A DNA stretch of 58,110 bases from an uncultured bacterium (GCA_938045955.1 CALIBK010000096.1:1-58110), one strand, 5' to 3'. Numbered from the stretch's first letter, positions 1-58,110 are shown. Notes: generated by a model not told the origin, from the sequence alone. Made by a program: numbers and translations.

Positions 1-2066
1 TTTAACTTGTCAGCATCGTGCTTTGATTTTTCCAACTCTTCTGTAACCAATTGGGCGAACCTATGGATTGGAAATTGCGGTTTAACTAAAAGAATTCCAC
101 CCGATAATGTAATATTAGGATTTTGACAGGTATACTCTCTAAAGTCTTTATAAATTTCCAATGACAGCTCAATAATTTTATCCCAGGGGCCAATGATAAA
201 AAGATCATCTCCCCCAGAATAAACGATATAAAAAACACTACCTAAGTTTTCACAAATTTGATTTAACCATGCACCAAAAAAAATTTCTAAGTTACTACTT
301 AACGTTGCAATTCTTGATATAGAGGGATTATTAATCCCTAATGAAAATAATAGACCAAGATAATCTATATCCATTTTTAAAATGCCAAGGTATTTTGCAC
401 CTGTACTTCGATTGGCTATTCCTTCAAATTCAAGCACCTCCCCATCAATTCCTATGGGTACAGAATTTCCTAAAAATTTAAACCCAAATGACACTGGCTT
501 TTCATTTATATTTTCCTTTAAGAATTCAAGACCAAGATCTTGGCTAAATTTTGGATTAATTGAAAAAATACAAGAATTCAATTTCAATTTACCATTTAGA
601 ATTTTTTCCATTTCTTCTTCGTTTTGCAATAAAACTGTAACTCCAAAATCTTCAAAAGGTATTTCAGTTCCATGAAATTCTTCACATTTCCCATAAACGA
701 AAGAAATAAATTCCTTTTTTGGAAGATCGGAGCCAATTTTAAAATGAGTTTCGCAATGCTGGCATATTTGACCTTTAGATACTGGAACAATCAAACAAAC
801 ATTACATAGGTCGCTAACCTGTTCAGTTGAATGAAAGAAATCACCTTTTGTAATCATTTCGTTAAATTTTTTCATTTTAGATTCAGATAATTTATCTTCA
901 GCTTTTTTATAAATTTGATTAAACTCAAAGAAATCTTTGGGGGCTACTTCAACTACAACTAACTGGATACTAAGTTCCCCGTAAAATTCTTCTAATAGCC
1001 ATTCATCAAGAAATTGTTGAAGATTCTTCAATTTCTTTTTTGTAAAATCTGAATTTGGTATTAAAATATCGAATCTACCTCCACCACAAAAAAGTAAATT
1101 TGGTATAGGCAATTGCATCTCCCTTATAATCCAATCAGAAATCACATCTGTAAGAAGTGAGATGTAAAAAGATCTCCCCCTCAGTCTTTTTGAAGTCCCT
1201 TTTGTTTCGGCTTTTGGCTTAGTAATACTGTAAATAAATTTCTGAATGCCAGCTATGTCACCCCTTAAAAGTATGAATAAAGGTTTTTGAGCTGTCTGTG
1301 AAGATTCGAGAATAGACCTCCTTTTTTCTATATCCATTTCTTTATGGTGTTGCTTTAATGTTTCAATTAGATTAAGCATTTCGGTATTTGAAAAGTCATC
1401 TTCGCTTAATTTTTTTAGGCAAGCTGCTATAGCACAAGTTACTTTAGAATGGTCAAATAATGATATGTCTGGAATCGTCCTATTATATTGGTCTTCTTCC
1501 CAAGGGGTTGCTGAAGGTACAAAGGTGCCGAATTCCTTGAGTATGAAAAATAATGTCGTAAAATCATAAGGTTGATATTTTTTTAATAATCCAATCTTTT
1601 TGATAAATCCATTCCAAACTCTTTCATATCCTCTCTCTTCAACAAATGGTCTGTCTTTTGGAAATAAGACCTCTTTACTAATTTTTAAAGAGTCCAATCT
1701 ATAGAATTTTTCCTTCCCACAATCCTTCCTGAAATTTATTCTCGAAGTCACCGCTAAAAGAGCTGCTTCGTTTGATTTAAACTGCCCTCTTTCCTCTTTA
1801 ACTCTTTCCCCAGCCGCAAGTTTATCCGCTATGTGAATGATATATTCATTTCGAGTAGAAGGAATTTCATGATGTTTCTCTATAAGATTTGCAATATCTT
1901 TTGTTAAATCATCACCAAAATAATTTCTTAATGAGCTTATAAAATTTCCGGAGAAATCCGAGTGCTTAGTGTAATATTCCCCACCTTCTCTCTGTGAAAT
2001 CTTCCCAATATCATGAAGCAGTGCGGCTAAAATTACGGTTTGGAACTCTTTATCATCAAATCCCAT
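1..2066 (-). CDS. cas10: Type III CRISPR Cas10/Csm1 (3' end runs off window)
   Basis: Manual translation from ATG 2066: MGFDDKEFQTVILAALLHDIGK (HD domain), PDISLFDHSK, GDIAGIQKFIY, KRLRGRSF, CNVC..CQHC Zn finger, LKMDIDYLG, YSGGDDLFIIGPWD (GGDD at 204-215, same frame). GGAGG RBS upstream. Absent from the ORF track because there is no stop codon in the window. Confidence 0.97.
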   Translation of the reverse strand, partial: MGFDDKEFQTVILAALLHDIGKISQREGGEYYTKHSDFSGNFISSLRNYFGDDLTKDIANLIEKHHEIPSTRNEYIIHIADKLAAGERVKEERGQFKSNEAALLAVTSRINFRKDCGKEKFYRLDSLKISKEVLFPKDRPFVEERGYERVWNGFIKKIGLLKKYQPYDFTTLFFILKEFGTFVPSATPWEEDQYNRTIPDISLFDHSKVTCAIAACLKKLSEDDFSNTEMLNLIETLKQHHKEMDIEKRRSILESSQTAQKPLFILLRGDIAGIQKFIYSITKPKAETKGTSKRLRGRSFYISLLTDVISDWIIREMQLPIPNLLFCGGGRFDILIPNSDFTKKKLKNLQQFLDEWLLEEFYGELSIQLVVVEVAPKDFFEFNQIYKKAEDKLSESKMKKFNEMITKGDFFHSTEQVSDLCNVCLIVPVSKGQICQHCETHFKIGSDLPKKEFISFVYGKCEEFHGTEIPFEDFGVTVLLQNEEEMEKILNGKLKLNSCIFSINPKFSQDLGLEFLKENINEKPVSFGFKFLGNSVPIGIDGEVLEFEGIANRSTGAKYLGILKMDIDYLGLLFSLGINNPSISRIATLSSNLEIFFGAWLNQICENLGSVFYIVYSGGDDLFIIGPWDKIIELSLEIYKDFREYTCQNPNITLSGGILLVKPQFPIHRFAQLVTEELEKSKHDADKL

Positions 2067-2196
2067 TTTTACCCCTCCAAGATTAAAGATTTAAACGATA
2101 AAACCACAATGTAAAATTATTTTCATTAAAGATCATCTTTATTATTACGAGTAAGCAAATTTGGGATTAAAAATTCAATATTAAAAATCAAAAAGG

Positions 2197-3429
2197 TTAA
2201 GGCTCGGGTTCTTCAGAATCTATCAATGTTTTAAATTCCAAACTTTTTATCTCCGGAAGCGAAGCGCCAATAATACCCTGCATATCTCCATACATTCGTG
2301 TAATATTTTTAATCACTCTCTCAATCTGTTTCTCACGCTTTGCCCAGATTCTATTCATCACCGCCTTTTCACTTTCAAGATCGTTCTTCATGGATAAAAA
2401 AGCTGTAACAATTGCCTCAACTTTTTGCTTGAATTCAGGGCCATTTAAGTAACTATATAATGCCTCCATCTTTTCGTGCTTCCCCATCGCTGCCCTTTTC
2501 TCGTTTGCCAGTTGAATAAGATTCATCCTTAACGCTGTTGCCAGGCATGGTGCAAGGCTATATTCTGTTACCCAGACCCCATCAATCAGCTTGAAACTAT
2601 TCACTTCTTTTGGCATAGCTGTTGTCGCAATCACTGCGATTTCAGCCCTGGTTTCCCTCTGATCCTCTTTTAATTTATCAATCCACCCTTCATTCCAGTT
2701 TTTTGTTCTTTTTGCCTCCCAGATAATTGTCCCACAATATTGACCTAATTGATTATGAACCCTCTGAATAATATCAGCCCCTTTCTTCCCTTTCGAAACA
2801 GGCTCAATCTGATCCATTGGGAAATTGTCTTTAAGAAGATCTTCAAGTTCTATCTCTAAAACCTCGCCCTTTAAATGAATTGGACCCTGCTCAGCTTTTC
2901 TCTTCAGTTCTTCAATATCTCTTAAAAGATCATTAATTTTTTTATCTTTTTCGAGGTCTTTTAGTCTATATTCCTCAGCGATTCTACTTTGTGCCTCTTG
3001 CCTGATCTTTTCCCGTTCTTCGTCCAATCGACGGGTTATTTCGAGTTCAAATAATTTCTGCCTCTCCTCGAGATCCCTCCTCTCTTTCCGAAGATGAAGC
3101 TCCGTCTTGCGCATCTCTTCTAATTGTTCATTTTTATGTTTTAACTCTTCTTCAAGATCTTTCATCCTTAGGTTAAAGGAGTCTTCCAATTGCTTTCTCA
3201 TTTCAGCTTCAATCCTTGCCTTCTCCATTGCCAGTTTTTCAACAATTTCTTGTGAGATTGCTTTTTCTTTCTTTAAAAGGAACTCTTCCTTTTTTGCTAA
3301 CTCCTCTTGCCTCTTGGTTAGTTCCTTTTCAAACTCCTTCTGAATCTCCTCACGAATAGAATGGGTGATCGCTTCGGAAAGAGGAATTTCTCTACGGCAG
3401 TATGGACAAACAATGATTTGTTCTGGCAT
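2197..3429 (-). CDS. DUF2130 family protein (CPxC knuckle, long coiled coil, PD-(D/E)xK-like C-terminal domain)
   Basis: N-terminal CPYC and an E/K/R-rich coiled coil, then KGEVLE...KGADIIQRV...GTIIWEAKRTKNW..GWIDKLKEDQR, which I recognise as typical of DUF2130. Confidence 0.85.
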   Translation of the reverse strand: MPEQIIVCPYCRREIPLSEAITHSIREEIQKEFEKELTKRQEELAKKEEFLLKKEKAISQEIVEKLAMEKARIEAEMRKQLEDSFNLRMKDLEEELKHKNEQLEEMRKTELHLRKERRDLEERQKLFELEITRRLDEEREKIRQEAQSRIAEEYRLKDLEKDKKINDLLRDIEELKRKAEQGPIHLKGEVLEIELEDLLKDNFPMDQIEPVSKGKKGADIIQRVHNQLGQYCGTIIWEAKRTKNWNEGWIDKLKEDQRETRAEIAVIATTAMPKEVNSFKLIDGVWVTEYSLAPCLATALRMNLIQLANEKRAAMGKHEKMEALYSYLNGPEFKQKVEAIVTAFLSMKNDLESEKAVMNRIWAKREKQIERVIKNITRMYGDMQGIIGASLPEIKSLEFKTLIDSEEPEP

Positions 3430-3443
3430 CTTCGATAATCCTT

Positions 3444-3568
3444 AATTTAAAAGAATTTAAAATTCAAAATTTAATATTCAAAATTCAAGATTTAAAACAA
3501 ATTCAAGATTCAAAATCAAAAATACTTTACTCTTTCTTGTTGAATTTTGAATCTGGAATGTTGAATTG
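3444..3568. repeat. Degenerate heptamer (ATTCAAR-like) tandem arrays in inverted arrangement
   Basis: aaattcaaaatttaatattcaaaattcaagatttaaaacaaattcaagattcaaaatc at ~3459-3517 faces ttgaattttgaatctggaatgttgaattg at 3540-3568. Related units occur at 2171-2194, 4011-4038 and 5367-5390. Confidence 0.7.
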
Positions 3569-3994
3569 TTTCGTAAATTCATCGAATCTTTCCTTAAAAC
3601 TTTTATATTCCTTTTTAAACTTCTGGCCTTTAAGTCTTGAGCCTTTGAGATAATCAATCAAACCGCTTAACTGACCTGAGATGTCTTTACAAAGATAAAC
3701 TCCCTTATCAAATTCATCTTTAGTTATATAGTTTTGATCAAGGGCAACATAAAATTGTGATCTTGTCTCTCCTGCTGAACCCTTTGATATAAATAAGAAC
3801 TGAATGAATTCAGTATTTGAACCCCGTTCAAATCCTTCGGAAATGTTATACATAATCGAGGTTGAAGAACGTCTGATCTGGTCGATAAGTGTAAAGTCGC
3901 GGCAAAAATTTTCCTTTTTTGTTAAATCGTAAACATATTTAACAAGGTCTCTTGCCTTTTGCCAGACTGGAAGTTCTTCAAAGCTTTTTGGCAT
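3527..3994 (-). CDS. Four helix bundle protein (23S rRNA IVP / TIGR02436-like)
   Basis: SFEELPVWQKA...DQIRRSSTSIMYNISEGFER...F..FL.ISKGSAGE.RSQ..VA.D..Y signature. Start moved to ATG 3994 (AAGGAAGGAG RBS). Confidence 0.93.
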   Translation of the reverse strand: MPKSFEELPVWQKARDLVKYVYDLTKKENFCRDFTLIDQIRRSSTSIMYNISEGFERGSNTEFIQFLFISKGSAGETRSQFYVALDQNYITKDEFDKGVYLCKDISGQLSGLIDYLKGSRLKGQKFKKEYKSFKERFDEFTKQFNIPDSKFNKKE

Positions 3995-4028
3995 GAAATA
4001 CTCCTTCCTTAAATTCAAGATTCATAAT

Positions 4029-5189
4029 TTAAGATTCGATTGAAATCTTTTTCTTTTCGGTTCGAATCCCATAGCGTTTGCTTCCATGTTTACCAACAGG
4101 TGTAATAGTATAATAAGGATAAAGGGTTTCGTCTTCGATAAATTCTTTCAATGTATTATTGATTTTACTTATATTCTGCCTCAGCGTATCCTGATCGATA
4201 CCCCCTTTTTCGCCCCAGTGTTTTATAAACTCCTCCACCCGACCAGAAAAGGGACCATAGATTTTTTTATAGTCTTTCAACATTTCTTCCAGAGCCTTTC
4301 TTTTTGAAATCTCTCCTAAGGTTAGAAAACAATCTGTGCAATCGAAACAATAGATTCGATCAGGGAAAGAACATCCGTTTATCTTCTGCCTCAATAAATA
4401 GGTGTAGATAACCAGTTGAATTGGAACCATGTCTATGGATACCTCGCCCACCCGAACAATCCTTTCTCTTAAATCGACTCGGAGGAGGGGTTGAATTAAA
4501 GCCATATCAATCTCTTTTTGTCCCTCTGCCACAAGTTCTCGAAAGCTCTTTCCATTAAGGGGAACTTTTTCCCTTAGACGAATAAATGGGAGTTCTGCCA
4601 ATGAGATATGAACATCTCGAGTATGGATTTTTTTAATTAACTTTCCATTATGATTTCTTATCTCGATAAATCTATCCCTTTTGGGTTTATAGTAAAATTC
4701 GGGATGGGATTCCAATTCAGGAGGAACAAGGACATGATACAGTTTATCCCAGGGACGTCCAAAAAGCTGGAGTGCCGAACCCAGATAAAAGGACATAGTT
4801 TTACGGCCTCCTGCTAAAGAGCAATGGAGACGAGCCTTTGGATCAGAGGTCTTTTCTTTTATAAAATTTGCAATAAGATCACCTACTCTCTCATTATGAT
4901 CAGTTTTACGAATATCTTCGAGCCATTGCCCATTTTCTCCTTCGATTACATGAATTGACTTATTAGATAAAACGAATTCCGGGAGTCCAAATTCTTTAGA
5001 GAAAGCTGATAATCTTTCCTTTTTGATCAATTCTTCTTCAATCTTTTCCTTTCCTATGGAAGTTGTAATTATATGAATTTCTTCAGGAATAACAGGAGGT
5101 TTGAATTCTTGAGTAAGTGCATAGAGAGTTTCGGTAATAATTTGAGGCGTGGTCCCGATTACAAAAACCAGGATCTCTCTATATTTCAT
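4029..5189 (-). CDS. CRISPR-associated CARF protein, Cas_NE0113 family (putative ring nuclease) with C-terminal wHTH-like domain
   Basis: GTTPQIITETLYAL and HCSLAGGRKTMSFYLGSALQLFGRPWDKLYHVLV are NE0113 motifs. It lies between cas6 and cas10. ATG 5189 follows GGAGGGG. Confidence 0.9.
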   Translation of the reverse strand: MKYREILVFVIGTTPQIITETLYALTQEFKPPVIPEEIHIITTSIGKEKIEEELIKKERLSAFSKEFGLPEFVLSNKSIHVIEGENGQWLEDIRKTDHNERVGDLIANFIKEKTSDPKARLHCSLAGGRKTMSFYLGSALQLFGRPWDKLYHVLVPPELESHPEFYYKPKRDRFIEIRNHNGKLIKKIHTRDVHISLAELPFIRLREKVPLNGKSFRELVAEGQKEIDMALIQPLLRVDLRERIVRVGEVSIDMVPIQLVIYTYLLRQKINGCSFPDRIYCFDCTDCFLTLGEISKRKALEEMLKDYKKIYGPFSGRVEEFIKHWGEKGGIDQDTLRQNISKINNTLKEFIEDETLYPYYTITPVGKHGSKRYGIRTEKKKISIES

Positions 5190-5368
5190 TTTCCCCTCCA
5201 CAATCTATACGATAAATTATCCTCTGCTCCCTAATCGTTTTTTTCTTATTAATAAAAAATAGAAGGGCGAGATACAAAATAGAAAATATTTTAAAAACAT
5301 TTCGATTGATATATTCCTTATCGTTCGGTCATTTACTCCGCATTAACCTTCAATAAAAAATCCAAAAA

Positions 5369-6319
5369 TTAAGATTCCAAATTTAAGATTTTATATTTAC
5401 CAAGACCGAAACTCGTCCCTTTGCCAACATGAAGATATTCTCCAAGAAGGAGATAAGGGATAAAAGGCTTAAAATCACCTTCAAAGATTATTTCTCCAAT
5501 AAGACCTCCCATCTTCATCCTTGAAGATTGACGATTAGAATAACGCTCCCAGTCAAACCATTTGAGATCTGATTTTATGACTTTTACCTTTTTAGACTCT
5601 TCAATCAGACCCTTATAATCAATGTCCAGTTCCTCTTCACAATGAAAATAGGAAAGAAGGGAAATCCGCCTCAATAGATTTCGGAAAAGGATGTGAAATT
5701 CAAGATGAGGAGTTAATCTCTCACCATATTTCAATCGAACAGGAGTTAAAAATGTCAGATGTAGGGTCAATGGGGAAGAGGAGGGAATAAGATCACTTAT
5801 CTGGATCATTCTGAATTCGCTCTGTAGAATTTTATCCTGACCTGTATAAATGGTTTTCCCCTTTTCTTCGGGAAACGGGTGGGATACCCTAACCTCTTTC
5901 AGCAAATATCTTCCTTTCCCTTTCCCGATTCCTCTCCGGCCCAATTCATCAAAGGTGTAGATGAAGTAGGGCAGAAAATCGATACATTTCCCAATTAAAA
6001 TCAATTCAAAACAAAGAGGATCTCCGGGGTGATAATCCTTTTTCTCTTCCAGAGGAGGGGTGAGGACAAAGGGATGAGGGGCATAGGGATATTTCTTCAT
6101 CTTTGAAGAATCTGGAGGAAGAGGAGTCTCAAAAGTATAAGAATAGACACATTGATTCTTCAAAAGACAAGGTTGGCAATTCTTTTCCCTCTTGATGCAA
6201 ACAACTTTTTTAAAGGTATGGCCAAAGGCACCTCTGAGAGTTGACCCTTTATAGGAAGGAAGGTGAATCCGATCGATAGGATCGAGAAGAAAATAAAATT
6301 GAGCGAACCTGAAATGAAT
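5369..6319 (-). CDS. cas6: CRISPR pre-crRNA endoribonuclease Cas6 (RAMP); N-terminus extends 52 codons beyond the track ORF, probable ATT start
   Basis: C-terminal G-loop GEYLHVGKGTSFGLGKY. The in-frame upstream sequence reads IHFRFAQFYF..IHLPSYKGSTLRGAFGH..CIKREKNCQPCLLKNQC. GGAGG at 6333-6329 is 9 nt before ATT 6319. Confidence 0.93.
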   Translation of the reverse strand: MHFRFAQFYFLLDPIDRIHLPSYKGSTLRGAFGHTFKKVVCIKREKNCQPCLLKNQCVYSYTFETPLPPDSSKMKKYPYAPHPFVLTPPLEEKKDYHPGDPLCFELILIGKCIDFLPYFIYTFDELGRRGIGKGKGRYLLKEVRVSHPFPEEKGKTIYTGQDKILQSEFRMIQISDLIPSSSPLTLHLTFLTPVRLKYGERLTPHLEFHILFRNLLRRISLLSYFHCEEELDIDYKGLIEESKKVKVIKSDLKWFDWERYSNRQSSRMKMGGLIGEIIFEGDFKPFIPYLLLGEYLHVGKGTSFGLGKYKILNLES

Positions 6320-6377
6320 GGGGATTTTCCTCCAAAAAAGTTTTGTTTTTGAAACTGAGGTCCGCTAATTTGTTTTC

Positions 6378-6406
6378 ACCTTACCAAAAGATCTTAAAAA
6401 AATCAA
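6378..6406 (-). promoter_or_regulatory. Candidate sigma70 promoter for the cas operon
   Basis: TTGATT-17 nt-TAAGGT with a TGn extension, about 60 nt upstream of cas6. Confidence 0.4.
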
Positions 6407-6424
6407 TCAATTTTTTAATCAAAA

Positions 6425-6586
6425 CCTAAATTGAGCGATTTTTCGTCATTCATTGAATCAAATATACTGGATTCCTGCTTCCGCAGGAATGACAACTACC
6501 ACTCAATAAATGAAAACGTCATTCCCGTGAAAACGGGAATCCAGAAGGGTTATCTTTAAATAATACTAAGAATCGCTCAATTTAGG
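6425..6586. mobile_element. MITE copy 1 (16-bp TIR, 5-bp TSD CAAAA, internal REP-like doublet)
   Basis: CCTAAATTGAGCGATT...AATCGCTCAATTTAGG with CAAAA on both sides. A highly similar copy lies at 26310-26470. Confidence 0.9.
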
Positions 6587-6599
6587 CAAAAATAAGAAT

Positions 6600-7223
6600 C
6601 TATTTTTTCATGAATACCCATAAGCCTCCTTCCCTTATAATTTTGAAATTTACATTTATATTGCTTTCCCTGATTTTCTCGTAAATTTGATCCTCGTTTA
6701 TCTCCACTTTTCCGATTTCGAAATTCAATTTTCGTGACCTTTCTCCTATTCTCTTTATCACTTCGTCAGGGGTATATTTCCCAAACCCTCCTCCTACAAG
6801 GGCTATCCCTCCGGGTTTAAGAATTCTATCGATGGCTTTAAAATCCAACTTAAACAAAGAGGGAAAGAAGAGGGCTCCGCGAAAGATAGCAAGATCTATC
6901 TTTCGGTCATCGATCTCCTTTAAGGAAGAATCTGTTTCAATAATTTTTATCCTTTTTTCCAATCCTCTTTTACGAGACTCCTCGAGAAAAAAGTCTCCCA
7001 TCCCTTTTGGAAAGGTTGCGATGGTAAAGGAATCCCCAATTCCCTGTTCTATTAGAGTGAAGATGACCCCACAAAAGGGTCCAATTTCTAAGACATCCCC
7101 ATCCAATCGGGAATAGATCTCTTTGATCTGTTTTGTCAGGAAGGGATATACAGGATCCCAAAGGAGATCTATTTCTTGAATTAGATTTAAAGGGTTCGTA
7201 TTCTCTGAAATCCCACCCCTCAT
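6600..7223 (-). CDS. Class I SAM-dependent methyltransferase-like protein
   Basis: VLEIGPFCG (degenerate motif I), DLAIFRGALFF, RILKPGGIALVGGGFG. Confidence 0.7.
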   Translation of the reverse strand: MRGGISENTNPLNLIQEIDLLWDPVYPFLTKQIKEIYSRLDGDVLEIGPFCGVIFTLIEQGIGDSFTIATFPKGMGDFFLEESRKRGLEKRIKIIETDSSLKEIDDRKIDLAIFRGALFFPSLFKLDFKAIDRILKPGGIALVGGGFGKYTPDEVIKRIGERSRKLNFEIGKVEINEDQIYEKIRESNINVNFKIIREGGLWVFMKK

Positions 7224-7299
7224 TTGTTACCCTCCTCTAAATAATTAGTCCGCAACGGCAAAGATTTCTCTAATTGAAGGAAAGAGGCTTACCAGGAGT

Positions 7300-8208
7300 T
7301 TATGACCCTATAATACTCTGGATTGCCTGGTGGATATCGGAATATTGAAAAACAAAGCCATTCTCCAAGAGACGTTTGGGAATGACCCGTTGACCTTCAA
7401 GAATGACCGATCCAAATTCTCCCAGGACCCATCTTACCATAAACGCCGGGGCCGGGATAAATGAGGGACGATGAAGGGCCTTTCCAAGAGCCCTGGCAAG
7501 TTCTTTATTTCGCACGGGTTGAGGTGAAGAGACGTTGACGGGACCCGAAATCTCTGAATGTTTTAAAAGGAAAACAAAAGCCTCTGTCAGATCCTTAAGG
7601 TGAATCCAGGAAAACCACTGGTTTCCACTCCCGATCGGGCCTCCGATATATTTTTTAAAAAGAGGAATCATCTGACCGAGGGCTCCTCCTTTTTCTCCCA
7701 GAACAATCCCGAACCGGGTAATGACCACGCGTGCCCCTTTTTCTCGAGCCTTCAGGGCCTCGCCTTCCCATTCGGCCGCAATTCGGGCTAAAAAGTCATC
7801 TCCCGGAGGAGAGTCCTCCGTCAGCTCCTCATCGCCACAAAAACCGTAGTAGCCTACCGCAGAGGTACTGAAGAGGTGGAATGGTTTTTCCAGAGGAAAA
7901 GGAATTCCCTCAACAATATTTTGGGTGGTAAGGATTCGACTTTCCCTGATCGCCTTTTTGTGCTCCTCCGTCCATTTAGTGAAAATCGAGGCTCCAGCTA
8001 AATTGATTAATCCGTCGTGATTTTTGATCTCTCCCTGCCAGGCTCCCTTCCTGGTTGGATCCCCTTCGAGATAGGAAACTCCTTTTGGAGCTTCCCTTCC
8101 CCCTTTGAGCGACCGGGTTAGAATGGTGATTTCATGGCCATCCTGAACAAGGCGGGAGGTCAACTGTCTTCCCACAAATCCTGTTCCCCCGGTTATCAGA
8201 ATTTTCAT
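7300..8208 (-). CDS. NAD-dependent epimerase family protein (TIGR01777/YfcH-like)
   Basis: ITGGTGFVG, INLAGASI..KWT..HKKAIRESR, SAVGYYG, GSGNQWFSWIH. Confidence 0.93.
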   Translation of the reverse strand: MKILITGGTGFVGRQLTSRLVQDGHEITILTRSLKGGREAPKGVSYLEGDPTRKGAWQGEIKNHDGLINLAGASIFTKWTEEHKKAIRESRILTTQNIVEGIPFPLEKPFHLFSTSAVGYYGFCGDEELTEDSPPGDDFLARIAAEWEGEALKAREKGARVVITRFGIVLGEKGGALGQMIPLFKKYIGGPIGSGNQWFSWIHLKDLTEAFVFLLKHSEISGPVNVSSPQPVRNKELARALGKALHRPSFIPAPAFMVRWVLGEFGSVILEGQRVIPKRLLENGFVFQYSDIHQAIQSIIGS

Positions 8209-8230
8209 TGGACGAGCCTCAAAAACGATT

Positions 8231-8617
8231 CTATTTCTTATCCCCGATTAAAGGGAGTACCTGATCAATATGGAAATAGACAAGGTATCTCATACTTTCC
8301 TTATAGGCCTTATATACCGGGCAACTCTCTTTTCGCCGTATCTGATCGATCAAGTCCTTGTTCTTCTCTTCCTTAATTTTGGTTAGATAGAGTCTCTTAC
8401 CTGCATATCCTTTTTTATCCTCCATAAAAAGATAGGCAGCATGGGGGTTCGATTGGAGATTCTTGTGCATGAGACGATCGGCCATAATAAAGGCGATGGT
8501 CTTTTCGTCAATAAAGTGAGGTCTTGCGTACACCGCAATACCTACCTTTCCCTCAGAATCCGAGGTGGCCAGGACTCCTCTTCCTTCTGTTTTCTCAAAA
8601 TACTCACTCAGTTTCAT
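8231..8617 (-). CDS. Pyridoxamine 5'-phosphate oxidase-like FMN-binding protein
   Basis: GVLATSDSEG.V..AVYARPH, NLQSNPHAAYLF split-barrel pattern. Confidence 0.8.
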   Translation of the reverse strand: MKLSEYFEKTEGRGVLATSDSEGKVGIAVYARPHFIDEKTIAFIMADRLMHKNLQSNPHAAYLFMEDKKGYAGKRLYLTKIKEEKNKDLIDQIRRKESCPVYKAYKESMRYLVYFHIDQVLPLIGDKK

Positions 8618-8662
8618 CTGTTCTCCTCCTGAAGAATAGTTTTCAAAATTATAACAAAAATT

Positions 8663-10021
8663 TTAATTTTTGACTTCAATTTTCTTTATTTTTTCCACAT
8701 AGTCATCCGCATCAAACTTCCTCTTTAAGCCGCGATCATTCATATATCTTACCGTTCCAAAGATCGCCCTTTCAGCCCAGGGACGATCATGCTTCCCAAA
8801 ACACCAGGCCACTCCGGCAAATCCATTCGGGTCCCTTCCATCAAGTTCATATTTGTTATTGAGATAAAGTGCAATTCGATAGGCTTCCTCAGGTTTTTTT
8901 ACCCATTCGAGAATCTTCTTCCCCCAATACATTCTCATATAACCATGCATCTTTCCTGTAAGAACCATCTCCCGCTGTGCTGCATTCCAGTAAGGATCAT
9001 GAGTTTCACCCCTTTCAAGCTTTTCAAGGGTATAAAGATAAGGTCGTTTGTCCTTTTGATGGACTTTAAGCGTCCTTTTTGCCCACATGGGCAGTCCCTC
9101 AAACAAATCGTACTGTTCATTGTAAAAAACAAAATTCATACTTAACTCTCTTCGAACAATCAATTCTTCCAGAAAAGCTTCTTTTCCAGGGCTATCGGTC
9201 TGTTTCACCTTTAAGGCGATATAGAGAGGAGAGATCTGTCCGAAATGAAGATAAGGACTCATGTGAGAAAGACCATCCCGGGTGGGATCGTTCCTTAATT
9301 CTCCGTAGTCATCCAATTTTTCATTCAAGAATATCTCGAAATATTTTAAGGCTTCTTTAATCCCCCCTCGGAAAGAGGTAACTTTTTTAACGCTTCGATC
9401 AATCTGAAGCTTCGAAAGGGCTTCTTCCACATCTTCAATCTCAAATGAACTGAATTCCATGGAAAGAGAGGAAAGCTTTGGTTCCTGCTCATCAAGGGGG
9501 ATAAGAAAAAAGGGGAGTTTCTTGTAGATTTTTGGCCTGAGAGTGGCTGCGGTATACTCTTCCTTAGATGAGGCTTCCTCCACCGGCACGATCACATCAC
9601 TCTCTACCTGAATCAGGGGGGCTTCAATCCTTTTAGCCACATAGTCTCTCCATTGCCTCTGGATTCTCAGGTACCCCCGATCCACAACGACCAGAGAAGC
9701 CTTTTTTGCCATCTGAAGCGCTCCAAGCTCAGGGGATTGATGGCGAATCACCATCTGAATCCCCCTGTCCCGAAGCCCTTTCCTCACCTCCTTGAGCCCT
9801 TCGAGCATAAAGGCATAATGTCGTAGATTGGCTTCCGGGAAATGATCAGTGATCCCGAAAAAAACAACCAGAGGCTTTCTCAGCTCATTGGCTTTGAGGA
9901 TAGAAAACTCCAGGGCATGATTATACATCGCCCTCTGAGAGGCCTGCATCCAGTAAAGGACATAGGATCCCTTTTTTATCCATTTCTGATTTAGAGGTTT
10001 TATCCTTTCTTTTTGAATCAT
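8663..10021 (-). CDS. phrB: Class II CPD DNA photolyase
   Basis: VLYWMQASQRA..NHAL, SHMSPYLHFGQIS, FLEELIVRRELS.NF, THDPYWNAAQ, GKMHGYMRMYWGKKILEW, LDGRDPNGFAG. Confidence 0.96.
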   Translation of the reverse strand: MIQKERIKPLNQKWIKKGSYVLYWMQASQRAMYNHALEFSILKANELRKPLVVFFGITDHFPEANLRHYAFMLEGLKEVRKGLRDRGIQMVIRHQSPELGALQMAKKASLVVVDRGYLRIQRQWRDYVAKRIEAPLIQVESDVIVPVEEASSKEEYTAATLRPKIYKKLPFFLIPLDEQEPKLSSLSMEFSSFEIEDVEEALSKLQIDRSVKKVTSFRGGIKEALKYFEIFLNEKLDDYGELRNDPTRDGLSHMSPYLHFGQISPLYIALKVKQTDSPGKEAFLEELIVRRELSMNFVFYNEQYDLFEGLPMWAKRTLKVHQKDKRPYLYTLEKLERGETHDPYWNAAQREMVLTGKMHGYMRMYWGKKILEWVKKPEEAYRIALYLNNKYELDGRDPNGFAGVAWCFGKHDRPWAERAIFGTVRYMNDRGLKRKFDADDYVEKIKKIEVKN

Positions 10022-10025
10022 AGAT

Positions 10026-10523
10026 TTATCGATTCAGAATCCAGATGGAAAAGTTGAGAAGAACGGCTAAACTTACCCACACGAAGTAGGGCAATAGCAG
10101 GAAGGCTCCTGTTCTCGAAATCCTGGCAAATCTTTCCATGGTTAAAAGAATGGCCACCCAGAGAAATAGGATCTCGATCAGTCCCGAGAGAGGTGATCGG
10201 AGACCAAAAAAGAGGATGGACCAGAGGGCATTCAATATTAGTTGAATAAAAAAGAAGAAAAGGGCGCCCCTGACCTGGGGATTCCCTTTGTCTTTTTGCC
10301 ATATAAGAAATAGTGATATCCCCATGAGGAAATAGAGGGTGATCCAGGCTGGAGCAAAAAGCCAGTCGGGTGGAGTGAAATAGGGCTTTTTTAATGTCCA
10401 ATACCAGTTGGCAATGGCCGGTCTTGTAAAAATCGAACCCACGACTCCTGCCAGTTGGCAGAGGATGAGACTGATCGGCAATTTCCATAAATGGCTCCTC
10501 GTCGCTCCTTTCATATTCACCAT
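10026..10523 (-). CDS. tspO: TspO/MBR tryptophan-rich sensory protein
   Basis: WYWTLKKPYFTPPDWLFAPAW..LY.LMG, QLILNALWS.LFFG, LLLPY..WV. Confidence 0.95.
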   Translation of the reverse strand: MVNMKGATRSHLWKLPISLILCQLAGVVGSIFTRPAIANWYWTLKKPYFTPPDWLFAPAWITLYFLMGISLFLIWQKDKGNPQVRGALFFFFIQLILNALWSILFFGLRSPLSGLIEILFLWVAILLTMERFARISRTGAFLLLPYFVWVSLAVLLNFSIWILNR

Positions 10524-10529
10524 TTCCTT

Positions 10530-11105
10530 TCAGGTTGAAATTAAATCCAAGAATTGCTTAAGAATTCGGGCCGTCGCTCCCCAAATAATATGATCGCCAT
10601 ACTGATAAGCGTAGACCCATTCGCTTCGACCCATTCGGAAGATCTCTCGTTCGCTGAAGGAGTCTTTTGCAAGTAAATAGGAGAGAGGAACCTCGATGAG
10701 TTCTGCAATCTCAATCTGGCTTACTTGAAAAGGATAGGGATAGGGGAAGAGGCCCACGATGGGGGTTACAATAAACTCTGTCACCGTAACAATGTCATCT
10801 AATAGTCCAATAATCTCAACATCGCTCTCCTTTAAGCCGATCTCTTCCCGGGCTTCTCGAAGAGCGGTATGGATAAGTTCCCGGTCCTCTTCGTCGACCA
10901 TTCCTCCGGGAAAAGAGATTTCTCCCTTATGGTATTTGACCTGATCGGATCTCTTGGTAAAGAGAAGATGACACTCTCCTTCTTTCCGATATAGAGGGAC
11001 AAGGACCGCGGCGTGAGAAAAAGGGGGATGATTGATGATCTTTCTCTCTCTGGAGGAAAGCTTTTTTCTGAGTCGATCAATAAATTCCTTTTCGCAATCC
11101 TTCAT
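10530..11105 (-). CDS. Nudix CoA pyrophosphatase (NudL/PCD1-like)
   Basis: AAVLVPL, TKRS...YHKGEISFPGG, TALREAREEIGL Nudix box, IWGATA. Confidence 0.92.
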   Translation of the reverse strand: MKDCEKEFIDRLRKKLSSRERKIINHPPFSHAAVLVPLYRKEGECHLLFTKRSDQVKYHKGEISFPGGMVDEEDRELIHTALREAREEIGLKESDVEIIGLLDDIVTVTEFIVTPIVGLFPYPYPFQVSQIEIAELIEVPLSYLLAKDSFSEREIFRMGRSEWVYAYQYGDHIIWGATARILKQFLDLIST

Positions 11106-11178
11106 CGGTAAATTTCCAGATCAATTTTAACCCATTTTTTGCTATCCTTTCATTCCAATCCTCTACTATTTCAATCTT

Positions 11179-11745
11179 TCATTCCCCTATCTCCCTTAAA
11201 AACTCCTTTAGAGTGAGGATCCTTAAGAGGGGGTAGAGAGCAAAATCTCGATAGAGATTAAGACAGGATTGATGAAGCTCTCTGCTTCGGCTTGCACAAC
11301 AATCCTCTACAAGGATGACTGAAAAATCATGACACAGGCCGTCCATGGCTGTCATTAACACACAGACCTCTGTGGTCATCCCGGTAACCACAATGGTATC
11401 AATTCCAAAGGTGCGGAGGGTCTGATCGAGATCCGTTTTAAAGAAGGCACTGAAACGTCTCTTGGGGAGGATAAAATCTGTGGCTTGAGGGTTTAGCTCA
11501 TCGATCACTTCCGCTCCTTTTGAGCCTCTTAGAGAATGAGGTTTCATCCTTCCACGGAAAATAAAATCATCCTTAAGAAAGCTATCACAGGCAAAGATGA
11601 TAGGAAATCCCTTTTCCCGGCCCTTCTCCAAAAGGCTTCGCAAGTTCGGGAGGATAGCTCTCCCTTCCTGATAAAAAGGGTTTTTTGGATTCTCTTTGAA
11701 GTTATCCTTCAACATATCTACCACAATGATGGCCGGCTTCATCAA
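11179..11745 (-). CDS. Isochorismatase-family cysteine hydrolase
   Basis: IIVVDM, KRRFSAFFKTDLD..LR, TGMTTEVCV..TA.D. Confidence 0.92.
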   Translation of the reverse strand: MMKPAIIVVDMLKDNFKENPKNPFYQEGRAILPNLRSLLEKGREKGFPIIFACDSFLKDDFIFRGRMKPHSLRGSKGAEVIDELNPQATDFILPKRRFSAFFKTDLDQTLRTFGIDTIVVTGMTTEVCVLMTAMDGLCHDFSVILVEDCCASRSRELHQSCLNLYRDFALYPLLRILTLKEFLREIGE

Positions 11746-11774
11746 ACTTATCCTCTCTTCATTTTTTCATCATA

Positions 11775-11875
11775 GCGGATTGAATCTGAGAGCTTTAGGG
11801 GGAATTTAAGATAACCGCGCTAAGGTTTCCCGAACACCCCTATCAGGCCTATTCTCCACTCCTGATTAAAGGATT
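11775..11875 (-). repeat. Dispersed ~100-bp repeat, copy A
   Basis: Shares CCTATCAGGCCTAT, the TTTAAG..CCGC block and CTGAGAGCTT with 26506-26612 (inverted); shares the first two with 54273-54350. Confidence 0.75.
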
Positions 11876-12653
11876 AGCTTCCATCAGATTTTATCCTATA
11901 AACTGTTAAAGCATTTCGGGTAGTTGCTTCTGCGACCTTTTCAAATGGAATCTTTTTAATCTCTGCGATTTTTCGGGCTGTATATGGAATGAAGCTCGGT
12001 TCATTTCTCTTCCCTCGAAAAGGCTCAGGGCTCAGGAAAGGCGAATCGGTTTCGATGAGAAGGAAATCCAGGGGGATCTTTCTTACAACCTCTCGAAACC
12101 GTTCTGCATTTTTAAAGGTAATGCTCCCGGGAATGGAGATGTAAAAACCCATCTCGATACAATCCTTTGCCATCCCGTAATCCCCCGAGAAACAGTGGAT
12201 TATCCCTCCACAGACTTCCGCCTTTTCGGTTTTCAGGATTTCAACGGTCTCCTGATGCGCCTCCCGATCGTGGACAACGATTGGAAGGCCAAGTTCCTTG
12301 GCCAAACCGATCTGCTCTCGAAATCGCTTAAGCTGAACCTCTCTTGGAGAAAGATTTCTGAAGAAATCCAGCCCGATCTCTCCCACCGCTTTGACTTTCC
12401 CATTTCGGCAAAGACTTTTTAAAAGGGGATAGGTTTCGGAATCGATCTCCTTTGCATTGTGCGGGTGAACACCCAGGATGGCATAAAGAGAAGGATATCG
12501 ATGACAGATTTCAAGGGTTCTCTGCCAATCCTTTTTCTCTGTTCCCACTGTAAAAATATAATCAACCCCTGAATTTTTAGCCCTCCCAATAACCTCCTCG
12601 AGATCCATTCGAAACTCGGGCATTTCAAGATGGGCATGAGAATCCACAAGCAT
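11874..12653 (-). CDS. tatD: TatD family hydrolase
   Basis: DSHAHL, GVHPH, VGEIGLD, HDREAH, IHCFSG, ETDSPFLSP.P.RGKRNEP. Confidence 0.96.
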   Translation of the reverse strand: MLVDSHAHLEMPEFRMDLEEVIGRAKNSGVDYIFTVGTEKKDWQRTLEICHRYPSLYAILGVHPHNAKEIDSETYPLLKSLCRNGKVKAVGEIGLDFFRNLSPREVQLKRFREQIGLAKELGLPIVVHDREAHQETVEILKTEKAEVCGGIIHCFSGDYGMAKDCIEMGFYISIPGSITFKNAERFREVVRKIPLDFLLIETDSPFLSPEPFRGKRNEPSFIPYTARKIAEIKKIPFEKVAEATTRNALTVYRIKSDGS

Positions 12654-13237
12654 TATTCCTGCCTTTCCTTCGTAAGAGTTTTACTTCCTTTTACTTTCAC
12701 CTGTTCAAAGTAGCTGATTAACGATTTGGCAAGCCCTCTGGAGCGAATCAATACCGAAACTTCATGATTGTGGGTCAATGCGTGATAAGTCCAGTTCGTG
12801 CTTCCGATGAGAGCAAGCTCCTCGTCCACGAGCATCCATTTGGCATGGGTCGTTCTCAAGATGGGGTCGAAAATCACTCGAACCCCACCCTCGGATAAGA
12901 TCTTTCCGGTCTCTCGATTCCGTTCAGTGGTCTTCTCTTTTCCTTCCCCTTCTCCAACTTCTAAGATGACCTCTACCTGAACCCCTCTTTTCCTTGCCTC
13001 AATGAGTTCCCGGATCAGGAGATTTGAAGGAGAACTGGGATGTTTCCCATAATAACCCATTTCAAACATCATGATTCGAATGGAGGACTTTGCCTCCTGA
13101 ATCATTTTTTTTGCCACTTCGAAATATTGTTCATCAACCACTAACTGAACATCCTCGGCTGGCAATCCCCATCCAATGGAAAATGGAAAAATCCAGAGAA
13201 AGAAAAGGAGTCTGATAAAAAATCTTATTCTTTTCAA
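12653..13237 (-). CDS. Exported phospholipase D-family (Nuc-like) protein with a single HKD motif
   Basis: N-terminal signal-like segment; HAKWMLVD......GSTNWT......NHE. Confidence 0.85.
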   Translation of the reverse strand: MKRIRFFIRLLFFLWIFPFSIGWGLPAEDVQLVVDEQYFEVAKKMIQEAKSSIRIMMFEMGYYGKHPSSPSNLLIRELIEARKRGVQVEVILEVGEGEGKEKTTERNRETGKILSEGGVRVIFDPILRTTHAKWMLVDEELALIGSTNWTYHALTHNHEVSVLIRSRGLAKSLISYFEQVKVKGSKTLTKERQE

Positions 13238-13238
13238 T

Positions 13239-14210
13239 TTAAGAACCTCCTTCCCCTTTCAAAGTGGAACTCGCTTTTCGGAGACGATCCATAATGGCCC
13301 GTCCGAGACCTACCTCGGGAACAGGTTCGGCCAGAATCAGATCCAGCCCTAAACGATCCAGTCGCCTCATGGCTGAGAAGAGATTCGCTGCAGCCTCCCG
13401 AAGATCTCCTTTTTTGGAAAGAATTTCAATATGAGAAAAATTAAAAAAAACCATTGGTTCTCTAAAGGCGAGAAGGCCAATTCTTTTCTCTTTAAGTTCC
13501 TCTGGGGAAGCTTCATCCCAGTTGAGCAAAACAGGTGTCCGAGGAGCATAATGTTTTGGGAGCATTCCTGGAGCCAAAGGCCCCTTCTCCCCGGACTTTG
13601 TGATATTTACCTTCCCAATAATGGATTCAATCTCTTCAAGAGGAATCCCACCGGCTCTTAACAGCGCCGGACCTTCCTCAGCAAAAGAGACGATTGTTGA
13701 CTCTACACCCACTTCACAGGGACCTCCATCGAGAATAAAATCGACTTGATCTCCTAATTGTTCCTGAACATCTTCAGCCCTTGTTGGACTTAAGTAGCCA
13801 AAGGGATTTGCACTCGGTCCCACGATAGGGGTCTCCGCGAGCTGGATGAGCTGGAGAGTCATTGGATGTTTGGGCATTCTCACAGCTACGGTTTGGAGAC
13901 CGGAGGTCACGATCTCCGGAACCTCCTCTTTCTTAAAAAGCACCAGGGTCAGGGGTCCGGGCCAGAATTTCTCTATCAACCTCTCTGCTTTAGAGGGAAT
14001 CTCTCTCACCAATCGATCTAAATCTTTGAGGGTGGCGAGGTGAACGATGAGCGGATCAAAATAGGGTCTTCTCTTTACCTCGAATACTCGAGCTACGGCG
14101 ATCGGATTGAAGGCATCTGCTCCCAGCCCATAAACCGTTTCCGTTGGAAACGCAACAACTCCCCCTCGCCTGATGATCTCTGCCCCTTTACGAGTCTCCT
14201 CACTCATCAT
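13239..14210 (-). CDS. sua5: L-threonylcarbamoyladenylate synthase Sua5 (TsaC2)
   Basis: [49 protein letters not shown]-terminal SUA5 domain. Confidence 0.96.
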
Positions 14211-14703
14211 GAGCTCGATCCTTTAAGACCTTTGCTCTTTCTTCTAAATCCTTCCTCATTCTTTCTCTATAGTCTTCTAATTTTTTCGCAATCTCAGGAT
14301 ATTTAATCGATAGAATCTCACAGGCAAGATAGGCTGCGTTCTTTGCCCCGTCAATCCCAACCGTGGCCACAGGAACCCCTGAGGGCATCTGAACGGTGGA
14401 GAAGAGGGCATCCACCCCATTCAATGCCCCTGATTTGAGAGGGACACCAATCACCGGAAGGGTTGTGTGGGCTGCCAGAACCCCTGCAAGATGGGCGGCC
14501 ATCCCTGCCCCTGCAATGAGGACTTCAATCCCCCGCTCCCTCGCAGTCTTCGCATAATGGGCTGTCTTTTCTGGCATCCGGTGAGCGGAACTGATTTCCA
14601 TCTCATAAGGAACACCCATCTCTTTCAATACCTCTGCCGCCTTTTCCATCACCGGCAGATCACTCTCACTTCCCATTAATATTCCAACTAAAGTTTTTCC
14701 CAT
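14200..14703 (-). CDS. purE: N5-CAIR mutase
   Basis: [42 protein letters not shown]. Confidence 0.97.
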
Positions 14704-14855
14704 AAAACCCTCCTACTTTCTCAAATTTCATAGGATTTCCTCTCCTCCGATTATCTTAAGCGTAGGTGAGGGATACTTCTATTTGCGATTTCAAATCTGC
14801 AATCTGAAATTCGAGTTGATATCATCTTAAAAAATTTCCTCACCTTTCACAAGAG

Positions 14856-14891
14856 AATAAAAAGCCCTCTCTTTATTAAAAAGAAAGGGGC
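14856..14891 (-). terminator. Probable intrinsic terminator after the P-type ATPase
   Basis: Minus strand GCCCCTTTCTTT-loop-AAAGAGAGGGC followed by TTTTTATT. Confidence 0.55.
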
Positions 14892-14934
14892 CTATTTAAA
14901 TCAATGTGATGGTCTTCACGGCCAAGAAAGAGAG

Positions 14935-17679
14935 TCAGACAGAGATTTTTCTTCTTAGAGACATTTTTTTCCTTAAAATCGCTTTGATCACTTCCATGGA
15001 GATAAAGACAACGACGCCAAAGCTCAATATGATCTTTAGATCTGGCCACGAGGGTTTAGTGATCCCAAAGGCATCGAGGATGGAGGGGACCTGGATTAAA
15101 AGTGAAATCAATAATAATTCCCACGCAATAGCCAAGAGAAGCCATTTGTGAGGAGGGACTTTAAAAATGCTATATCTCATCGAGCGGAAATTCAGTGCGA
15201 TGATCAACTCGATGACGATAAAAAGGAAGAAGATCTCTGTCCTGGCGTGGGCAAGGTCTACTAGTTCATGATAGAAAAGGTAGTAGAAGAAAGGAACTTC
15301 AATCATAAGGGCTAATAAAATAAAGGCTCTAACATCCCAGGAAAAAACACTCTCCTTTGGATTTCTCGGTGGCCTCTCCATAATATCAGGGTCAGGAGGT
15401 GACACCCCTAAGGCAAGTGCAGGAAGCCCATCCGTTGCAAGGTTCATATATAAGATGGCCGCTGGGAGCAGGGGTAGATATTCCGGACCCGAAATGATGA
15501 CCACCCCTCCGATGACCGTTACCTCCGTAATATTACATCGGAGGAGGTAGGTGAGGTATTTCTTGATATTGTCATAGATCCACCTTCCGCGCTCGATGGC
15601 TTTAACAATGGTGGCGAAATTATCATCACTGAGGATCATATCCGAGGCTTCTTTAGTTACTTCCGTTCCTGTAATCCCCATGGCCACTCCAATATCTGCA
15701 TGCTTGAGGGCTGGGGCGTCATTCACACCATCCCCTGTCATGGCAACCACTTCACCCTTAGCTTTCCATGCTTTAACAATTTTTAATTTGTCTATGGGTG
15801 AGACCCTTGCATAAACAGTAATTTTATCTACCATCTTTTCAAAATCTTCATCCGATATCCTTTCAAGTTCTTCTCCTGTTAAAACTCGATCTCCTTCCTT
15901 CAATATGCCCATTTCCTTAGCGATAGTGATTGCCGTAAGGGGATGATCTCCAGTAATCATAATAGGACGAATCCCTACCCGTTTACATATCTTTATCGCT
16001 TCAATTGCCTCTTCCCTCGGCGGATCCATCATCCCTGCAAGACCAAGAAAGATCATCCCTTGTTCAATATATTCTTCACTACCAATTAAATCTTCTGGGC
16101 AATCTCGATAAGCAAATCCCAGAACCCTTAATGCCTCCTGGGCCATCTCTTGGTTGATCTCCAAAATTTTTTCTCTCTTTTCCGAATTTAGTTCTCGAAC
16201 CTCACCGTCCTCCAAAATACTGGGGCTTCTGGCTAATACAATCTCTGGAGCACCTTTCATAAAAACTATTCTTTTTCCATCATTCATTTGATGGATAGTG
16301 GTCATCCTCTTTCTTTCAGAACTAAAAGGAATCTCTTCGATCCGAGGATTTTCAATTCTTAATTCAGATGGGTGAAACCCAGCTTTTACTGCCGCAACTA
16401 TCAGGGCCCCCTCGGTGGGATCCCCTTTTATGACCCATTTCCCTTCCTTTTGTTCTAAGGTAGCATCGTTACATAGAAGACCTGCCTTAAGAAGCATCGA
16501 GAGAGATTGATTCTCCTTTACATTAATACTCGGCGAACCTTTAAATTCCCCCCTGGGGTCGTAACCCGTTCCTGTCACCTCAATCATTTCATTATTGGTA
16601 AATATCTTTCTTACTGTCATCTCACCTTTAGTAAGTGTTCCTGTTTTATCAGAACATATGACCGTTGTGCATCCAAGGGTTTCTACGGCTGGCATCTTCC
16701 TTACCAACGCATTTCGCTTTGCCATCTGATGCATGCCAATGGCAAGGGCTCCTGTCACAATGGCGGCCAAGGCTTCGGGCACAGCAGCCACAGCCAGGGC
16801 AATGGCAAACATCATCAAAGTAATAATGAATTGAAAATCAACTTTCCCCCCTCCAAAAAATTCTCTAAGGATACTCACACCTGCCACAAGAAAACAGATA
16901 CTAAGGGCAACGATCCCGAGCCATTTACCGATCTCCTCTGTTCTCTTCTCCAGAGGCGTCTTCTCAACCACGACAGAGGTGACCTCCTGAGCAATCTTCC
17001 CAAATTCGGTATTCATTCCTGTGGAGGTCACGACCGCCTTGGCTCGACCAAAAGTCACGGTTGTCCCCGCAAAGACCATATTCTTACGATCGGCGACCCG
17101 TATTTCGGGAGGTAAAGGTTTTACATCCTTGCTAACAGGCATGGATTCTCCGGTGAGAGGTGCTTCATCACACCGCAGAGAATGGTTTTCCACCAATCTC
17201 GCATCCACAGGGATCTTATCCCCCGCTTCGAGAAGTAAAATATCACCTGGCACAAGCTCTTTGGATGGAGCCTCTATCTCTCTGCCTTCTCTAAGCACGG
17301 TAATTGTTGGGGTGAGCATCTTCTTCAATGCCTCCAGAGCACGCTCTGCTCGATATTCCTGAACAAACCCGAGGACAGCACAGAAGACGACAATCACAGC
17401 TATGATGGCCGCATCCACCACCTCCCCCACCAACGCTGATAGGATGATGGCGATGATAAGAATAATAATGAGGATATTTTTGAACTGGTTGATGAAAAGA
17501 GTAAGTGGAGAAACCCTTTTTTCCCTCTTCAATTCATTATAGCCATATTTCTTAAGGCGGTTTTTAACCTCCTCCTCGCTCAAACCTTGATGGGGATCAA
17601 CTTTTAATTCATATAAAACTTGTTCTTTTTCCATTATATGCCATGACGGCGATCGTTCCTTATTTGCCATCCTTCCCAT
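14935..17679 (-). CDS. Cation-transporting P-type ATPase (type II, Ca2+-like)
   Basis: TGES, VPEAL, ICSDKTGTLT, KGAPE, MITGD, MTGDGVNDAPAL, NLATDGLPALAL. Confidence 0.95.
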   Translation of the reverse strand: MGRMANKERSPSWHIMEKEQVLYELKVDPHQGLSEEEVKNRLKKYGYNELKREKRVSPLTLFINQFKNILIIILIIAIILSALVGEVVDAAIIAVIVVFCAVLGFVQEYRAERALEALKKMLTPTITVLREGREIEAPSKELVPGDILLLEAGDKIPVDARLVENHSLRCDEAPLTGESMPVSKDVKPLPPEIRVADRKNMVFAGTTVTFGRAKAVVTSTGMNTEFGKIAQEVTSVVVEKTPLEKRTEEIGKWLGIVALSICFLVAGVSILREFFGGGKVDFQFIITLMMFAIALAVAAVPEALAAIVTGALAIGMHQMAKRNALVRKMPAVETLGCTTVICSDKTGTLTKGEMTVRKIFTNNEMIEVTGTGYDPRGEFKGSPSINVKENQSLSMLLKAGLLCNDATLEQKEGKWVIKGDPTEGALIVAAVKAGFHPSELRIENPRIEEIPFSSERKRMTTIHQMNDGKRIVFMKGAPEIVLARSPSILEDGEVRELNSEKREKILEINQEMAQEALRVLGFAYRDCPEDLIGSEEYIEQGMIFLGLAGMMDPPREEAIEAIKICKRVGIRPIMITGDHPLTAITIAKEMGILKEGDRVLTGEELERISDEDFEKMVDKITVYARVSPIDKLKIVKAWKAKGEVVAMTGDGVNDAPALKHADIGVAMGITGTEVTKEASDMILSDDNFATIVKAIERGRWIYDNIKKYLTYLLRCNITEVTVIGGVVIISGPEYLPLLPAAILYMNLATDGLPALALGVSPPDPDIMERPPRNPKESVFSWDVRAFILLALMIEVPFFYYLFYHELVDLAHARTEIFFLFIVIELIIALNFRSMRYSIFKVPPHKWLLLAIAWELLLISLLIQVPSILDAFGITKPSWPDLKIILSFGVVVFISMEVIKAILRKKMSLRRKISV

Positions 17680-17701
17680 CCCTTTTCTTTAAATCAAATC
17701 T

Positions 17702-18859
17702 TTATCGGAGCATTCCCATAAATATTCCGGCGACCAAAGAGGTTCCAATGGCACCTGCCATGTTAGGTCCTAAGGCGTGCATGAGAAGATAATTTTTAGG
17801 GTTGGCTTTCTGTCCTTCTATTTGGGCGACTCGTGCGGCCATTGGTATCGCTGAAACTCCTGCGGCCCCAATAATCGGATTAATCTTCTCTTTTAGAAAG
17901 AGATTGACAAATTTTGCTCCTAACAAACCCCCTACAGTTGAAAAGACAAAAGCGAGAATAGCCAAACCAAAGATCAATAAGGTTCGTGGATTAAAAAATA
18001 CCTGGGCAGGCATAAGAGATCCAACGGATATTCCAAGTAGAAGAATAAGGATATCATTTAATATTCCTCCGGCACGAGCAAGCCGCTCTGTAACCCCACT
18101 CACTCTTAATAGATTCCCAAACATCAGCATTCCAACCAGAGGAGCACTTTTAGGAACAAAGAGGGAGGCGACAATGAAAACGATGATTGGAAAGAGGATC
18201 AATTCTAATTTTGAAACTTTTCGTATTTGAGGTTTCATCATAATCGTTCTTTCCTTTTTTGTTGTAAGTAAACGAATCACAGGAGGTTGGAGGATAGGAA
18301 CCAAGGCCATGTATGAATAAGCAACCATTGTAATGGGACCCAATAATACGGGAGCTAATGCCACTGTAAGATAAACCGTAGGAGGACCATCTGAGCCGCC
18401 AATGATACCAATACAGGCGGATTCATTAATGCTAAACATTCCACTCAAATGAGCAATCAAAAAAACGATAAAGACTCCTAATTGGGCAGTTGCTCCGAAC
18501 ACAAGGGAAATGGGACGGGCAATCGTGGGGCTAAAATCCATGAGTGTCCCCACGCCTAAAAAGATCAGTAAAGGAATAATTTCTGTTTCCAGTCCATAAT
18601 AATAAAGGAGATTAAGAATACCGATTTTTCCTTCTGCAATCTCTTTTACTCCTCCAATCGCTGGTAGTCCCTCAGGAGTATAGGTCATAATCCCTGCAAT
18701 CGGTAAATTGACCATGAATATCCCAAACCCAATTGGCACCAAAAGTATGGGTTCCATCTTTTTAACAATCCCTAAATAGATCAACACTCCACCAATTAGA
18801 AGCATAGCAAGGTGGCCCAGAGTCATCTGCCCTAATGCGCTCTCATATAACCCAAACAT
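17702..18859 (-). CDS. Na+-translocating decarboxylase beta subunit (OadB/GcdB/MmdB family), copy 2
   Basis: EPILLVPIGFG, IGIIGGSDGPP, AYSYMALVPILQPP, GAAGVSAIPMAARV, LLMHALGPN. Confidence 0.93.
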   Translation of the reverse strand: MFGLYESALGQMTLGHLAMLLIGGVLIYLGIVKKMEPILLVPIGFGIFMVNLPIAGIMTYTPEGLPAIGGVKEIAEGKIGILNLLYYYGLETEIIPLLIFLGVGTLMDFSPTIARPISLVFGATAQLGVFIVFLIAHLSGMFSINESACIGIIGGSDGPPTVYLTVALAPVLLGPITMVAYSYMALVPILQPPVIRLLTTKKERTIMMKPQIRKVSKLELILFPIIVFIVASLFVPKSAPLVGMLMFGNLLRVSGVTERLARAGGILNDILILLLGISVGSLMPAQVFFNPRTLLIFGLAILAFVFSTVGGLLGAKFVNLFLKEKINPIIGAAGVSAIPMAARVAQIEGQKANPKNYLLMHALGPNMAGAIGTSLVAGIFMGMLR

Positions 18860-18875
18860 CTCTTCCTCCTTTAAT

Positions 18876-19007
18876 CTATTTGGCTTTTTCTTTCTTCTGG
18901 ATCATTAAACTGGCAATCCAGATGATCACGGAAATGATGACTAAAACTAAAATATTAATTCCATATCCAGCCCCAGAAATTAAAAAAGCCAACTTCCAAT
19001 TAACCAT
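18876..19007 (-). CDS. Small single-TM protein, OadG/GcdD-like, copy 2 (43 aa)
   Basis: MVNWKLAFLISGAGYGINILVLVIISVIIWIASLMIQKKEKAK with an AAGGAG RBS, directly before beta copy 2. Confidence 0.7.
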   Translation of the reverse strand: MVNWKLAFLISGAGYGINILVLVIISVIIWIASLMIQKKEKAK

Positions 19008-19053
19008 TTTTTCGCTCCTTTCATCAGATATTTGAGAATATCTTTTTAGGAAA

Positions 19054-20193
19054 TTAGATGACTCCCATCCCTTTGAGGACAGAGAGCATGACGGCGGCAG
19101 CCATGACCGAACCCACCTGTCCACCCGTATTGGCTCCCATGGCATGCATGAGAAGGTAGTTCTTTGGGTTGTATTTCTGACCCTCTCTCTGAACCACCCT
19201 GGCTGACATTGGATAAGCGGAGATTCCGGCAGCACCAATGAGAGGGTTAACTTTCCCACCGGTTAATACCTTCATGACTTTTCCAAAGAGAACTCCACAG
19301 GCCGTATCCAAACAGATCGCTAAAAAGCCAAGTCCTAAAACGACCAAAGTCTGGGGTTTAAGGAAGATTCTTCCATCCATGGTAGCTCCTATAGAAATCC
19401 CCAAAAGGAGCGTGACAATGTTTGGAATCTCATTTTCAGCTGCTTTTGTGAGACGCCCGACGACCCCACACTCTTTCATAAAATTCCCGAGCATGATCGT
19501 TCCTAATAAAGGCAGGCCTCTCGGGGCAATCAAACCACCGATTACTGTGACGATCAATGGAAAAAGGAGTTTGGTGGTTTTTGAAACCGATTTCTTCACC
19601 ACTCCCATATTGATTTTTCTTTCCTCCTCCCCGGTGAGAAATCTCATAATGGGGGGTTGAATCACCGGGACCAGTGACATATAGGAGTATGCGGCGACCG
19701 ATACCGCACCCAGCAAATGTGGAGCATATTTGGAGGTGACATAAATGGCAGTTGGTCCATCACAGGCGCCTATAATCCCGATGGCCACTGCATCCTTTTG
19801 AGGAAATCCTAAGGCGAGGGCCAACGCTAATGTTAAGAAGATTCCAAACTGCCCTGCTGCACCTAAGAGGAAAATCTTAGGATTCTCAAGCAAGGGTCCA
19901 AAGTCGGTCATGGCCCCAATCCCCACAAAGATAAGGAGTGGAAACAGCTCTGTCATAATTCCCGCGTCATAAATAATCCTTAAGAAACCTTCTTCTTCCA
20001 TTAATCCTGCTAAGGGGATATTGACCAGGATTGCTCCAAATCCAATGGGAACCAGAAGCAACGGTTCGAAATCTTTTTTAATTCCGAGGTAGAGCAAAAG
20101 ACACCCAACTCCGATCATGATGGGATTGGACCAGTGAAGGTTAACAAATCCCGAAATGAGCCCCTGAATTCCACCCCAAATGGCCTCTGACAT
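19054..20193 (-). CDS. Na+-translocating decarboxylase beta subunit (OadB/GcdB/MmdB family), copy 1
   Basis: FEPLLLVPIGFG, GAMTDFGPLL.NP, IGIIGACDGPTAIY, AAYSYMSLVPVIQPP, YLLMHAMG. Confidence 0.94.
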   Translation of the reverse strand: MSEAIWGGIQGLISGFVNLHWSNPIMIGVGCLLLYLGIKKDFEPLLLVPIGFGAILVNIPLAGLMEEEGFLRIIYDAGIMTELFPLLIFVGIGAMTDFGPLLENPKIFLLGAAGQFGIFLTLALALALGFPQKDAVAIGIIGACDGPTAIYVTSKYAPHLLGAVSVAAYSYMSLVPVIQPPIMRFLTGEEERKINMGVVKKSVSKTTKLLFPLIVTVIGGLIAPRGLPLLGTIMLGNFMKECGVVGRLTKAAENEIPNIVTLLLGISIGATMDGRIFLKPQTLVVLGLGFLAICLDTACGVLFGKVMKVLTGGKVNPLIGAAGISAYPMSARVVQREGQKYNPKNYLLMHAMGANTGGQVGSVMAAAVMLSVLKGMGVI

Positions 20194-20214
20194 CTCTTAG
20201 ACCTCCTTTTGAGT

Positions 20215-20352
20215 TTACTTCCCCTCTTCCTCCTTTTTATATGGAAAGGCACTTTTCAAAATACTCATAATAAGACTCAGGATCCAAAGGGTTAATAGAG
20301 TCCCTCCCATTCCCACGACAACCATAGTGACTGCAAATGTCAAATTATCCAT
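20215..20352 (-). CDS. Small single-TM protein, OadG/GcdD-like, copy 1 (45 aa, not in ORF track)
   Basis: Manual translation MDNLTFAVTMVVVGMGGTLLTLWILSLIMSILKSAFPYKKEEEGK. The T...GMG pattern fits the OadG family. AGGGGGA RBS. Confidence 0.8.
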   Translation of the reverse strand: MDNLTFAVTMVVVGMGGTLLTLWILSLIMSILKSAFPYKKEEEGK

Positions 20353-20387
20353 CTTTTAATTCCCCCTGTAAAGATTGAAACTTTTTT

Positions 20388-20416
20388 TTTATATCACTTG
20401 GGGAAGAAAATTTCAA
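20388..20416 (-). promoter_or_regulatory. Candidate sigma70 promoter for the decarboxylase membrane-subunit operon
   Basis: TTGAAA-17 nt-TATAAA, 36 nt upstream of ATG 20352. Confidence 0.55.
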
Positions 20417-20467
20417 TAAAATAAGTGATTTTTTTAACAAAGTGATATTTCTATTAATTCCAACTTG

Positions 20468-23400
20468 TTATAGATTCTTGGAATGCCTTTTTTGAAATTC
20501 CTTGGCCTGATACATGAAGGCTTCAAGGCGGGTAAGGGTATTGGTTTGTTCCTGACCATCGTAGGCCATATTGAGGATGGGAATATTGTTATTCTCTTCT
20601 CGATACCGTTTTAGAATGGTACTCACAATCGTTCCAGGCATGCAGGTAAATGGCATAATATTGACGATTCCACAGACGCCTCTTTTTGCGAAATCGATAG
20701 TCTTCCCGATGGAAAGGATCGCCTCTCCTTCAAAGGAATAATCGAGATAGGGTTTAGCCTTCTTAAATATCGCTTTTGTCTTAGGTTCTCCAAAATTTCT
20801 GAGATGACCTTTAAAAATCCTCTCGAGATGATGTTCATCCTTCTTCTGATAATAGTCGGTTAGGAAGACCCTCAAAAGATTTGAAAACGATTTCTTTCTT
20901 AAACTTCTCTGCTTGGAGATCGTATTGACATAGAAGATCCACTCCGTTAGAGGAGCAATCCAGGCTTCTCCTCCAAACTGCTCAATCTTCCGGATCACAT
21001 TCTCATTGGCAAATCGATTGAGTCGAACAAAGATTTCCCCCACGATCCCAATCAATGGTTTTCCCCCAACCCCATTCACCTCGATCCGGTTAAATTCTCT
21101 CAGGATCTCTCTGAGAGTCTCCTCCAGATCCCCTCCTTCTCGGATGGTGTTGCAAATCTTACTTAACGATCTCTGATAGACCTCGTCGGATTCGCCCTTT
21201 CTCCTTTCGTAGGGTCGGGTCTCCAGGAGTTTCTTCATCAAGAGATCGACAGCTACAATCCCTTGCCATCCCAGGCGAGTAAACTGTGAACCCATGATCC
21301 CTAAATCACTATAAAGGGTCTCATCCTGATTGGGCGAGTAGATGGGAACGTGTTTAAATCCGAGCTGGTCGAGCACCAGACGATGGAACCGATGATACTG
21401 CCCGAACCGACAGGGACCATTCCCGGAGGGCATAAAGAACGCTGCCCTCTCGTGGTCGAAATGTGGATCCTTCAGAAGCTTCACCATATCCCCTGTGGTC
21501 AGGATACAGGGATAACACTCTTTCCCGGAGGTCAATTTCCTCCCCCAATAGAGGGTTTCGTCATCCGATTCAGGAAAAACCTCGGCCTCCACTCCACAGG
21601 CCTGAAACGCCGCAGCGACCGCAAAAGAATGGTCACACATATAAGGAATATAGATTTTCTTGGTTCGATCCGTTTTGGGCCTCGTTCTTTCAACCAGGGG
21701 AACCCTTTTGGGCTTCACATTCTTCAAACTATCTAAAAAAGCCTCACACCTTGTGATCGCACCCGCATCCGCACTGTGTTCATCGATTTCCAATTGAAGA
21801 TAGGGCTTCTCTTTGGAAAGCTCCCTAAAGAAGTGACTGATGAAAGAATCGGGCCCGCATCCGAAGTTAGTAATATAGACCCCATAGAGCCTTGGATCAT
21901 CATTAATAATCATTCCTGCGGAAAGAATCTTTTGCCCATATCTCCAGTACATCTCTCGAATCTCAGAAGTGGGCTTCACGGAATCCAGAGGCAAAAAATC
22001 CATGGGAATGGCCAGGACCCCAAGGTCCTTCAATTTCTTTGGAATATCGAGATTGACCCCGGAATCACAGGAGTTGTAAGGCCTTCCCACAATCACCATG
22101 GCCTTCTCTTCGGGTCCAATTTTGTCCAGAATCTCTTTACCCCGGTTCAATAAAGATTGGTAGAATCGAGCCTGGAACCTCTCGGCTTTCTCCAGTGCCT
22201 TTCTCACCTGTTTTGCACTGCGTCGAAGGACCTTCCCGAAACGAATTAACTCCTTCTCAAGTGTCTCTCTCCCGAATCCAAAATGGAAGATGGGTTGAAG
22301 AACCTCCACCCCATTTTTCTTAAAATCGATAGAGGAATGAACCGCATAGGGGAGTGCCTGGACATAGGGACAGGCGGTATTGGTGGGAATCTCCGGGTGT
22401 GAGGATTTGAGATTGATAATGCTCGGAAGAAAGATTCTCTTTACTCCTTTCTCTAAAAGGTTCAGGATGTGGCCATGGCTCACCTTAATCGGAAAACAGG
22501 TTTCTGAAACGACATTTTCAACCCCTTTCCGAATTAACTCCTTGTTCGTAGGATCGGAGAGAATCACGCGGTATCCCAATTCCGTAAAAAAGGCCTTCCA
22601 GAAAGGAAAAAGCTCGTGGAAAAATAAAATACGGGGGATGCCAAGCTCCGGCGAATCGACGGAAAGATTTTCTTCTCCTTCATAGGGAGCAAGGAGCATC
22701 CTCTCTCTTTCTTCAAAAAGGTCAGGGAGATTCGATCCTTTTGTCCTTTTAATGACATCGTATTTCTCGCATCGACTCCCATAGAAGAGGGGCTTCTCTC
22801 CTTCGACACTGACCTTTCGAATCAAACAGTAGTTCGCACATCCTTTACATTCAAACGAGGTTTGTTCATATCGCCTTCGGCTGAGATCGAATCCCTTGAA
22901 GCTCGATCGTTCCCAGGTTCGCTCTTCCATCGCCAGGATGGCCACTCCAATGGCTCCGGTGACATCATGATCGGGAGGAACGATAATTGGTTTCCCGAGG
23001 ACACTCTCAAAGGCCGCCACCACCCCTTTGTTAAAAGCGGTTCCCCCCTGGAAAAAGATTCGGTTCCCAATTCGACGATCTCCCACCACTCGATTGAGAT
23101 AATTTTGAACGATCGAATAACTGAGACCCGCTACAAGATCGTCCTTCTCAGCCCCTCTCTGCTGGTGATGGACTAAGTCTGATTCAATAAAGACCGTACA
23201 TCGCTCTCCCATCCGAACCGGCTCTTTGGCAGAGAGGGCAAGATCCCCGAACTCCTCTTTGATAGAGATGTCGAGCTTCTCTGCCTGTTCCTCAAGAAAA
23301 GAACCTGTCCCAGCAGCACAAACCTTATTCATCTCAAAATCAACCACGACCCCATTATCAATGCTGATGTATTTGGAGTCCTGTCCCCCAATTTCGAAGA

Positions 23401-24700
23401 TCGTATCTACCTTTGGATCAATATGGATGGCCGCAGTGGCCTGAGCCGTAATCTCGTTTCTCACTAAATCGGCCCCCACAAAATCCGCCGTGAGGTAACG
23501 TCCAGACCCTGTGGTGCCAACGCCTTTAATCTCCACTCGATCTCCAATCTCTTCACCAATCTCTTGAAGCCCTTTGCGAATGGCCTCAATCGGTCTCCCC
23601 GCTGTCATCAGGTATCGTTTGGATAGAACCTTCTTATTCTTGTCAATGACCACAAGGTTTGTACTGATGGAACCCACATCCAGACCAAGGTAGGCTTCGA
23701 TCTTTTCTTCGGGAGGGAGGCTCTTCCGGAAGGTTTCAGAAGAGGGACCGGGATTGGAATGCCTTTGAGAAGAGAGAAGATGATGGGGAGAAAGAGAGAG
23801 TGAAGGTAAGGGTTTCTCCTTTTCCTGATATCTCGCGAGATAATCCTTGAGCTCCGTAAGGTCTAATCGCTTAAGGGTTTTGCTCTCCTTATTCTCTTTT
23901 GAGACCAGGACGGCTCCGATAGCCCCCATAGAGGCAAAATATCTTGGGATGATGAGATCACCCTGAGAAAGCTCAAGGACATCCATGAAGGCCTTTCTCA
24001 TTCCAACATTGGCTGCCACTCCTCCCTGAAAAATGACCGGTTTGACAAAGGTCTTCCCTTTTCCGATATTGCTCTTAAAATTTCTTGCCAGGGCATAACA
24101 GAGACCTGCCACAATATCATAATCCGGGGTGGCGATCTGTTGAAGATGAATCATATCGGACTTCGCAAAGACACTACAGCGTCCTGCAATTCTCGGAGGG
24201 TTTTTCGATTTCAACGCCAGTTCACCAAACTCTTCTATGGTGAGACCCAATCGACTGGCTTGTTGATCAAGAAAGGAACCTGTGCCTGCAGCGCAAAGGG
24301 TGTTCATCGAGAAATCGCTAATTTTTAGACGACCATCCTCCTCTTCGAGAAAGATCAATTTAGAGTCCTCTCCTCCAATATCGATGATCGTTCGGACCTG
24401 GGGATAGAGAGTCTGGACGGCTTTCGCCTGGGCAATGATCTCATTGATAAAATTTCCACCCAAAAGTTCGGAGGCAAGTTTTCCTCCAATCCCGGTGAAT
24501 GAGACCGAAACAAAATGCTCGGCAGGGATTCGTTTGAGGATCTCCTCTAAGATTCTCTGAACTGTCTGAAGGGGCTGGCCTTTGAGTCGATCATAATGTT
24601 CTTCCAGAATCTCATCTTGTTCATTCATGATGATCGTATTGGCACTCACAGAGCCAATATCCATTCCTAAGTAAAGTTTTTCCATCTTTTGAAGATTCAC
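20468..24700 (-). CDS. Fused double acyl-CoA activase (ASKHA) + DUF2229/dehydratase-like protein; PlsA/Ger-like
   Basis: Two GxDxGS...NEIxAQA...IGGxDSK...MNxxCAAGTGSFL...CxVF repeats, a CKGCANYC linker, then ETCFPIKVSHGH, NFGCGPD, DEHSADAG..TRCEAF, GKECYPC, GPCRFGQY, PFTCMPG. Confidence 0.85.
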   Translation of the reverse strand: MNLQKMEKLYLGMDIGSVSANTIIMNEQDEILEEHYDRLKGQPLQTVQRILEEILKRIPAEHFVSVSFTGIGGKLASELLGGNFINEIIAQAKAVQTLYPQVRTIIDIGGEDSKLIFLEEEDGRLKISDFSMNTLCAAGTGSFLDQQASRLGLTIEEFGELALKSKNPPRIAGRCSVFAKSDMIHLQQIATPDYDIVAGLCYALARNFKSNIGKGKTFVKPVIFQGGVAANVGMRKAFMDVLELSQGDLIIPRYFASMGAIGAVLVSKENKESKTLKRLDLTELKDYLARYQEKEKPLPSLSLSPHHLLSSQRHSNPGPSSETFRKSLPPEEKIEAYLGLDVGSISTNLVVIDKNKKVLSKRYLMTAGRPIEAIRKGLQEIGEEIGDRVEIKGVGTTGSGRYLTADFVGADLVRNEITAQATAAIHIDPKVDTIFEIGGQDSKYISIDNGVVVDFEMNKVCAAGTGSFLEEQAEKLDISIKEEFGDLALSAKEPVRMGERCTVFIESDLVHHQQRGAEKDDLVAGLSYSIVQNYLNRVVGDRRIGNRIFFQGGTAFNKGVVAAFESVLGKPIIVPPDHDVTGAIGVAILAMEERTWERSSFKGFDLSRRRYEQTSFECKGCANYCLIRKVSVEGEKPLFYGSRCEKYDVIKRTKGSNLPDLFEERERMLLAPYEGEENLSVDSPELGIPRILFFHELFPFWKAFFTELGYRVILSDPTNKELIRKGVENVVSETCFPIKVSHGHILNLLEKGVKRIFLPSIINLKSSHPEIPTNTACPYVQALPYAVHSSIDFKKNGVEVLQPIFHFGFGRETLEKELIRFGKVLRRSAKQVRKALEKAERFQARFYQSLLNRGKEILDKIGPEEKAMVIVGRPYNSCDSGVNLDIPKKLKDLGVLAIPMDFLPLDSVKPTSEIREMYWRYGQKILSAGMIINDDPRLYGVYITNFGCGPDSFISHFFRELSKEKPYLQLEIDEHSADAGAITRCEAFLDSLKNVKPKRVPLVERTRPKTDRTKKIYIPYMCDHSFAVAAAFQACGVEAEVFPESDDETLYWGRKLTSGKECYPCILTTGDMVKLLKDPHFDHERAAFFMPSGNGPCRFGQYHRFHRLVLDQLGFKHVPIYSPNQDETLYSDLGIMGSQFTRLGWQGIVAVDLLMKKLLETRPYERRKGESDEVYQRSLSKICNTIREGGDLEETLREILREFNRIEVNGVGGKPLIGIVGEIFVRLNRFANENVIRKIEQFGGEAWIAPLTEWIFYVNTISKQRSLRKKSFSNLLRVFLTDYYQKKDEHHLERIFKGHLRNFGEPKTKAIFKKAKPYLDYSFEGEAILSIGKTIDFAKRGVCGIVNIMPFTCMPGTIVSTILKRYREENNNIPILNMAYDGQEQTNTLTRLEAFMYQAKEFQKRHSKNL

Positions 24701-24838
24701 CTCTCTTGAGATAAATTAATAAAATTCTAATCGATTCATTTTTTAGTTTTCAAGTTTATTTTCCTGAGTCCGCTCGTCCCCTTACCTTCCGATAGTGTTT
24801 GGAACAACTCCCTTTTGATTTAAAACGAATCTTATGGT

Positions 24839-25132
24839 ATGTATCAAATCGTTATGGAAAAGGTAAGGGCGAGGGTGATCATTGAAGGAAGGGTCCAGGG
24901 AGTCTTCTTTCGCTATCATACACAGGAGATGGCCTACCGATTAGGGATTAAAGGATGGGTTAAAAATCGAAGGGATGGTCGTGTGGAAGCAGTATTTGAA
25001 GGGGAAAGGAATCGCGTCAATCAAATGATTGAATGGTGTCATCACGGGCCTCCGGAGGCAAGGGTCACGGGAGTTCGAGTGACCTGGGAAGAGCATACCG
25101 GGGAGTTTCAGGATTTCTCAATCACCTATTGA
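24839..25132 (+). CDS. acyP: Acylphosphatase (start may be ATG 24854)
   Basis: [26 protein letters not shown]. Confidence 0.95.
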
Positions 25133-25353
25133 CCCTTCTTGGGAGCCTCTTTTTCCTCTTTCAGAATCTTCTTTTGAATCTCCTTTCCTATCTCTCCCTT
25201 CTCTTTTCTCACCAGTTCCTCGATGACCTCCATTCGCTTCCCTGTTTCCGTCAATCCCTCTCCCATCTTCTTTACGGTCTTTCCTCCTCCAAAATAGATG
25301 AAGAAAAAGAAGATGAGAATTCCAATAATCACTCCAAACAAGAATCGTATCAT
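25126..25353 (-). CDS. Small membrane-anchored hypothetical protein
   Basis: N-terminal hydrophobic helix and charged tail. AAGGGGA RBS immediately after the selenoprotein stop. Confidence 0.6.
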
Positions 25354-25365
25354 TCTTCATCCCCT

Positions 25366-26268
25366 TTAGCTTTTAGATGGAGCTTCGGAGGCTTGCTGTC
25401 TGGCCTTTTTAATATCCTCCAGATAATACCTGATCAGAGGAGACATCTCCGGCGGTTGCCAGTCCGTTTTTTTGGGATCCTCTGGCCATTGAAAGGGAAG
25501 ATGCCATACCTCTCCTGGATTTTTGGCCTTTTCGAAAACCTCAAGGGTTTTAAGAAGAACCTTTCTCTGTCCCTCGCGGTCTCCTGCCTGTCCTACGGGT
25601 CTACCGTAAGGGTATTCTATCGCTGCTGTTCGAGGGATTCCGACAGCCCGATGAAATTCCCAGGTAGTACTTAAAACAATCGTTGAAAATCCCCTCTCTT
25701 CAAGGAATCGAGCAGCCAGCCCCACGGACTGGTTACAGAAAGGTCAAGCAGGCGTTAGAAGAACGGCTTCCACTCCTTCTTCTTTCATTGACTGGGAAAT
25801 AGGTTCGATCGCCTCTTTTAAAAATTCAGTATTTTGCCACTGAAATCCATAAAAGGAGTAAGCGGTTGGGGCAAGCCTGCCAATTATTCCCTCTCGTTCA
25901 AATTCCTCCATTCTCTGAAGAGGAAGCATGACGTTGATATCCTGTTTAATCCAGTTTGTGTTGATATGAAGGTGGTTGACATCGATATCCTTTTCGGTTG
26001 TCCCTCTGGGGATCCTCCGGAAAGACCGATCTCCCCAGAGAGGCTCCCTTTTTTCTCTCTCCATATCAAAAGGAGGATCTGTTTTTAGACTTATCCCAGC
26101 ACTGGTGATCAGGCCTAAAATAATTTGATTTAAAGGTTTTGAGAGAGGTGTCCAGGGAATAGGACCATTAAACTCATGATCCGGAATAAAGGTCTTGATC
26201 CAGGCTTTAAGTCCTGGCGGAAGAAATTTAAAACCATCCACAATCTTTTTCCCCTCCTCCAACATCAT
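25366..26268 (-). CDS. Selenoprotein of the glycine/proline reductase selenoprotein B (GrdB/PrdB-like) family, Sec at TGA 25744-25746
   Basis: Track ORFs 25744-26268 and 25366-25725 are in the same frame. Read-through gives VEAVLLTPA-U-PFCNQSVGLAARFLEERG (UxxC). Also LITSAG, QDINVMLP..R, GIIG.LA, PYGRPVG. Confidence 0.88.
25716..25732 (-). promoter_or_regulatory. Putative bacterial SECIS hairpin
   Basis: CCAGTCC-GTG-GGGCTGG stem-loop starting 11 nt after the UGA. Confidence 0.6.
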
Positions 26269-26309
26269 TGCACCTCCTGAGATGAAAAAAAACTTACCGA
26301 TTATATATA

Positions 26310-26470
26310 CCTAAATTGAGCGATTTTTCACCATTAATTGAATCAAATATACTGGATTCCTGCTTCCGCAGGAATGACGACTGCCACCCGATGAATGAAA
26401 ACGTCATTCCCGTGAAAACGGGAATCCAGAGTGGTTATCTTTAATATTACCAAGAATCGCTCAATTTAGG
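26310..26470. mobile_element. MITE copy 2 (16-bp TIR, 5-bp TSD ATATA)
   Basis: Same TIRs and internal REP-like doublet as 6425-6586, with ATATA on both sides. Confidence 0.9.
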
Positions 26471-26505
26471 ATATAAAAACCTCAAAAAATAATCAAGGAA
26501 AAAGT

Positions 26506-26612
26506 AATCCATTCGTCATGGGTTTGGGATAGGCCTGATAGGGGTAAGGAGAAAATCATGAATGCGGTTACCTTAAACTGCCCCAGAAGCTCTCAGGCCA
26601 GAATGATTCCGC
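26506..26612 (+). repeat. Dispersed ~100-bp repeat, copy B
   Basis: ATAGGCCTGATAGGGGT..GGAGAAAATCATGAATGCGGTTACCTTAAA..CCCC..AAGCTCTCAG is the reverse complement of copies A and C. Confidence 0.75.
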
Positions 26613-26687
26613 CCCCCGTTGAGGGATTACGAAATCCTTCCTTTTCACAATTAGAAATTGTATAATGAGGTTCCAAAAGATTGAAAT

Positions 26688-27377
26688 ATGTCAGAGAAAC
26701 CCCATTATATAGGACATCGGGAAAGGTTAAGAGAACGATTTAGAAAAGGTGGCCCCGATGGGTTTCATGATTATGAGCTTCTCGAACTTCTCCTCACCTA
26801 TGCCATTCCCAGACGCGATGTGAAACCCATTGCAAAGGAGTTGATCAAACGCTTTGGGAGTCTTTCGGGGGTCCTTGATGCCGGTCAGAAAGAGCTTGAA
26901 GAGATTTCTGGAATAGGACCCTTTTCAGCCATCCTGATCCGGATGGTCAAAGAAATCTGTTCGGTCTACCTTGGAGAAGGGCTCAAAGGGCGAGACGTTC
27001 TCTCTTCACCTAAGGCCGTCGTTGACTTCGTCCGGATGAAACTCTCTGGCCTTCCTTACGAGGCCTTTATGGTCATCTATCTCAATACGAAAAACGAGGT
27101 TCTAAACTGGGAGGTGATCCAGGAAGGAACCGTTGATCGAGCGGTCGTCTTTCCAAGAAGAATTATAGAGGGAGCTCTTGCCCAGCATGCATCAGGCCTC
27201 ATCCTGGTTCATAATCATCCGAGCGGACACCACTCCCCTTCGGAGGAGGATCAATACCTCACAAGAACTATTGTAGGTGCCGCAAGGACACTTGACCTTC
27301 GAATCCTCGATCATATCGTCGTTGGGAAAGACGGACATTTCAGTTTTATGGAAAATCGCCTCCTTGACAATATTTAA
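26688..27377 (+). CDS. radC: RadC family JAB-domain protein
   Basis: GHRERLRERF, YELLELLL, HhH, GTVD...VFPR, HNHPSG..SPS.ED, LDHIVVG. Confidence 0.95.
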   Translation: MSEKPHYIGHRERLRERFRKGGPDGFHDYELLELLLTYAIPRRDVKPIAKELIKRFGSLSGVLDAGQKELEEISGIGPFSAILIRMVKEICSVYLGEGLKGRDVLSSPKAVVDFVRMKLSGLPYEAFMVIYLNTKNEVLNWEVIQEGTVDRAVVFPRRIIEGALAQHASGLILVHNHPSGHHSPSEEDQYLTRTIVGAARTLDLRILDHIVVGKDGHFSFMENRLLDNI

Positions 27378-27437
27378 GGGTCTGGCTTATATCTTATTTA
27401 GATTTCAAATAGTTATTCGTTCTGGAGAGAGATAAAG

Positions 27438-28121
27438 TTGTCTTTCTTTATTACTTTCGAAGGGGTGGAGGGAAGTGGCAAGACCACTCAAATCCGTCGC
27501 CTCAAGAAGTACCTCTCACGTAAAGGAATTCCATGTAAAGTCACCAGGGAGCCCGGAGGAACCCGTATTGGCGAGAAGATTAGAAAGATTCTTCTAAATC
27601 CCGAGCATCGGGAAATGATCCCCCTCACAGAGCTTCTTCTTTATGAAAGCTCGAGAGCCCAGCATGTTCAGGAGGTTATTCTCCCTCTTCTCAAAAAAGG
27701 GATCGTCGTTCTTTCAGACCGCTTTGCAGACGCAAGTACTGCCTATCAGGGATATGCTCGAAAAATAGACCTAAAATGGGTGGAAAAACTTAATCGACTT
27801 GCCTCCTTTGGAATCAAACCCGATATAACCTTTCTTTTAGACTGTCCTACAAATCTGGGCTTGAAGAGGGCCCTTGAAAGAAACAGAAGGGTCAAAAATG
27901 AAAAAGAAGGACGATTCGAAAAAGAACAGATCGAGTTTCATGATCGAGTAAGAAGAGGCTATTTAGCCTTAGCCAAAAAAGAACCCGAACGGGTAAAGAG
28001 GATCGATACCCGGCAGGGAGAGGAGAAGGTTTTCGAGAAGATCCGAGGATTGGTAGATGAACTCATGGGATTAAAGAAAATAAAACCAGGATCTCATCGG
28101 GAAACGGACCCTACGGTATAA
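27438..28121 (+). CDS. tmk: Thymidylate kinase
   Basis: FITFEGVEGSGKTTQ, TREPGGT, DRF..ASTAYQG. Confidence 0.97.
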   Translation: MSFFITFEGVEGSGKTTQIRRLKKYLSRKGIPCKVTREPGGTRIGEKIRKILLNPEHREMIPLTELLLYESSRAQHVQEVILPLLKKGIVVLSDRFADASTAYQGYARKIDLKWVEKLNRLASFGIKPDITFLLDCPTNLGLKRALERNRRVKNEKEGRFEKEQIEFHDRVRRGYLALAKKEPERVKRIDTRQGEEKVFEKIRGLVDELMGLKKIKPGSHRETDPTV

Positions 28122-28127
28122 ATTGCG

Positions 28128-29114
28128 ATGTCTTTTAAAACCGTTTTAGGACATGAAAAATCGATCCGCTGGCTCAAACAGGCGATCCTTCAAAAGAGGG
28201 TCGTTCACAGTTATCTCTTCTGGGGAAACGAAGGGATCGGAAAGAAGTATGTTGCCCTCCAATTTGCCAAGGTTCTCAACTGTCTGGACAAAGGATGGGA
28301 GAAGGGGGATGCCTGTGATAGCTGTGTTTCGTGTAAAAAGATTGATCAATCTCTCCATCCCGATGTTTTGGTCCTTGAACCTGAAGGGCAGACATTAAAG
28401 GTGGATCAGGTCAGGGAGATGCAAAAGGATCTGGCTTATCGGCCTTATGAGGGACGATATCGAGTCATCATCCTTTCGGCGGCTGATCGAATGGCCCCTC
28501 AGATGTCGAACACCCTTCTTAAAACCCTCGAGGAGCCTCCTCTTCATACGATTCTCATCTTGATTGCGAATCATCCACGAGGAATGCTTCCAACCATCCT
28601 CTCTCGATGTCACTCTATCCCATTCAGTCCCTTGCCTACTTCTTTAGTTGTCCGGTGGCTTGTAGAAAAGAAAAAAATAAACGAAAACGAGGCCTCCCTC
28701 CTGGCTCTTCTCTCAGAGGGCAGCCCGGGGAAGGCCTTAGAGATAAAGGAGGAGATTGAACAGATTGCAAGGGAAGATCTGCTAAAGCAATGGGTGGGAG
28801 TAAAATCATTTACCCTCGGAGAAATAGAAAGATTCATCGACTCCCTTCCTTCTCAAAGACAGGGTCTCCTCCTGATCCTTGAGATTTCCAAGAGCCTCCT
28901 GAGAGATCTCATCATGACAAAGATCTCAAAGGATTTTTCAGAATGGATCCATCCAGATCTTTCCGGAGTGTATAAAGCCATAGTCTCGCAGTGGGACTTC
29001 ACCTCCCTTTTTCACCGGCTGGAGACACTTCAGGAGACGACGAGGGCCATTCAAAAGAATGCCAATACTCGATTAGCCCTTGAGACCATGATGCTCTCCT
29101 GGGTTGAAGGATAA
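28128..29114 (+). CDS. holB: DNA polymerase III delta' subunit
   Basis: HSYLFWGNEGIGK, C..C.SC..HPD, NTLLKTLEEPP, LPTILSRC; follows tmk. Confidence 0.93.
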   Translation: MSFKTVLGHEKSIRWLKQAILQKRVVHSYLFWGNEGIGKKYVALQFAKVLNCLDKGWEKGDACDSCVSCKKIDQSLHPDVLVLEPEGQTLKVDQVREMQKDLAYRPYEGRYRVIILSAADRMAPQMSNTLLKTLEEPPLHTILILIANHPRGMLPTILSRCHSIPFSPLPTSLVVRWLVEKKKINENEASLLALLSEGSPGKALEIKEEIEQIAREDLLKQWVGVKSFTLGEIERFIDSLPSQRQGLLLILEISKSLLRDLIMTKISKDFSEWIHPDLSGVYKAIVSQWDFTSLFHRLETLQETTRAIQKNANTRLALETMMLSWVEG

Positions 29115-29117
29115 AAG

Positions 29118-29903
29118 ATGAGTCGAATCGTCTATGTGAAAATATCGAATGGAAAAGTCGAAGGGTTTGATCCCGGAGATCTCTCTCTGGAACCGGGGGA
29201 CTCTGTCGTCGTAGAATCCGAAAAAGGATTATCCTTAGGAAAAGTCCTCTCCTCTCCTCAAGAAAAGAAAGGAAGCCCTTCATTCCCATCGGATAGAAAG
29301 ATCATCCGGAAGGCTACGAGTGAAGATCTTGAACAATCTGAGAGGAATAAGGAACTCGAGAAGGAGGCTTTTCAATTCTGTCTCCAAAAGATCCAAGAGA
29401 AAAATCTCTCGATGAAACTGGTCAAGACGGAAGTCCTCCTGGACCGATCCCGGATCATCTTTTATTTTACAGCCGAGAAGCGGGTAGACTTTCGGGAATT
29501 GGTCAAGGAGCTTGCCTCCAGGTTCCGGATGAGAATCGAGATGCGACAGATCGGCGTGAGGGATGAAGCGAAGATGATCTGTGGGATCGGGAGTTGTGGA
29601 TTAGAACTCTGTTGTTCCAAATTTATGAATCAATTTGAACTGGTCTCTGTAAAAATGGTGAAAGAGCAGAACCTTGCTCTGAATCCCAATAAACTCTCGG
29701 GTCTCTGCGGTCGATTGATGTGCTGTCTCGCTTACGAATATCCAACCTATGTGGAATTAAAAAAAGGATTGCCCAAGGTTGGAAAATCAGTCCGCACCCG
29801 TTTCGGAAAAGGGAAAGTGATCAGGCAGAATGTCCTCAACCAAACCCTTACCATAGAGCTTGAGGAAGGAGGAGAGATTACCATTCATGCATCAGAAATC
29901 TAA
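29118..29903 (+). CDS. ricT: PSP1/YaaT (RicT) family protein
   Basis: FYFTAEKRVDFRELVKEL, RIEMRQIGVRDEAK, G.CG.ELCC, SGLCGRLMCCL.YE. Confidence 0.93.
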   Translation: MSRIVYVKISNGKVEGFDPGDLSLEPGDSVVVESEKGLSLGKVLSSPQEKKGSPSFPSDRKIIRKATSEDLEQSERNKELEKEAFQFCLQKIQEKNLSMKLVKTEVLLDRSRIIFYFTAEKRVDFRELVKELASRFRMRIEMRQIGVRDEAKMICGIGSCGLELCCSKFMNQFELVSVKMVKEQNLALNPNKLSGLCGRLMCCLAYEYPTYVELKKGLPKVGKSVRTRFGKGKVIRQNVLNQTLTIELEEGGEITIHASEI

Positions 29904-31452
29904 AGGAACCTTCTATATCACGACTCCCATCTACTATGTCAATGATGTCCCCCATATCGGTCATGCCTATACCACTATTGCAGCCGATATCCTTGCTCGA
30001 TTTAAACGTCTGGAGGGGTATCAGGTCTTTTTTCTTACAGGAACCGATGAGCATGGTCAAAAGGTAGAGAAGGCGGCTCAAGAACGAGGGGTCGATCCAA
30101 AGAGTCATTGCGATGAGATGGTCATTCGATTTCAGTCTCTCTGGAAGAGACTGAACATCTCGAATAATGACTTCATTCGAACGACCGAGCCTCGCCATAA
30201 GAGAGTAGTCCAAAAAATTTTGCAGGATCTCTATGATCGAGGAGAGATCTATCAGGATAACTATGAAGGATGGTATTGTGTCCCCTGTGAACGTTTCTGG
30301 ACGGAGAAAGACCTGGTCAATGGGAAATGTCCGGACTGCTATCGGGAAGTCTCCGAACTCTCGGAAAAGAACTACTTCTTCAGAATGAGCCGGTATCAAT
30401 CCTGGCTGATCGAGCATATTGAAAAGAATGAACGTTCCATCCTTCCTCCCTCAAGGAGAAATGAGATCTTGGGATTCTTAAAGAATCCCCTGGAAGACCT
30501 CTGTATCTCAAGACCGAAGAAACGATTAAAGTGGGGGATTGAACTTCCTTTCGATACCGAGTATGTGACCTATGTCTGGTTTGATGCTTTGATCAACTAT
30601 GTGAGTGGAATTGGATACGGGGATGATGGAGAGACCTTCTCACGATTCTGGTCTGAAGCCATCCACCTGATCGGAAAGGACATTCTTACGACCCATACCG
30701 TCTATTGGCCTACGATGCTTAAAGGGATAGGTCTTCCCCCTCCTAAAACGGTTTTTGCCCATGGATGGTGGACGATTGAGGGAAAGAAGATGTCTAAATC
30801 CCTTCAAAATGTGGTGGAGCCGAATCGTCTGATTGATACCTATGGAGTCGATGCGGTTCGTTACTTTCTCGTTCGGGAGGTTCCTTTTGGAATGGATGGA
30901 GATTTCTCCCATGCCGCCATGGTTCACCGAATTAATAGTGATCTGGCCAACGATCTTGGGAATCTTTTTAGCCGAACCCTCCATATGGTCCTTCGATATT
31001 TCGATGGAATCATTCCAGCCCCTGCTTCCTGCGAGGAGATCGATGGCCGGCTCCAAAAAGTCTCGGATCATGTCCTTTCCCAGCTTCCTTCGTTCATGAA
31101 TGATTTCGCATTTCATAGGGCGCTCTCCACCATCTGGGAACTCATCGGAGCGGCCAATAAATATGTGGATGAAACGGCCCCATGGAGTTTAGCCAAGGAA
31201 GGAAATACCTCTCGTCTCTCTACGGTTCTCTATCAAACGATGGAGGCCCTTCGAATGATTGCCCTCTTTCTTGCTCCATTTATGCCTTCAACTTCGGAGC
31301 GGATGTGGAAGGAACTTGGTCTCGAAAGCAATCTCTGGGAACAAAACCTTGAAAGGGATGGCATCTGGGGAGGACTTCGACCCGGGAGAAGAATAGAGAA
31401 ACCTCACCCCCTATTCCCGAGGATTGAATCGAGGAAGATCACCGGAGTATGA
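29887..31452 (+). CDS. metG: Methionine--tRNA ligase (short form without C-terminal OB domain)
   Basis: YITTPIYYVNDVPHIGH, TGTDEHG, CVPC..CPDC knuckle, YVWFDAL, KMSKS. Confidence 0.97.
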   Translation: MHQKSKGTFYITTPIYYVNDVPHIGHAYTTIAADILARFKRLEGYQVFFLTGTDEHGQKVEKAAQERGVDPKSHCDEMVIRFQSLWKRLNISNNDFIRTTEPRHKRVVQKILQDLYDRGEIYQDNYEGWYCVPCERFWTEKDLVNGKCPDCYREVSELSEKNYFFRMSRYQSWLIEHIEKNERSILPPSRRNEILGFLKNPLEDLCISRPKKRLKWGIELPFDTEYVTYVWFDALINYVSGIGYGDDGETFSRFWSEAIHLIGKDILTTHTVYWPTMLKGIGLPPPKTVFAHGWWTIEGKKMSKSLQNVVEPNRLIDTYGVDAVRYFLVREVPFGMDGDFSHAAMVHRINSDLANDLGNLFSRTLHMVLRYFDGIIPAPASCEEIDGRLQKVSDHVLSQLPSFMNDFAFHRALSTIWELIGAANKYVDETAPWSLAKEGNTSRLSTVLYQTMEALRMIALFLAPFMPSTSERMWKELGLESNLWEQNLERDGIWGGLRPGRRIEKPHPLFPRIESRKITGV

Positions 31453-31928
31453 AGAAACCTCAACCCATCCACACTATTCTTTGCGATACCCTGAAAGCTC
31501 TGAATTTAGACTTTCCCCTGAAGACCTCTTTGCTCCTTCGGTCGTGGAAGGAGATTGTGGGGGAACCGATTGCCCTTCAGACTCAACCTTACGCCATTCG
31601 AAATCGAATACTCTTTATTTATGTTTCCCATTCCGTCTGGCTCCAGCAACTCCAATTTTTTAAGCCTGCCCTTCTCGAGAAAATCAATCAATTTCTGGGG
31701 GAACCCCTTCTTCAGGATATCCGATTCAAATTGGGAGGGATTCAAGAAAGACCTTCTTCAAGGATTCGAGAATGGGAAGGAGAAAAACTGGATAGAAGAA
31801 CCCAGGAGGAAATTGAACGACTTCTTAAAAAGATCAATGATGAAGGGGTGAAGAGAGGTTTGATGGAAGTCTTGATCAAAAGTGCAAAGCTGGAAAAATC
31901 AAGGACGGGGAAGAGACAAAAAATCTAA
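31449..31928 (+). CDS. DUF721/DciA family protein
   Basis: W.EIVGE.IA..TQP..I.N..L.I.V..SVW.QQLQF.K..LL.KIN pattern. Confidence 0.8.
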   Translation: MKKPQPIHTILCDTLKALNLDFPLKTSLLLRSWKEIVGEPIALQTQPYAIRNRILFIYVSHSVWLQQLQFFKPALLEKINQFLGEPLLQDIRFKLGGIQERPSSRIREWEGEKLDRRTQEEIERLLKKINDEGVKRGLMEVLIKSAKLEKSRTGKRQKI

Positions 31929-32102
31929 ACCTTTCTCTCCACTTTGGTCCTCTCCTCTTTTCTCAGGGAATCCGTTTTCGTAAAGAAGGCTATTCTCTTC
32001 TAATGCCCCCATTGATTCTTGTTCGCAGTCAAGATCGCAGTAATGGTTTTTAAGAAGACACCTCGAATGATCATAGAATTCACACGTTTTTTCTAACCCC
32101 AT
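31899..32102 (-). CDS. Small Cys/His-rich hypothetical protein (67 aa)
   Basis: CEFYDHSRCLLKNHYCDLDC; AAAGGGGGG RBS; sigma54 promoter upstream. Confidence 0.6.
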   Translation of the reverse strand: MGLEKTCEFYDHSRCLLKNHYCDLDCEQESMGALEENSLLYENGFPEKRGEDQSGEKGLDFLSLPRP

Positions 32103-32153
32103 TCGATTCCCCCCTTTCTACAGGGTATGGTTAATTTTCATACAATAAAGAAT

Positions 32154-32169
32154 TGCAATCCCGATGCCA
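32154..32169 (-). promoter_or_regulatory. Sigma54 (-24/-12) promoter
   Basis: TGGCATCGGGATTGCA matches TGGCAC-N5-TTGCW with exact GG-N10-GC spacing. Confidence 0.75.
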
Positions 32170-32322
32170 GGGGAATCTGACTCTCTTTTCGCCCCATTTC
32201 ATTGAAATTGATCTGTACGGGAATGAACGAAGAGAAAGGGTGAGATTTTTCTACTCAGGCTATATGACAAAAATGAACAGAGTTTCTGAAAAACCGACTT
32301 TTCGGAGGTCTCTTGATTTTGT

Positions 32323-32697
32323 TTAGGCTTTTTCTAAGAAGATTCTCTCTCCGTCTTTCACCTTCCGGAAAACCTTGGGATCTCCTGAGAGCCTTCCAAT
32401 AATATTCACTCGACTGGCTGCTCGAATCTCCTCTCCTCGGCTCACGGGGGTTGGACCAAAAAAGATACAGAAGGCATTCCCTGCAGGCCAGTATCCCAGT
32501 TCTCCTGCTGAAACGACCTCCCTCGACCCTTCCTCCAAACCCATCTTCACAGGGATAGAAAAGTAGATTTCCTCGCCCCAGGTATTAACCCGACCCTCTA
32601 TGGGCAGGGCATCCCAGATCGATTGGGCAGTTTTCGAATCGTTCAATTCGGCCTCCACATGGAGTGGACCTACCCGGATCTTAATCCTTCTTTCCAT
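32323..32697 (-). CDS. Cyclophilin-like fold protein (DUF369/TM1367-like)
   Basis: TA..IWDALPI....NTWGEEIYFSIP, GELGYWP.GNAFCIFFGPTP.S...EIR.AS.VN. Start set at ATG 32697. Confidence 0.85.
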   Translation of the reverse strand: MERRIKIRVGPLHVEAELNDSKTAQSIWDALPIEGRVNTWGEEIYFSIPVKMGLEEGSREVVSAGELGYWPAGNAFCIFFGPTPVSRGEEIRAASRVNIIGRLSGDPKVFRKVKDGERIFLEKA

Positions 32698-33304
32698 CCC
32701 CTTCTCCTTTCTCAAGAGGGCTGAATTCATCATAAAGGGCTCTCTTCTCTCCAATCTCACTGAGATGATTTGAATAGAATAGGATCTCCCGATCCATCTT
32801 GTCCATTTCGCCCTTCATCGAAAAGAATCGACGACTCTGGTCCTTTAAAAGAAAGAACCCTAAAATCACGATGACATAGTGAGGAAGCTCCCTTGTAAGA
32901 AGATAATAAAGCCGAGATTGAAGGCCAAAGAAGTAATAGGACTCGATAAGAAGTCTAAAGCTATTGAGAAGGAGGGCCAGGGTGAGGAATTGGAGGAATC
33001 GGTTAGTCCTGGTGACATTCTTAGAAAGGGTCTCCAGATATTGATCATAAGTCCTCTTAAAATTTTTCCAACCCTCCGAAAGATTTCGGAGGAGTTCCCG
33101 GTAGATTTTCTCATCCTCACCATAGAGTTTCATCCGGACCTTAAGATCTTCACGAAACAGGAGATAACGCCTGAAGGTCTCCTCTCTTTCGGAGAGAAGT
33201 CCGTGATTCTTTGTCACTCCTTTATACAGGATCACTCCGACACTGATGAGCAGAATAAGGGTTACCCCTTCATTAAAAAACTTTATCCAGAGGACCTCTT
33301 CCAT
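32681..33304 (-). CDS. Hypothetical membrane protein
   Basis: About three hydrophobic segments. AGGGAG RBS before ATG 33304; tightly packed between larB and the cyclophilin-like gene. Confidence 0.65.
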   Translation of the reverse strand: MEEVLWIKFFNEGVTLILLISVGVILYKGVTKNHGLLSEREETFRRYLLFREDLKVRMKLYGEDEKIYRELLRNLSEGWKNFKRTYDQYLETLSKNVTRTNRFLQFLTLALLLNSFRLLIESYYFFGLQSRLYYLLTRELPHYVIVILGFFLLKDQSRRFFSMKGEMDKMDREILFYSNHLSEIGEKRALYDEFSPLEKGEGDGKKD

Positions 33305-33314
33305 CTTCTCCCTT

Positions 33315-34064
33315 TTACATCTGATTGATGAGACTGGCCATATACCCTGCTCCAAATCCATTGTCAATGTTGACGACCGCCACCCCAGCGGCACAGGAAT
33401 TCAACATGGAGAGCAATGCCGCAATTCCACCAAAACTGGCCCCGTATCCAACACTGGTGGGAACTGCGATGACAGGTTGATGGACCAGCCCCCCCACCAC
33501 GCTTGGAAGTGCACCTTCCATTCCGGCAACGACCACCAATACCCTCGCCCTCTCGATCTTCTCTCTTTCTGAAAGAAGACGATGGATTCCTGAAACCCCT
33601 ACATCATAGAGAGTGTCTACTTGATTTCCCATAAATCTTGCTGTAAGAGCAGCCTCTTCAGCCACAGGGATATCCGTAGTCCCTGCAGTAATGATGAGGA
33701 TCAACCCTTTCCCAATAAGTTCTATGGGATGGGTTAAATAGATAAGGACTCTGGAGAGAGGATGGTACTCACTTTTAGGAAAGACTCTCTGGATCCTTTT
33801 TGCTTTCTTCTCATCCAAACGGGTGATAAGGATATTCTGACCTTTTTCTTTCATCTGTCTCATGATGGAAAGGATCTGTTCGGAGGTCTTTCCCTCGCCC
33901 CAGATCACCTCTGGAAATCCCTTTCGAAGAGGCCGATGATGGTCTATCCGGCTATGGCCAAGGTTTTCAAAAGGAAGCACTCTTAATTGATCCAAAGCTT
34001 CCTCGATCGAGAGTTTTCCCTTCTGAATATTCTTTAAAAGTTGTCTCAGTTTTCGAATCTCCAT
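33315..34064 (-). CDS. larB: Nickel-pincer cofactor biosynthesis protein LarB
   Basis: IDHHR.LRKGFPEVI.GEGKT, AGTTDIPVAEEA, DVGVSGIHRL, AGMEGALPSVVGGL, PTSVGYGA, VVNIDNGFGA. Confidence 0.95.
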   Translation of the reverse strand: MEIRKLRQLLKNIQKGKLSIEEALDQLRVLPFENLGHSRIDHHRPLRKGFPEVIWGEGKTSEQILSIMRQMKEKGQNILITRLDEKKAKRIQRVFPKSEYHPLSRVLIYLTHPIELIGKGLILIITAGTTDIPVAEEAALTARFMGNQVDTLYDVGVSGIHRLLSEREKIERARVLVVVAGMEGALPSVVGGLVHQPVIAVPTSVGYGASFGGIAALLSMLNSCAAGVAVVNIDNGFGAGYMASLINQM

Positions 34065-34085
34065 GGGTCAAATAGAATGAATCTA

Positions 34086-34115
34086 ATTCTATGCAGTCCT
34101 TCAATCAAAAGTCAA
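34086..34115 (-). promoter_or_regulatory. Candidate sigma70 promoter for larB
   Basis: TTGACT-18 nt-TAGAAT just upstream of larB. Confidence 0.55.
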
Positions 34116-34128
34116 CAGGACTTTATTC

Positions 34129-34632
34129 TTATTGTTTATGTTTGATAGTTTTCTTTCGGAGGTGGGGGATTAAGCCTCCATCGCGAAGGAGCTCCTGCAT
34201 GAAGGGAGGAATCGGTTTCGAAAGGAATCTCTTCTTCTTGGTGAGATCATAGATCTCCCCTGTAGAAAGATCCACTTGAATTCTGTCTCCTTCCTCAATC
34301 GCCTCGGAAGCTTCTTGAGATTCCAGAAGGGGTAGCCCAATGTTGAAAGCATTCCTGAAAAAGATTCGAGCAAAACTTTTGGCAATGATACAGGAGATTC
34401 CAGCTGCCTTTAGAGCCAGGGGGGCGTGCTCTCTGGAAGAGCCGCAGCCAAAATTCTTTCCCGCAACAAGGATATCCCCCCTCCTCACGTCCTTGGAAAA
34501 GGAAGGCCTTTCGTCTTCCATCACGTGTTTCGCCAGTTCTTTAGGATCTGACTGGTTGAGATATCTGGCAGGAATAATGGCATCGGTATCGATATCTGAA
34601 CCAAATTTCCAAACCCTTCCTTCCAATTTCAT
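34129..34632 (-). CDS. leuD: 3-isopropylmalate dehydratase small subunit
   Basis: DIDTDAIIPARYL, NFGCGSSREHAP, SFARIFFRNA. Confidence 0.95.
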   Translation of the reverse strand: MKLEGRVWKFGSDIDTDAIIPARYLNQSDPKELAKHVMEDERPSFSKDVRRGDILVAGKNFGCGSSREHAPLALKAAGISCIIAKSFARIFFRNAFNIGLPLLESQEASEAIEEGDRIQVDLSTGEIYDLTKKKRFLSKPIPPFMQELLRDGGLIPHLRKKTIKHKQ

Positions 34633-34646
34633 TCTCTCCCTTCCCC

Positions 34647-35927
34647 TCACCCTCTGCTTCTTAAGACCTCTTCGGGATGAGCAATCCTTCCCTTTACGGC
34701 ACTTGCGGCCGCCACCGCGGGACCCGAGAGATAGACCTCACTTTCGGGGTGTCCCATCCTTCCTTTAAAATTACGGTTTGTAGTTGCCAACGCCCTCTCC
34801 CCTGCTGCTAAAATACCCATATATCCTCCCAGGCAGGGTCCACAGGTGGGAGGACTGACCACTGCTCCGGAAGATAAAAAGACCTCGATGAGACCCTCCT
34901 TCAAGGCCTGCCGATAAATCTCTTGGGTGGCCGGGATGATAATCAATCTTAACGTGGAGGCTACCTTTTTTCCTCTCAAAATCTTAGCCGCAACCCTCAG
35001 ATCTTCGAGATGACCGTTGGTGCATGAACCAATGACCACCTGATCAATCTCAACGCTTCCCACTTCCCTTACATCCTTCACATTGGAGGGAAGATGGGGT
35101 AGGGCGACCTGTGGACCAATCCTCGACACATCAAACTCCATGACTTGCTCATAACGAGCCTTCGGGTCACTTCTAAAGATACGATAAGGCCTTTGGGCTC
35201 TCCCTTTTACAAACTGAAGGGTCACCTCATCGGGTTCGATCACCCCATTTTTTCCCCCTGCTTCGATGACCATGTTGCATATGGTAAAGCGACTCGCCAT
35301 GGAGAGCTCGTGAACAGTCTCCCCTGAAAATTCCATCGCTCGATAGAGGGCTCCATCCACTCCAATGGCTCCAATGGTCGCAAGAATCAAATCCTTTCCG
35401 CTAACCCAGGGTCGCAGTTTTCCATAGTAAATGAATTTTATCGTCTCTGGGACTCTGAGCCAGATCCGACCTGTGGCCATCGCTGCACCGAGTTCCGTAC
35501 TCCCAACCCCGGTGGAGAAGGCTCCAAGCGCTCCATAGGTGCAGGTATGACTGTCTGCCCCAATGATCACCTCTCCTGGATTAACAAGTCCTTTCTCCGG
35601 AAGAAGAACATGTTCGATCCCGCATTTCCCAATCTCGAAATAATGGGGGAGGCGTTGGGCCTTTGCAAACTCCCTCATCACCTTGCACTGCTCGGCCGAA
35701 AGGATATCCTTGGCAGGAGCGAAGTGGTCGGGGACCAGCACGACACGATCCCGGTGAAAGACTCTTTTAGCGCCAATCTCGCGGAAGGCCTCAATGGCCA
35801 GGGGAGCAGTAATATCATTAGCCAGCACAAGATCGACCCGAACATCCAGGATCTCCCCCGGGGAGACCCATTTTCGGCGAGAATGGGAGGCTAAAAGCTT
35901 TTCCGTAAGAGTCATCGGATGGGCCAT
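34647..35927 (-). CDS. leuC: 3-isopropylmalate dehydratase large subunit
   Basis: DH, GADSHTCT.GA, IGSCTNG, CGPCLG, TNRNFKGRMG. Confidence 0.95.
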   Translation of the reverse strand: MAHPMTLTEKLLASHSRRKWVSPGEILDVRVDLVLANDITAPLAIEAFREIGAKRVFHRDRVVLVPDHFAPAKDILSAEQCKVMREFAKAQRLPHYFEIGKCGIEHVLLPEKGLVNPGEVIIGADSHTCTYGALGAFSTGVGSTELGAAMATGRIWLRVPETIKFIYYGKLRPWVSGKDLILATIGAIGVDGALYRAMEFSGETVHELSMASRFTICNMVIEAGGKNGVIEPDEVTLQFVKGRAQRPYRIFRSDPKARYEQVMEFDVSRIGPQVALPHLPSNVKDVREVGSVEIDQVVIGSCTNGHLEDLRVAAKILRGKKVASTLRLIIIPATQEIYRQALKEGLIEVFLSSGAVVSPPTCGPCLGGYMGILAAGERALATTNRNFKGRMGHPESEVYLSGPAVAAASAVKGRIAHPEEVLRSRG

Positions 35928-35929
35928 CT

Positions 35930-37456
35930 TTACATTCCAATCAGTTTCTTCTTTTTGAACTCCATTTTATTCAGGGCATTAATGTAGGCCTTGGCACTGG
36001 CTACAATCACGTCTGTATCTGCTCCCTGACCGATCACGGTCTGTCCCTTCTCCTCTAACTTCACCGTGACTTCTCCCTGAGCCTCGGTGCCACTGGTGAT
36101 GGCGTTGATGACAAACTGAAGGAGTTTTGATCGGCTCCTGGTGATCTTCTTAATCGTTTTAAAGGTTGCATCGACCGGCCCATCTCCGAAACCAGCTTCC
36201 TGAACAAGCTTCCCATCCACCTCCATCTGTACCGTTGCGGTTGGAACCGTCAAATTTCCTGCTACCACATTGAGGTAGACTAATTTGAAACGTTTTGGAA
36301 CTCGAAGGATCTCATCGACAACGATCGACTCAATATCCTCGTCAAAGATCTCCCTTTTTTTGTCGGCCAGTTGTTTAAACCTTGTAAAAGCCCGTTCAAG
36401 ATCTTCCTCGGAAAGCTGATATCCCAGTTCTTTAAGCCTTTCCCTGAAGGCATGACGTCCTGAGAGCTTTCCTAAAATAATGGAACTTTTGGGGATTCCC
36501 ACCGACTCCGGCGTCATAATTTCATAAGTCAATTTCTCCTTCAACACCCCATCCTGATGAATCCCTGACTGATGGGCAAAGGCATTTGCTCCCACCACGG
36601 CCTTATTGGGTTGAATGACCATTCCTGTAATTTTTGAAACCAATCGACTGGTCGAAAAGATCTGTTTCGTATTGACCTGGGTATGGAATTGGAAAAGGTC
36701 TTTCCGGGTCTTCAAGGCCATCACAATCTCTTCAAGAGATGCGTTTCCTGCCCTTTCTCCGATCCCATTGATGGTACATTCTACCTGCCTTGCACCATTC
36801 TCGATAGCAGCGATGGAATTTGCGACGGCCAACCCGAGATCGTTATGGCAGTGGACACTCAGGGTTACCCTGTCGATGCCTCTTACCCTTTCGCGGATGG
36901 TCTTGATCAGTCTTCCAAACTCGGAAGGGATCGCATATCCCACCGTGTCCGGAACATTGATGGTGGTGGCTCCAGCCTGAATGACTCTCGAGAAGACTTC
37001 GCAAAGAAACTCAATATTACTTCGGGTTGCATCTTCCGCTGAAAACTCCACATTCTCACAGAGACTCCTGGCATATCTTACTGCCTTGACTGCTTCTCTC
37101 AAGGCCTTCTCTCGAGACATTCGAAGTTTATATTTCAGATGAATATCTGAGGTTGCAATAAAGGTATGAATTCGGGGGTTAACTGCAAATTTTACCGCTT
37201 CCCAGGCCCTTTTGATATCCGTTAAAGAGGTCCTCGCCAGAGCGGCCACTTCCGATCGCTTGACCTTCTTTGCAATCTCTCTGACGGCCTCAAAATCTCC
37301 TTCTGAGGAGATGGGAAAACCCGCTTCAATGACATCCACCCTTAATCTCTCCAGCTGCTCGGCAATCCTCACCTTTTCAGCGACGTTCATCGTCGCTCCA
37401 GGGGATTGCTCTCCATCCCGAAGGGTGGTATCAAAGATTCTCACTTGCTCGCTCAT
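35930..37456 (-). CDS. leuA: 2-isopropylmalate synthase
   Basis: [48 protein letters not shown] regulatory domain. Confidence 0.97.
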
Positions 37457-37507
37457 CCCTGAAAATTCCCCCTTCCAAATTTTTAAAAAAAATTTTTAAC
37501 CCATCCT

Positions 37508-38578
37508 TTAAAAAATTTCCATCACCCTTCTATAAAATTCCTCCTCCTCCCATATCTTCACATCGATCCGCAGGGCCAATAGGGGAATTGAAAAAGAAGA
37601 GCCGGCCAATTTCACCATATCCTTCTCTGTCGTCAAAATGAAGTCCATTCCCCTGGCTTCTCTCCTTATCCCTTCTAAGTCTGAAGGAGAATAAGAATGG
37701 TGATCTGGAAAGACCACTTCCTTTTTGATTTCAATTCCCATTTGCTTAAGAAGAGAAGAGAAAGTCTCGGGTCGAGCGATTCCTGAAAAGATAAGGGCTC
37801 TCCCTCCTTTCAGCGAGGAAAGCTCTTGAATCTCCCCATGGGGATTCACGAATGCAATAGGTTCATAATGACTATGAAAAATCTTTGCCCGGGGTTGAAG
37901 CTTCTTCAGTTCGGACTCGAGCAAATGACAATCCATTTCCTTCTTCACCCTGGTCAGGATGAAAAGATCTGCTCTCTCGAGGCTGGAGAGGGGCTCCCTT
38001 AGAATTCCCCTTGGAAGGAGATGTCCATTACCAAACCCGATGAGGGAATCAATCAGAACAATATTGAGATTTCGATAGAGAGAGAGGTGCTGGAACCCAT
38101 CATCCAGAAGAAACCCTTGAATCTTAATCTTTTGAAGGGCCATTAAGCCACTTTCAAACCTATCCTTTCCAACCAGCACAGGAACGTTTCCGAGCCTTTG
38201 AGCCATTAAATAGGCTTCATCCCCGGATTCTTCAGGTGTAAGAAAAACCGTTTTCCCATCGCTCACCAAAGGACCCAATTCTTTCTTCCTTTTATATCCC
38301 CTGCTGAGAATGGCTATGGATATTCCTTCTTCTTTGAGTCTCCGGGCCAGATGGATGACCAAGGGAGTCTTTCCTGTTCCTCCCACCGTAATATTTCCAA
38401 TACTGATGACAGGACAGGGAAGCCTCCTCTGTTTTAGAAAGCCTGAACCATAGAGAAGAGCCCTCATTGAAACAGCCCAACCATAAGGAAGAGAGGCCAG
38501 ATAAAGAGGGAAGAGAAAGACCCTTTCCCCCAGGGAGGAACCCTTTCTATAAAGGAAGTGGTCCATTCGCCAGTTCAT
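37508..38578 (-). CDS. lpxK: Tetraacyldisaccharide 4'-kinase
   Basis: SIGNITVGGTGKTP, LSRGY, GDE, LDDGFQH, LLPRG.LRE, FPDHH, TTEKD. Confidence 0.96.
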   Translation of the reverse strand: MNWRMDHFLYRKGSSLGERVFLFPLYLASLPYGWAVSMRALLYGSGFLKQRRLPCPVISIGNITVGGTGKTPLVIHLARRLKEEGISIAILSRGYKRKKELGPLVSDGKTVFLTPEESGDEAYLMAQRLGNVPVLVGKDRFESGLMALQKIKIQGFLLDDGFQHLSLYRNLNIVLIDSLIGFGNGHLLPRGILREPLSSLERADLFILTRVKKEMDCHLLESELKKLQPRAKIFHSHYEPIAFVNPHGEIQELSSLKGGRALIFSGIARPETFSSLLKQMGIEIKKEVVFPDHHSYSPSDLEGIRREARGMDFILTTEKDMVKLAGSSFSIPLLALRIDVKIWEEEEFYRRVMEIF

Positions 38579-38617
38579 AAAGCCATAAGTGTTCGCCTTT
38601 CGTTATCTCCGTTCTTT

Positions 38618-39901
38618 TTATCTTCCAACCAGGTAGGCTCGGATTTCATTCATGGTTCTTTCCGTGGCACCACGATGCATTTGAACAAATTGGTATCCCC
38701 TCTCTCCGACCTCCCTCCTTTTTCGCTCGTCCCTCAGAAGCTCATCCAATTGAAATGCAAGCTCTTCCTCATCTTTTACCTGAATGGCTCCACCGAGATC
38801 GACCAAATGCTGGGAGATCTCCATAAAATTGAACATGTGAGGTCCAAAGAGGACACATTTCTTGAAAAAGAGAGGTTCCAGAGGGTTATGTCCCCCCACC
38901 GGAACCAGACTACCTCCAATAAAAACAATAGTCCCGTACTGATAAAGGGTCCTAAGCTCACCAAGGGTATCGAGAAGAATGACCTCCTTCTTCCCTTCCC
39001 CCTCTATCGTATGAAGGGCTGTTTTTTTCACCCAGGAAAGGTCTTCCCTTTTTAAGATTCTTTCCACTTCCTCCACTCGATTCAGGTGGCGAGGAGCGAG
39101 AAGGAGACAAAGAGAAGGATGACCCTCTTTGAGTCTTTTGAAAAGACGGAGAATAGTCTCTTCTTCCCCTGGATGGGTCGATCCGGCAATCCAAAGGGGA
39201 ATGGCCTTCAAAAAGATGAGCCTATCGTCTTCCCTCTCCTTCTTCAGACCTGGAGAAGACACTGTCTGGTCAAATTTAAGATTCCCGGTGACACGAGTCT
39301 TCTCCACAGGAACCCCCATCTCAATGATTCGCCTCCGATCCTCTTCTGTCTGCATTAAAAAGAGGGATACGGAGCGGAAAGGAATTTTAAAAAGGGATTT
39401 TAAGCATCTATATCTCCCGAAGGATTTCCGAGAGATCCTTCCGTTAAAAAGGAAAACGGGAATTCCTTTCTCTCCACAGAGGCGAAGAAGATTGGGCCAG
39501 AGCTCGGTTTCTGCGATGAGTAAAAGAGAAGGGGAGAGAGTGCGAAACGCTCTATTAAGAATCACAGGGTGATCAAAGGGAAAGTAAAGAATCCTATCCA
39601 CTCCTGGTAGATTCTTTTGTGCCGTCTCTTTTCCGGCTTGAGTCATCGTTGTAAGAACAATTTTAAAAGAATGGAACTCTTCTTTCATCTTTCTGATCAA
39701 TGGAAGGGAGCAAAGAACCTCTCCCATCGAGGCTGCGTGAATCCAGATGGGTCGAGACAGAGAAAGAGAGGGGTAAAGGGCCAATCTCTCTCTGAGGAGT
39801 TCTCGAAGGGACTTCTGAAAGAGACTTTTAACGAAGAGAAAAGGAATATAAAAAAGGAGGAATAGGGTGAAGATTAAATTATAAAGATAGGATAAAATCA
39901 T
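38618..39901 (-). CDS. waaA: Kdo transferase
   Basis: WIHAASMGE, ETELWPN, NGRIS, GNLKFD, GSTHPGEE, APRH, GGHNPLEP. Confidence 0.96.
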   Translation of the reverse strand: MILSYLYNLIFTLFLLFYIPFLFVKSLFQKSLRELLRERLALYPSLSLSRPIWIHAASMGEVLCSLPLIRKMKEEFHSFKIVLTTMTQAGKETAQKNLPGVDRILYFPFDHPVILNRAFRTLSPSLLLIAETELWPNLLRLCGEKGIPVFLFNGRISRKSFGRYRCLKSLFKIPFRSVSLFLMQTEEDRRRIIEMGVPVEKTRVTGNLKFDQTVSSPGLKKEREDDRLIFLKAIPLWIAGSTHPGEEETILRLFKRLKEGHPSLCLLLAPRHLNRVEEVERILKREDLSWVKKTALHTIEGEGKKEVILLDTLGELRTLYQYGTIVFIGGSLVPVGGHNPLEPLFFKKCVLFGPHMFNFMEISQHLVDLGGAIQVKDEEELAFQLDELLRDERKRREVGERGYQFVQMHRGATERTMNEIRAYLVGR

Positions 39902-39921
39902 AAAAAGAAGTCTTATTCTCC

Positions 39922-40590
39922 TCAGCCATGGTTAAAATAACGATCCGCCTCTTCGGTGAGTTCGTTCAGGCGTTTCTCTAAAAAGGCCCTTCTCTCTTCA
40001 AGATAGTCTCGATCTCCTTTCGGATTCACATAGATGGGCTCTCCCCAGATAAAAACGCCTTTGGAGAAAGGTCTTGGAAGGAGGAATCGATCCCAAGTCT
40101 TCATGAACTTCTTTTTGGAGGCACTGAAAGAGACCGGGAGGATAGGAGCTCCGGTGCGGCGGGCCAATTCGATGACGCCCAACTGAACCCGCTGACAAGG
40201 TCCCCTGGGTCCATCCGGGACAATCGCTATATCAAAACCTTCATGAATTGCCCTGACCATCTCCTGAAAGGCCTGATTTCCCCCCTTGTTAGAAGATCCG
40301 AGAATCGGCATGAAACCGAATTTTTTAAAGGCTCGCCCCACAATCTGGCCATCTCGATGTGGGGAGACTAAGAAACCTAACCTCTTCCCCTTATAGACGA
40401 CCGGCATCATAAGAAGCCGACTATGCCAAAAAGCTCCAATGATAGGAATCCCACCCTTCCAGAAGGACTCAGGGATCTCGGCATGGAGAACTTCAAAACG
40501 CATGGTTTTAGTGAGAAGCCTAACCGCCCAATAGGCAAGCCACGGACCCAATTTTTCGACCAACCTTTTTTTGATTCTTTTGATGGTCAT
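39922..40590 (-). CDS. DUF374 lysophospholipid acyltransferase-family protein (LpxJ-like)
   Basis: AFWH, SPHRDG, PDGPRGP, WDRF..P.PF; located in the lipid A cluster. Confidence 0.85.
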   Translation of the reverse strand: MTIKRIKKRLVEKLGPWLAYWAVRLLTKTMRFEVLHAEIPESFWKGGIPIIGAFWHSRLLMMPVVYKGKRLGFLVSPHRDGQIVGRAFKKFGFMPILGSSNKGGNQAFQEMVRAIHEGFDIAIVPDGPRGPCQRVQLGVIELARRTGAPILPVSFSASKKKFMKTWDRFLLPRPFSKGVFIWGEPIYVNPKGDRDYLEERRAFLEKRLNELTEEADRYFNHG

Positions 40591-40597
40591 CTTTCGG

Positions 40598-42358
40598 TTA
40601 GTAGATTTTCTTTCCTTCCCTCCTCCCGACCTTCATCCCATCATCCCTAAATTGAAGTTGATAGAGTCGATAATACTCACCTCCACGGGCCATGAGTTCC
40701 TCATGGGTCCCTTCTTCGACAATCCTTCCCTCTGAAAGGACAATGATTCGATGAGCATTTCGAATGGTGGAGAGCCGGTGGGCAATGACAAAAACCGTTC
40801 GGCCCTTCATCAATCTTTCCAGAGCCTTTTGAACCTCCATTTCGGATTCGGAGTCAAGAGAAGAAGTCGCCTCATCGAGGATCAAAATGGGCGCATCTTT
40901 AAGGAGGGCCCTTGCTATGGCAATCCGTTGCCGTTCTCCTCCAGAAAGCTTGACTCCCTGCTCTCCGATGAGGGTCTCATATCCCCGGGGAAGTTTTTGA
41001 ATAAACTCATGGGCATAGGCGGCCTTTGCGGCCTCGATGATCTCCTCTTCAGAACGGTTTGGACTCCCGTAAGCAATGTTGTTTCGAACCGTATCGTTAA
41101 AGAGAATGGTCTGCTGGGTGACCAGTCCAATTTGATCCCTTAGAGATTTCAGGGTCACTCTTCGAATATCATAGCCATCGATTAGGATCTCTCCTTCCTG
41201 GATATCATAAAATCTTGGAAGAAGGTTGACCAATGAGGTCTTTCCTGCTCCACTCATCCCGACAATCGCGATGATCTCCCCCACTCGAACAGAGAGGTTA
41301 ATCCCCTCGAGGATTGGTTCTCCATCATATTTAAAGTAGACATCCCGAAATTCGATGCCCTTGGAGATCGGGGGGAGAGGAATCGCTCCATCTTCGTCCT
41401 TAATCTCTAATTGCGTATCCAGGAGTTCAAAAACCCTTCCAGCCGCTGCAAGACCTTCCTGAATTTCAAGATTCACCTTACTGAGATCCCGCACAGGAGC
41501 ATAAAGCATGAAAAGGGCTGTCATGAAGGAGAAGAAGGTCCCGGGAGTCAGTTCCCCCCGAATCACACTATAACCTCCAACCCAGATGAGGAGTGCCACT
41601 CCGATCCCGCCTAAAAGTTCCATTAGAGGATGAGAAATGGCCCTCACCCTGACCCGTTTCAAGAAGACTTTGAAAAACCGTTCATTCTCCTGCGAAAATC
41701 GACGCATCTCATAATCTTCCATATTGAAGGCCTTCACGATTCGATTTCCTGTGATGGTTTCGTGAAGGAGGGTCGTAAGAGATCCCATCCGCTGCAGTCC
41801 CTTTCGACTGAATTTTCGAAGTCTCTTTCCAAACTCTCTGATCGGGATGATCGCTAAAGGGAAGACGATGAGGGCCAGCAGGGCAAATTTCCAATGCTGG
41901 TAGAAAAGGACTCCGATCAGACCCAGGATCGTAAAGACATCTTTGATTAAACCGGTAATAGCATTTGACACGGAAGATTGGATGAGACCAACGTCATAGG
42001 TGATGCGGGAAATGAGGGTCCCTGTAGAAGTCTTTGTGAAGAAAGAGAGGGAGAGCCTTTGAATATGCTGATAAAGTTTCTCCCTGAGGTCTGCAACAAT
42101 CCTTAACCCGACATAATTCATGAGATAAGCCTGACCATAATCGAAGAGTCCTTTTAAGAGGAACAGAAGCACAATGGCCAGGGGAAGGAGAAAGAGACTC
42201 TTCTCGTCCCTCTTTAGAAAGATCTCATCTAAAGCAGGTTTCACGAGGAAGGCCTGAGCGGAGGTGAGAAGAGAAACAAAAACCATGCAGAGCATGGCAA
42301 AGACCAATCTCATCCAGTAGGGTTTAATCCACTGAAGGAGACGTCGGTAAAGGTCCAT
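40598..42358 (-). CDS. msbA: Lipid A export ABC transporter
   Basis: TMD plus GMSGAGKT, LSGGERQR, LILDEATSSLD; between lpxB and waaA. Confidence 0.92.
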   Translation of the reverse strand: MDLYRRLLQWIKPYWMRLVFAMLCMVFVSLLTSAQAFLVKPALDEIFLKRDEKSLFLLPLAIVLLFLLKGLFDYGQAYLMNYVGLRIVADLREKLYQHIQRLSLSFFTKTSTGTLISRITYDVGLIQSSVSNAITGLIKDVFTILGLIGVLFYQHWKFALLALIVFPLAIIPIREFGKRLRKFSRKGLQRMGSLTTLLHETITGNRIVKAFNMEDYEMRRFSQENERFFKVFLKRVRVRAISHPLMELLGGIGVALLIWVGGYSVIRGELTPGTFFSFMTALFMLYAPVRDLSKVNLEIQEGLAAAGRVFELLDTQLEIKDEDGAIPLPPISKGIEFRDVYFKYDGEPILEGINLSVRVGEIIAIVGMSGAGKTSLVNLLPRFYDIQEGEILIDGYDIRRVTLKSLRDQIGLVTQQTILFNDTVRNNIAYGSPNRSEEEIIEAAKAAYAHEFIQKLPRGYETLIGEQGVKLSGGERQRIAIARALLKDAPILILDEATSSLDSESEMEVQKALERLMKGRTVFVIAHRLSTIRNAHRIIVLSEGRIVEEGTHEELMARGGEYYRLYQLQFRDDGMKVGRREGKKIY

Positions 42359-42382
42359 GAATCATCCTCTCTTTTATTGTTA

Positions 42383-43525
42383 TCATAACTCTTTCCCATT
42401 AAGCAAGGAAAGAATGATCTGTGCCGCTCTTTGAGCGGCGCCAGGCTCCCCAAGATTTTTCCGTATGGCTTGAAGAGAGGCGACCACCTTTTGATAAAGG
42501 GTTTCATCTTTCAGAAGACGAAGGGCCTCCTTTGCAATCTTTTCAGGGGTTGCCTCTTTTTGAATCAACTCTTTAACGATCTCCTGACCTGCCAAAAGAT
42601 TGACCAGACCGATATGTTTTACCTGAATGAGTTCCTTCCCTATCCAGTAGGAAAGTAGAGAAACTTTATAGAGAATGACCATGGGTTTTTCAAGGAGAGT
42701 CGCTTCCAGCGTTGCCGTCCCGGAGGCTAAAAGAAGAAGCTCCGAAAGACTCATCATATCGTATACGAATCCCTTGATCATCTTCACCTCAATGGAGTGC
42801 CTCTCTATGAGGGTTCGAACCTTGATCTCCGGGATGGCAGGGGCCAGAGGGATGACAAACTGAAGGTCTGGAAGCTCTTTTTGAAGAAGAATGGCCGAGC
42901 GGAGAAGGACAGGGAGATGTCTTCGAACTTCTGCCGGGCGACTTCCGGGTAGAAGTCCGATCGTTCTTTTCCCTGGGTCGAGACCGAATTTTTGAAAAGC
43001 CTCTTCCCTTGGAAGCGAGGGTTTCACGATATCAAGAAGAGGATGTCCGACCCATGAAACATCCACCCCTTCATTTTCGTAGAAGGGAACTTCAAAGGGG
43101 AGAAAAACGATCATCTTTCGGATATACTTTGCAATCCGTTTAACCCTCCCCCTCCTCCAGGCCCAGATCTGGGGACTGATATAGTAGACCACGGGGATTC
43201 CCAGATGATAGGCAATCTTTGCTAATCGAAGATTAAACTCCGGGAAGTCTATCAAAATCATCAGATCGGGTCTTTCCCGTTCCATCCAATTTCTTAATTT
43301 CCTGAGGGCCATTAAGACGGTAGGAATCTTTGAGAGAGCCTCCGTAATCCCCACGACTGAGAGGCGATGGGCCTCGATGAGAATCTCCATCCCTGTAGAC
43401 TTCAGGGACTCTCCTCCCATCCCGAAAAACCTGATGCGAGGGTCCATCCTCCGAATGGCCTCCACGAGATGGGCTCCGTGAAGATCTCCTGAAACCTCTC
43501 CGGCAGAAAGGAAAACCTTCTTCAT
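42383..43525 (-). CDS. lpxB: Lipid-A-disaccharide synthase
   Basis: AGEVSGD, IDFPEFN, SPQIWAWR, VGHPL, LLPGSR..E, SGTATLE. Confidence 0.97.
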   Translation of the reverse strand: MKKVFLSAGEVSGDLHGAHLVEAIRRMDPRIRFFGMGGESLKSTGMEILIEAHRLSVVGITEALSKIPTVLMALRKLRNWMERERPDLMILIDFPEFNLRLAKIAYHLGIPVVYYISPQIWAWRRGRVKRIAKYIRKMIVFLPFEVPFYENEGVDVSWVGHPLLDIVKPSLPREEAFQKFGLDPGKRTIGLLPGSRPAEVRRHLPVLLRSAILLQKELPDLQFVIPLAPAIPEIKVRTLIERHSIEVKMIKGFVYDMMSLSELLLLASGTATLEATLLEKPMVILYKVSLLSYWIGKELIQVKHIGLVNLLAGQEIVKELIQKEATPEKIAKEALRLLKDETLYQKVVASLQAIRKNLGEPGAAQRAAQIILSLLNGKEL

Positions 43526-43526
43526 C

Positions 43527-44462
43527 TCACGATGTGGGGTTTCGTTGAGAGTGAATCTGTTGAATGATTTGGAGGGCCAATTCCAGTGCTCGTATTCCCT
43601 CCTGTCCAGACACCTTTGCTCCTCGCCGCTCTCTCACACTCTGGATAAAATCTCGAATTTCTAACTCCAGGGGATCACTTGGGCTGACCGGAATCTCTCT
43701 TACCCTCGTCCCTGAATGTCCTTCTTTCTGAACACAAGAAGCCTTCTGGGTCAAAAAATCAATCAGCACCATATTATCGGGTTGAAAAATGAGGGCTTTT
43801 CTCACCTTCTCCTTGGAGAAGCGGCTGACCAAGAGGGAGGCAATACAACCATTCTCAAACTCAATTCGTGCGTGGGCTACATCGGAATTGGAAGTCAGAA
43901 TGGGAAGTCCAACCGAAAAGATGGATTTAATCGGGGAAGAAATCCAGCTTAAAAGGAGATCAATATCGTGAATCATTAAGTCCAGGACCACATCGACTTC
44001 GATTCCTCTTCCAGTAAAAGGAGTCAATCGTTGAAATTCGATCACTCGTGGCTCATGGATCAGCTCCTGGGTGGCTAAGAAGGCTCCATTAAACCGTTCC
44101 AAGTGTCCGACTTGAAAGACAAGCCCCTTCTGTTCCACAATTTGAATCAGTTCCTCAGCTTCTCTCAGGTTCGTGACCATAGGTTTCTCAAGGAGAACAT
44201 CAATCCCTTGAAGCAAGAAATCTCTGGCAATAGAATAGTGAGAAGGAGTGGAAGAGACAATACTTACCGCCTGAACCTTATCGAAAAGTTGAGTATGATT
44301 CTCGAAGAATCGGGTTTGATATCGTTGGGAAATCTCTCTCGAACGGGTGGAGTCAATATCCACCACCCCAACCAGTTCGACCTCCTCCATTTTTGAATAC
44401 TTCTCTATATGGAACTGGCCGAAGTATCCAACTCCGACCACACCCACTTTGATCTTATCCAC
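43527..44462 (-). CDS. Gfo/Idh/MocA oxidoreductase, GnnA-like
   Basis: GVGYFG..H, EKP, QVGHLERFN, DVVLDLMIHDID; between lpxA and lpxB. Confidence 0.85.
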   Translation of the reverse strand: MDKIKVGVVGVGYFGQFHIEKYSKMEEVELVGVVDIDSTRSREISQRYQTRFFENHTQLFDKVQAVSIVSSTPSHYSIARDFLLQGIDVLLEKPMVTNLREAEELIQIVEQKGLVFQVGHLERFNGAFLATQELIHEPRVIEFQRLTPFTGRGIEVDVVLDLMIHDIDLLLSWISSPIKSIFSVGLPILTSNSDVAHARIEFENGCIASLLVSRFSKEKVRKALIFQPDNMVLIDFLTQKASCVQKEGHSGTRVREIPVSPSDPLELEIRDFIQSVRERRGAKVSGQEGIRALELALQIIQQIHSQRNPTS

Positions 44463-45236
44463 CTAACGGCTAATCCCCCTCCTGGTTTGCTTGATGAATT
44501 GGATGAGATGCTGAACTTCTAAAAACCGAGAGAGCTCGGATTCCTCAAGATTTCGGAGAGCCTTCTCCAGAGCCAGCCCTGAACGGAAGATGATTCGATA
44601 GGCTGTCTTGAGGGCTTTGATCGTTTCGTCAGAAAATTGATGGCGTTTAAGACCCACGGTATTGAGACCGAATAGCTTTGCACGATTTCCAGCAGCCAGG
44701 GTATAAGGGGGGATATCCAGTGTGACTCCGGTAAGGCCACTCACAAAGGCATGGGCACCAATTCGACAGAATTGGTGGACAGCCGAAAGCCCTCCGATCA
44801 CAGCGTAATCTTCGATCAAAATGTGACCGGCCAGGGTAGCCCCATTGGCCAGAATCACCTGATTCCCAATCCGACAGTCATGGGCCACATGGGCATAGGC
44901 CATAAAAAAATTATTATTCCCGATGACCGTCTCTCCTCCCCCCTTGAGGGTCCCTCGATGCAGGGTCACACACTCTCGAATGATATTTCGATCTCCCAAT
45001 TTGAGGGTAGTCTTTTCACCCCGATAGGCTAAAGCCTGCGGAGCCTCTCCAATAGAGGAAAATTGATAGATCTGACAATCCCTCCCGATCGTTGTTCCTT
45101 CCCGAACGACCACATGGGAAGCGATTCTCGTTCCTTCACCGATAAATACCCCTTCCTCAATGACAGAATAAGGCCCAATCTCCACGTCCTTAGAGATCTC
45201 TGCTTTTGGGTGAACAATGGCTGTGGGATGGATCAT
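44463..45236 (-). CDS. lpxA: Acyl-ACP--UDP-GlcNAc acyltransferase
   Basis: MIHPTAIV hexapeptide repeats, IRECVT.HRGT, AHVAHDC, VHQF.RIG. Start reassigned to ATG 45236. Confidence 0.96.
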
Positions 45237-45670
45237 TTCTCTTCTCCCATCATTGCCAGCAGATCGGCCTCCGCCACTAATTTCCCTTCCACCCAAGCCT
45301 TTCCTTTGAAACCCCATATGGATTGCCGATGGCGGGTTACCTCGAGTTCCAGTCGAAGCTGATCCCCTGGAACGACAGGTTTCCGAAAGCGGACGTTATC
45401 AATTCCTAAGAAATAGACTGGTCTTTTCTGTTTCTCTTCGGGCATCGATTTAAAAGCAAGGACTCCTGCGGTTTGAGCCATGGCTTCAACAATGAGGACT
45501 CCTGGCATAATCGGTCGCTCGGGAAAGTGACCAGGAAAGAAAGGTTCGTTATAAGTTACATTTTTAAGACCGACAATTCTCTTTCCCGGTTCGATCTCCA
45601 AAATCCGATCGACCAGGAGAAAAGGGTAGGCGTGGGGAAGAATATTCATGATCTCCCTAATCTCAATCAT
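45233..45670 (-). CDS. fabZ: 3-hydroxyacyl-ACP dehydratase
   Basis: [42 protein letters not shown]. Confidence 0.97.
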
Positions 45671-46718
45671 CCTTTTTCTCCTTCTCTTTGGAATAGATCA
45701 ACTCCTCGAGCTTTTTTAATCGTTTTTCGAAATCAAGTAGACTCTTTCTCATTTCGGGCAATTTGGGGAAGGTGGTGATGGCTCGTAGAAACTCCTGATG
45801 AGGTAGAGCAGGGGAACCCGTATATCCTTGATTTGGAGCAAGATCATAAGGAACCCCTGATTGGGCACCTACCCTGACATTATCTCCGATTTCAACATGA
45901 TCCACCACCCCTACCTGTCCTGCAAGAATCACGTTTTTGCCAATTTTGGTTGAACCTGCAATCCCCACCTGTGCGACAATGAGAGAGTCTTCTCCGATTT
46001 CAACGTTGTGGGCGATCTGAACCAGATTGTCTATTTTTACCCCCTTCCGAATAATAGTCTCTCCAAAGGTCGCTCGATCTATCGTTGTATTAGCCCCCAG
46101 CTCCACATCATCTTCTATCCTCACCCTGCCGAGCTGAGGAATCTTTAAATTCTTCGTTCCCTCCTTCACATATCCAAAGCCATCGGCTCCGATGATCACT
46201 CCACTATGGAGGATGACTCTTTTCCCGATGATAGAGCGTGGATAGAGCGTGACATTTGGATAGAGAATGGAGTCCTCCCCAATGACTGAATCCTCTCCAA
46301 TATAGACCCCCGGGAAGAGGGTCACTCGATCTCCAATTCTGCATCGATCCCCGATATATACAGAAGGATAAACCGAAAGATCTTTTCCCAGTTCTGCTGA
46401 GGGGCTGATCCACGCCCCTGGATCAATTCCTCGAGGTTGATAGGGTTTACTGGTGAATAGGATTAGAATCTTAGTAAAGGCGAGAAGAGGATTTTCTACA
46501 GAGAGGAGGGGCTTTCCAGATTCTCTGATTTCCTTTGAGACAACGATAGCAGAGGCCTCGGTATCCTTTAATTTCCCGAGGTATTTTGGATGTGCAATAA
46601 AGGTAATCTCCCCGGCCTTAGCCCCTTCAATCGAGTTCGCACCAACGATCTCTATCTCTCCATTTCCAAGAACCTCTCCTCCCACCATCTCGGCAAGTTC
46701 CTTAAGCTTCTTCCTCAT
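45663..46718 (-). CDS. lpxD: UDP-3-O-acylglucosamine N-acyltransferase
   Basis: [34 protein letters not shown]. Confidence 0.97.
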
Positions 46719-46726
46719 AACTCTCC

Positions 46727-47272
46727 CTACTTCTTTTGCATATCGTGAAGTTTAATCACACGATCCGTCAGATCAATAGCCTTTGAAGCAAAAAGAACGA
46801 TCATCTCATTCTTGTCGAGGATAAGGGAGTATCCTTCCTCCTCTCCTAATTTTTGGATGACTTTCTGGAGACCCAGAGAGATCGTTCGCTCCATCTCCTT
46901 TGTCTTTTGATTCACCTCGTTCTGCACATCTTCCTGCCATCTCTGAAATTCTCTAATCTTGGTTTGAAGCTCCTTTTCTTTGTTGGCACGGACATCAGGG
47001 TTCAGCATAGGGGCCTGTTTCTCCAAAGATTCTCTCATGGCCTGAAGTTCCTTCTGCTTCTCTAAAAATTGCCGATTATATTTCTCTAACTCTTTGGCTA
47101 TTACCTTTTTAGCTTCCTTTCCCGCCTGACATTCATTGACCGCCCTCTGAATATCAACAAAACCGATCTTGATGTTATTGGCCAGAGTGACTTTAAACGA
47201 TCCTCCGATAAGGAGAACCACAAGGATAGGAATAAAGATTCTGTGAAGTCTCATTTCTTTCTCCTTCTTCAA
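46727..47272 (-). CDS. skp: OmpH/Skp periplasmic chaperone
   Basis: Signal peptide, KIGFVD, coiled coil, DLTD.VI; between bamA and lpxD. Confidence 0.92.
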   Translation of the reverse strand: MKKEKEMRLHRIFIPILVVLLIGGSFKVTLANNIKIGFVDIQRAVNECQAGKEAKKVIAKELEKYNRQFLEKQKELQAMRESLEKQAPMLNPDVRANKEKELQTKIREFQRWQEDVQNEVNQKTKEMERTISLGLQKVIQKLGEEEGYSLILDKNEMIVLFASKAIDLTDRVIKLHDMQKK

Positions 47273-47281
47273 TTTTTTTAT

Positions 47282-49519
47282 CTAATAAATGGTTCCCACA
47301 GTAAAGTCAAAGACCTTTCGTTTCTCTCCCCGTTTGGGGTTGGGATTCACCCCGAGGTCAATATGAATCGGACCTAAAGGAGAGAACCAACGAATTCCCA
47401 CTCCAGCCCCCATCTTCAGAGGGGTGAGATCGGTCCATTTATCAAAACCCTTCCCAATATCAAAAAAGAGAGCCCCTCGAAGCCCGATCTCCCGGGAGAT
47501 GGGGAAGATGAGTTCTGAGGTCGCCACGACCATCTTCTCCGAACCCAGAGGTTCTTTATTTTCATCATAGGGTCCTGCCATTCCGTATTCAAACCCTCTA
47601 ATGGTATAAAGCCCTCCCACAAAGAATTTTTCGTAGATAGGGGTCTTCTTTCCCCCATAAGGCTCAATGACTCCCGCCTTCCCTCGAAGATTGAGAACCA
47701 GGTTCCATGGAAGGGGAAAATACCAGCTGGTCGATCCTGTGATCTTTAAAAAGTAATTATCTCCACCCAAGATGCCTCCCGCATTCTCAAGAGTAAGGTT
47801 ATGACGTCCTCCTTTGGTGGGGTTAAAATAATCGTTTCGTGTATCCATCGTAAGACCGATCGAGATTGAGCTTGTGACCCTATCTCCTTCCTGTTCTTTA
47901 ATATAACGAGAGGCCTCAGCGGTGACCTCGTGAACCCGGATTCTTTCAAGTTTATAAATTCCATCGGCTCGAAGGTTCTCCGTGAGTTCCTTTCCTCCCC
48001 GGAGCGACCCTCCTGTAATTTTATAAGAATAGGTATCGAGATCTCGATTCTCATGATAGAGATCGATTCCTGCAGAATATCGGGTTCCGAGAAAGTAGGG
48101 GTCGGTGAAACTGAGCCTAAAATCTTTAGAAACAGAACCAAGGGTAAATTTTAAGACCCCATGATATCCGAGGCCAAAAAGGTTACGATCCGAGACGGAG
48201 GCGGTCCCTACCACCTTCTCGATGGAGCTATATCCGACTCCAAAGCTTAAAGCCCCGGTAGGGGCTTCTTCCACTTTAATATCCAGGTTGACCTTCTCCT
48301 CTGAACTTCCCCGGCTGGTCGTAAACTCCACTTCCTTAAAATAGCCCGTGCGTCTCAGTCGATCCCGGCTCTTATTCATTTGGGAAGCACTGTAGAGTTC
48401 TCCTTCGGCGACCAGAAGCTCCCTACGGATCACCTTATCCCGGGTCTTTGTGTTTCCGGAAATCTCAATCTTCTCGTAAGAGACACGCTTCTTCTTATCG
48501 ATTTCAAAGGTGAGATGAACAAGATGTCTCTTCGGGTCTGTGGTCGTATGAGGGGTGATATCCACATTGGCATATCCCTGATTGGCAAACTTCTCGATAA
48601 GGGCCTGGATATCCTTTCTAATGGCGGTAGTACTGTAGATATCATCTCGTTTAATTTGAATCGTTCGGAAGAGGTCCTCCCGGGTGGTCAGGACGTCTCC
48701 TCGGAAATCGATGTCTCCAAAATGATACTGGGGACCTTCTTCAATCTCAATCTCGATCCCTATCCTTCGAGGGTCTCTAAGATCAAGCTTGGGCTCAGAG
48801 ATCTTGACTTCAAGAAATCCATGGTCAATGTAGTAGGCGGTGAGAAGCTGAATATCATTCTTGAGAATATCCTCGTCAAGGATACCCGTTTTAGTAATCA
48901 GGGAAAGGAGATTCCTCTGTTTGGTTGACATAAGCTTCCTGAGCTCAGAGGTTTTAATCTTCTGGTTTCCTTTAAAGAGAATCTTCTTGATATATCCTTT
49001 AGGCCCCTCGGTAATCTCGAAGATGACCACGGCCTCGTTCGTTTCCAGATATTCCACCCGGTATCCCAACTGGACTCCATAATAACCTTTTGAAAAATAG
49101 AGTTTCCGAATCTGTTCCTCATTCTCTTTCACCTTCTCAAGATTGAGGATTGAGCGGGGAGCAAGAGTGATCTTCTCTTTGATATCCTCCAGTTTAACCT
49201 TTTGATTCCCGACGATCCTCACCTCCCTTATCGAAGGCTTTTCCACCACCACAAAAATGACCTCTTTCCCCTGAGGGGTCGATTTCACATCCACCTGCAC
49301 ATCGGAGAAATAACCTAATCCATAAATCGTTTTCAGATCCTCCCGTACCTGATCCAGAGAAAAGGGTCCCCCCTCCTTACTCTTTACCGCTCCTCGGATG
49401 ACCCCTTCCTCCACCTTGACATTCCCAAGGATTAGGACCCTAAAGATCTTATCCTCTTCCGCCCTTCCAATGGAAAAAAAGGGGAAAAATAAGATGATCA
49501 GAAGAATCATTCTCTTCAT
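47282..49519 (-). CDS. bamA: Outer membrane protein assembly factor BamA
   Basis: POTRA repeats (GN.K, GYF), GNTKTRDKVIRRE, IRGF motif, GIRWFSPLGP. Start probably ATG 49519. Confidence 0.96.
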   Translation of the reverse strand: MKRMILLIILFFPFFSIGRAEEDKIFRVLILGNVKVEEGVIRGAVKSKEGGPFSLDQVREDLKTIYGLGYFSDVQVDVKSTPQGKEVIFVVVEKPSIREVRIVGNQKVKLEDIKEKITLAPRSILNLEKVKENEEQIRKLYFSKGYYGVQLGYRVEYLETNEAVVIFEITEGPKGYIKKILFKGNQKIKTSELRKLMSTKQRNLLSLITKTGILDEDILKNDIQLLTAYYIDHGFLEVKISEPKLDLRDPRRIGIEIEIEEGPQYHFGDIDFRGDVLTTREDLFRTIQIKRDDIYSTTAIRKDIQALIEKFANQGYANVDITPHTTTDPKRHLVHLTFEIDKKKRVSYEKIEISGNTKTRDKVIRRELLVAEGELYSASQMNKSRDRLRRTGYFKEVEFTTSRGSSEEKVNLDIKVEEAPTGALSFGVGYSSIEKVVGTASVSDRNLFGLGYHGVLKFTLGSVSKDFRLSFTDPYFLGTRYSAGIDLYHENRDLDTYSYKITGGSLRGGKELTENLRADGIYKLERIRVHEVTAEASRYIKEQEGDRVTSSISIGLTMDTRNDYFNPTKGGRHNLTLENAGGILGGDNYFLKITGSTSWYFPLPWNLVLNLRGKAGVIEPYGGKKTPIYEKFFVGGLYTIRGFEYGMAGPYDENKEPLGSEKMVVATSELIFPISREIGLRGALFFDIGKGFDKWTDLTPLKMGAGVGIRWFSPLGPIHIDLGVNPNPKRGEKRKVFDFTVGTIY

Positions 49520-49573
49520 AAAAAAATCCCTTCTTCCATACCAGATCCGACTCATTTTGTAAATAGAGGGGCT

Positions 49574-50248
49574 CTAAGAATTTACCTTTCCATCCACCAG
49601 GTGGATCTGCCTTGGAAGCTCCCCTGCCAGTTTGAGGTTATGGGTGACCATAATGAGAGTTACCCCTTTCTCCTGATTGAGTTCCCGAAGAAGAGTAAAA
49701 ATGGCCTCTCCTGTTTTTGTATCCAGATTCCCTGTAGGCTCATCGGCCAGAAGGACCTTAGGCTCCAGGACGAGTGCCCTCGCTACGGCCACACGCTGCT
49801 GCTCCCCTCCGGAAAGCTCTCCAGGTTTATGAGTGAGCCGGTCTTTTAATCCCACTGTGGCAAGAATTGCTTCGGCCCGAAGGGCGGCCTCTTTCTTCGA
49901 GATCCCCTGGATGAGACAGGGCATCATGGTATTTTCGAGAGCATTGAATTCAGGGAGGAGGTGGTGAAATTGAAAAACAAATCCAATTTCCCGGTTCCGG
50001 AAATGGGCAAGCTCTTTCTCCCCCATCGTAAAAATATCCTTCCCTTCGTAAAAGACTTTCCCGGAGGTGGGGCGGTCGATGGTTCCTAAGATATGGAGCA
50101 AGGTGGTCTTTCCGGCTCCGGAGGCACCCACAATGGCTACACTCTCTCCCTGATAAAAGGTAAGATCGATCCCCTTTAGGGCCTCCACCCGTTTGGCCCC
50201 ATTCCCGAAGGATTTATAGAGCTGTTCCACTCGAATCAGCTCCTTCAT
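49574..50248 (-). CDS. lolD: Lipoprotein-releasing ABC ATPase
   Basis: [41 protein letters not shown]. Confidence 0.95.
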
Positions 50249-51429
50249 ATCCCGATCCCCTTCGCCCTCTCAGCGACCCTTCGTGAAAGCGTCTCTTTCA
50301 TTCGAATCAACCGTTTGGAGGATAGCTCCTTAACCTTCAATCGAAGTTTAGGAAATTGGAAAATGAGATCCTCAAAATCTTCTTTGGTCATTTCAAGCAA
50401 TTCGGTCTCCCTGGTGGTCTTTGCGAAGGCCATCCTCGGGGTCTTGAGCAATACCCCTATCTCTCCAAAGAAATTACCACTCCCTAATTTTCCCAGCAGG
50501 GTCTTTCTCCCGCCGGAATCTTGGGTAAAGATCTCTACCTCTCCTCTTTTGATCACATAAAGAGAAGAGGAGGTCTCCCCTCCTTTGAAGATGACGGTTT
50601 CAGGGGGGAGGACCTTAAGTCTAAACCTCTTTCCAACCACCTCTCGCTCCTTTGGATCTAAGGGAGAGAACAAAGGGGAAAGGGCAAGAAGGAGGTCAAA
50701 GACTTTCTTTTTGTAGAATTCATGGAGGACCTCTTTCATCCCTGGATGGAGTCTGAGGATCTCCTCCAGTTCAGCCCGAGGGATTTCGATAAGCTCACCA
50801 TCGGTTTTTGCCTCGATTTTTGCATGTCTCTTTCCATCCAGAAAGAAACCAAACTCCCCAAAACAGTCCCCCTCTCGAAGATCCCGAATCCAAATCTCTC
50901 TTCCTTTCGGATCCTTTTTTGAGACCCTCAGTTCTCCTCTCGCGAGAATCATGATTGCATCCCCTTCTGACCCTTCCTCCCAGATAATCTCTCCCTTTCG
51001 AAAGGTCCGTGTTTGAAGACGATCCATCAAACTCTGAAGTTCGTCCTCCTTTAACTCAGAAAGAATCGGGATGAAAGGAATGGAGGAAAAACCTCTCCTC
51101 TCTCCCTGGAGCCTCTTAAGATAGAGTTGAGCCAATCGTTGATGGATCTGTTTCGCCTGAGGATCGAGTCTCAAGAGGATTTTGTTTACTGAAATGGCTT
51201 CAAGAATAAAACCATCTTTTGCATAAGCCTCTTCGACTTCGCGGTAGGTCGAAATGGCCTCTTCCCTCTTCCCTAATCTTTCCAGAAGTTCAGCTACCTT
51301 CATTCGTGATCGAAGATCCTCAGGGTTCCGATCACAAATTCTCTGAAAGAGAGTCAGGGCCTTCTCCCACTCCCTGCGTGAGAGGGCTCTTAAGGCCTCC
51401 TCCCTCAGGGATACCTTCTCCTTATTCAT
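50245..51429 (-). CDS. TPR + tandem cyclic-nucleotide-binding domain protein
   Basis: N-terminal TPR-like helices; two CNB domains with FGEFG..LDGKRHA and FGEIG.L...PRMA phosphate-binding cassettes. Confidence 0.88.
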
Positions 51430-52678
51430 AACGTAATGCCTCAGCCGGATCGAGTCGGGATGCCCTCCAGGAGGGGTAAAGGGTCGCCAGTAAGCTGATG
51501 AGAATGGCCGTCGAGACGATCAAAAAAACATCGAGAGGATTGACCTGGGAAGGGAGTTTGTCGATGTAGTAGACGTCGCTTGCCAAAATTTTAAAGCCAA
51601 ACAGGTGTTCTACGAAATCGGTGATTTTTTCCAGATTCAATGCCGCTGCAAGACCCAGGAAGGCTCCTAAGAAGGTTCCCACCACCCCGATTACTCCTCC
51701 TTCAATCATAAAGATCTTTAATATTCCTCTCGATGGAGCTCCCATTGATTTAAGAATAGCAATATCCTTGTTCTTCTCCATGACCACCATAATGAGGGTG
51801 GAGATGATATTGAAGGCAGCCACCAGGACGATGAGGACAAGAATGATAAACATGGCAATCTTTTCTAATTTCAAGGCGGAGAAAAGGTTTCGATTCATCT
51901 CCATCCAGTCCTTGGTCCAGAAAGGAAAGCCTAATCTCTTTCGAATCTCTTTAGCAATCCCCTTCACTTTATAGATGTCATCGGTCTTCACCTCGATTCC
52001 GGTCACCCGCGATCCCATACCAAGGAACTTCTGTGCACTCTCAAGAGCAATATAGGCCATCGTGTTATCATACTCATACATCCCTGAATAGAAAATCCCC
52101 TTCACCTGAAATCTTTTCATTTTTGGCATCATTCCCATCGGAGTCATGGTGCCCAGAGGGGTGATCACTTGAACAGAATCCTCCAGGGAAAGACCGAGGT
52201 GCTTGGCCAATTCCACTCCCAGGATAATCCCTGGAGGTTCGCCCTCTCTCTCCCCCTTCAGATCTTCCAGACGACCTGCTTTCAGATTCCGTGCAAGATC
52301 TGTAACTCCGCCTACCCTCTCTGGGTCGATCCCTTTGAGGACCACTCCTGAAACCCCTGATTCTGATGAGAGCATCACTTGGCTAAAAATGAATGGGGCG
52401 GCAGAAAGGACCCCCTTAATTTCCTCTACCTTTTTAACGACTTCCTCCGGTTGATCCATTCCTTGGTCACTTGCTTTGAGGACCACCAGATGGGCCTGCG
52501 TCCCCAGGATCTTCTCTTTTAGGGTCTTCTCGAACCCACTCATCACAGAAAGAACGATAATCAGGGCCATCACTCCGACCATCACTCCAACAATGGAAAT
52601 GACGGTGATAATGGAGATAAAGGTTTGTTTTCGTTTTGCCTTAAGGTATCTCAGGCCAATGAACCACTCGTATCTCAT
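51422..52678 (-). CDS. Lipoprotein-releasing ABC permease LolC/E
   Basis: [57 protein letters not shown]. Confidence 0.95.
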   Translation of the reverse strand: MRYEWFIGLRYLKAKRKQTFISIITVISIVGVMVGVMALIIVLSVMSGFEKTLKEKILGTQAHLVVLKASDQGMDQPEEVVKKVEEIKGVLSAAPFIFSQVMLSSESGVSGVVLKGIDPERVGGVTDLARNLKAGRLEDLKGEREGEPPGIILGVELAKHLGLSLEDSVQVITPLGTMTPMGMMPKMKRFQVKGIFYSGMYEYDNTMAYIALESAQKFLGMGSRVTGIEVKTDDIYKVKGIAKEIRKRLGFPFWTKDWMEMNRNLFSALKLEKIAMFIILVLIVLVAAFNIISTLIMVVMEKNKDIAILKSMGAPSRGILKIFMIEGGVIGVVGTFLGAFLGLAAALNLEKITDFVEHLFGFKILASDVYYIDKLPSQVNPLDVFLIVSTAILISLLATLYPSWRASRLDPAEALRYE

Positions 52679-54165
52679 GTAGCTGACCTCTCCGGTCGGA
52701 GCAAAGGAAAGAAGATCACATCTCGAATGGAAGGTGAATCGGTTAGGATCATGACCAGACGGTCAATCCCGATCCCCTCTCCTGCCGTGGGAGGCATTCC
52801 AAACTCAAGGGCCAGGAGAAAATCTTCATCCATCAGGAGAGAAGCATCCGCCTCTTCTCCTCTTTCACTGATTTGCTGAAGAAAACGTTCTCTCTGGTCA
52901 AGGGGATCATTGAGTTCAGAAAAACCATTGGCAATCTCTCTCCCGGCGATAAAGAGTTCGAATCGATCCACGAGCTCTGGATTCTCTTCGTTTCTTCTTG
53001 AAAGGGGAGAGACGGCTGTTGGATAGTGGGTGACAAATGTGGGTTGATCAAGACGAGGTTCCACTACCTCCTTAAAGAGGTCTGCCAGTACCCTTCCATG
53101 AGAAGTTCCCTTTTTAAGTTCCAGATTGAGACCCCTTGCTACTTCTACCGCCTTTGAGGGTTCCCGTAAGATAGCGGGGTCGAGGCCTCCGATCTCCAAG
53201 AGGGACTCTTCAAATCGAATTCTCTTCCAGGGAGGGGTGAAATCGATCTCCCTTCCTTGATAGGGGATAGAGAATTGGCCATATATCTCTTTTACGAGAG
53301 AACAGATGAGGTCCTCTGTCATCTCCATCATCTCAAGATAGGTCGCATAACTCTGATAAAATTCGAGCATGGTAAATTCTGGATTATGGAGGGTAGAGAT
53401 TCCCTCATTTCGAAAACTTCGGTTAATCTCAAAGATTCTCTCTAATCCACCGATGACCAGACGCTTTAGATAAAGTTCCGGAGCAATCCTCAGATAGAGA
53501 TCCATTTCGAGGGCATTGTGGTAGGTTTTAAACGGTTTCGCCGTTGCCCCTCCAGGAATGGGATGGAGCATGGGGGTCTCGACCTCATAAAACCCTCGAG
53601 CTGTAAAGAATTCTCGAATCCTCTGGATAATTTGGATTCTCCTCAAAAAGACCTCTTTGGTTCGGGGATTAGCAATCAGATCCAAATATCGCTGTCGATA
53701 GCGTGTTTCTATATCCGTAAGTCCATGCCATTTTTCAGGAAGGGGACGAAGTGATTTGACCAGGAGTCGAAACCGATCGACCTGGATGGTAAGCTCTCCT
53801 GTTCTGGTCTTAAAAGGTCTTCCTTCCAATCCAATGTAGTCCCCGATGTCAAATCGCTTAAAGAACCGAAAACTCTCCTCTCCTAAGATGTTTTTCTGAA
53901 GATAGGCCTGGATCTTTCCCTCCCGGTCTTTAATGTGAATAAAGGCAGCCTTTCCAAAATCTCGAATGGCCATGATCCGTCCAGCAAGGGAGAAACTCTC
54001 TTCGAAAGTTTGGAGCTCCTCATTGGAGAGAGAACCGCATCGCTCAAAGACCTCTTTTGAGGTATGGGAGACTTTAAAATCGTTCGGGAAAGGATTGATT
54101 CCTTCTTTTTTTAGGAGTTGAAGTTTCCGGACCCTCTGCTCGAAAAGATCGCTCATTTCATCCAT
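52675..54165 (-). CDS. lysS: Lysine--tRNA ligase class II
   Basis: RYRQRYLDL, GGATAKPF.T, LRIAPELYLKRL, FRNEG...HNPEFT, GMPPTAG.GIGIDRL. Confidence 0.98.
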   Translation of the reverse strand: MDEMSDLFEQRVRKLQLLKKEGINPFPNDFKVSHTSKEVFERCGSLSNEELQTFEESFSLAGRIMAIRDFGKAAFIHIKDREGKIQAYLQKNILGEESFRFFKRFDIGDYIGLEGRPFKTRTGELTIQVDRFRLLVKSLRPLPEKWHGLTDIETRYRQRYLDLIANPRTKEVFLRRIQIIQRIREFFTARGFYEVETPMLHPIPGGATAKPFKTYHNALEMDLYLRIAPELYLKRLVIGGLERIFEINRSFRNEGISTLHNPEFTMLEFYQSYATYLEMMEMTEDLICSLVKEIYGQFSIPYQGREIDFTPPWKRIRFEESLLEIGGLDPAILREPSKAVEVARGLNLELKKGTSHGRVLADLFKEVVEPRLDQPTFVTHYPTAVSPLSRRNEENPELVDRFELFIAGREIANGFSELNDPLDQRERFLQQISERGEEADASLLMDEDFLLALEFGMPPTAGEGIGIDRLVMILTDSPSIRDVIFFPLLRPERSAT

Positions 54166-54237
54166 TGGATCACCATTCTCCTTATGAGCGAAAAAGAATG
54201 TAAGATTGAGGAGTTATCTTATTATTTTGGACTATTT

Positions 54238-54266
54238 AAACTAACCCATTTTCCCACCTCCGTCAA
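54238..54266 (-). promoter_or_regulatory. Candidate sigma70 promoter for the lysS-lol-bam-lpx superoperon
   Basis: TTGACG-17 nt-TAGTTT. Confidence 0.5.
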
Positions 54267-54272
54267 GTAAAA

Positions 54273-54350
54273 GGCAATTTAAGGTTCCCGCATTCAGGTT
54301 TTCTCCAATACTCCTATCAGGCCTATTCCCCCGTGCATGGCTAATAGGTC
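54273..54350 (-). repeat. Dispersed repeat, copy C (shorter)
   Basis: GGCAATTTAAGGTTCCCGCATTCAGGTTTTCTCCAATACTCCTATCAGGCCTATTCCCC aligns to copies A and B. Confidence 0.72.
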
Positions 54351-54426
54351 ATATTTTTTATAAATATTTCTTGATTCTTCTCTCGGAGCTTAATAAATCG
54401 GGGAGAAAATTTTAGATGTGGGAAAT

Positions 54427-55269
54427 TTATAGGATCTCCACCTCTTCCAATCGCCGCTCTTTAGTTTTGAGATCTATTCTATTTTTCTTTGATTCTTCGA
54501 CAATTTCTCGAGCTATCAAAGCAGCACCGAGAGCTCCAGTGATCAGGGGTTCTTCCGGAACAGTAAGTCTTTCTCCAAGGACCTCTGAAAGGGCATGAAG
54601 GAGTCCCTTATTTCTCCCTCCCCCTCCAGTGACCACAATGGCCTTCTCGATCTTTAATCGACTGACCATTCTCCCAATCCTTTCTGCCAGGGAGAAGTGG
54701 ACCCCTGCCAGTAAATCAGAAATCTTAACGCCCTGGGCTAAACTGGCAGCGACTTCTTGTTGAGCCCATATCGTACAGATATTGCTGATCTTTGCCGGAT
54801 TTCGACTCTGGAGAGAAAGCTCTCCCACATCTTTGAGAGAGATTCCAAGGGTATCCGCGATGACTTCGATAAACCGACCGCTTCCCGCTGCGCATTTGTC
54901 ATTCATCACAAAATCAAGGACCTTGCCACTTCGGTCAATCTTTATCCCTTTTGAATCTTGACCCCCAATATCAATGATGGTTCTTGCTTCAGGGATGAGA
55001 TAGTTCACACCCCTCGCATGGCAGGTGATCTCTGTGATCTGACGGTCAGAAAATGGGACGTTCATTCTTCCATAACCGGTAGAGACGATATACATAATCT
55101 CAGAAAAAGGGAGGCTGGCTTTCTTTAAAGCCTCTTCCATCACTTTGTTGGCCAGACGACGTTGTTCAGGCCCTGTGGGACCGATAATGGAGGTAATGAG
55201 CCCATCCTTCAGGATCACGACTTTGGTCATGGTTGAACCGATATCTATCCCTGCAACGTAGGAGGTCAA
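54427..55269 (-). CDS. Acyl-CoA dehydratase/benzoyl-CoA reductase activase (ASKHA ATPase, HgdC/BzdQ-like)
   Basis: GIDIGST.TK, STGYGR, EITCHARG, DIGGQDSK, MNDKCAAGSG, ICTIWA, GALGAA. Confidence 0.92.
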   Translation of the reverse strand: MTSYVAGIDIGSTMTKVVILKDGLITSIIGPTGPEQRRLANKVMEEALKKASLPFSEIMYIVSTGYGRMNVPFSDRQITEITCHARGVNYLIPEARTIIDIGGQDSKGIKIDRSGKVLDFVMNDKCAAGSGRFIEVIADTLGISLKDVGELSLQSRNPAKISNICTIWAQQEVAASLAQGVKISDLLAGVHFSLAERIGRMVSRLKIEKAIVVTGGGGRNKGLLHALSEVLGERLTVPEEPLITGALGAALIAREIVEESKKNRIDLKTKERRLEEVEIL

Positions 55270-55296
55270 TGTTCTCTCTCGATGGAAATTTAAATC

Positions 55297-56700
55297 TCAA
55301 TAGGCCCTGTTGACCCGATAGGACTCTAAGGTTTCGATAAAGGCATCGATCTTATTGCGAGTATCCACTTCAGAATAGGAAGTAATGTCAATAATATCAC
55401 TTTCTAAAATCAGAGAAGGAAGTTCCTTCATGACGATCTCTCTTTTACCATCTTTTCCAATGACATAAAGGGGAATCGGCTTATAGATCTTTCCCAGTTG
55501 ATGGAGTTGCCAGATAAGACCCACATGCCAGGTTCGACAGGAAAAGGCCTCATGCATCACGATCCCATCAATCTTATATTCTTCAATCCAGTTGATTAAC
55601 CGCTCTACATCGGGCTCAGAATCGGGTCTTTTCCTCGCTTTGTCATACCAGAACGTCCAGTATCCAAGCCATCTCCAGGCTAAATGTTCGATCGGATCCT
55701 TTGTTTCCGGAATATCCATCTCGTAGAGAGGGAGAACCATTCGATAGGTGGTCTCCACAGGGAATGAAGCCCCTTTACTGTTAAAATAATTAAAGTCATT
55801 TAAGGCATACCATGCTGGTAATCCTCCTCCCCACATGAGTCGATACTTCTCATTTTCCACCTCTCCCTCTCCTTTGGCAATCTTCTCTTCCAGCTCCTTT
55901 TTGAGTTCCACAAAGAAGTCATAGGCTTTCTGGGTAGCCATCATAAAACAGATCGGAACCATAGTATTCATCGCATCGCCTGTCCCCATCGGGCAGGGAA
56001 CGGCCTTCCGGAGACGGTAGGTTTCATCAATAAGATTCCAGGTCCGGTCACTTAAATCGACCAACTCCCGGAGCCGATCATAATCCATCTTCTTTTTGGT
56101 CTGTTCCTCAACAAAAGCGACCAGTCCCCTTAATTGCTTGACGATATACTTATGGTAGTAGCCCCAGACTTCCCGGTGATCCTGGTCCCTTTGAAAAAGA
56201 GGGTAGGGAAGATCGATATTATAGATAGGGACATCAGGCATAAACTGTTGAGAGGCCTGGTACCATTTTGATCTCGGATCACAGAGAATCTGTCCGCTGG
56301 AGATCATAAAATCAGGCCTCGCCATCCCTCCCCAGGGAGAATCAGGAGGCATCTCACCCAATTCTTCTCTCCACTGATCAAATCCAATTCCACAAAGGGC
56401 ATAGGTGCATAAGGAGCGAGAGAGTCCTAAGGATTCTGCTCTCTGGAGGAACCTCTCGGCATCTCGCTTTGCTCCACAGACCCCGGCAAAATTCTCTGTC
56501 CAGATCGGGATTACATCCATGGCCCTCAGGATTTCCTCATGATGGCAAACGATAAAGGTGTAGGCCAGTTTCTGCTTTCCTTCGGCTCGTGCTTGAAGGG
56601 TTTCGGTGATAAAACTCTTGACCATGGGACCGATCGATGCTGCTGCCCGGGTAGCCGTCATCCTCTTCTTCGGTTTAGCCTCTTTCTGCTGCTCAGTCAT
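55297..56700 (-). CDS. 2-hydroxyacyl-CoA dehydratase/benzoyl-CoA reductase subunit (HgdA/BzdO-like)
   Basis: EN.AG.CG, LCTY, CDPR.KW, EKYRL.W.G, IDGIV.H...SCR, IDAFIE. Confidence 0.85.
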   Translation of the reverse strand: MTEQQKEAKPKKRMTATRAAASIGPMVKSFITETLQARAEGKQKLAYTFIVCHHEEILRAMDVIPIWTENFAGVCGAKRDAERFLQRAESLGLSRSLCTYALCGIGFDQWREELGEMPPDSPWGGMARPDFMISSGQILCDPRSKWYQASQQFMPDVPIYNIDLPYPLFQRDQDHREVWGYYHKYIVKQLRGLVAFVEEQTKKKMDYDRLRELVDLSDRTWNLIDETYRLRKAVPCPMGTGDAMNTMVPICFMMATQKAYDFFVELKKELEEKIAKGEGEVENEKYRLMWGGGLPAWYALNDFNYFNSKGASFPVETTYRMVLPLYEMDIPETKDPIEHLAWRWLGYWTFWYDKARKRPDSEPDVERLINWIEEYKIDGIVMHEAFSCRTWHVGLIWQLHQLGKIYKPIPLYVIGKDGKREIVMKELPSLILESDIIDITSYSEVDTRNKIDAFIETLESYRVNRAY

Positions 56701-56716
56701 CGTTAAACCTCCTTTT

Positions 56717-57874
56717 CTATCTACTGATCATTTCCAGAAAAGCCTGGATCCTTGTTCGGAGTTGCCCCAGATTTCCCGCCGAATAGGTATCCTCCAGATG
56801 AAGCATGGGGACCTGGATCGACTGATAATAGGCCTTTCGGGCAGGAACCTCAAATCCAAAGGGATCACAGTATTTGTAGACATAGAGGATGGCTCCCTCC
56901 ACACGAAACTCCCGGGCATAAGTCCCAATGTCACCAAATCGGTTAGCAATATCACCTTCAAAGGTTCCGGCCTTGTTTGCCCGATAGGTCTTCGGACAGT
57001 TGAGCTTATCAAGATACCGACGGGACAGGGCCTGAATAGGATCTTTCGATTCCTCTGTCTTTGGGAAAGAATCTCTTGCCCCATTGCATATTGTATCGGC
57101 TACCACATTCCCTCCCAATTCCTCGACCAGTTTGACCAACTCGATATGGTCGATACAGGCCCCATCGATTAAAATCCTTGGTCCCTTAGAAAGGGGAGAG
57201 CCCCCTCTTCCTTTAACTGCTGCGATCACCTGATCGAACCATTCATTAGATTCATCGATGGGAAGGCCTGATCCTGCTGTCAAGGCCATGGTCAATTCGG
57301 TCCCCGAGATGAGGGGGGGATCATTCTTTCTCAGTTCATAGAGAGCTCTAATCTTATCCCTGTTTTTGTTATAGAGCTGGATAGCCTTTGAAAGGTCTTC
57401 ATCCTGAATAGATTTCCCTGTAAACCTCTCAAGACTTTTTTTGAAATTCTTCAATTCCTCTTCGAAGAATTCAAATGAGGACTCTTCACAGACGGTGGGA
57501 ACATTGACGAAATGAAAATAGGAATAGGGAAGCGAGTAACTCCAGACACTGTAGCTCCTTACCATGCTGTCACAGGCATGGGGAATGACCAGTCCGGAAA
57601 GGAATTCATACCTCCCCTTGATGGAAAGGTCAAAACAACTTCGATAATAGGGACAGACGATGGTTTCAAGGAGGGTATCCCCAAGGGTGATGGGTTCCTG
57701 AATACTTCCCCTCACACGGAAAGGAATGGCTCCTGAGGCCGCAATCATCTCCAGAGGAACAAAGGAGCATACATAACCAATAATCTTTCGGCCTTCTTTA
57801 TGGAGCTGTCTCGCTCTGGACCCATAATCTTTAAATTGTTTTTCGATCTTAAAAAAGACTTCATCCGGTCTCAT
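56717..57874 (-). CDS. 2-hydroxyacyl-CoA dehydratase/benzoyl-CoA reductase subunit (HgdB/BzdN-like)
   Basis: IGY.CSFVP.E.I.A.G, CPY, HACD, D..CNG.R, KYCDP, GQLRTRIQAFLE. Confidence 0.87.
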   Translation of the reverse strand: MRPDEVFFKIEKQFKDYGSRARQLHKEGRKIIGYVCSFVPLEMIAASGAIPFRVRGSIQEPITLGDTLLETIVCPYYRSCFDLSIKGRYEFLSGLVIPHACDSMVRSYSVWSYSLPYSYFHFVNVPTVCEESSFEFFEEELKNFKKSLERFTGKSIQDEDLSKAIQLYNKNRDKIRALYELRKNDPPLISGTELTMALTAGSGLPIDESNEWFDQVIAAVKGRGGSPLSKGPRILIDGACIDHIELVKLVEELGGNVVADTICNGARDSFPKTEESKDPIQALSRRYLDKLNCPKTYRANKAGTFEGDIANRFGDIGTYAREFRVEGAILYVYKYCDPFGFEVPARKAYYQSIQVPMLHLEDTYSAGNLGQLRTRIQAFLEMISR

Positions 57875-57918
57875 CTCTTCTCCCCTTCTCTCAAAGATTT
57901 TAAGGTTCCTCTCGAATT

Positions 57919-58110
57919 TTATTTACTTGAATCCATTTTATGGGCATTTTCTCTCGCAAGAAGAGCTGCACCTAAGGCAGCGATCATATGGGGTTCAGGA
58001 GGAACCAGCACTTCAAATCCTGATACCTCCACGAAGGCCTGAATCAACCCCACGTCCCTTGCTCCCCCTCCTACGATGGCCACCTCCTTTTCCACACCGA
58101 TTCTCTCCAT
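57919..58110 (-). CDS. Second activase (ASKHA ATPase), C-terminal fragment; 5' part outside window
   Basis: VAIVGGGARDVGL...VPPEPH.IAALGAAL.A. Confidence 0.8.
   Translation of the reverse strand: MERIGVEKEVAIVGGGARDVGLIQAFVEVSGFEVLVPPEPHMIAALGAALLARENAHKMDSSK

Follow-up and report, generated by a model that had tools for sequence, protein, structure and literature searches.

The left end of the window, the 58,110-nucleotide stretch of DNA from an uncultured bacterium that was analyzed as a whole, carries five minus-strand genes in the order cas6, a CARF gene of the NE0113/Csx14 (CARF5) family, a four-helix-bundle (4HB) gene, a DUF2130 gene, and cas10 (Table 1). Each of the five reached its family threshold in profile searches against Pfam, NCBIfam, or PADLOC, and the co-oriented order given in the preliminary description is borne out, together with its remark that this DNA is more AT-rich than the rest (GC 0.351 in 1–6590 versus 0.462 in 7300–58110) and its assignment to type III-A, which follows from the Csm1-type Cas10. 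By its sequence, the segment 1–6163 forms the start of a CRISPR interference operon of type III-A (Csm); the MAG that contains it is Thermodesulfobacteriota-like. Window and contig share their first base, and cas10 is therefore cut. One record of run X1 appears to extend beyond this base. The intergenic gaps (167, about 10–34, 97, and 130 nt) exceed those of relatives; a sequence scan detected no terminator-like site in three minus-strand gaps, and a promoter and terminator scan of the window gave 21 promoters versus 21.9 expected from shuffles, that is, no enrichment. The cas6 gene shares 61–74% identity with the cas6 genes that precede the CARF gene in relatives. Upstream of cas6 lies a MITE-like insertion with terminal inverted repeats at 6425–6446 and 6565–6586 and palindromes inside, which is bypassed by the main contig of run X1 and has a depth about 300-fold above its flanks. 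An array at this position, suggested by the read lay-out, was rejected in favor of the MITE-like element.

Table 1. Features at the left end of the window, numbered from its first nucleotide.
Feature	Position	Strand	Evidence and remarks
cas10/csm1 (N-terminal 688 residues)	3–2066	-	TIGR02578 562.9 bits (cut-off 170); PF22335, PF18211 (Csm1_B), HD
DUF2130	2197–3429	-	410 aa; PF09903 230 bits; single copy in genome
TTGAAT-type 7–8-nt repeat block	3454–3521	- (sense)	TRF period 7, 10.3 copies
4HB, 23S rRNA intervening-sequence/Avd family	3527–4018	-	PF05635 117.6 bits (cut-off 33.8); TIGR02436 114.8 (cut-off 24)
CARF gene, NE0113/Csx14 (CARF5) family	4029–5201	-	390 aa; PF09623 Cas_NE0113 158 bits; TIGR02584 216 bits
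cas6	5369–6163	-	264 aa; first gene of operon head; PF10040 79 bits; PADLOC Cas6 PDLC01477 304.8 bits
MITE-like insertion	6420–6586	.	167 nt; upstream of cas6; outside the system, marks island edge

The remaining part of Cas10 spans positions 3–637 of the 753 in the TIGR02578 model, the C-terminal domain being missing, and its PF22335 match covers profile positions 1–129 of 133. CxxC pairs occur at residues 421 and 435, and the HD and GGDD motifs described earlier are indeed present, at residues 18–19 and 618–621; from these motifs in a truncated gene, Cas10 is predicted to be competent for signaling. The closest cas10 (68% identity) is found in G010:C89, where csm2 and csm3 come after it and both the CARF gene and DUF2130 are lacking. 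The genes csm2–5 accompany cas10 in the relatives L035 (cas10 68% identical) and L036 and L037 (about 32%), and in the latter two, DUF2130 is followed by cas10, csm2–5, csm6, an AEP primase gene, cas1, and cas2. The preliminary description had pointed to the DNA left of the window for csm2–5 and the array, but the contig ends there, and although these relatives do contain csm2–5, none of csm2–5, csm6, or cas1/2 was found in the MAG (91.65% complete). Likewise, csm4 was absent from the profile-search matches across the MAG, and tblastn with the relatives' cas10 C-terminus, csm2, csm3, csm4, csm6, AEP, cas1, cas2, and UPF0158 detected no continuation of the locus. The csm3-family matches of the MAG sit on other type III contigs (C165, C156, and C82); C165, which carries Csx7-like RAMPs and an open 126-aa end lacking a Cas10 match, was not supported as the continuation. 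The window contains no CRISPR array, and the sole array fragment of the MAG is C82:51–209. Arrays are frequently missing from MAGs, and therefore failure to see one here does not amount to its absence. The locus resembles type III-A (Csm) loci with CARF-family ancillary genes such as Csm6 in having Cas6 and a Csm1-type Cas10 with HD and GGDD and, through relatives with the same operon head, in the downstream csm2–5, csm6 (CARF-6H-HEPN), and cas1–cas2. In contrast to those loci, cas10 is preceded in its head by a sensor-only CARF5 gene and by a slot whose cargo varies, and the remaining locus is missing from both the window and the MAG.

The CARF protein matches TIGR02584 over its full length (cut-off 80.65) and the PADLOC profile CARF5--CARF over residues 8–389 (340 bits). 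It possesses an N-terminal CARF domain followed by a C-terminal Cys4 and helical domain, and profile searches found no enzymatic effector domain in it. In the AF2 model (pLDDT 84.2), the C-terminal helical domain ends in a β-hairpin, and C277, C285, C288, and C291 are invariant in an alignment of 24 sequences. Foldseek matched the model to Csm6, Cad1-CARF, Can2, Cam1, and the Crn1 ring nucleases (E 2e-5 to 1e-3), with probabilities of 0.97–1.00 for Cad1-CARF, Csm6, and Crn1, and a search of solved-structure sequences with the CARF profile gave Cad1 as the best relevant match (E 0.014). Both the CARF superfamily fold and the family profile were therefore found in this protein. For the C-terminal domain, Pfam, Foldseek, and Atlas gave no HTH family match and no fold match that would name it, every score in the Atlas look-up of residues 215–390 being below 0.9. 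Its helices and hairpin, and weak whole-chain Foldseek matches to the response regulators KdpE (4kny) and 6lgq (E 3–4e-3), are compatible with a wHTH. A complex prediction for the CARF and DUF2130 proteins, run without controls, scored 0.00 against a mark of 0.32. NE0113 CARF proteins are predicted to be transcription regulators in the passage on them in Makarova et al. 2014 (PMC4012209), and NE0113/Csx14 (CARF5) is grouped with the Crn1 ring nucleases in the corresponding passage of PMC12409355. NCBIfam names the family “ring nuclease Csm6”, and in the passages of the literature that deal with the family no tested activity of the CARF5/NE0113 subfamily was found.

The 4HB protein shares the family profile of the 23S rRNA intervening-sequence proteins and of DGR Avd (PF05635), but in contrast to these it is flanked by the CARF gene and DUF2130 and is encoded outside an rRNA gene. 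No reverse transcriptase (RT) family was found among the six proteins scanned in 1–7223, and a DGR (Avd) context was rejected on account of the neighboring genes and the lack of an adjacent RT. Translation probably starts at the ATG at 3994, judging from the sequence; TTGAAT repeats and an RBS occupy 3994–4030 ahead of it. The genome holds six 4HB copies in unrelated operons: the window copy is 33–41% identical to four of the others, whereas the C63 copy gave no blastp match at E 1e-3, and the 4HB occupying the corresponding slot in G010:C50 is 79% identical. The view of 4HB as an unrecognized accessory gene did not hold, given the six copies and the passages of a 2013 report (PMC3936711) in which 18 genes of this family are placed in type I, II, and III cas loci, for example, between cmr3 and cmr2 in Pleurocapsa. 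The PF05635 family also appears in a PMC10910872 figure legend that names CRISPR associations. 4HB belongs to a promiscuous multi-copy family residing inside many operons, including cas operons, and is most likely a passenger or minor helper here. The spacer separating 4HB from DUF2130 contains, directly ahead of the DUF2130 RBS, a block of TTGAAT-type repeats, one of only two such blocks in the 2.69-Mb genome. Comparable blocks on the sense strand were seen in 13 of the 35 sources of this operon family compared with 1 of 80 control loci. Pairing of the ATTCAA-rich 3' end of 4HB with the TTGAAT block into an RNA hairpin was not supported (z-scores −0.65 and +0.62).

Steczkiewicz 2012 (PMC3424549) lists DUF2130 (PF09903, COG4487) as a PD-(D/E)XK family without an assigned function, and the protein of the window shares with this family both the profile and the D…ExK motif. 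In the AF2 model (pLDDT 81.6), the protein models as a CPxC zinc-ribbon hairpin (strands, residues 5–16), a helix of ~160 residues (17–179), a PD-(D/E)xK core (188–289), and C-terminal helices (290–400). The putative catalytic residues D219, E238, and K240 do not vary across 26 sequences. The top Foldseek matches (McrC, Hjc, HindIII, and the SPARDA nuclease) are all PD-(D/E)xK enzymes, albeit weak (E 3e-3 to 7e-2), and the core fold of the model and the motif agree on membership in this superfamily. A sequence search of solved structures with the DUF2130 profile yielded nothing beyond coiled-coil noise. Relatedness to RmuC (PF02646) was not detected by hhalign against the RmuC of the genome (probability 0.2), a weak test with one RmuC sequence. 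No CARF, SAVED, or other sensor domain was found with Pfam, NCBIfam, or PADLOC, PF09903 being the sole match, and PADLOC and NCBIfam gave no match to known cOA-activated effector families (Can1, Can2/Card1, Csm6, NucC, and others). In Can1 and Can2 (Card1), which are activated by cA4, a single chain unites sensor and nuclease. Like them, this type III locus has both a CARF sensor and a PD-(D/E)xK nuclease; however, the two are encoded here by separate genes, and DUF2130 has its own family, zinc ribbon, and ~160-residue helix without a CARF domain.

Across 34 related loci, the slot between the CARF gene and cas10 contains DUF2130, 4HB, UPF0158, an ATPase (of the PDC-S27 type, ATPase_2/DUF234), unnamed ORFs of 241–245 aa, or nothing, and its content varies among loci whose CARF genes are 66–79% identical. 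Six of the 34 carry DUF2130: directly between CARF and cas10 in L036 (=L039), L037 (=L041), L119, and L120, and behind UPF0158 in L131 and L136. On the short contig L044, too, a CARF gene is followed by DUF2130. The preliminary description had treated the two inserted genes as one accessory module; DUF2130 does recur at this position, tightly packed, in related type III-A loci, but 4HB and DUF2130 occur together only in the window and are never paired in the 34 loci. The six CRISPR-linked DUF2130 sequences form one clade (SH-aLRT 100 in a tree of 83 rows), and cas6, CARF, and DUF2130 of the window are 67, 75, and 75% identical to those of L036, about 68, 68, and 69% to those of L037, and 66, 66, and 68% to those of L131. 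This divergence in step with cas6 and CARF implies long retention rather than repeated random landing. Since the cas10 in all other DUF2130-bearing loci is only 29–32% identical to that of the window, the head module persists across different cas10 lineages. The loci with DUF2130 are scattered over three positions of the CARF tree, interspersed with equally related loci that have 4HB, other cargo, or nothing; three changes of the label are required, and this scatter indicates that the gene is dispensable and was lost or swapped. Orphan 5' cas10 fragments upstream of the real cas10, two in L038 and one in L132, look like recombination scars.

At least 2514 DUF2130 homologues exist, and the link to CRISPR is rare among them: of 80 loci from other species, three are CRISPR-linked and 77 have no detectable Cas10 or CARF neighbor. 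Outside CRISPR, the immediate neighbors include Old (four loci), a ThsB-like TIR (four), HerA (two), and PDC-S06 (two), with PDC-S46, GajB, and type I R-M as further neighbors, and the best reading is that the family resides mostly in defense islands. There is no universal neighbor, the largest neighbor cluster covering 6 of 78 loci. A co-oriented ThsB-like TIR gene stands at −1 in L069, L107, L108, and L111; these pairs (4 of 78 loci) belong to two DUF2130 clades, although L107 and L111 are near-identical and L107, L108, and L111 come from one Nitrospirales clade. DUF2130 is present on 45 plasmid records, and a phage origin was rejected, with matches in 7 of 50,697 phage records, all of them Helicobacter heilmannii. 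A full-text literature search found no published link of DUF2130 to CRISPR or defense. The family does not occur in the supplements of PMC6546367 and PMC11229360, nor in the preprint text of the PNAS 2018 neighborhood paper, whose own supplements may still list it.

Based on the gene order, the conserved placement, the single clade that diverged in step with its neighbors, the persistence across cas10 lineages, the intact catalytic residues, the defense context elsewhere, the lack of terminator-like sites in the gaps, and the published prediction for NE0113 CARF proteins, it is an even call that DUF2130 serves the type III response as an optional accessory DNA nuclease. The operon head comprises cas6, a CARF5/NE0113 sensor in which no enzymatic domain was found, a variable cargo slot, and cas10, the slot of the window holding 4HB and DUF2130 as two independent cargo genes. 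In this proposal, one DUF2130 lineage was captured once between CARF and cas10 and has since been passed on along with cas6 and CARF. Upon binding of target RNA, Cas10 (GGDD) would produce cyclic oligoadenylate, which may be sensed by the CARF protein; the latter could then tune transcription of the downstream genes via its C-terminal domain or degrade the signal. DUF2130 would be co-transcribed with cas10 and serve as an optional extra DNA nuclease arm.

Several observations weaken this proposal, namely the lack of a recognized sensor domain in DUF2130, the 77 of 80 loci without a Cas10 or CARF neighbor, the scatter on the CARF tree, and the 97- and 130-nt gaps, which leave room for separate promoters. 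The locus with the closest cas10, G010:C89, also counts against it in lacking both the CARF gene and DUF2130. The X1 assembly graph also counts against the accessory role: it breaks at 2022–2051, with a depth of 22.6 upstream and 8.5 on cas10, one contig covering 1–2051 and another 2022–6419 plus 6587–7000, with a 30-nt overlap in the conserved first codons of cas10. From this break and change of depth, the DUF2130 and cas10 of the window may be contiguous in a fraction of the population only. That the join arose as an artefact of assembly or binning, or represents a minority variant, the head running into something else in most cells, is nevertheless considered improbable; the low identity of cas10 in the other DUF2130-bearing loci would fit it, but an X2 contig crosses 1743–2170 without mismatch and links cas10 to the upstream spacer, ending 27 nt before the DUF2130 stop. 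As X1 and X2 are from one study, which may include the source sample, this contig is not independent support. The position of DUF2130 ahead of a type III-A cas10 in general holds without this particular join.

A less favored but still plausible alternative to the accessory nuclease is that DUF2130 and 4HB are both passengers and that the slot is a recombination-prone landing site for self-contained defense or selfish genes, UPF0158 and ATPase_2/DUF234 included, whose action, if any, would be separate from type III immunity. The exchange of slot content at 66–79% CARF identity, the orphan cas10 fragments, the three label changes on the CARF tree, the solitary DUF2130 genes in many defense islands and on plasmids, and the dispersed 4HB copies all point in this direction. 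However, the single DUF2130 clade has diverged in step with cas6 and CARF to about 66–69% identity, the gaps around DUF2130 in relatives are very short (3–64 nt; 28 and 17 nt in L036, 3 and 54 nt in L037) on a common strand, and the same few cargo families recur, unlike a random sample of defense genes. NucC, a signal-activated nuclease without a CARF or SAVED domain, offers comparable logic for a further alternative by analogy, in which DUF2130 would be an effector activated directly by a nucleotide second messenger, cOA here and a TIR product in the TIR pairs. DUF2130 stands directly behind a signal-related gene in two settings that are unrelated to each other (CARF/Cas10 and ThsB-like TIR), the TIR pairs span two DUF2130 clades, and in the model the zinc ribbon, helix 17–179, and helices 290–400 could house regulation. 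This direct activation is nonetheless quite unlikely, since profile and structure searches recognized no ligand-binding domain, the TIR pairs are few and three are from one clade, and most DUF2130 genes have no signal-making neighbor at −1 or +1. Equally speculative, and a long shot at present, is the broader idea that DUF2130 represents a new second-messenger-gated DNA nuclease without CARF or SAVED, recruited by type III-A CRISPR and by Thoeris-like TIR genes (Nitrospirota and Bacteroidota), with the TTGAAT blocks before each cargo gene acting as operators through which the CARF protein would switch on the slot.

Type III CRISPR is a main source of newly found signal-controlled effectors, and published censuses mostly seek proteins with sensor domains. 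Here, a widespread, uncharacterized PD-(D/E)xK family has members inside a type III-A operon and others in defense islands, and the sensor-only CARF5 gene at the operon head is a testable object. The cargo slot, well defined and accompanied by conserved repeats on the sense strand, could reveal how type III loci exchange their accessory genes, and even if DUF2130 should be a passenger, this locus family would still document a recombination hot spot ahead of cas10.

The left end of the window, which begins at base 1 of contig C96 of a metagenome-assembled genome (MAG) of 177 contigs (2.69 Mb, 91.65% complete), is occupied at positions 3-6163 by five co-oriented ORFs (see the table). Family profiles bore out the order proposed in the preliminary description, namely cas6, the NE0113/CARF5 sensor gene (CARF gene), a four-helix-bundle gene of the 23S-rRNA-IVS type (4HB), a DUF2130 gene and cas10, the last truncated by the contig end. 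The Cas10 HD (residues 18-19) and GGDD (residues 618-621) motifs and the lower GC content of the operon (0.351 in 1-6590 versus 0.462 in 7300-58110) also fit, and the original observation is thereby confirmed. The locus is in kind an ordinary type III-A operon head, in which a cargo slot of varying content separates the CARF gene from cas10. A 207-aa ORF (GC 0.389), located where the low-GC stretch ends on the right, gave a weak PADLOC mad2 match (E 0.0012) and no match in Pfam or NCBIfam. Upstream of cas6 lies a MITE-like element of 167 nt, bounded by terminal inverted repeats of 22 nt and containing internal palindromes. It is absent from the main contig of X1, one of two sequencing runs whose assemblies were compared with the window, and the depth there is about 300-fold above that of the flanks, indicating that this element is a very abundant repeat in the X1 metagenome.

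Features of the operon head, its relatives and DUF2130 loci elsewhere
Feature	Location	Strand	Remarks
cas6	window 5369-6163	-	PF10040; PADLOC Cas6, 305 bits
NE0113/CARF5 gene	window 4029-5201	-	TIGR02584, 216 bits (cut-off 80.65); PADLOC CARF5--CARF, 340 bits, residues 8-389
4HB, 23S-rRNA-IVS family	window 3527-4018	-	PF05635, 117.6 bits
DUF2130 gene	window 2197-3429	-	PF09903, 230 bits; no PADLOC or NCBIfam match
cas10/csm1, truncated by contig end	window 3-2066	-	TIGR02578, 562.9 bits, model positions 3-637 of 753
207-aa ORF	window 6600-7223
MITE-like element	window 6420-6586
TTGAAT blocks	window 3454-3521, 3995-4028		before DUF2130; before 4HB, shorter
TTGAAT blocks, relatives	L038:3825-3888, 4007-4047; L124:5476-5509, 6027-6068
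Orphan short ORFs	L038:3914-3970, 4074-4133; L132:2634-2708		first 20-24 cas10 residues (MGFDEKEY…LLH…); directly upstream of real cas10 start
UPF0158 genes	L038:2736-3233; L125:2557-3030; L131:2644-3102; L136:846-1295		PF03682
241-245-aa slot ORFs	L121:8442-9176; L125:4633-5367; L132:1816-2538
TPR/AEP-TOTE genes	L036:2955-4667; L037:17665-19356; L035:6352-8100
ThsB-like TIR genes	L069:7083-7991; L107:7261-7797; L108:7462-7944; L111:7260-7796		before DUF2130
4HB copy	G000:C63:15178-15920		elsewhere in this MAG (G000)

The suggestion that 4HB and DUF2130 form one accessory module was not upheld. In the 34 related loci compared (30 found by scanning metagenomes for the CARF protein, plus L035-L038) the two genes occur apart, and among the loci examined only the window holds both; 4HB and DUF2130 are therefore independent cargo of the slot. 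The slot contains DUF2130 alone in L119, L120, L036 and L037, and UPF0158 followed by DUF2130 in L131 and the partial L136. It contains 4HB in L122 and L124, in L121 with an extra 245-aa ORF and in L145 with a UPF0158 fragment, UPF0158 then 4HB in L038, and UPF0158, an ATPase_2/DUF234 protein (PADLOC PDC-S27), a 245-aa ORF and then 4HB in L125, from whose population L126 and L127 also seem to derive. Other small ORFs fill the slot in L130, L132 and L137, and it is empty in L128, L135 and L138. The same CARF gene directly heads type III-B operons in L123, L133 and L134, and a CARF gene of 46% identity precedes TIR-NB-ARC-TPR genes in L139 and L143, and, judged by length only, in L141. UPF0158, which gave no PADLOC match, is a third recurrent cargo (7 of 34 loci, one a fragment). 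ORFs of 241-245 aa also recur, one without any Pfam match and two with sub-threshold matches only (Sigma70_r4, RNA polymerase alpha CTD).

The closest cas10 (68% identity) lies at G010:C89 (L035), in the order csm6, AEP-TOTE/TPR primase, cas1, cas2, 4HB, cas2, cas10, csm2 and csm3, a locus with neither the CARF gene nor DUF2130. In two other genomes of this family, at G006:C14 and G012:C77, the locus runs cas6, CARF, DUF2130, cas10, csm2-5, csm6, AEP, cas1 and cas2; identity to the window is 67-75% for the first three genes and only about 32% for cas10. Of these two loci, L036 has DUF2130 at 28 and 17 nt from its neighbors, L037 at 3 and 54 nt. At G010:C50 the order is cas6, CARF, UPF0158, 4HB and cas10, the 4HB being 79% identical to that of the window. 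Between csm6 and cas1-cas2-cas2, L035, L036 and L037 encode a TPR and AEP-TOTE primase-like protein, which presumably resembles CRISPR-associated primase-polymerases.

Directly upstream of the ribosome-binding sites of consecutive genes are sense-oriented TTGAAT-type repeats spaced 7-8 nt apart; in the relatives the genes concerned are cas10, 4HB or the CARF gene. Blocks of at least three copies were found in 13 of 35 operon-family sources versus one of 80 control loci (1.02 Mb), the latter being the same locus as L037, and the whole genome contains two blocks of at least four copies. The copy number before 4HB differs by strain, with a 14-nt insertion at 4010 in X1. Orphan cas10 5' fragments follow such blocks, two in L038 and one in L132; they look like cassette-exchange scars, or could be leader peptides. 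We infer that the blocks mark cassette boundaries and are possibly operator sites; a translational enhancer or a recombination site is also a candidate role.

The presence of 4HB in cas loci is already known: Zhang, Doak and Ye (2013) described the family in cas loci of several types, with 18 such genes, e.g., a Pleurocapsa gene that lies between cmr3 and cmr2 (PMC3936711), and a figure legend of PMC10910872 also names it. The genome has six PF05635 copies, of which the five besides that of the window sit in unrelated operons. By blastp the window copy is 33-41% identical to four of them and has no match to the C63 copy at E 1e-3. The C63 copy is flanked by simple-repeat-rich reading frames (…ATRNP…), which suggests repeat-flanked 4HB cassettes elsewhere in the genome.

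DUF2130, listed among the PD-(D/E)XK families without an assigned function (PMC3424549), is a large family: of the 8000 candidates scored, at least 2514 are homologues at E <= 1e-3. Its AlphaFold2 model (pLDDT 81.6) comprises a CPxC hairpin (5-16), a single helix (17-179), an alpha-beta core (188-289) and long helices (290-400). D219, E238 and K240 are invariant across 26 sequences, and the top Foldseek matches, all weak (E >= 3e-3), are all PD-(D/E)xK proteins (McrC, Hjc, HindIII and the SPARDA nuclease). The CARF protein model (pLDDT 84.2) matches Csm6, Cad1-CARF, Can2, Cam1 and the Crn1 proteins Sso2081 and Sis0455 (E 2e-5 to 1e-3); its C-terminal half, the putative wHTH of the preliminary description, has four invariant Cys and matched no named family. 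NE0113 proteins are predicted transcription regulators (PMC4012209), and Csx14 has been grouped with Crn1 ring nucleases (PMC12409355).

Three mutually alternative readings of the DUF2130 role were weighed. That it is an optional accessory nuclease of the type III-A operon has, in our estimate, an even chance; the invariant residues are consistent with it. That it is a passenger is rather unlikely. Among 80 DUF2130 loci from GTDB species genomes the CARF gene is adjacent in three and cas10 in two, the CRISPR-linked ones being L039 and L041 (the same as L036 and L037) and the short contig L044. A survey of 140 of 143 immediate-neighbor ORFs at 78 loci, which left aside L056, L114 and three very long ORFs, found no neighbor common to all. 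About 31 of the 78 loci adjoin what we judge from family names to be a defense- or mobile-type gene, such as Old (four loci), ThsB-like TIR (four), HerA (two), PDC-S06 (two), PDC-S46, GajB, AbiEii, type I R-M, SNF2 with a methylase, a Cas4-Cas1 fusion and integrases; the remaining neighbors include housekeeping genes. DUF2130 occurs in few phage records (7 of 50,697) and in 45 plasmid records. In Chitinophagales and Nitrospirales genomes a co-oriented ThsB-like TIR gene lies directly upstream of DUF2130, and the pair may be a two-gene TIR-nuclease system whose DUF2130 part is unrecognised by PADLOC. That DUF2130 is a signal-gated nuclease without a sensor domain, common to type III CRISPR and TIR systems, appears quite improbable.

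Doubt over the DUF2130-cas10 join, which we hold to be unlikely to be justified, is a separate question compatible with any reading of the DUF2130 role. The stretch is present in X1 and X2, both from one study. The X1 assembly covers 1-2051 with a contig of depth 8.5, and 2022-6419 plus 6587-7000 with one of depth 22.6; the graph breaks at 2022-2051, inside the first cas10 codons, with the higher depth upstream. In X2, one contig crosses 1743-2170 with zero mismatches, so a second run of that study also links cas10 with the spacer upstream of it. The depth break suggests strain-level alternatives for the sequence after the cargo slot, and beyond the first 15 cas10 codons the sequence may differ in part of the population. 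Csm4 was not found in the MAG, and the relatives' csm2, csm3, csm4, csm6, AEP, cas1 and cas2 proteins gave no match there that continues the locus. The window contains no CRISPR array; the sole array fragment of the MAG (three repeats) is at C82:51-209. Type III-like genes are present on at least three further contigs (C82, C156 and C165); among them are Csx7-like RAMPs and Cas10-like ORFs (879 aa and at least 539 aa).

A quick IQ-TREE phylogeny of 83 DUF2130 sequences (79 of the 80 loci, the L044 fragment being too short, plus the window, L119, L120 and L131) placed the six CRISPR-linked ones in one clade (SH-aLRT 100), whose sister, L040, neighbors a Cas4-like nuclease. A tree of 24 CARF proteins spreads the DUF2130-bearing loci over three positions (three changes), and a single origin is still compatible with the well-supported branches alone. 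The window, L036, L119 and L120 cluster on both trees. More linked loci are suggested by ten additional DUF2130-CARF homologue pairs whose longest contigs are equal in length. The picture from these sequences is a single capture of DUF2130, inherited along with cas6 and the CARF gene, with losses or swaps afterwards. DUF2130 is thus an optional component of the operon, and its link to type III systems is conserved, confined to one small clade and apparently unreported.
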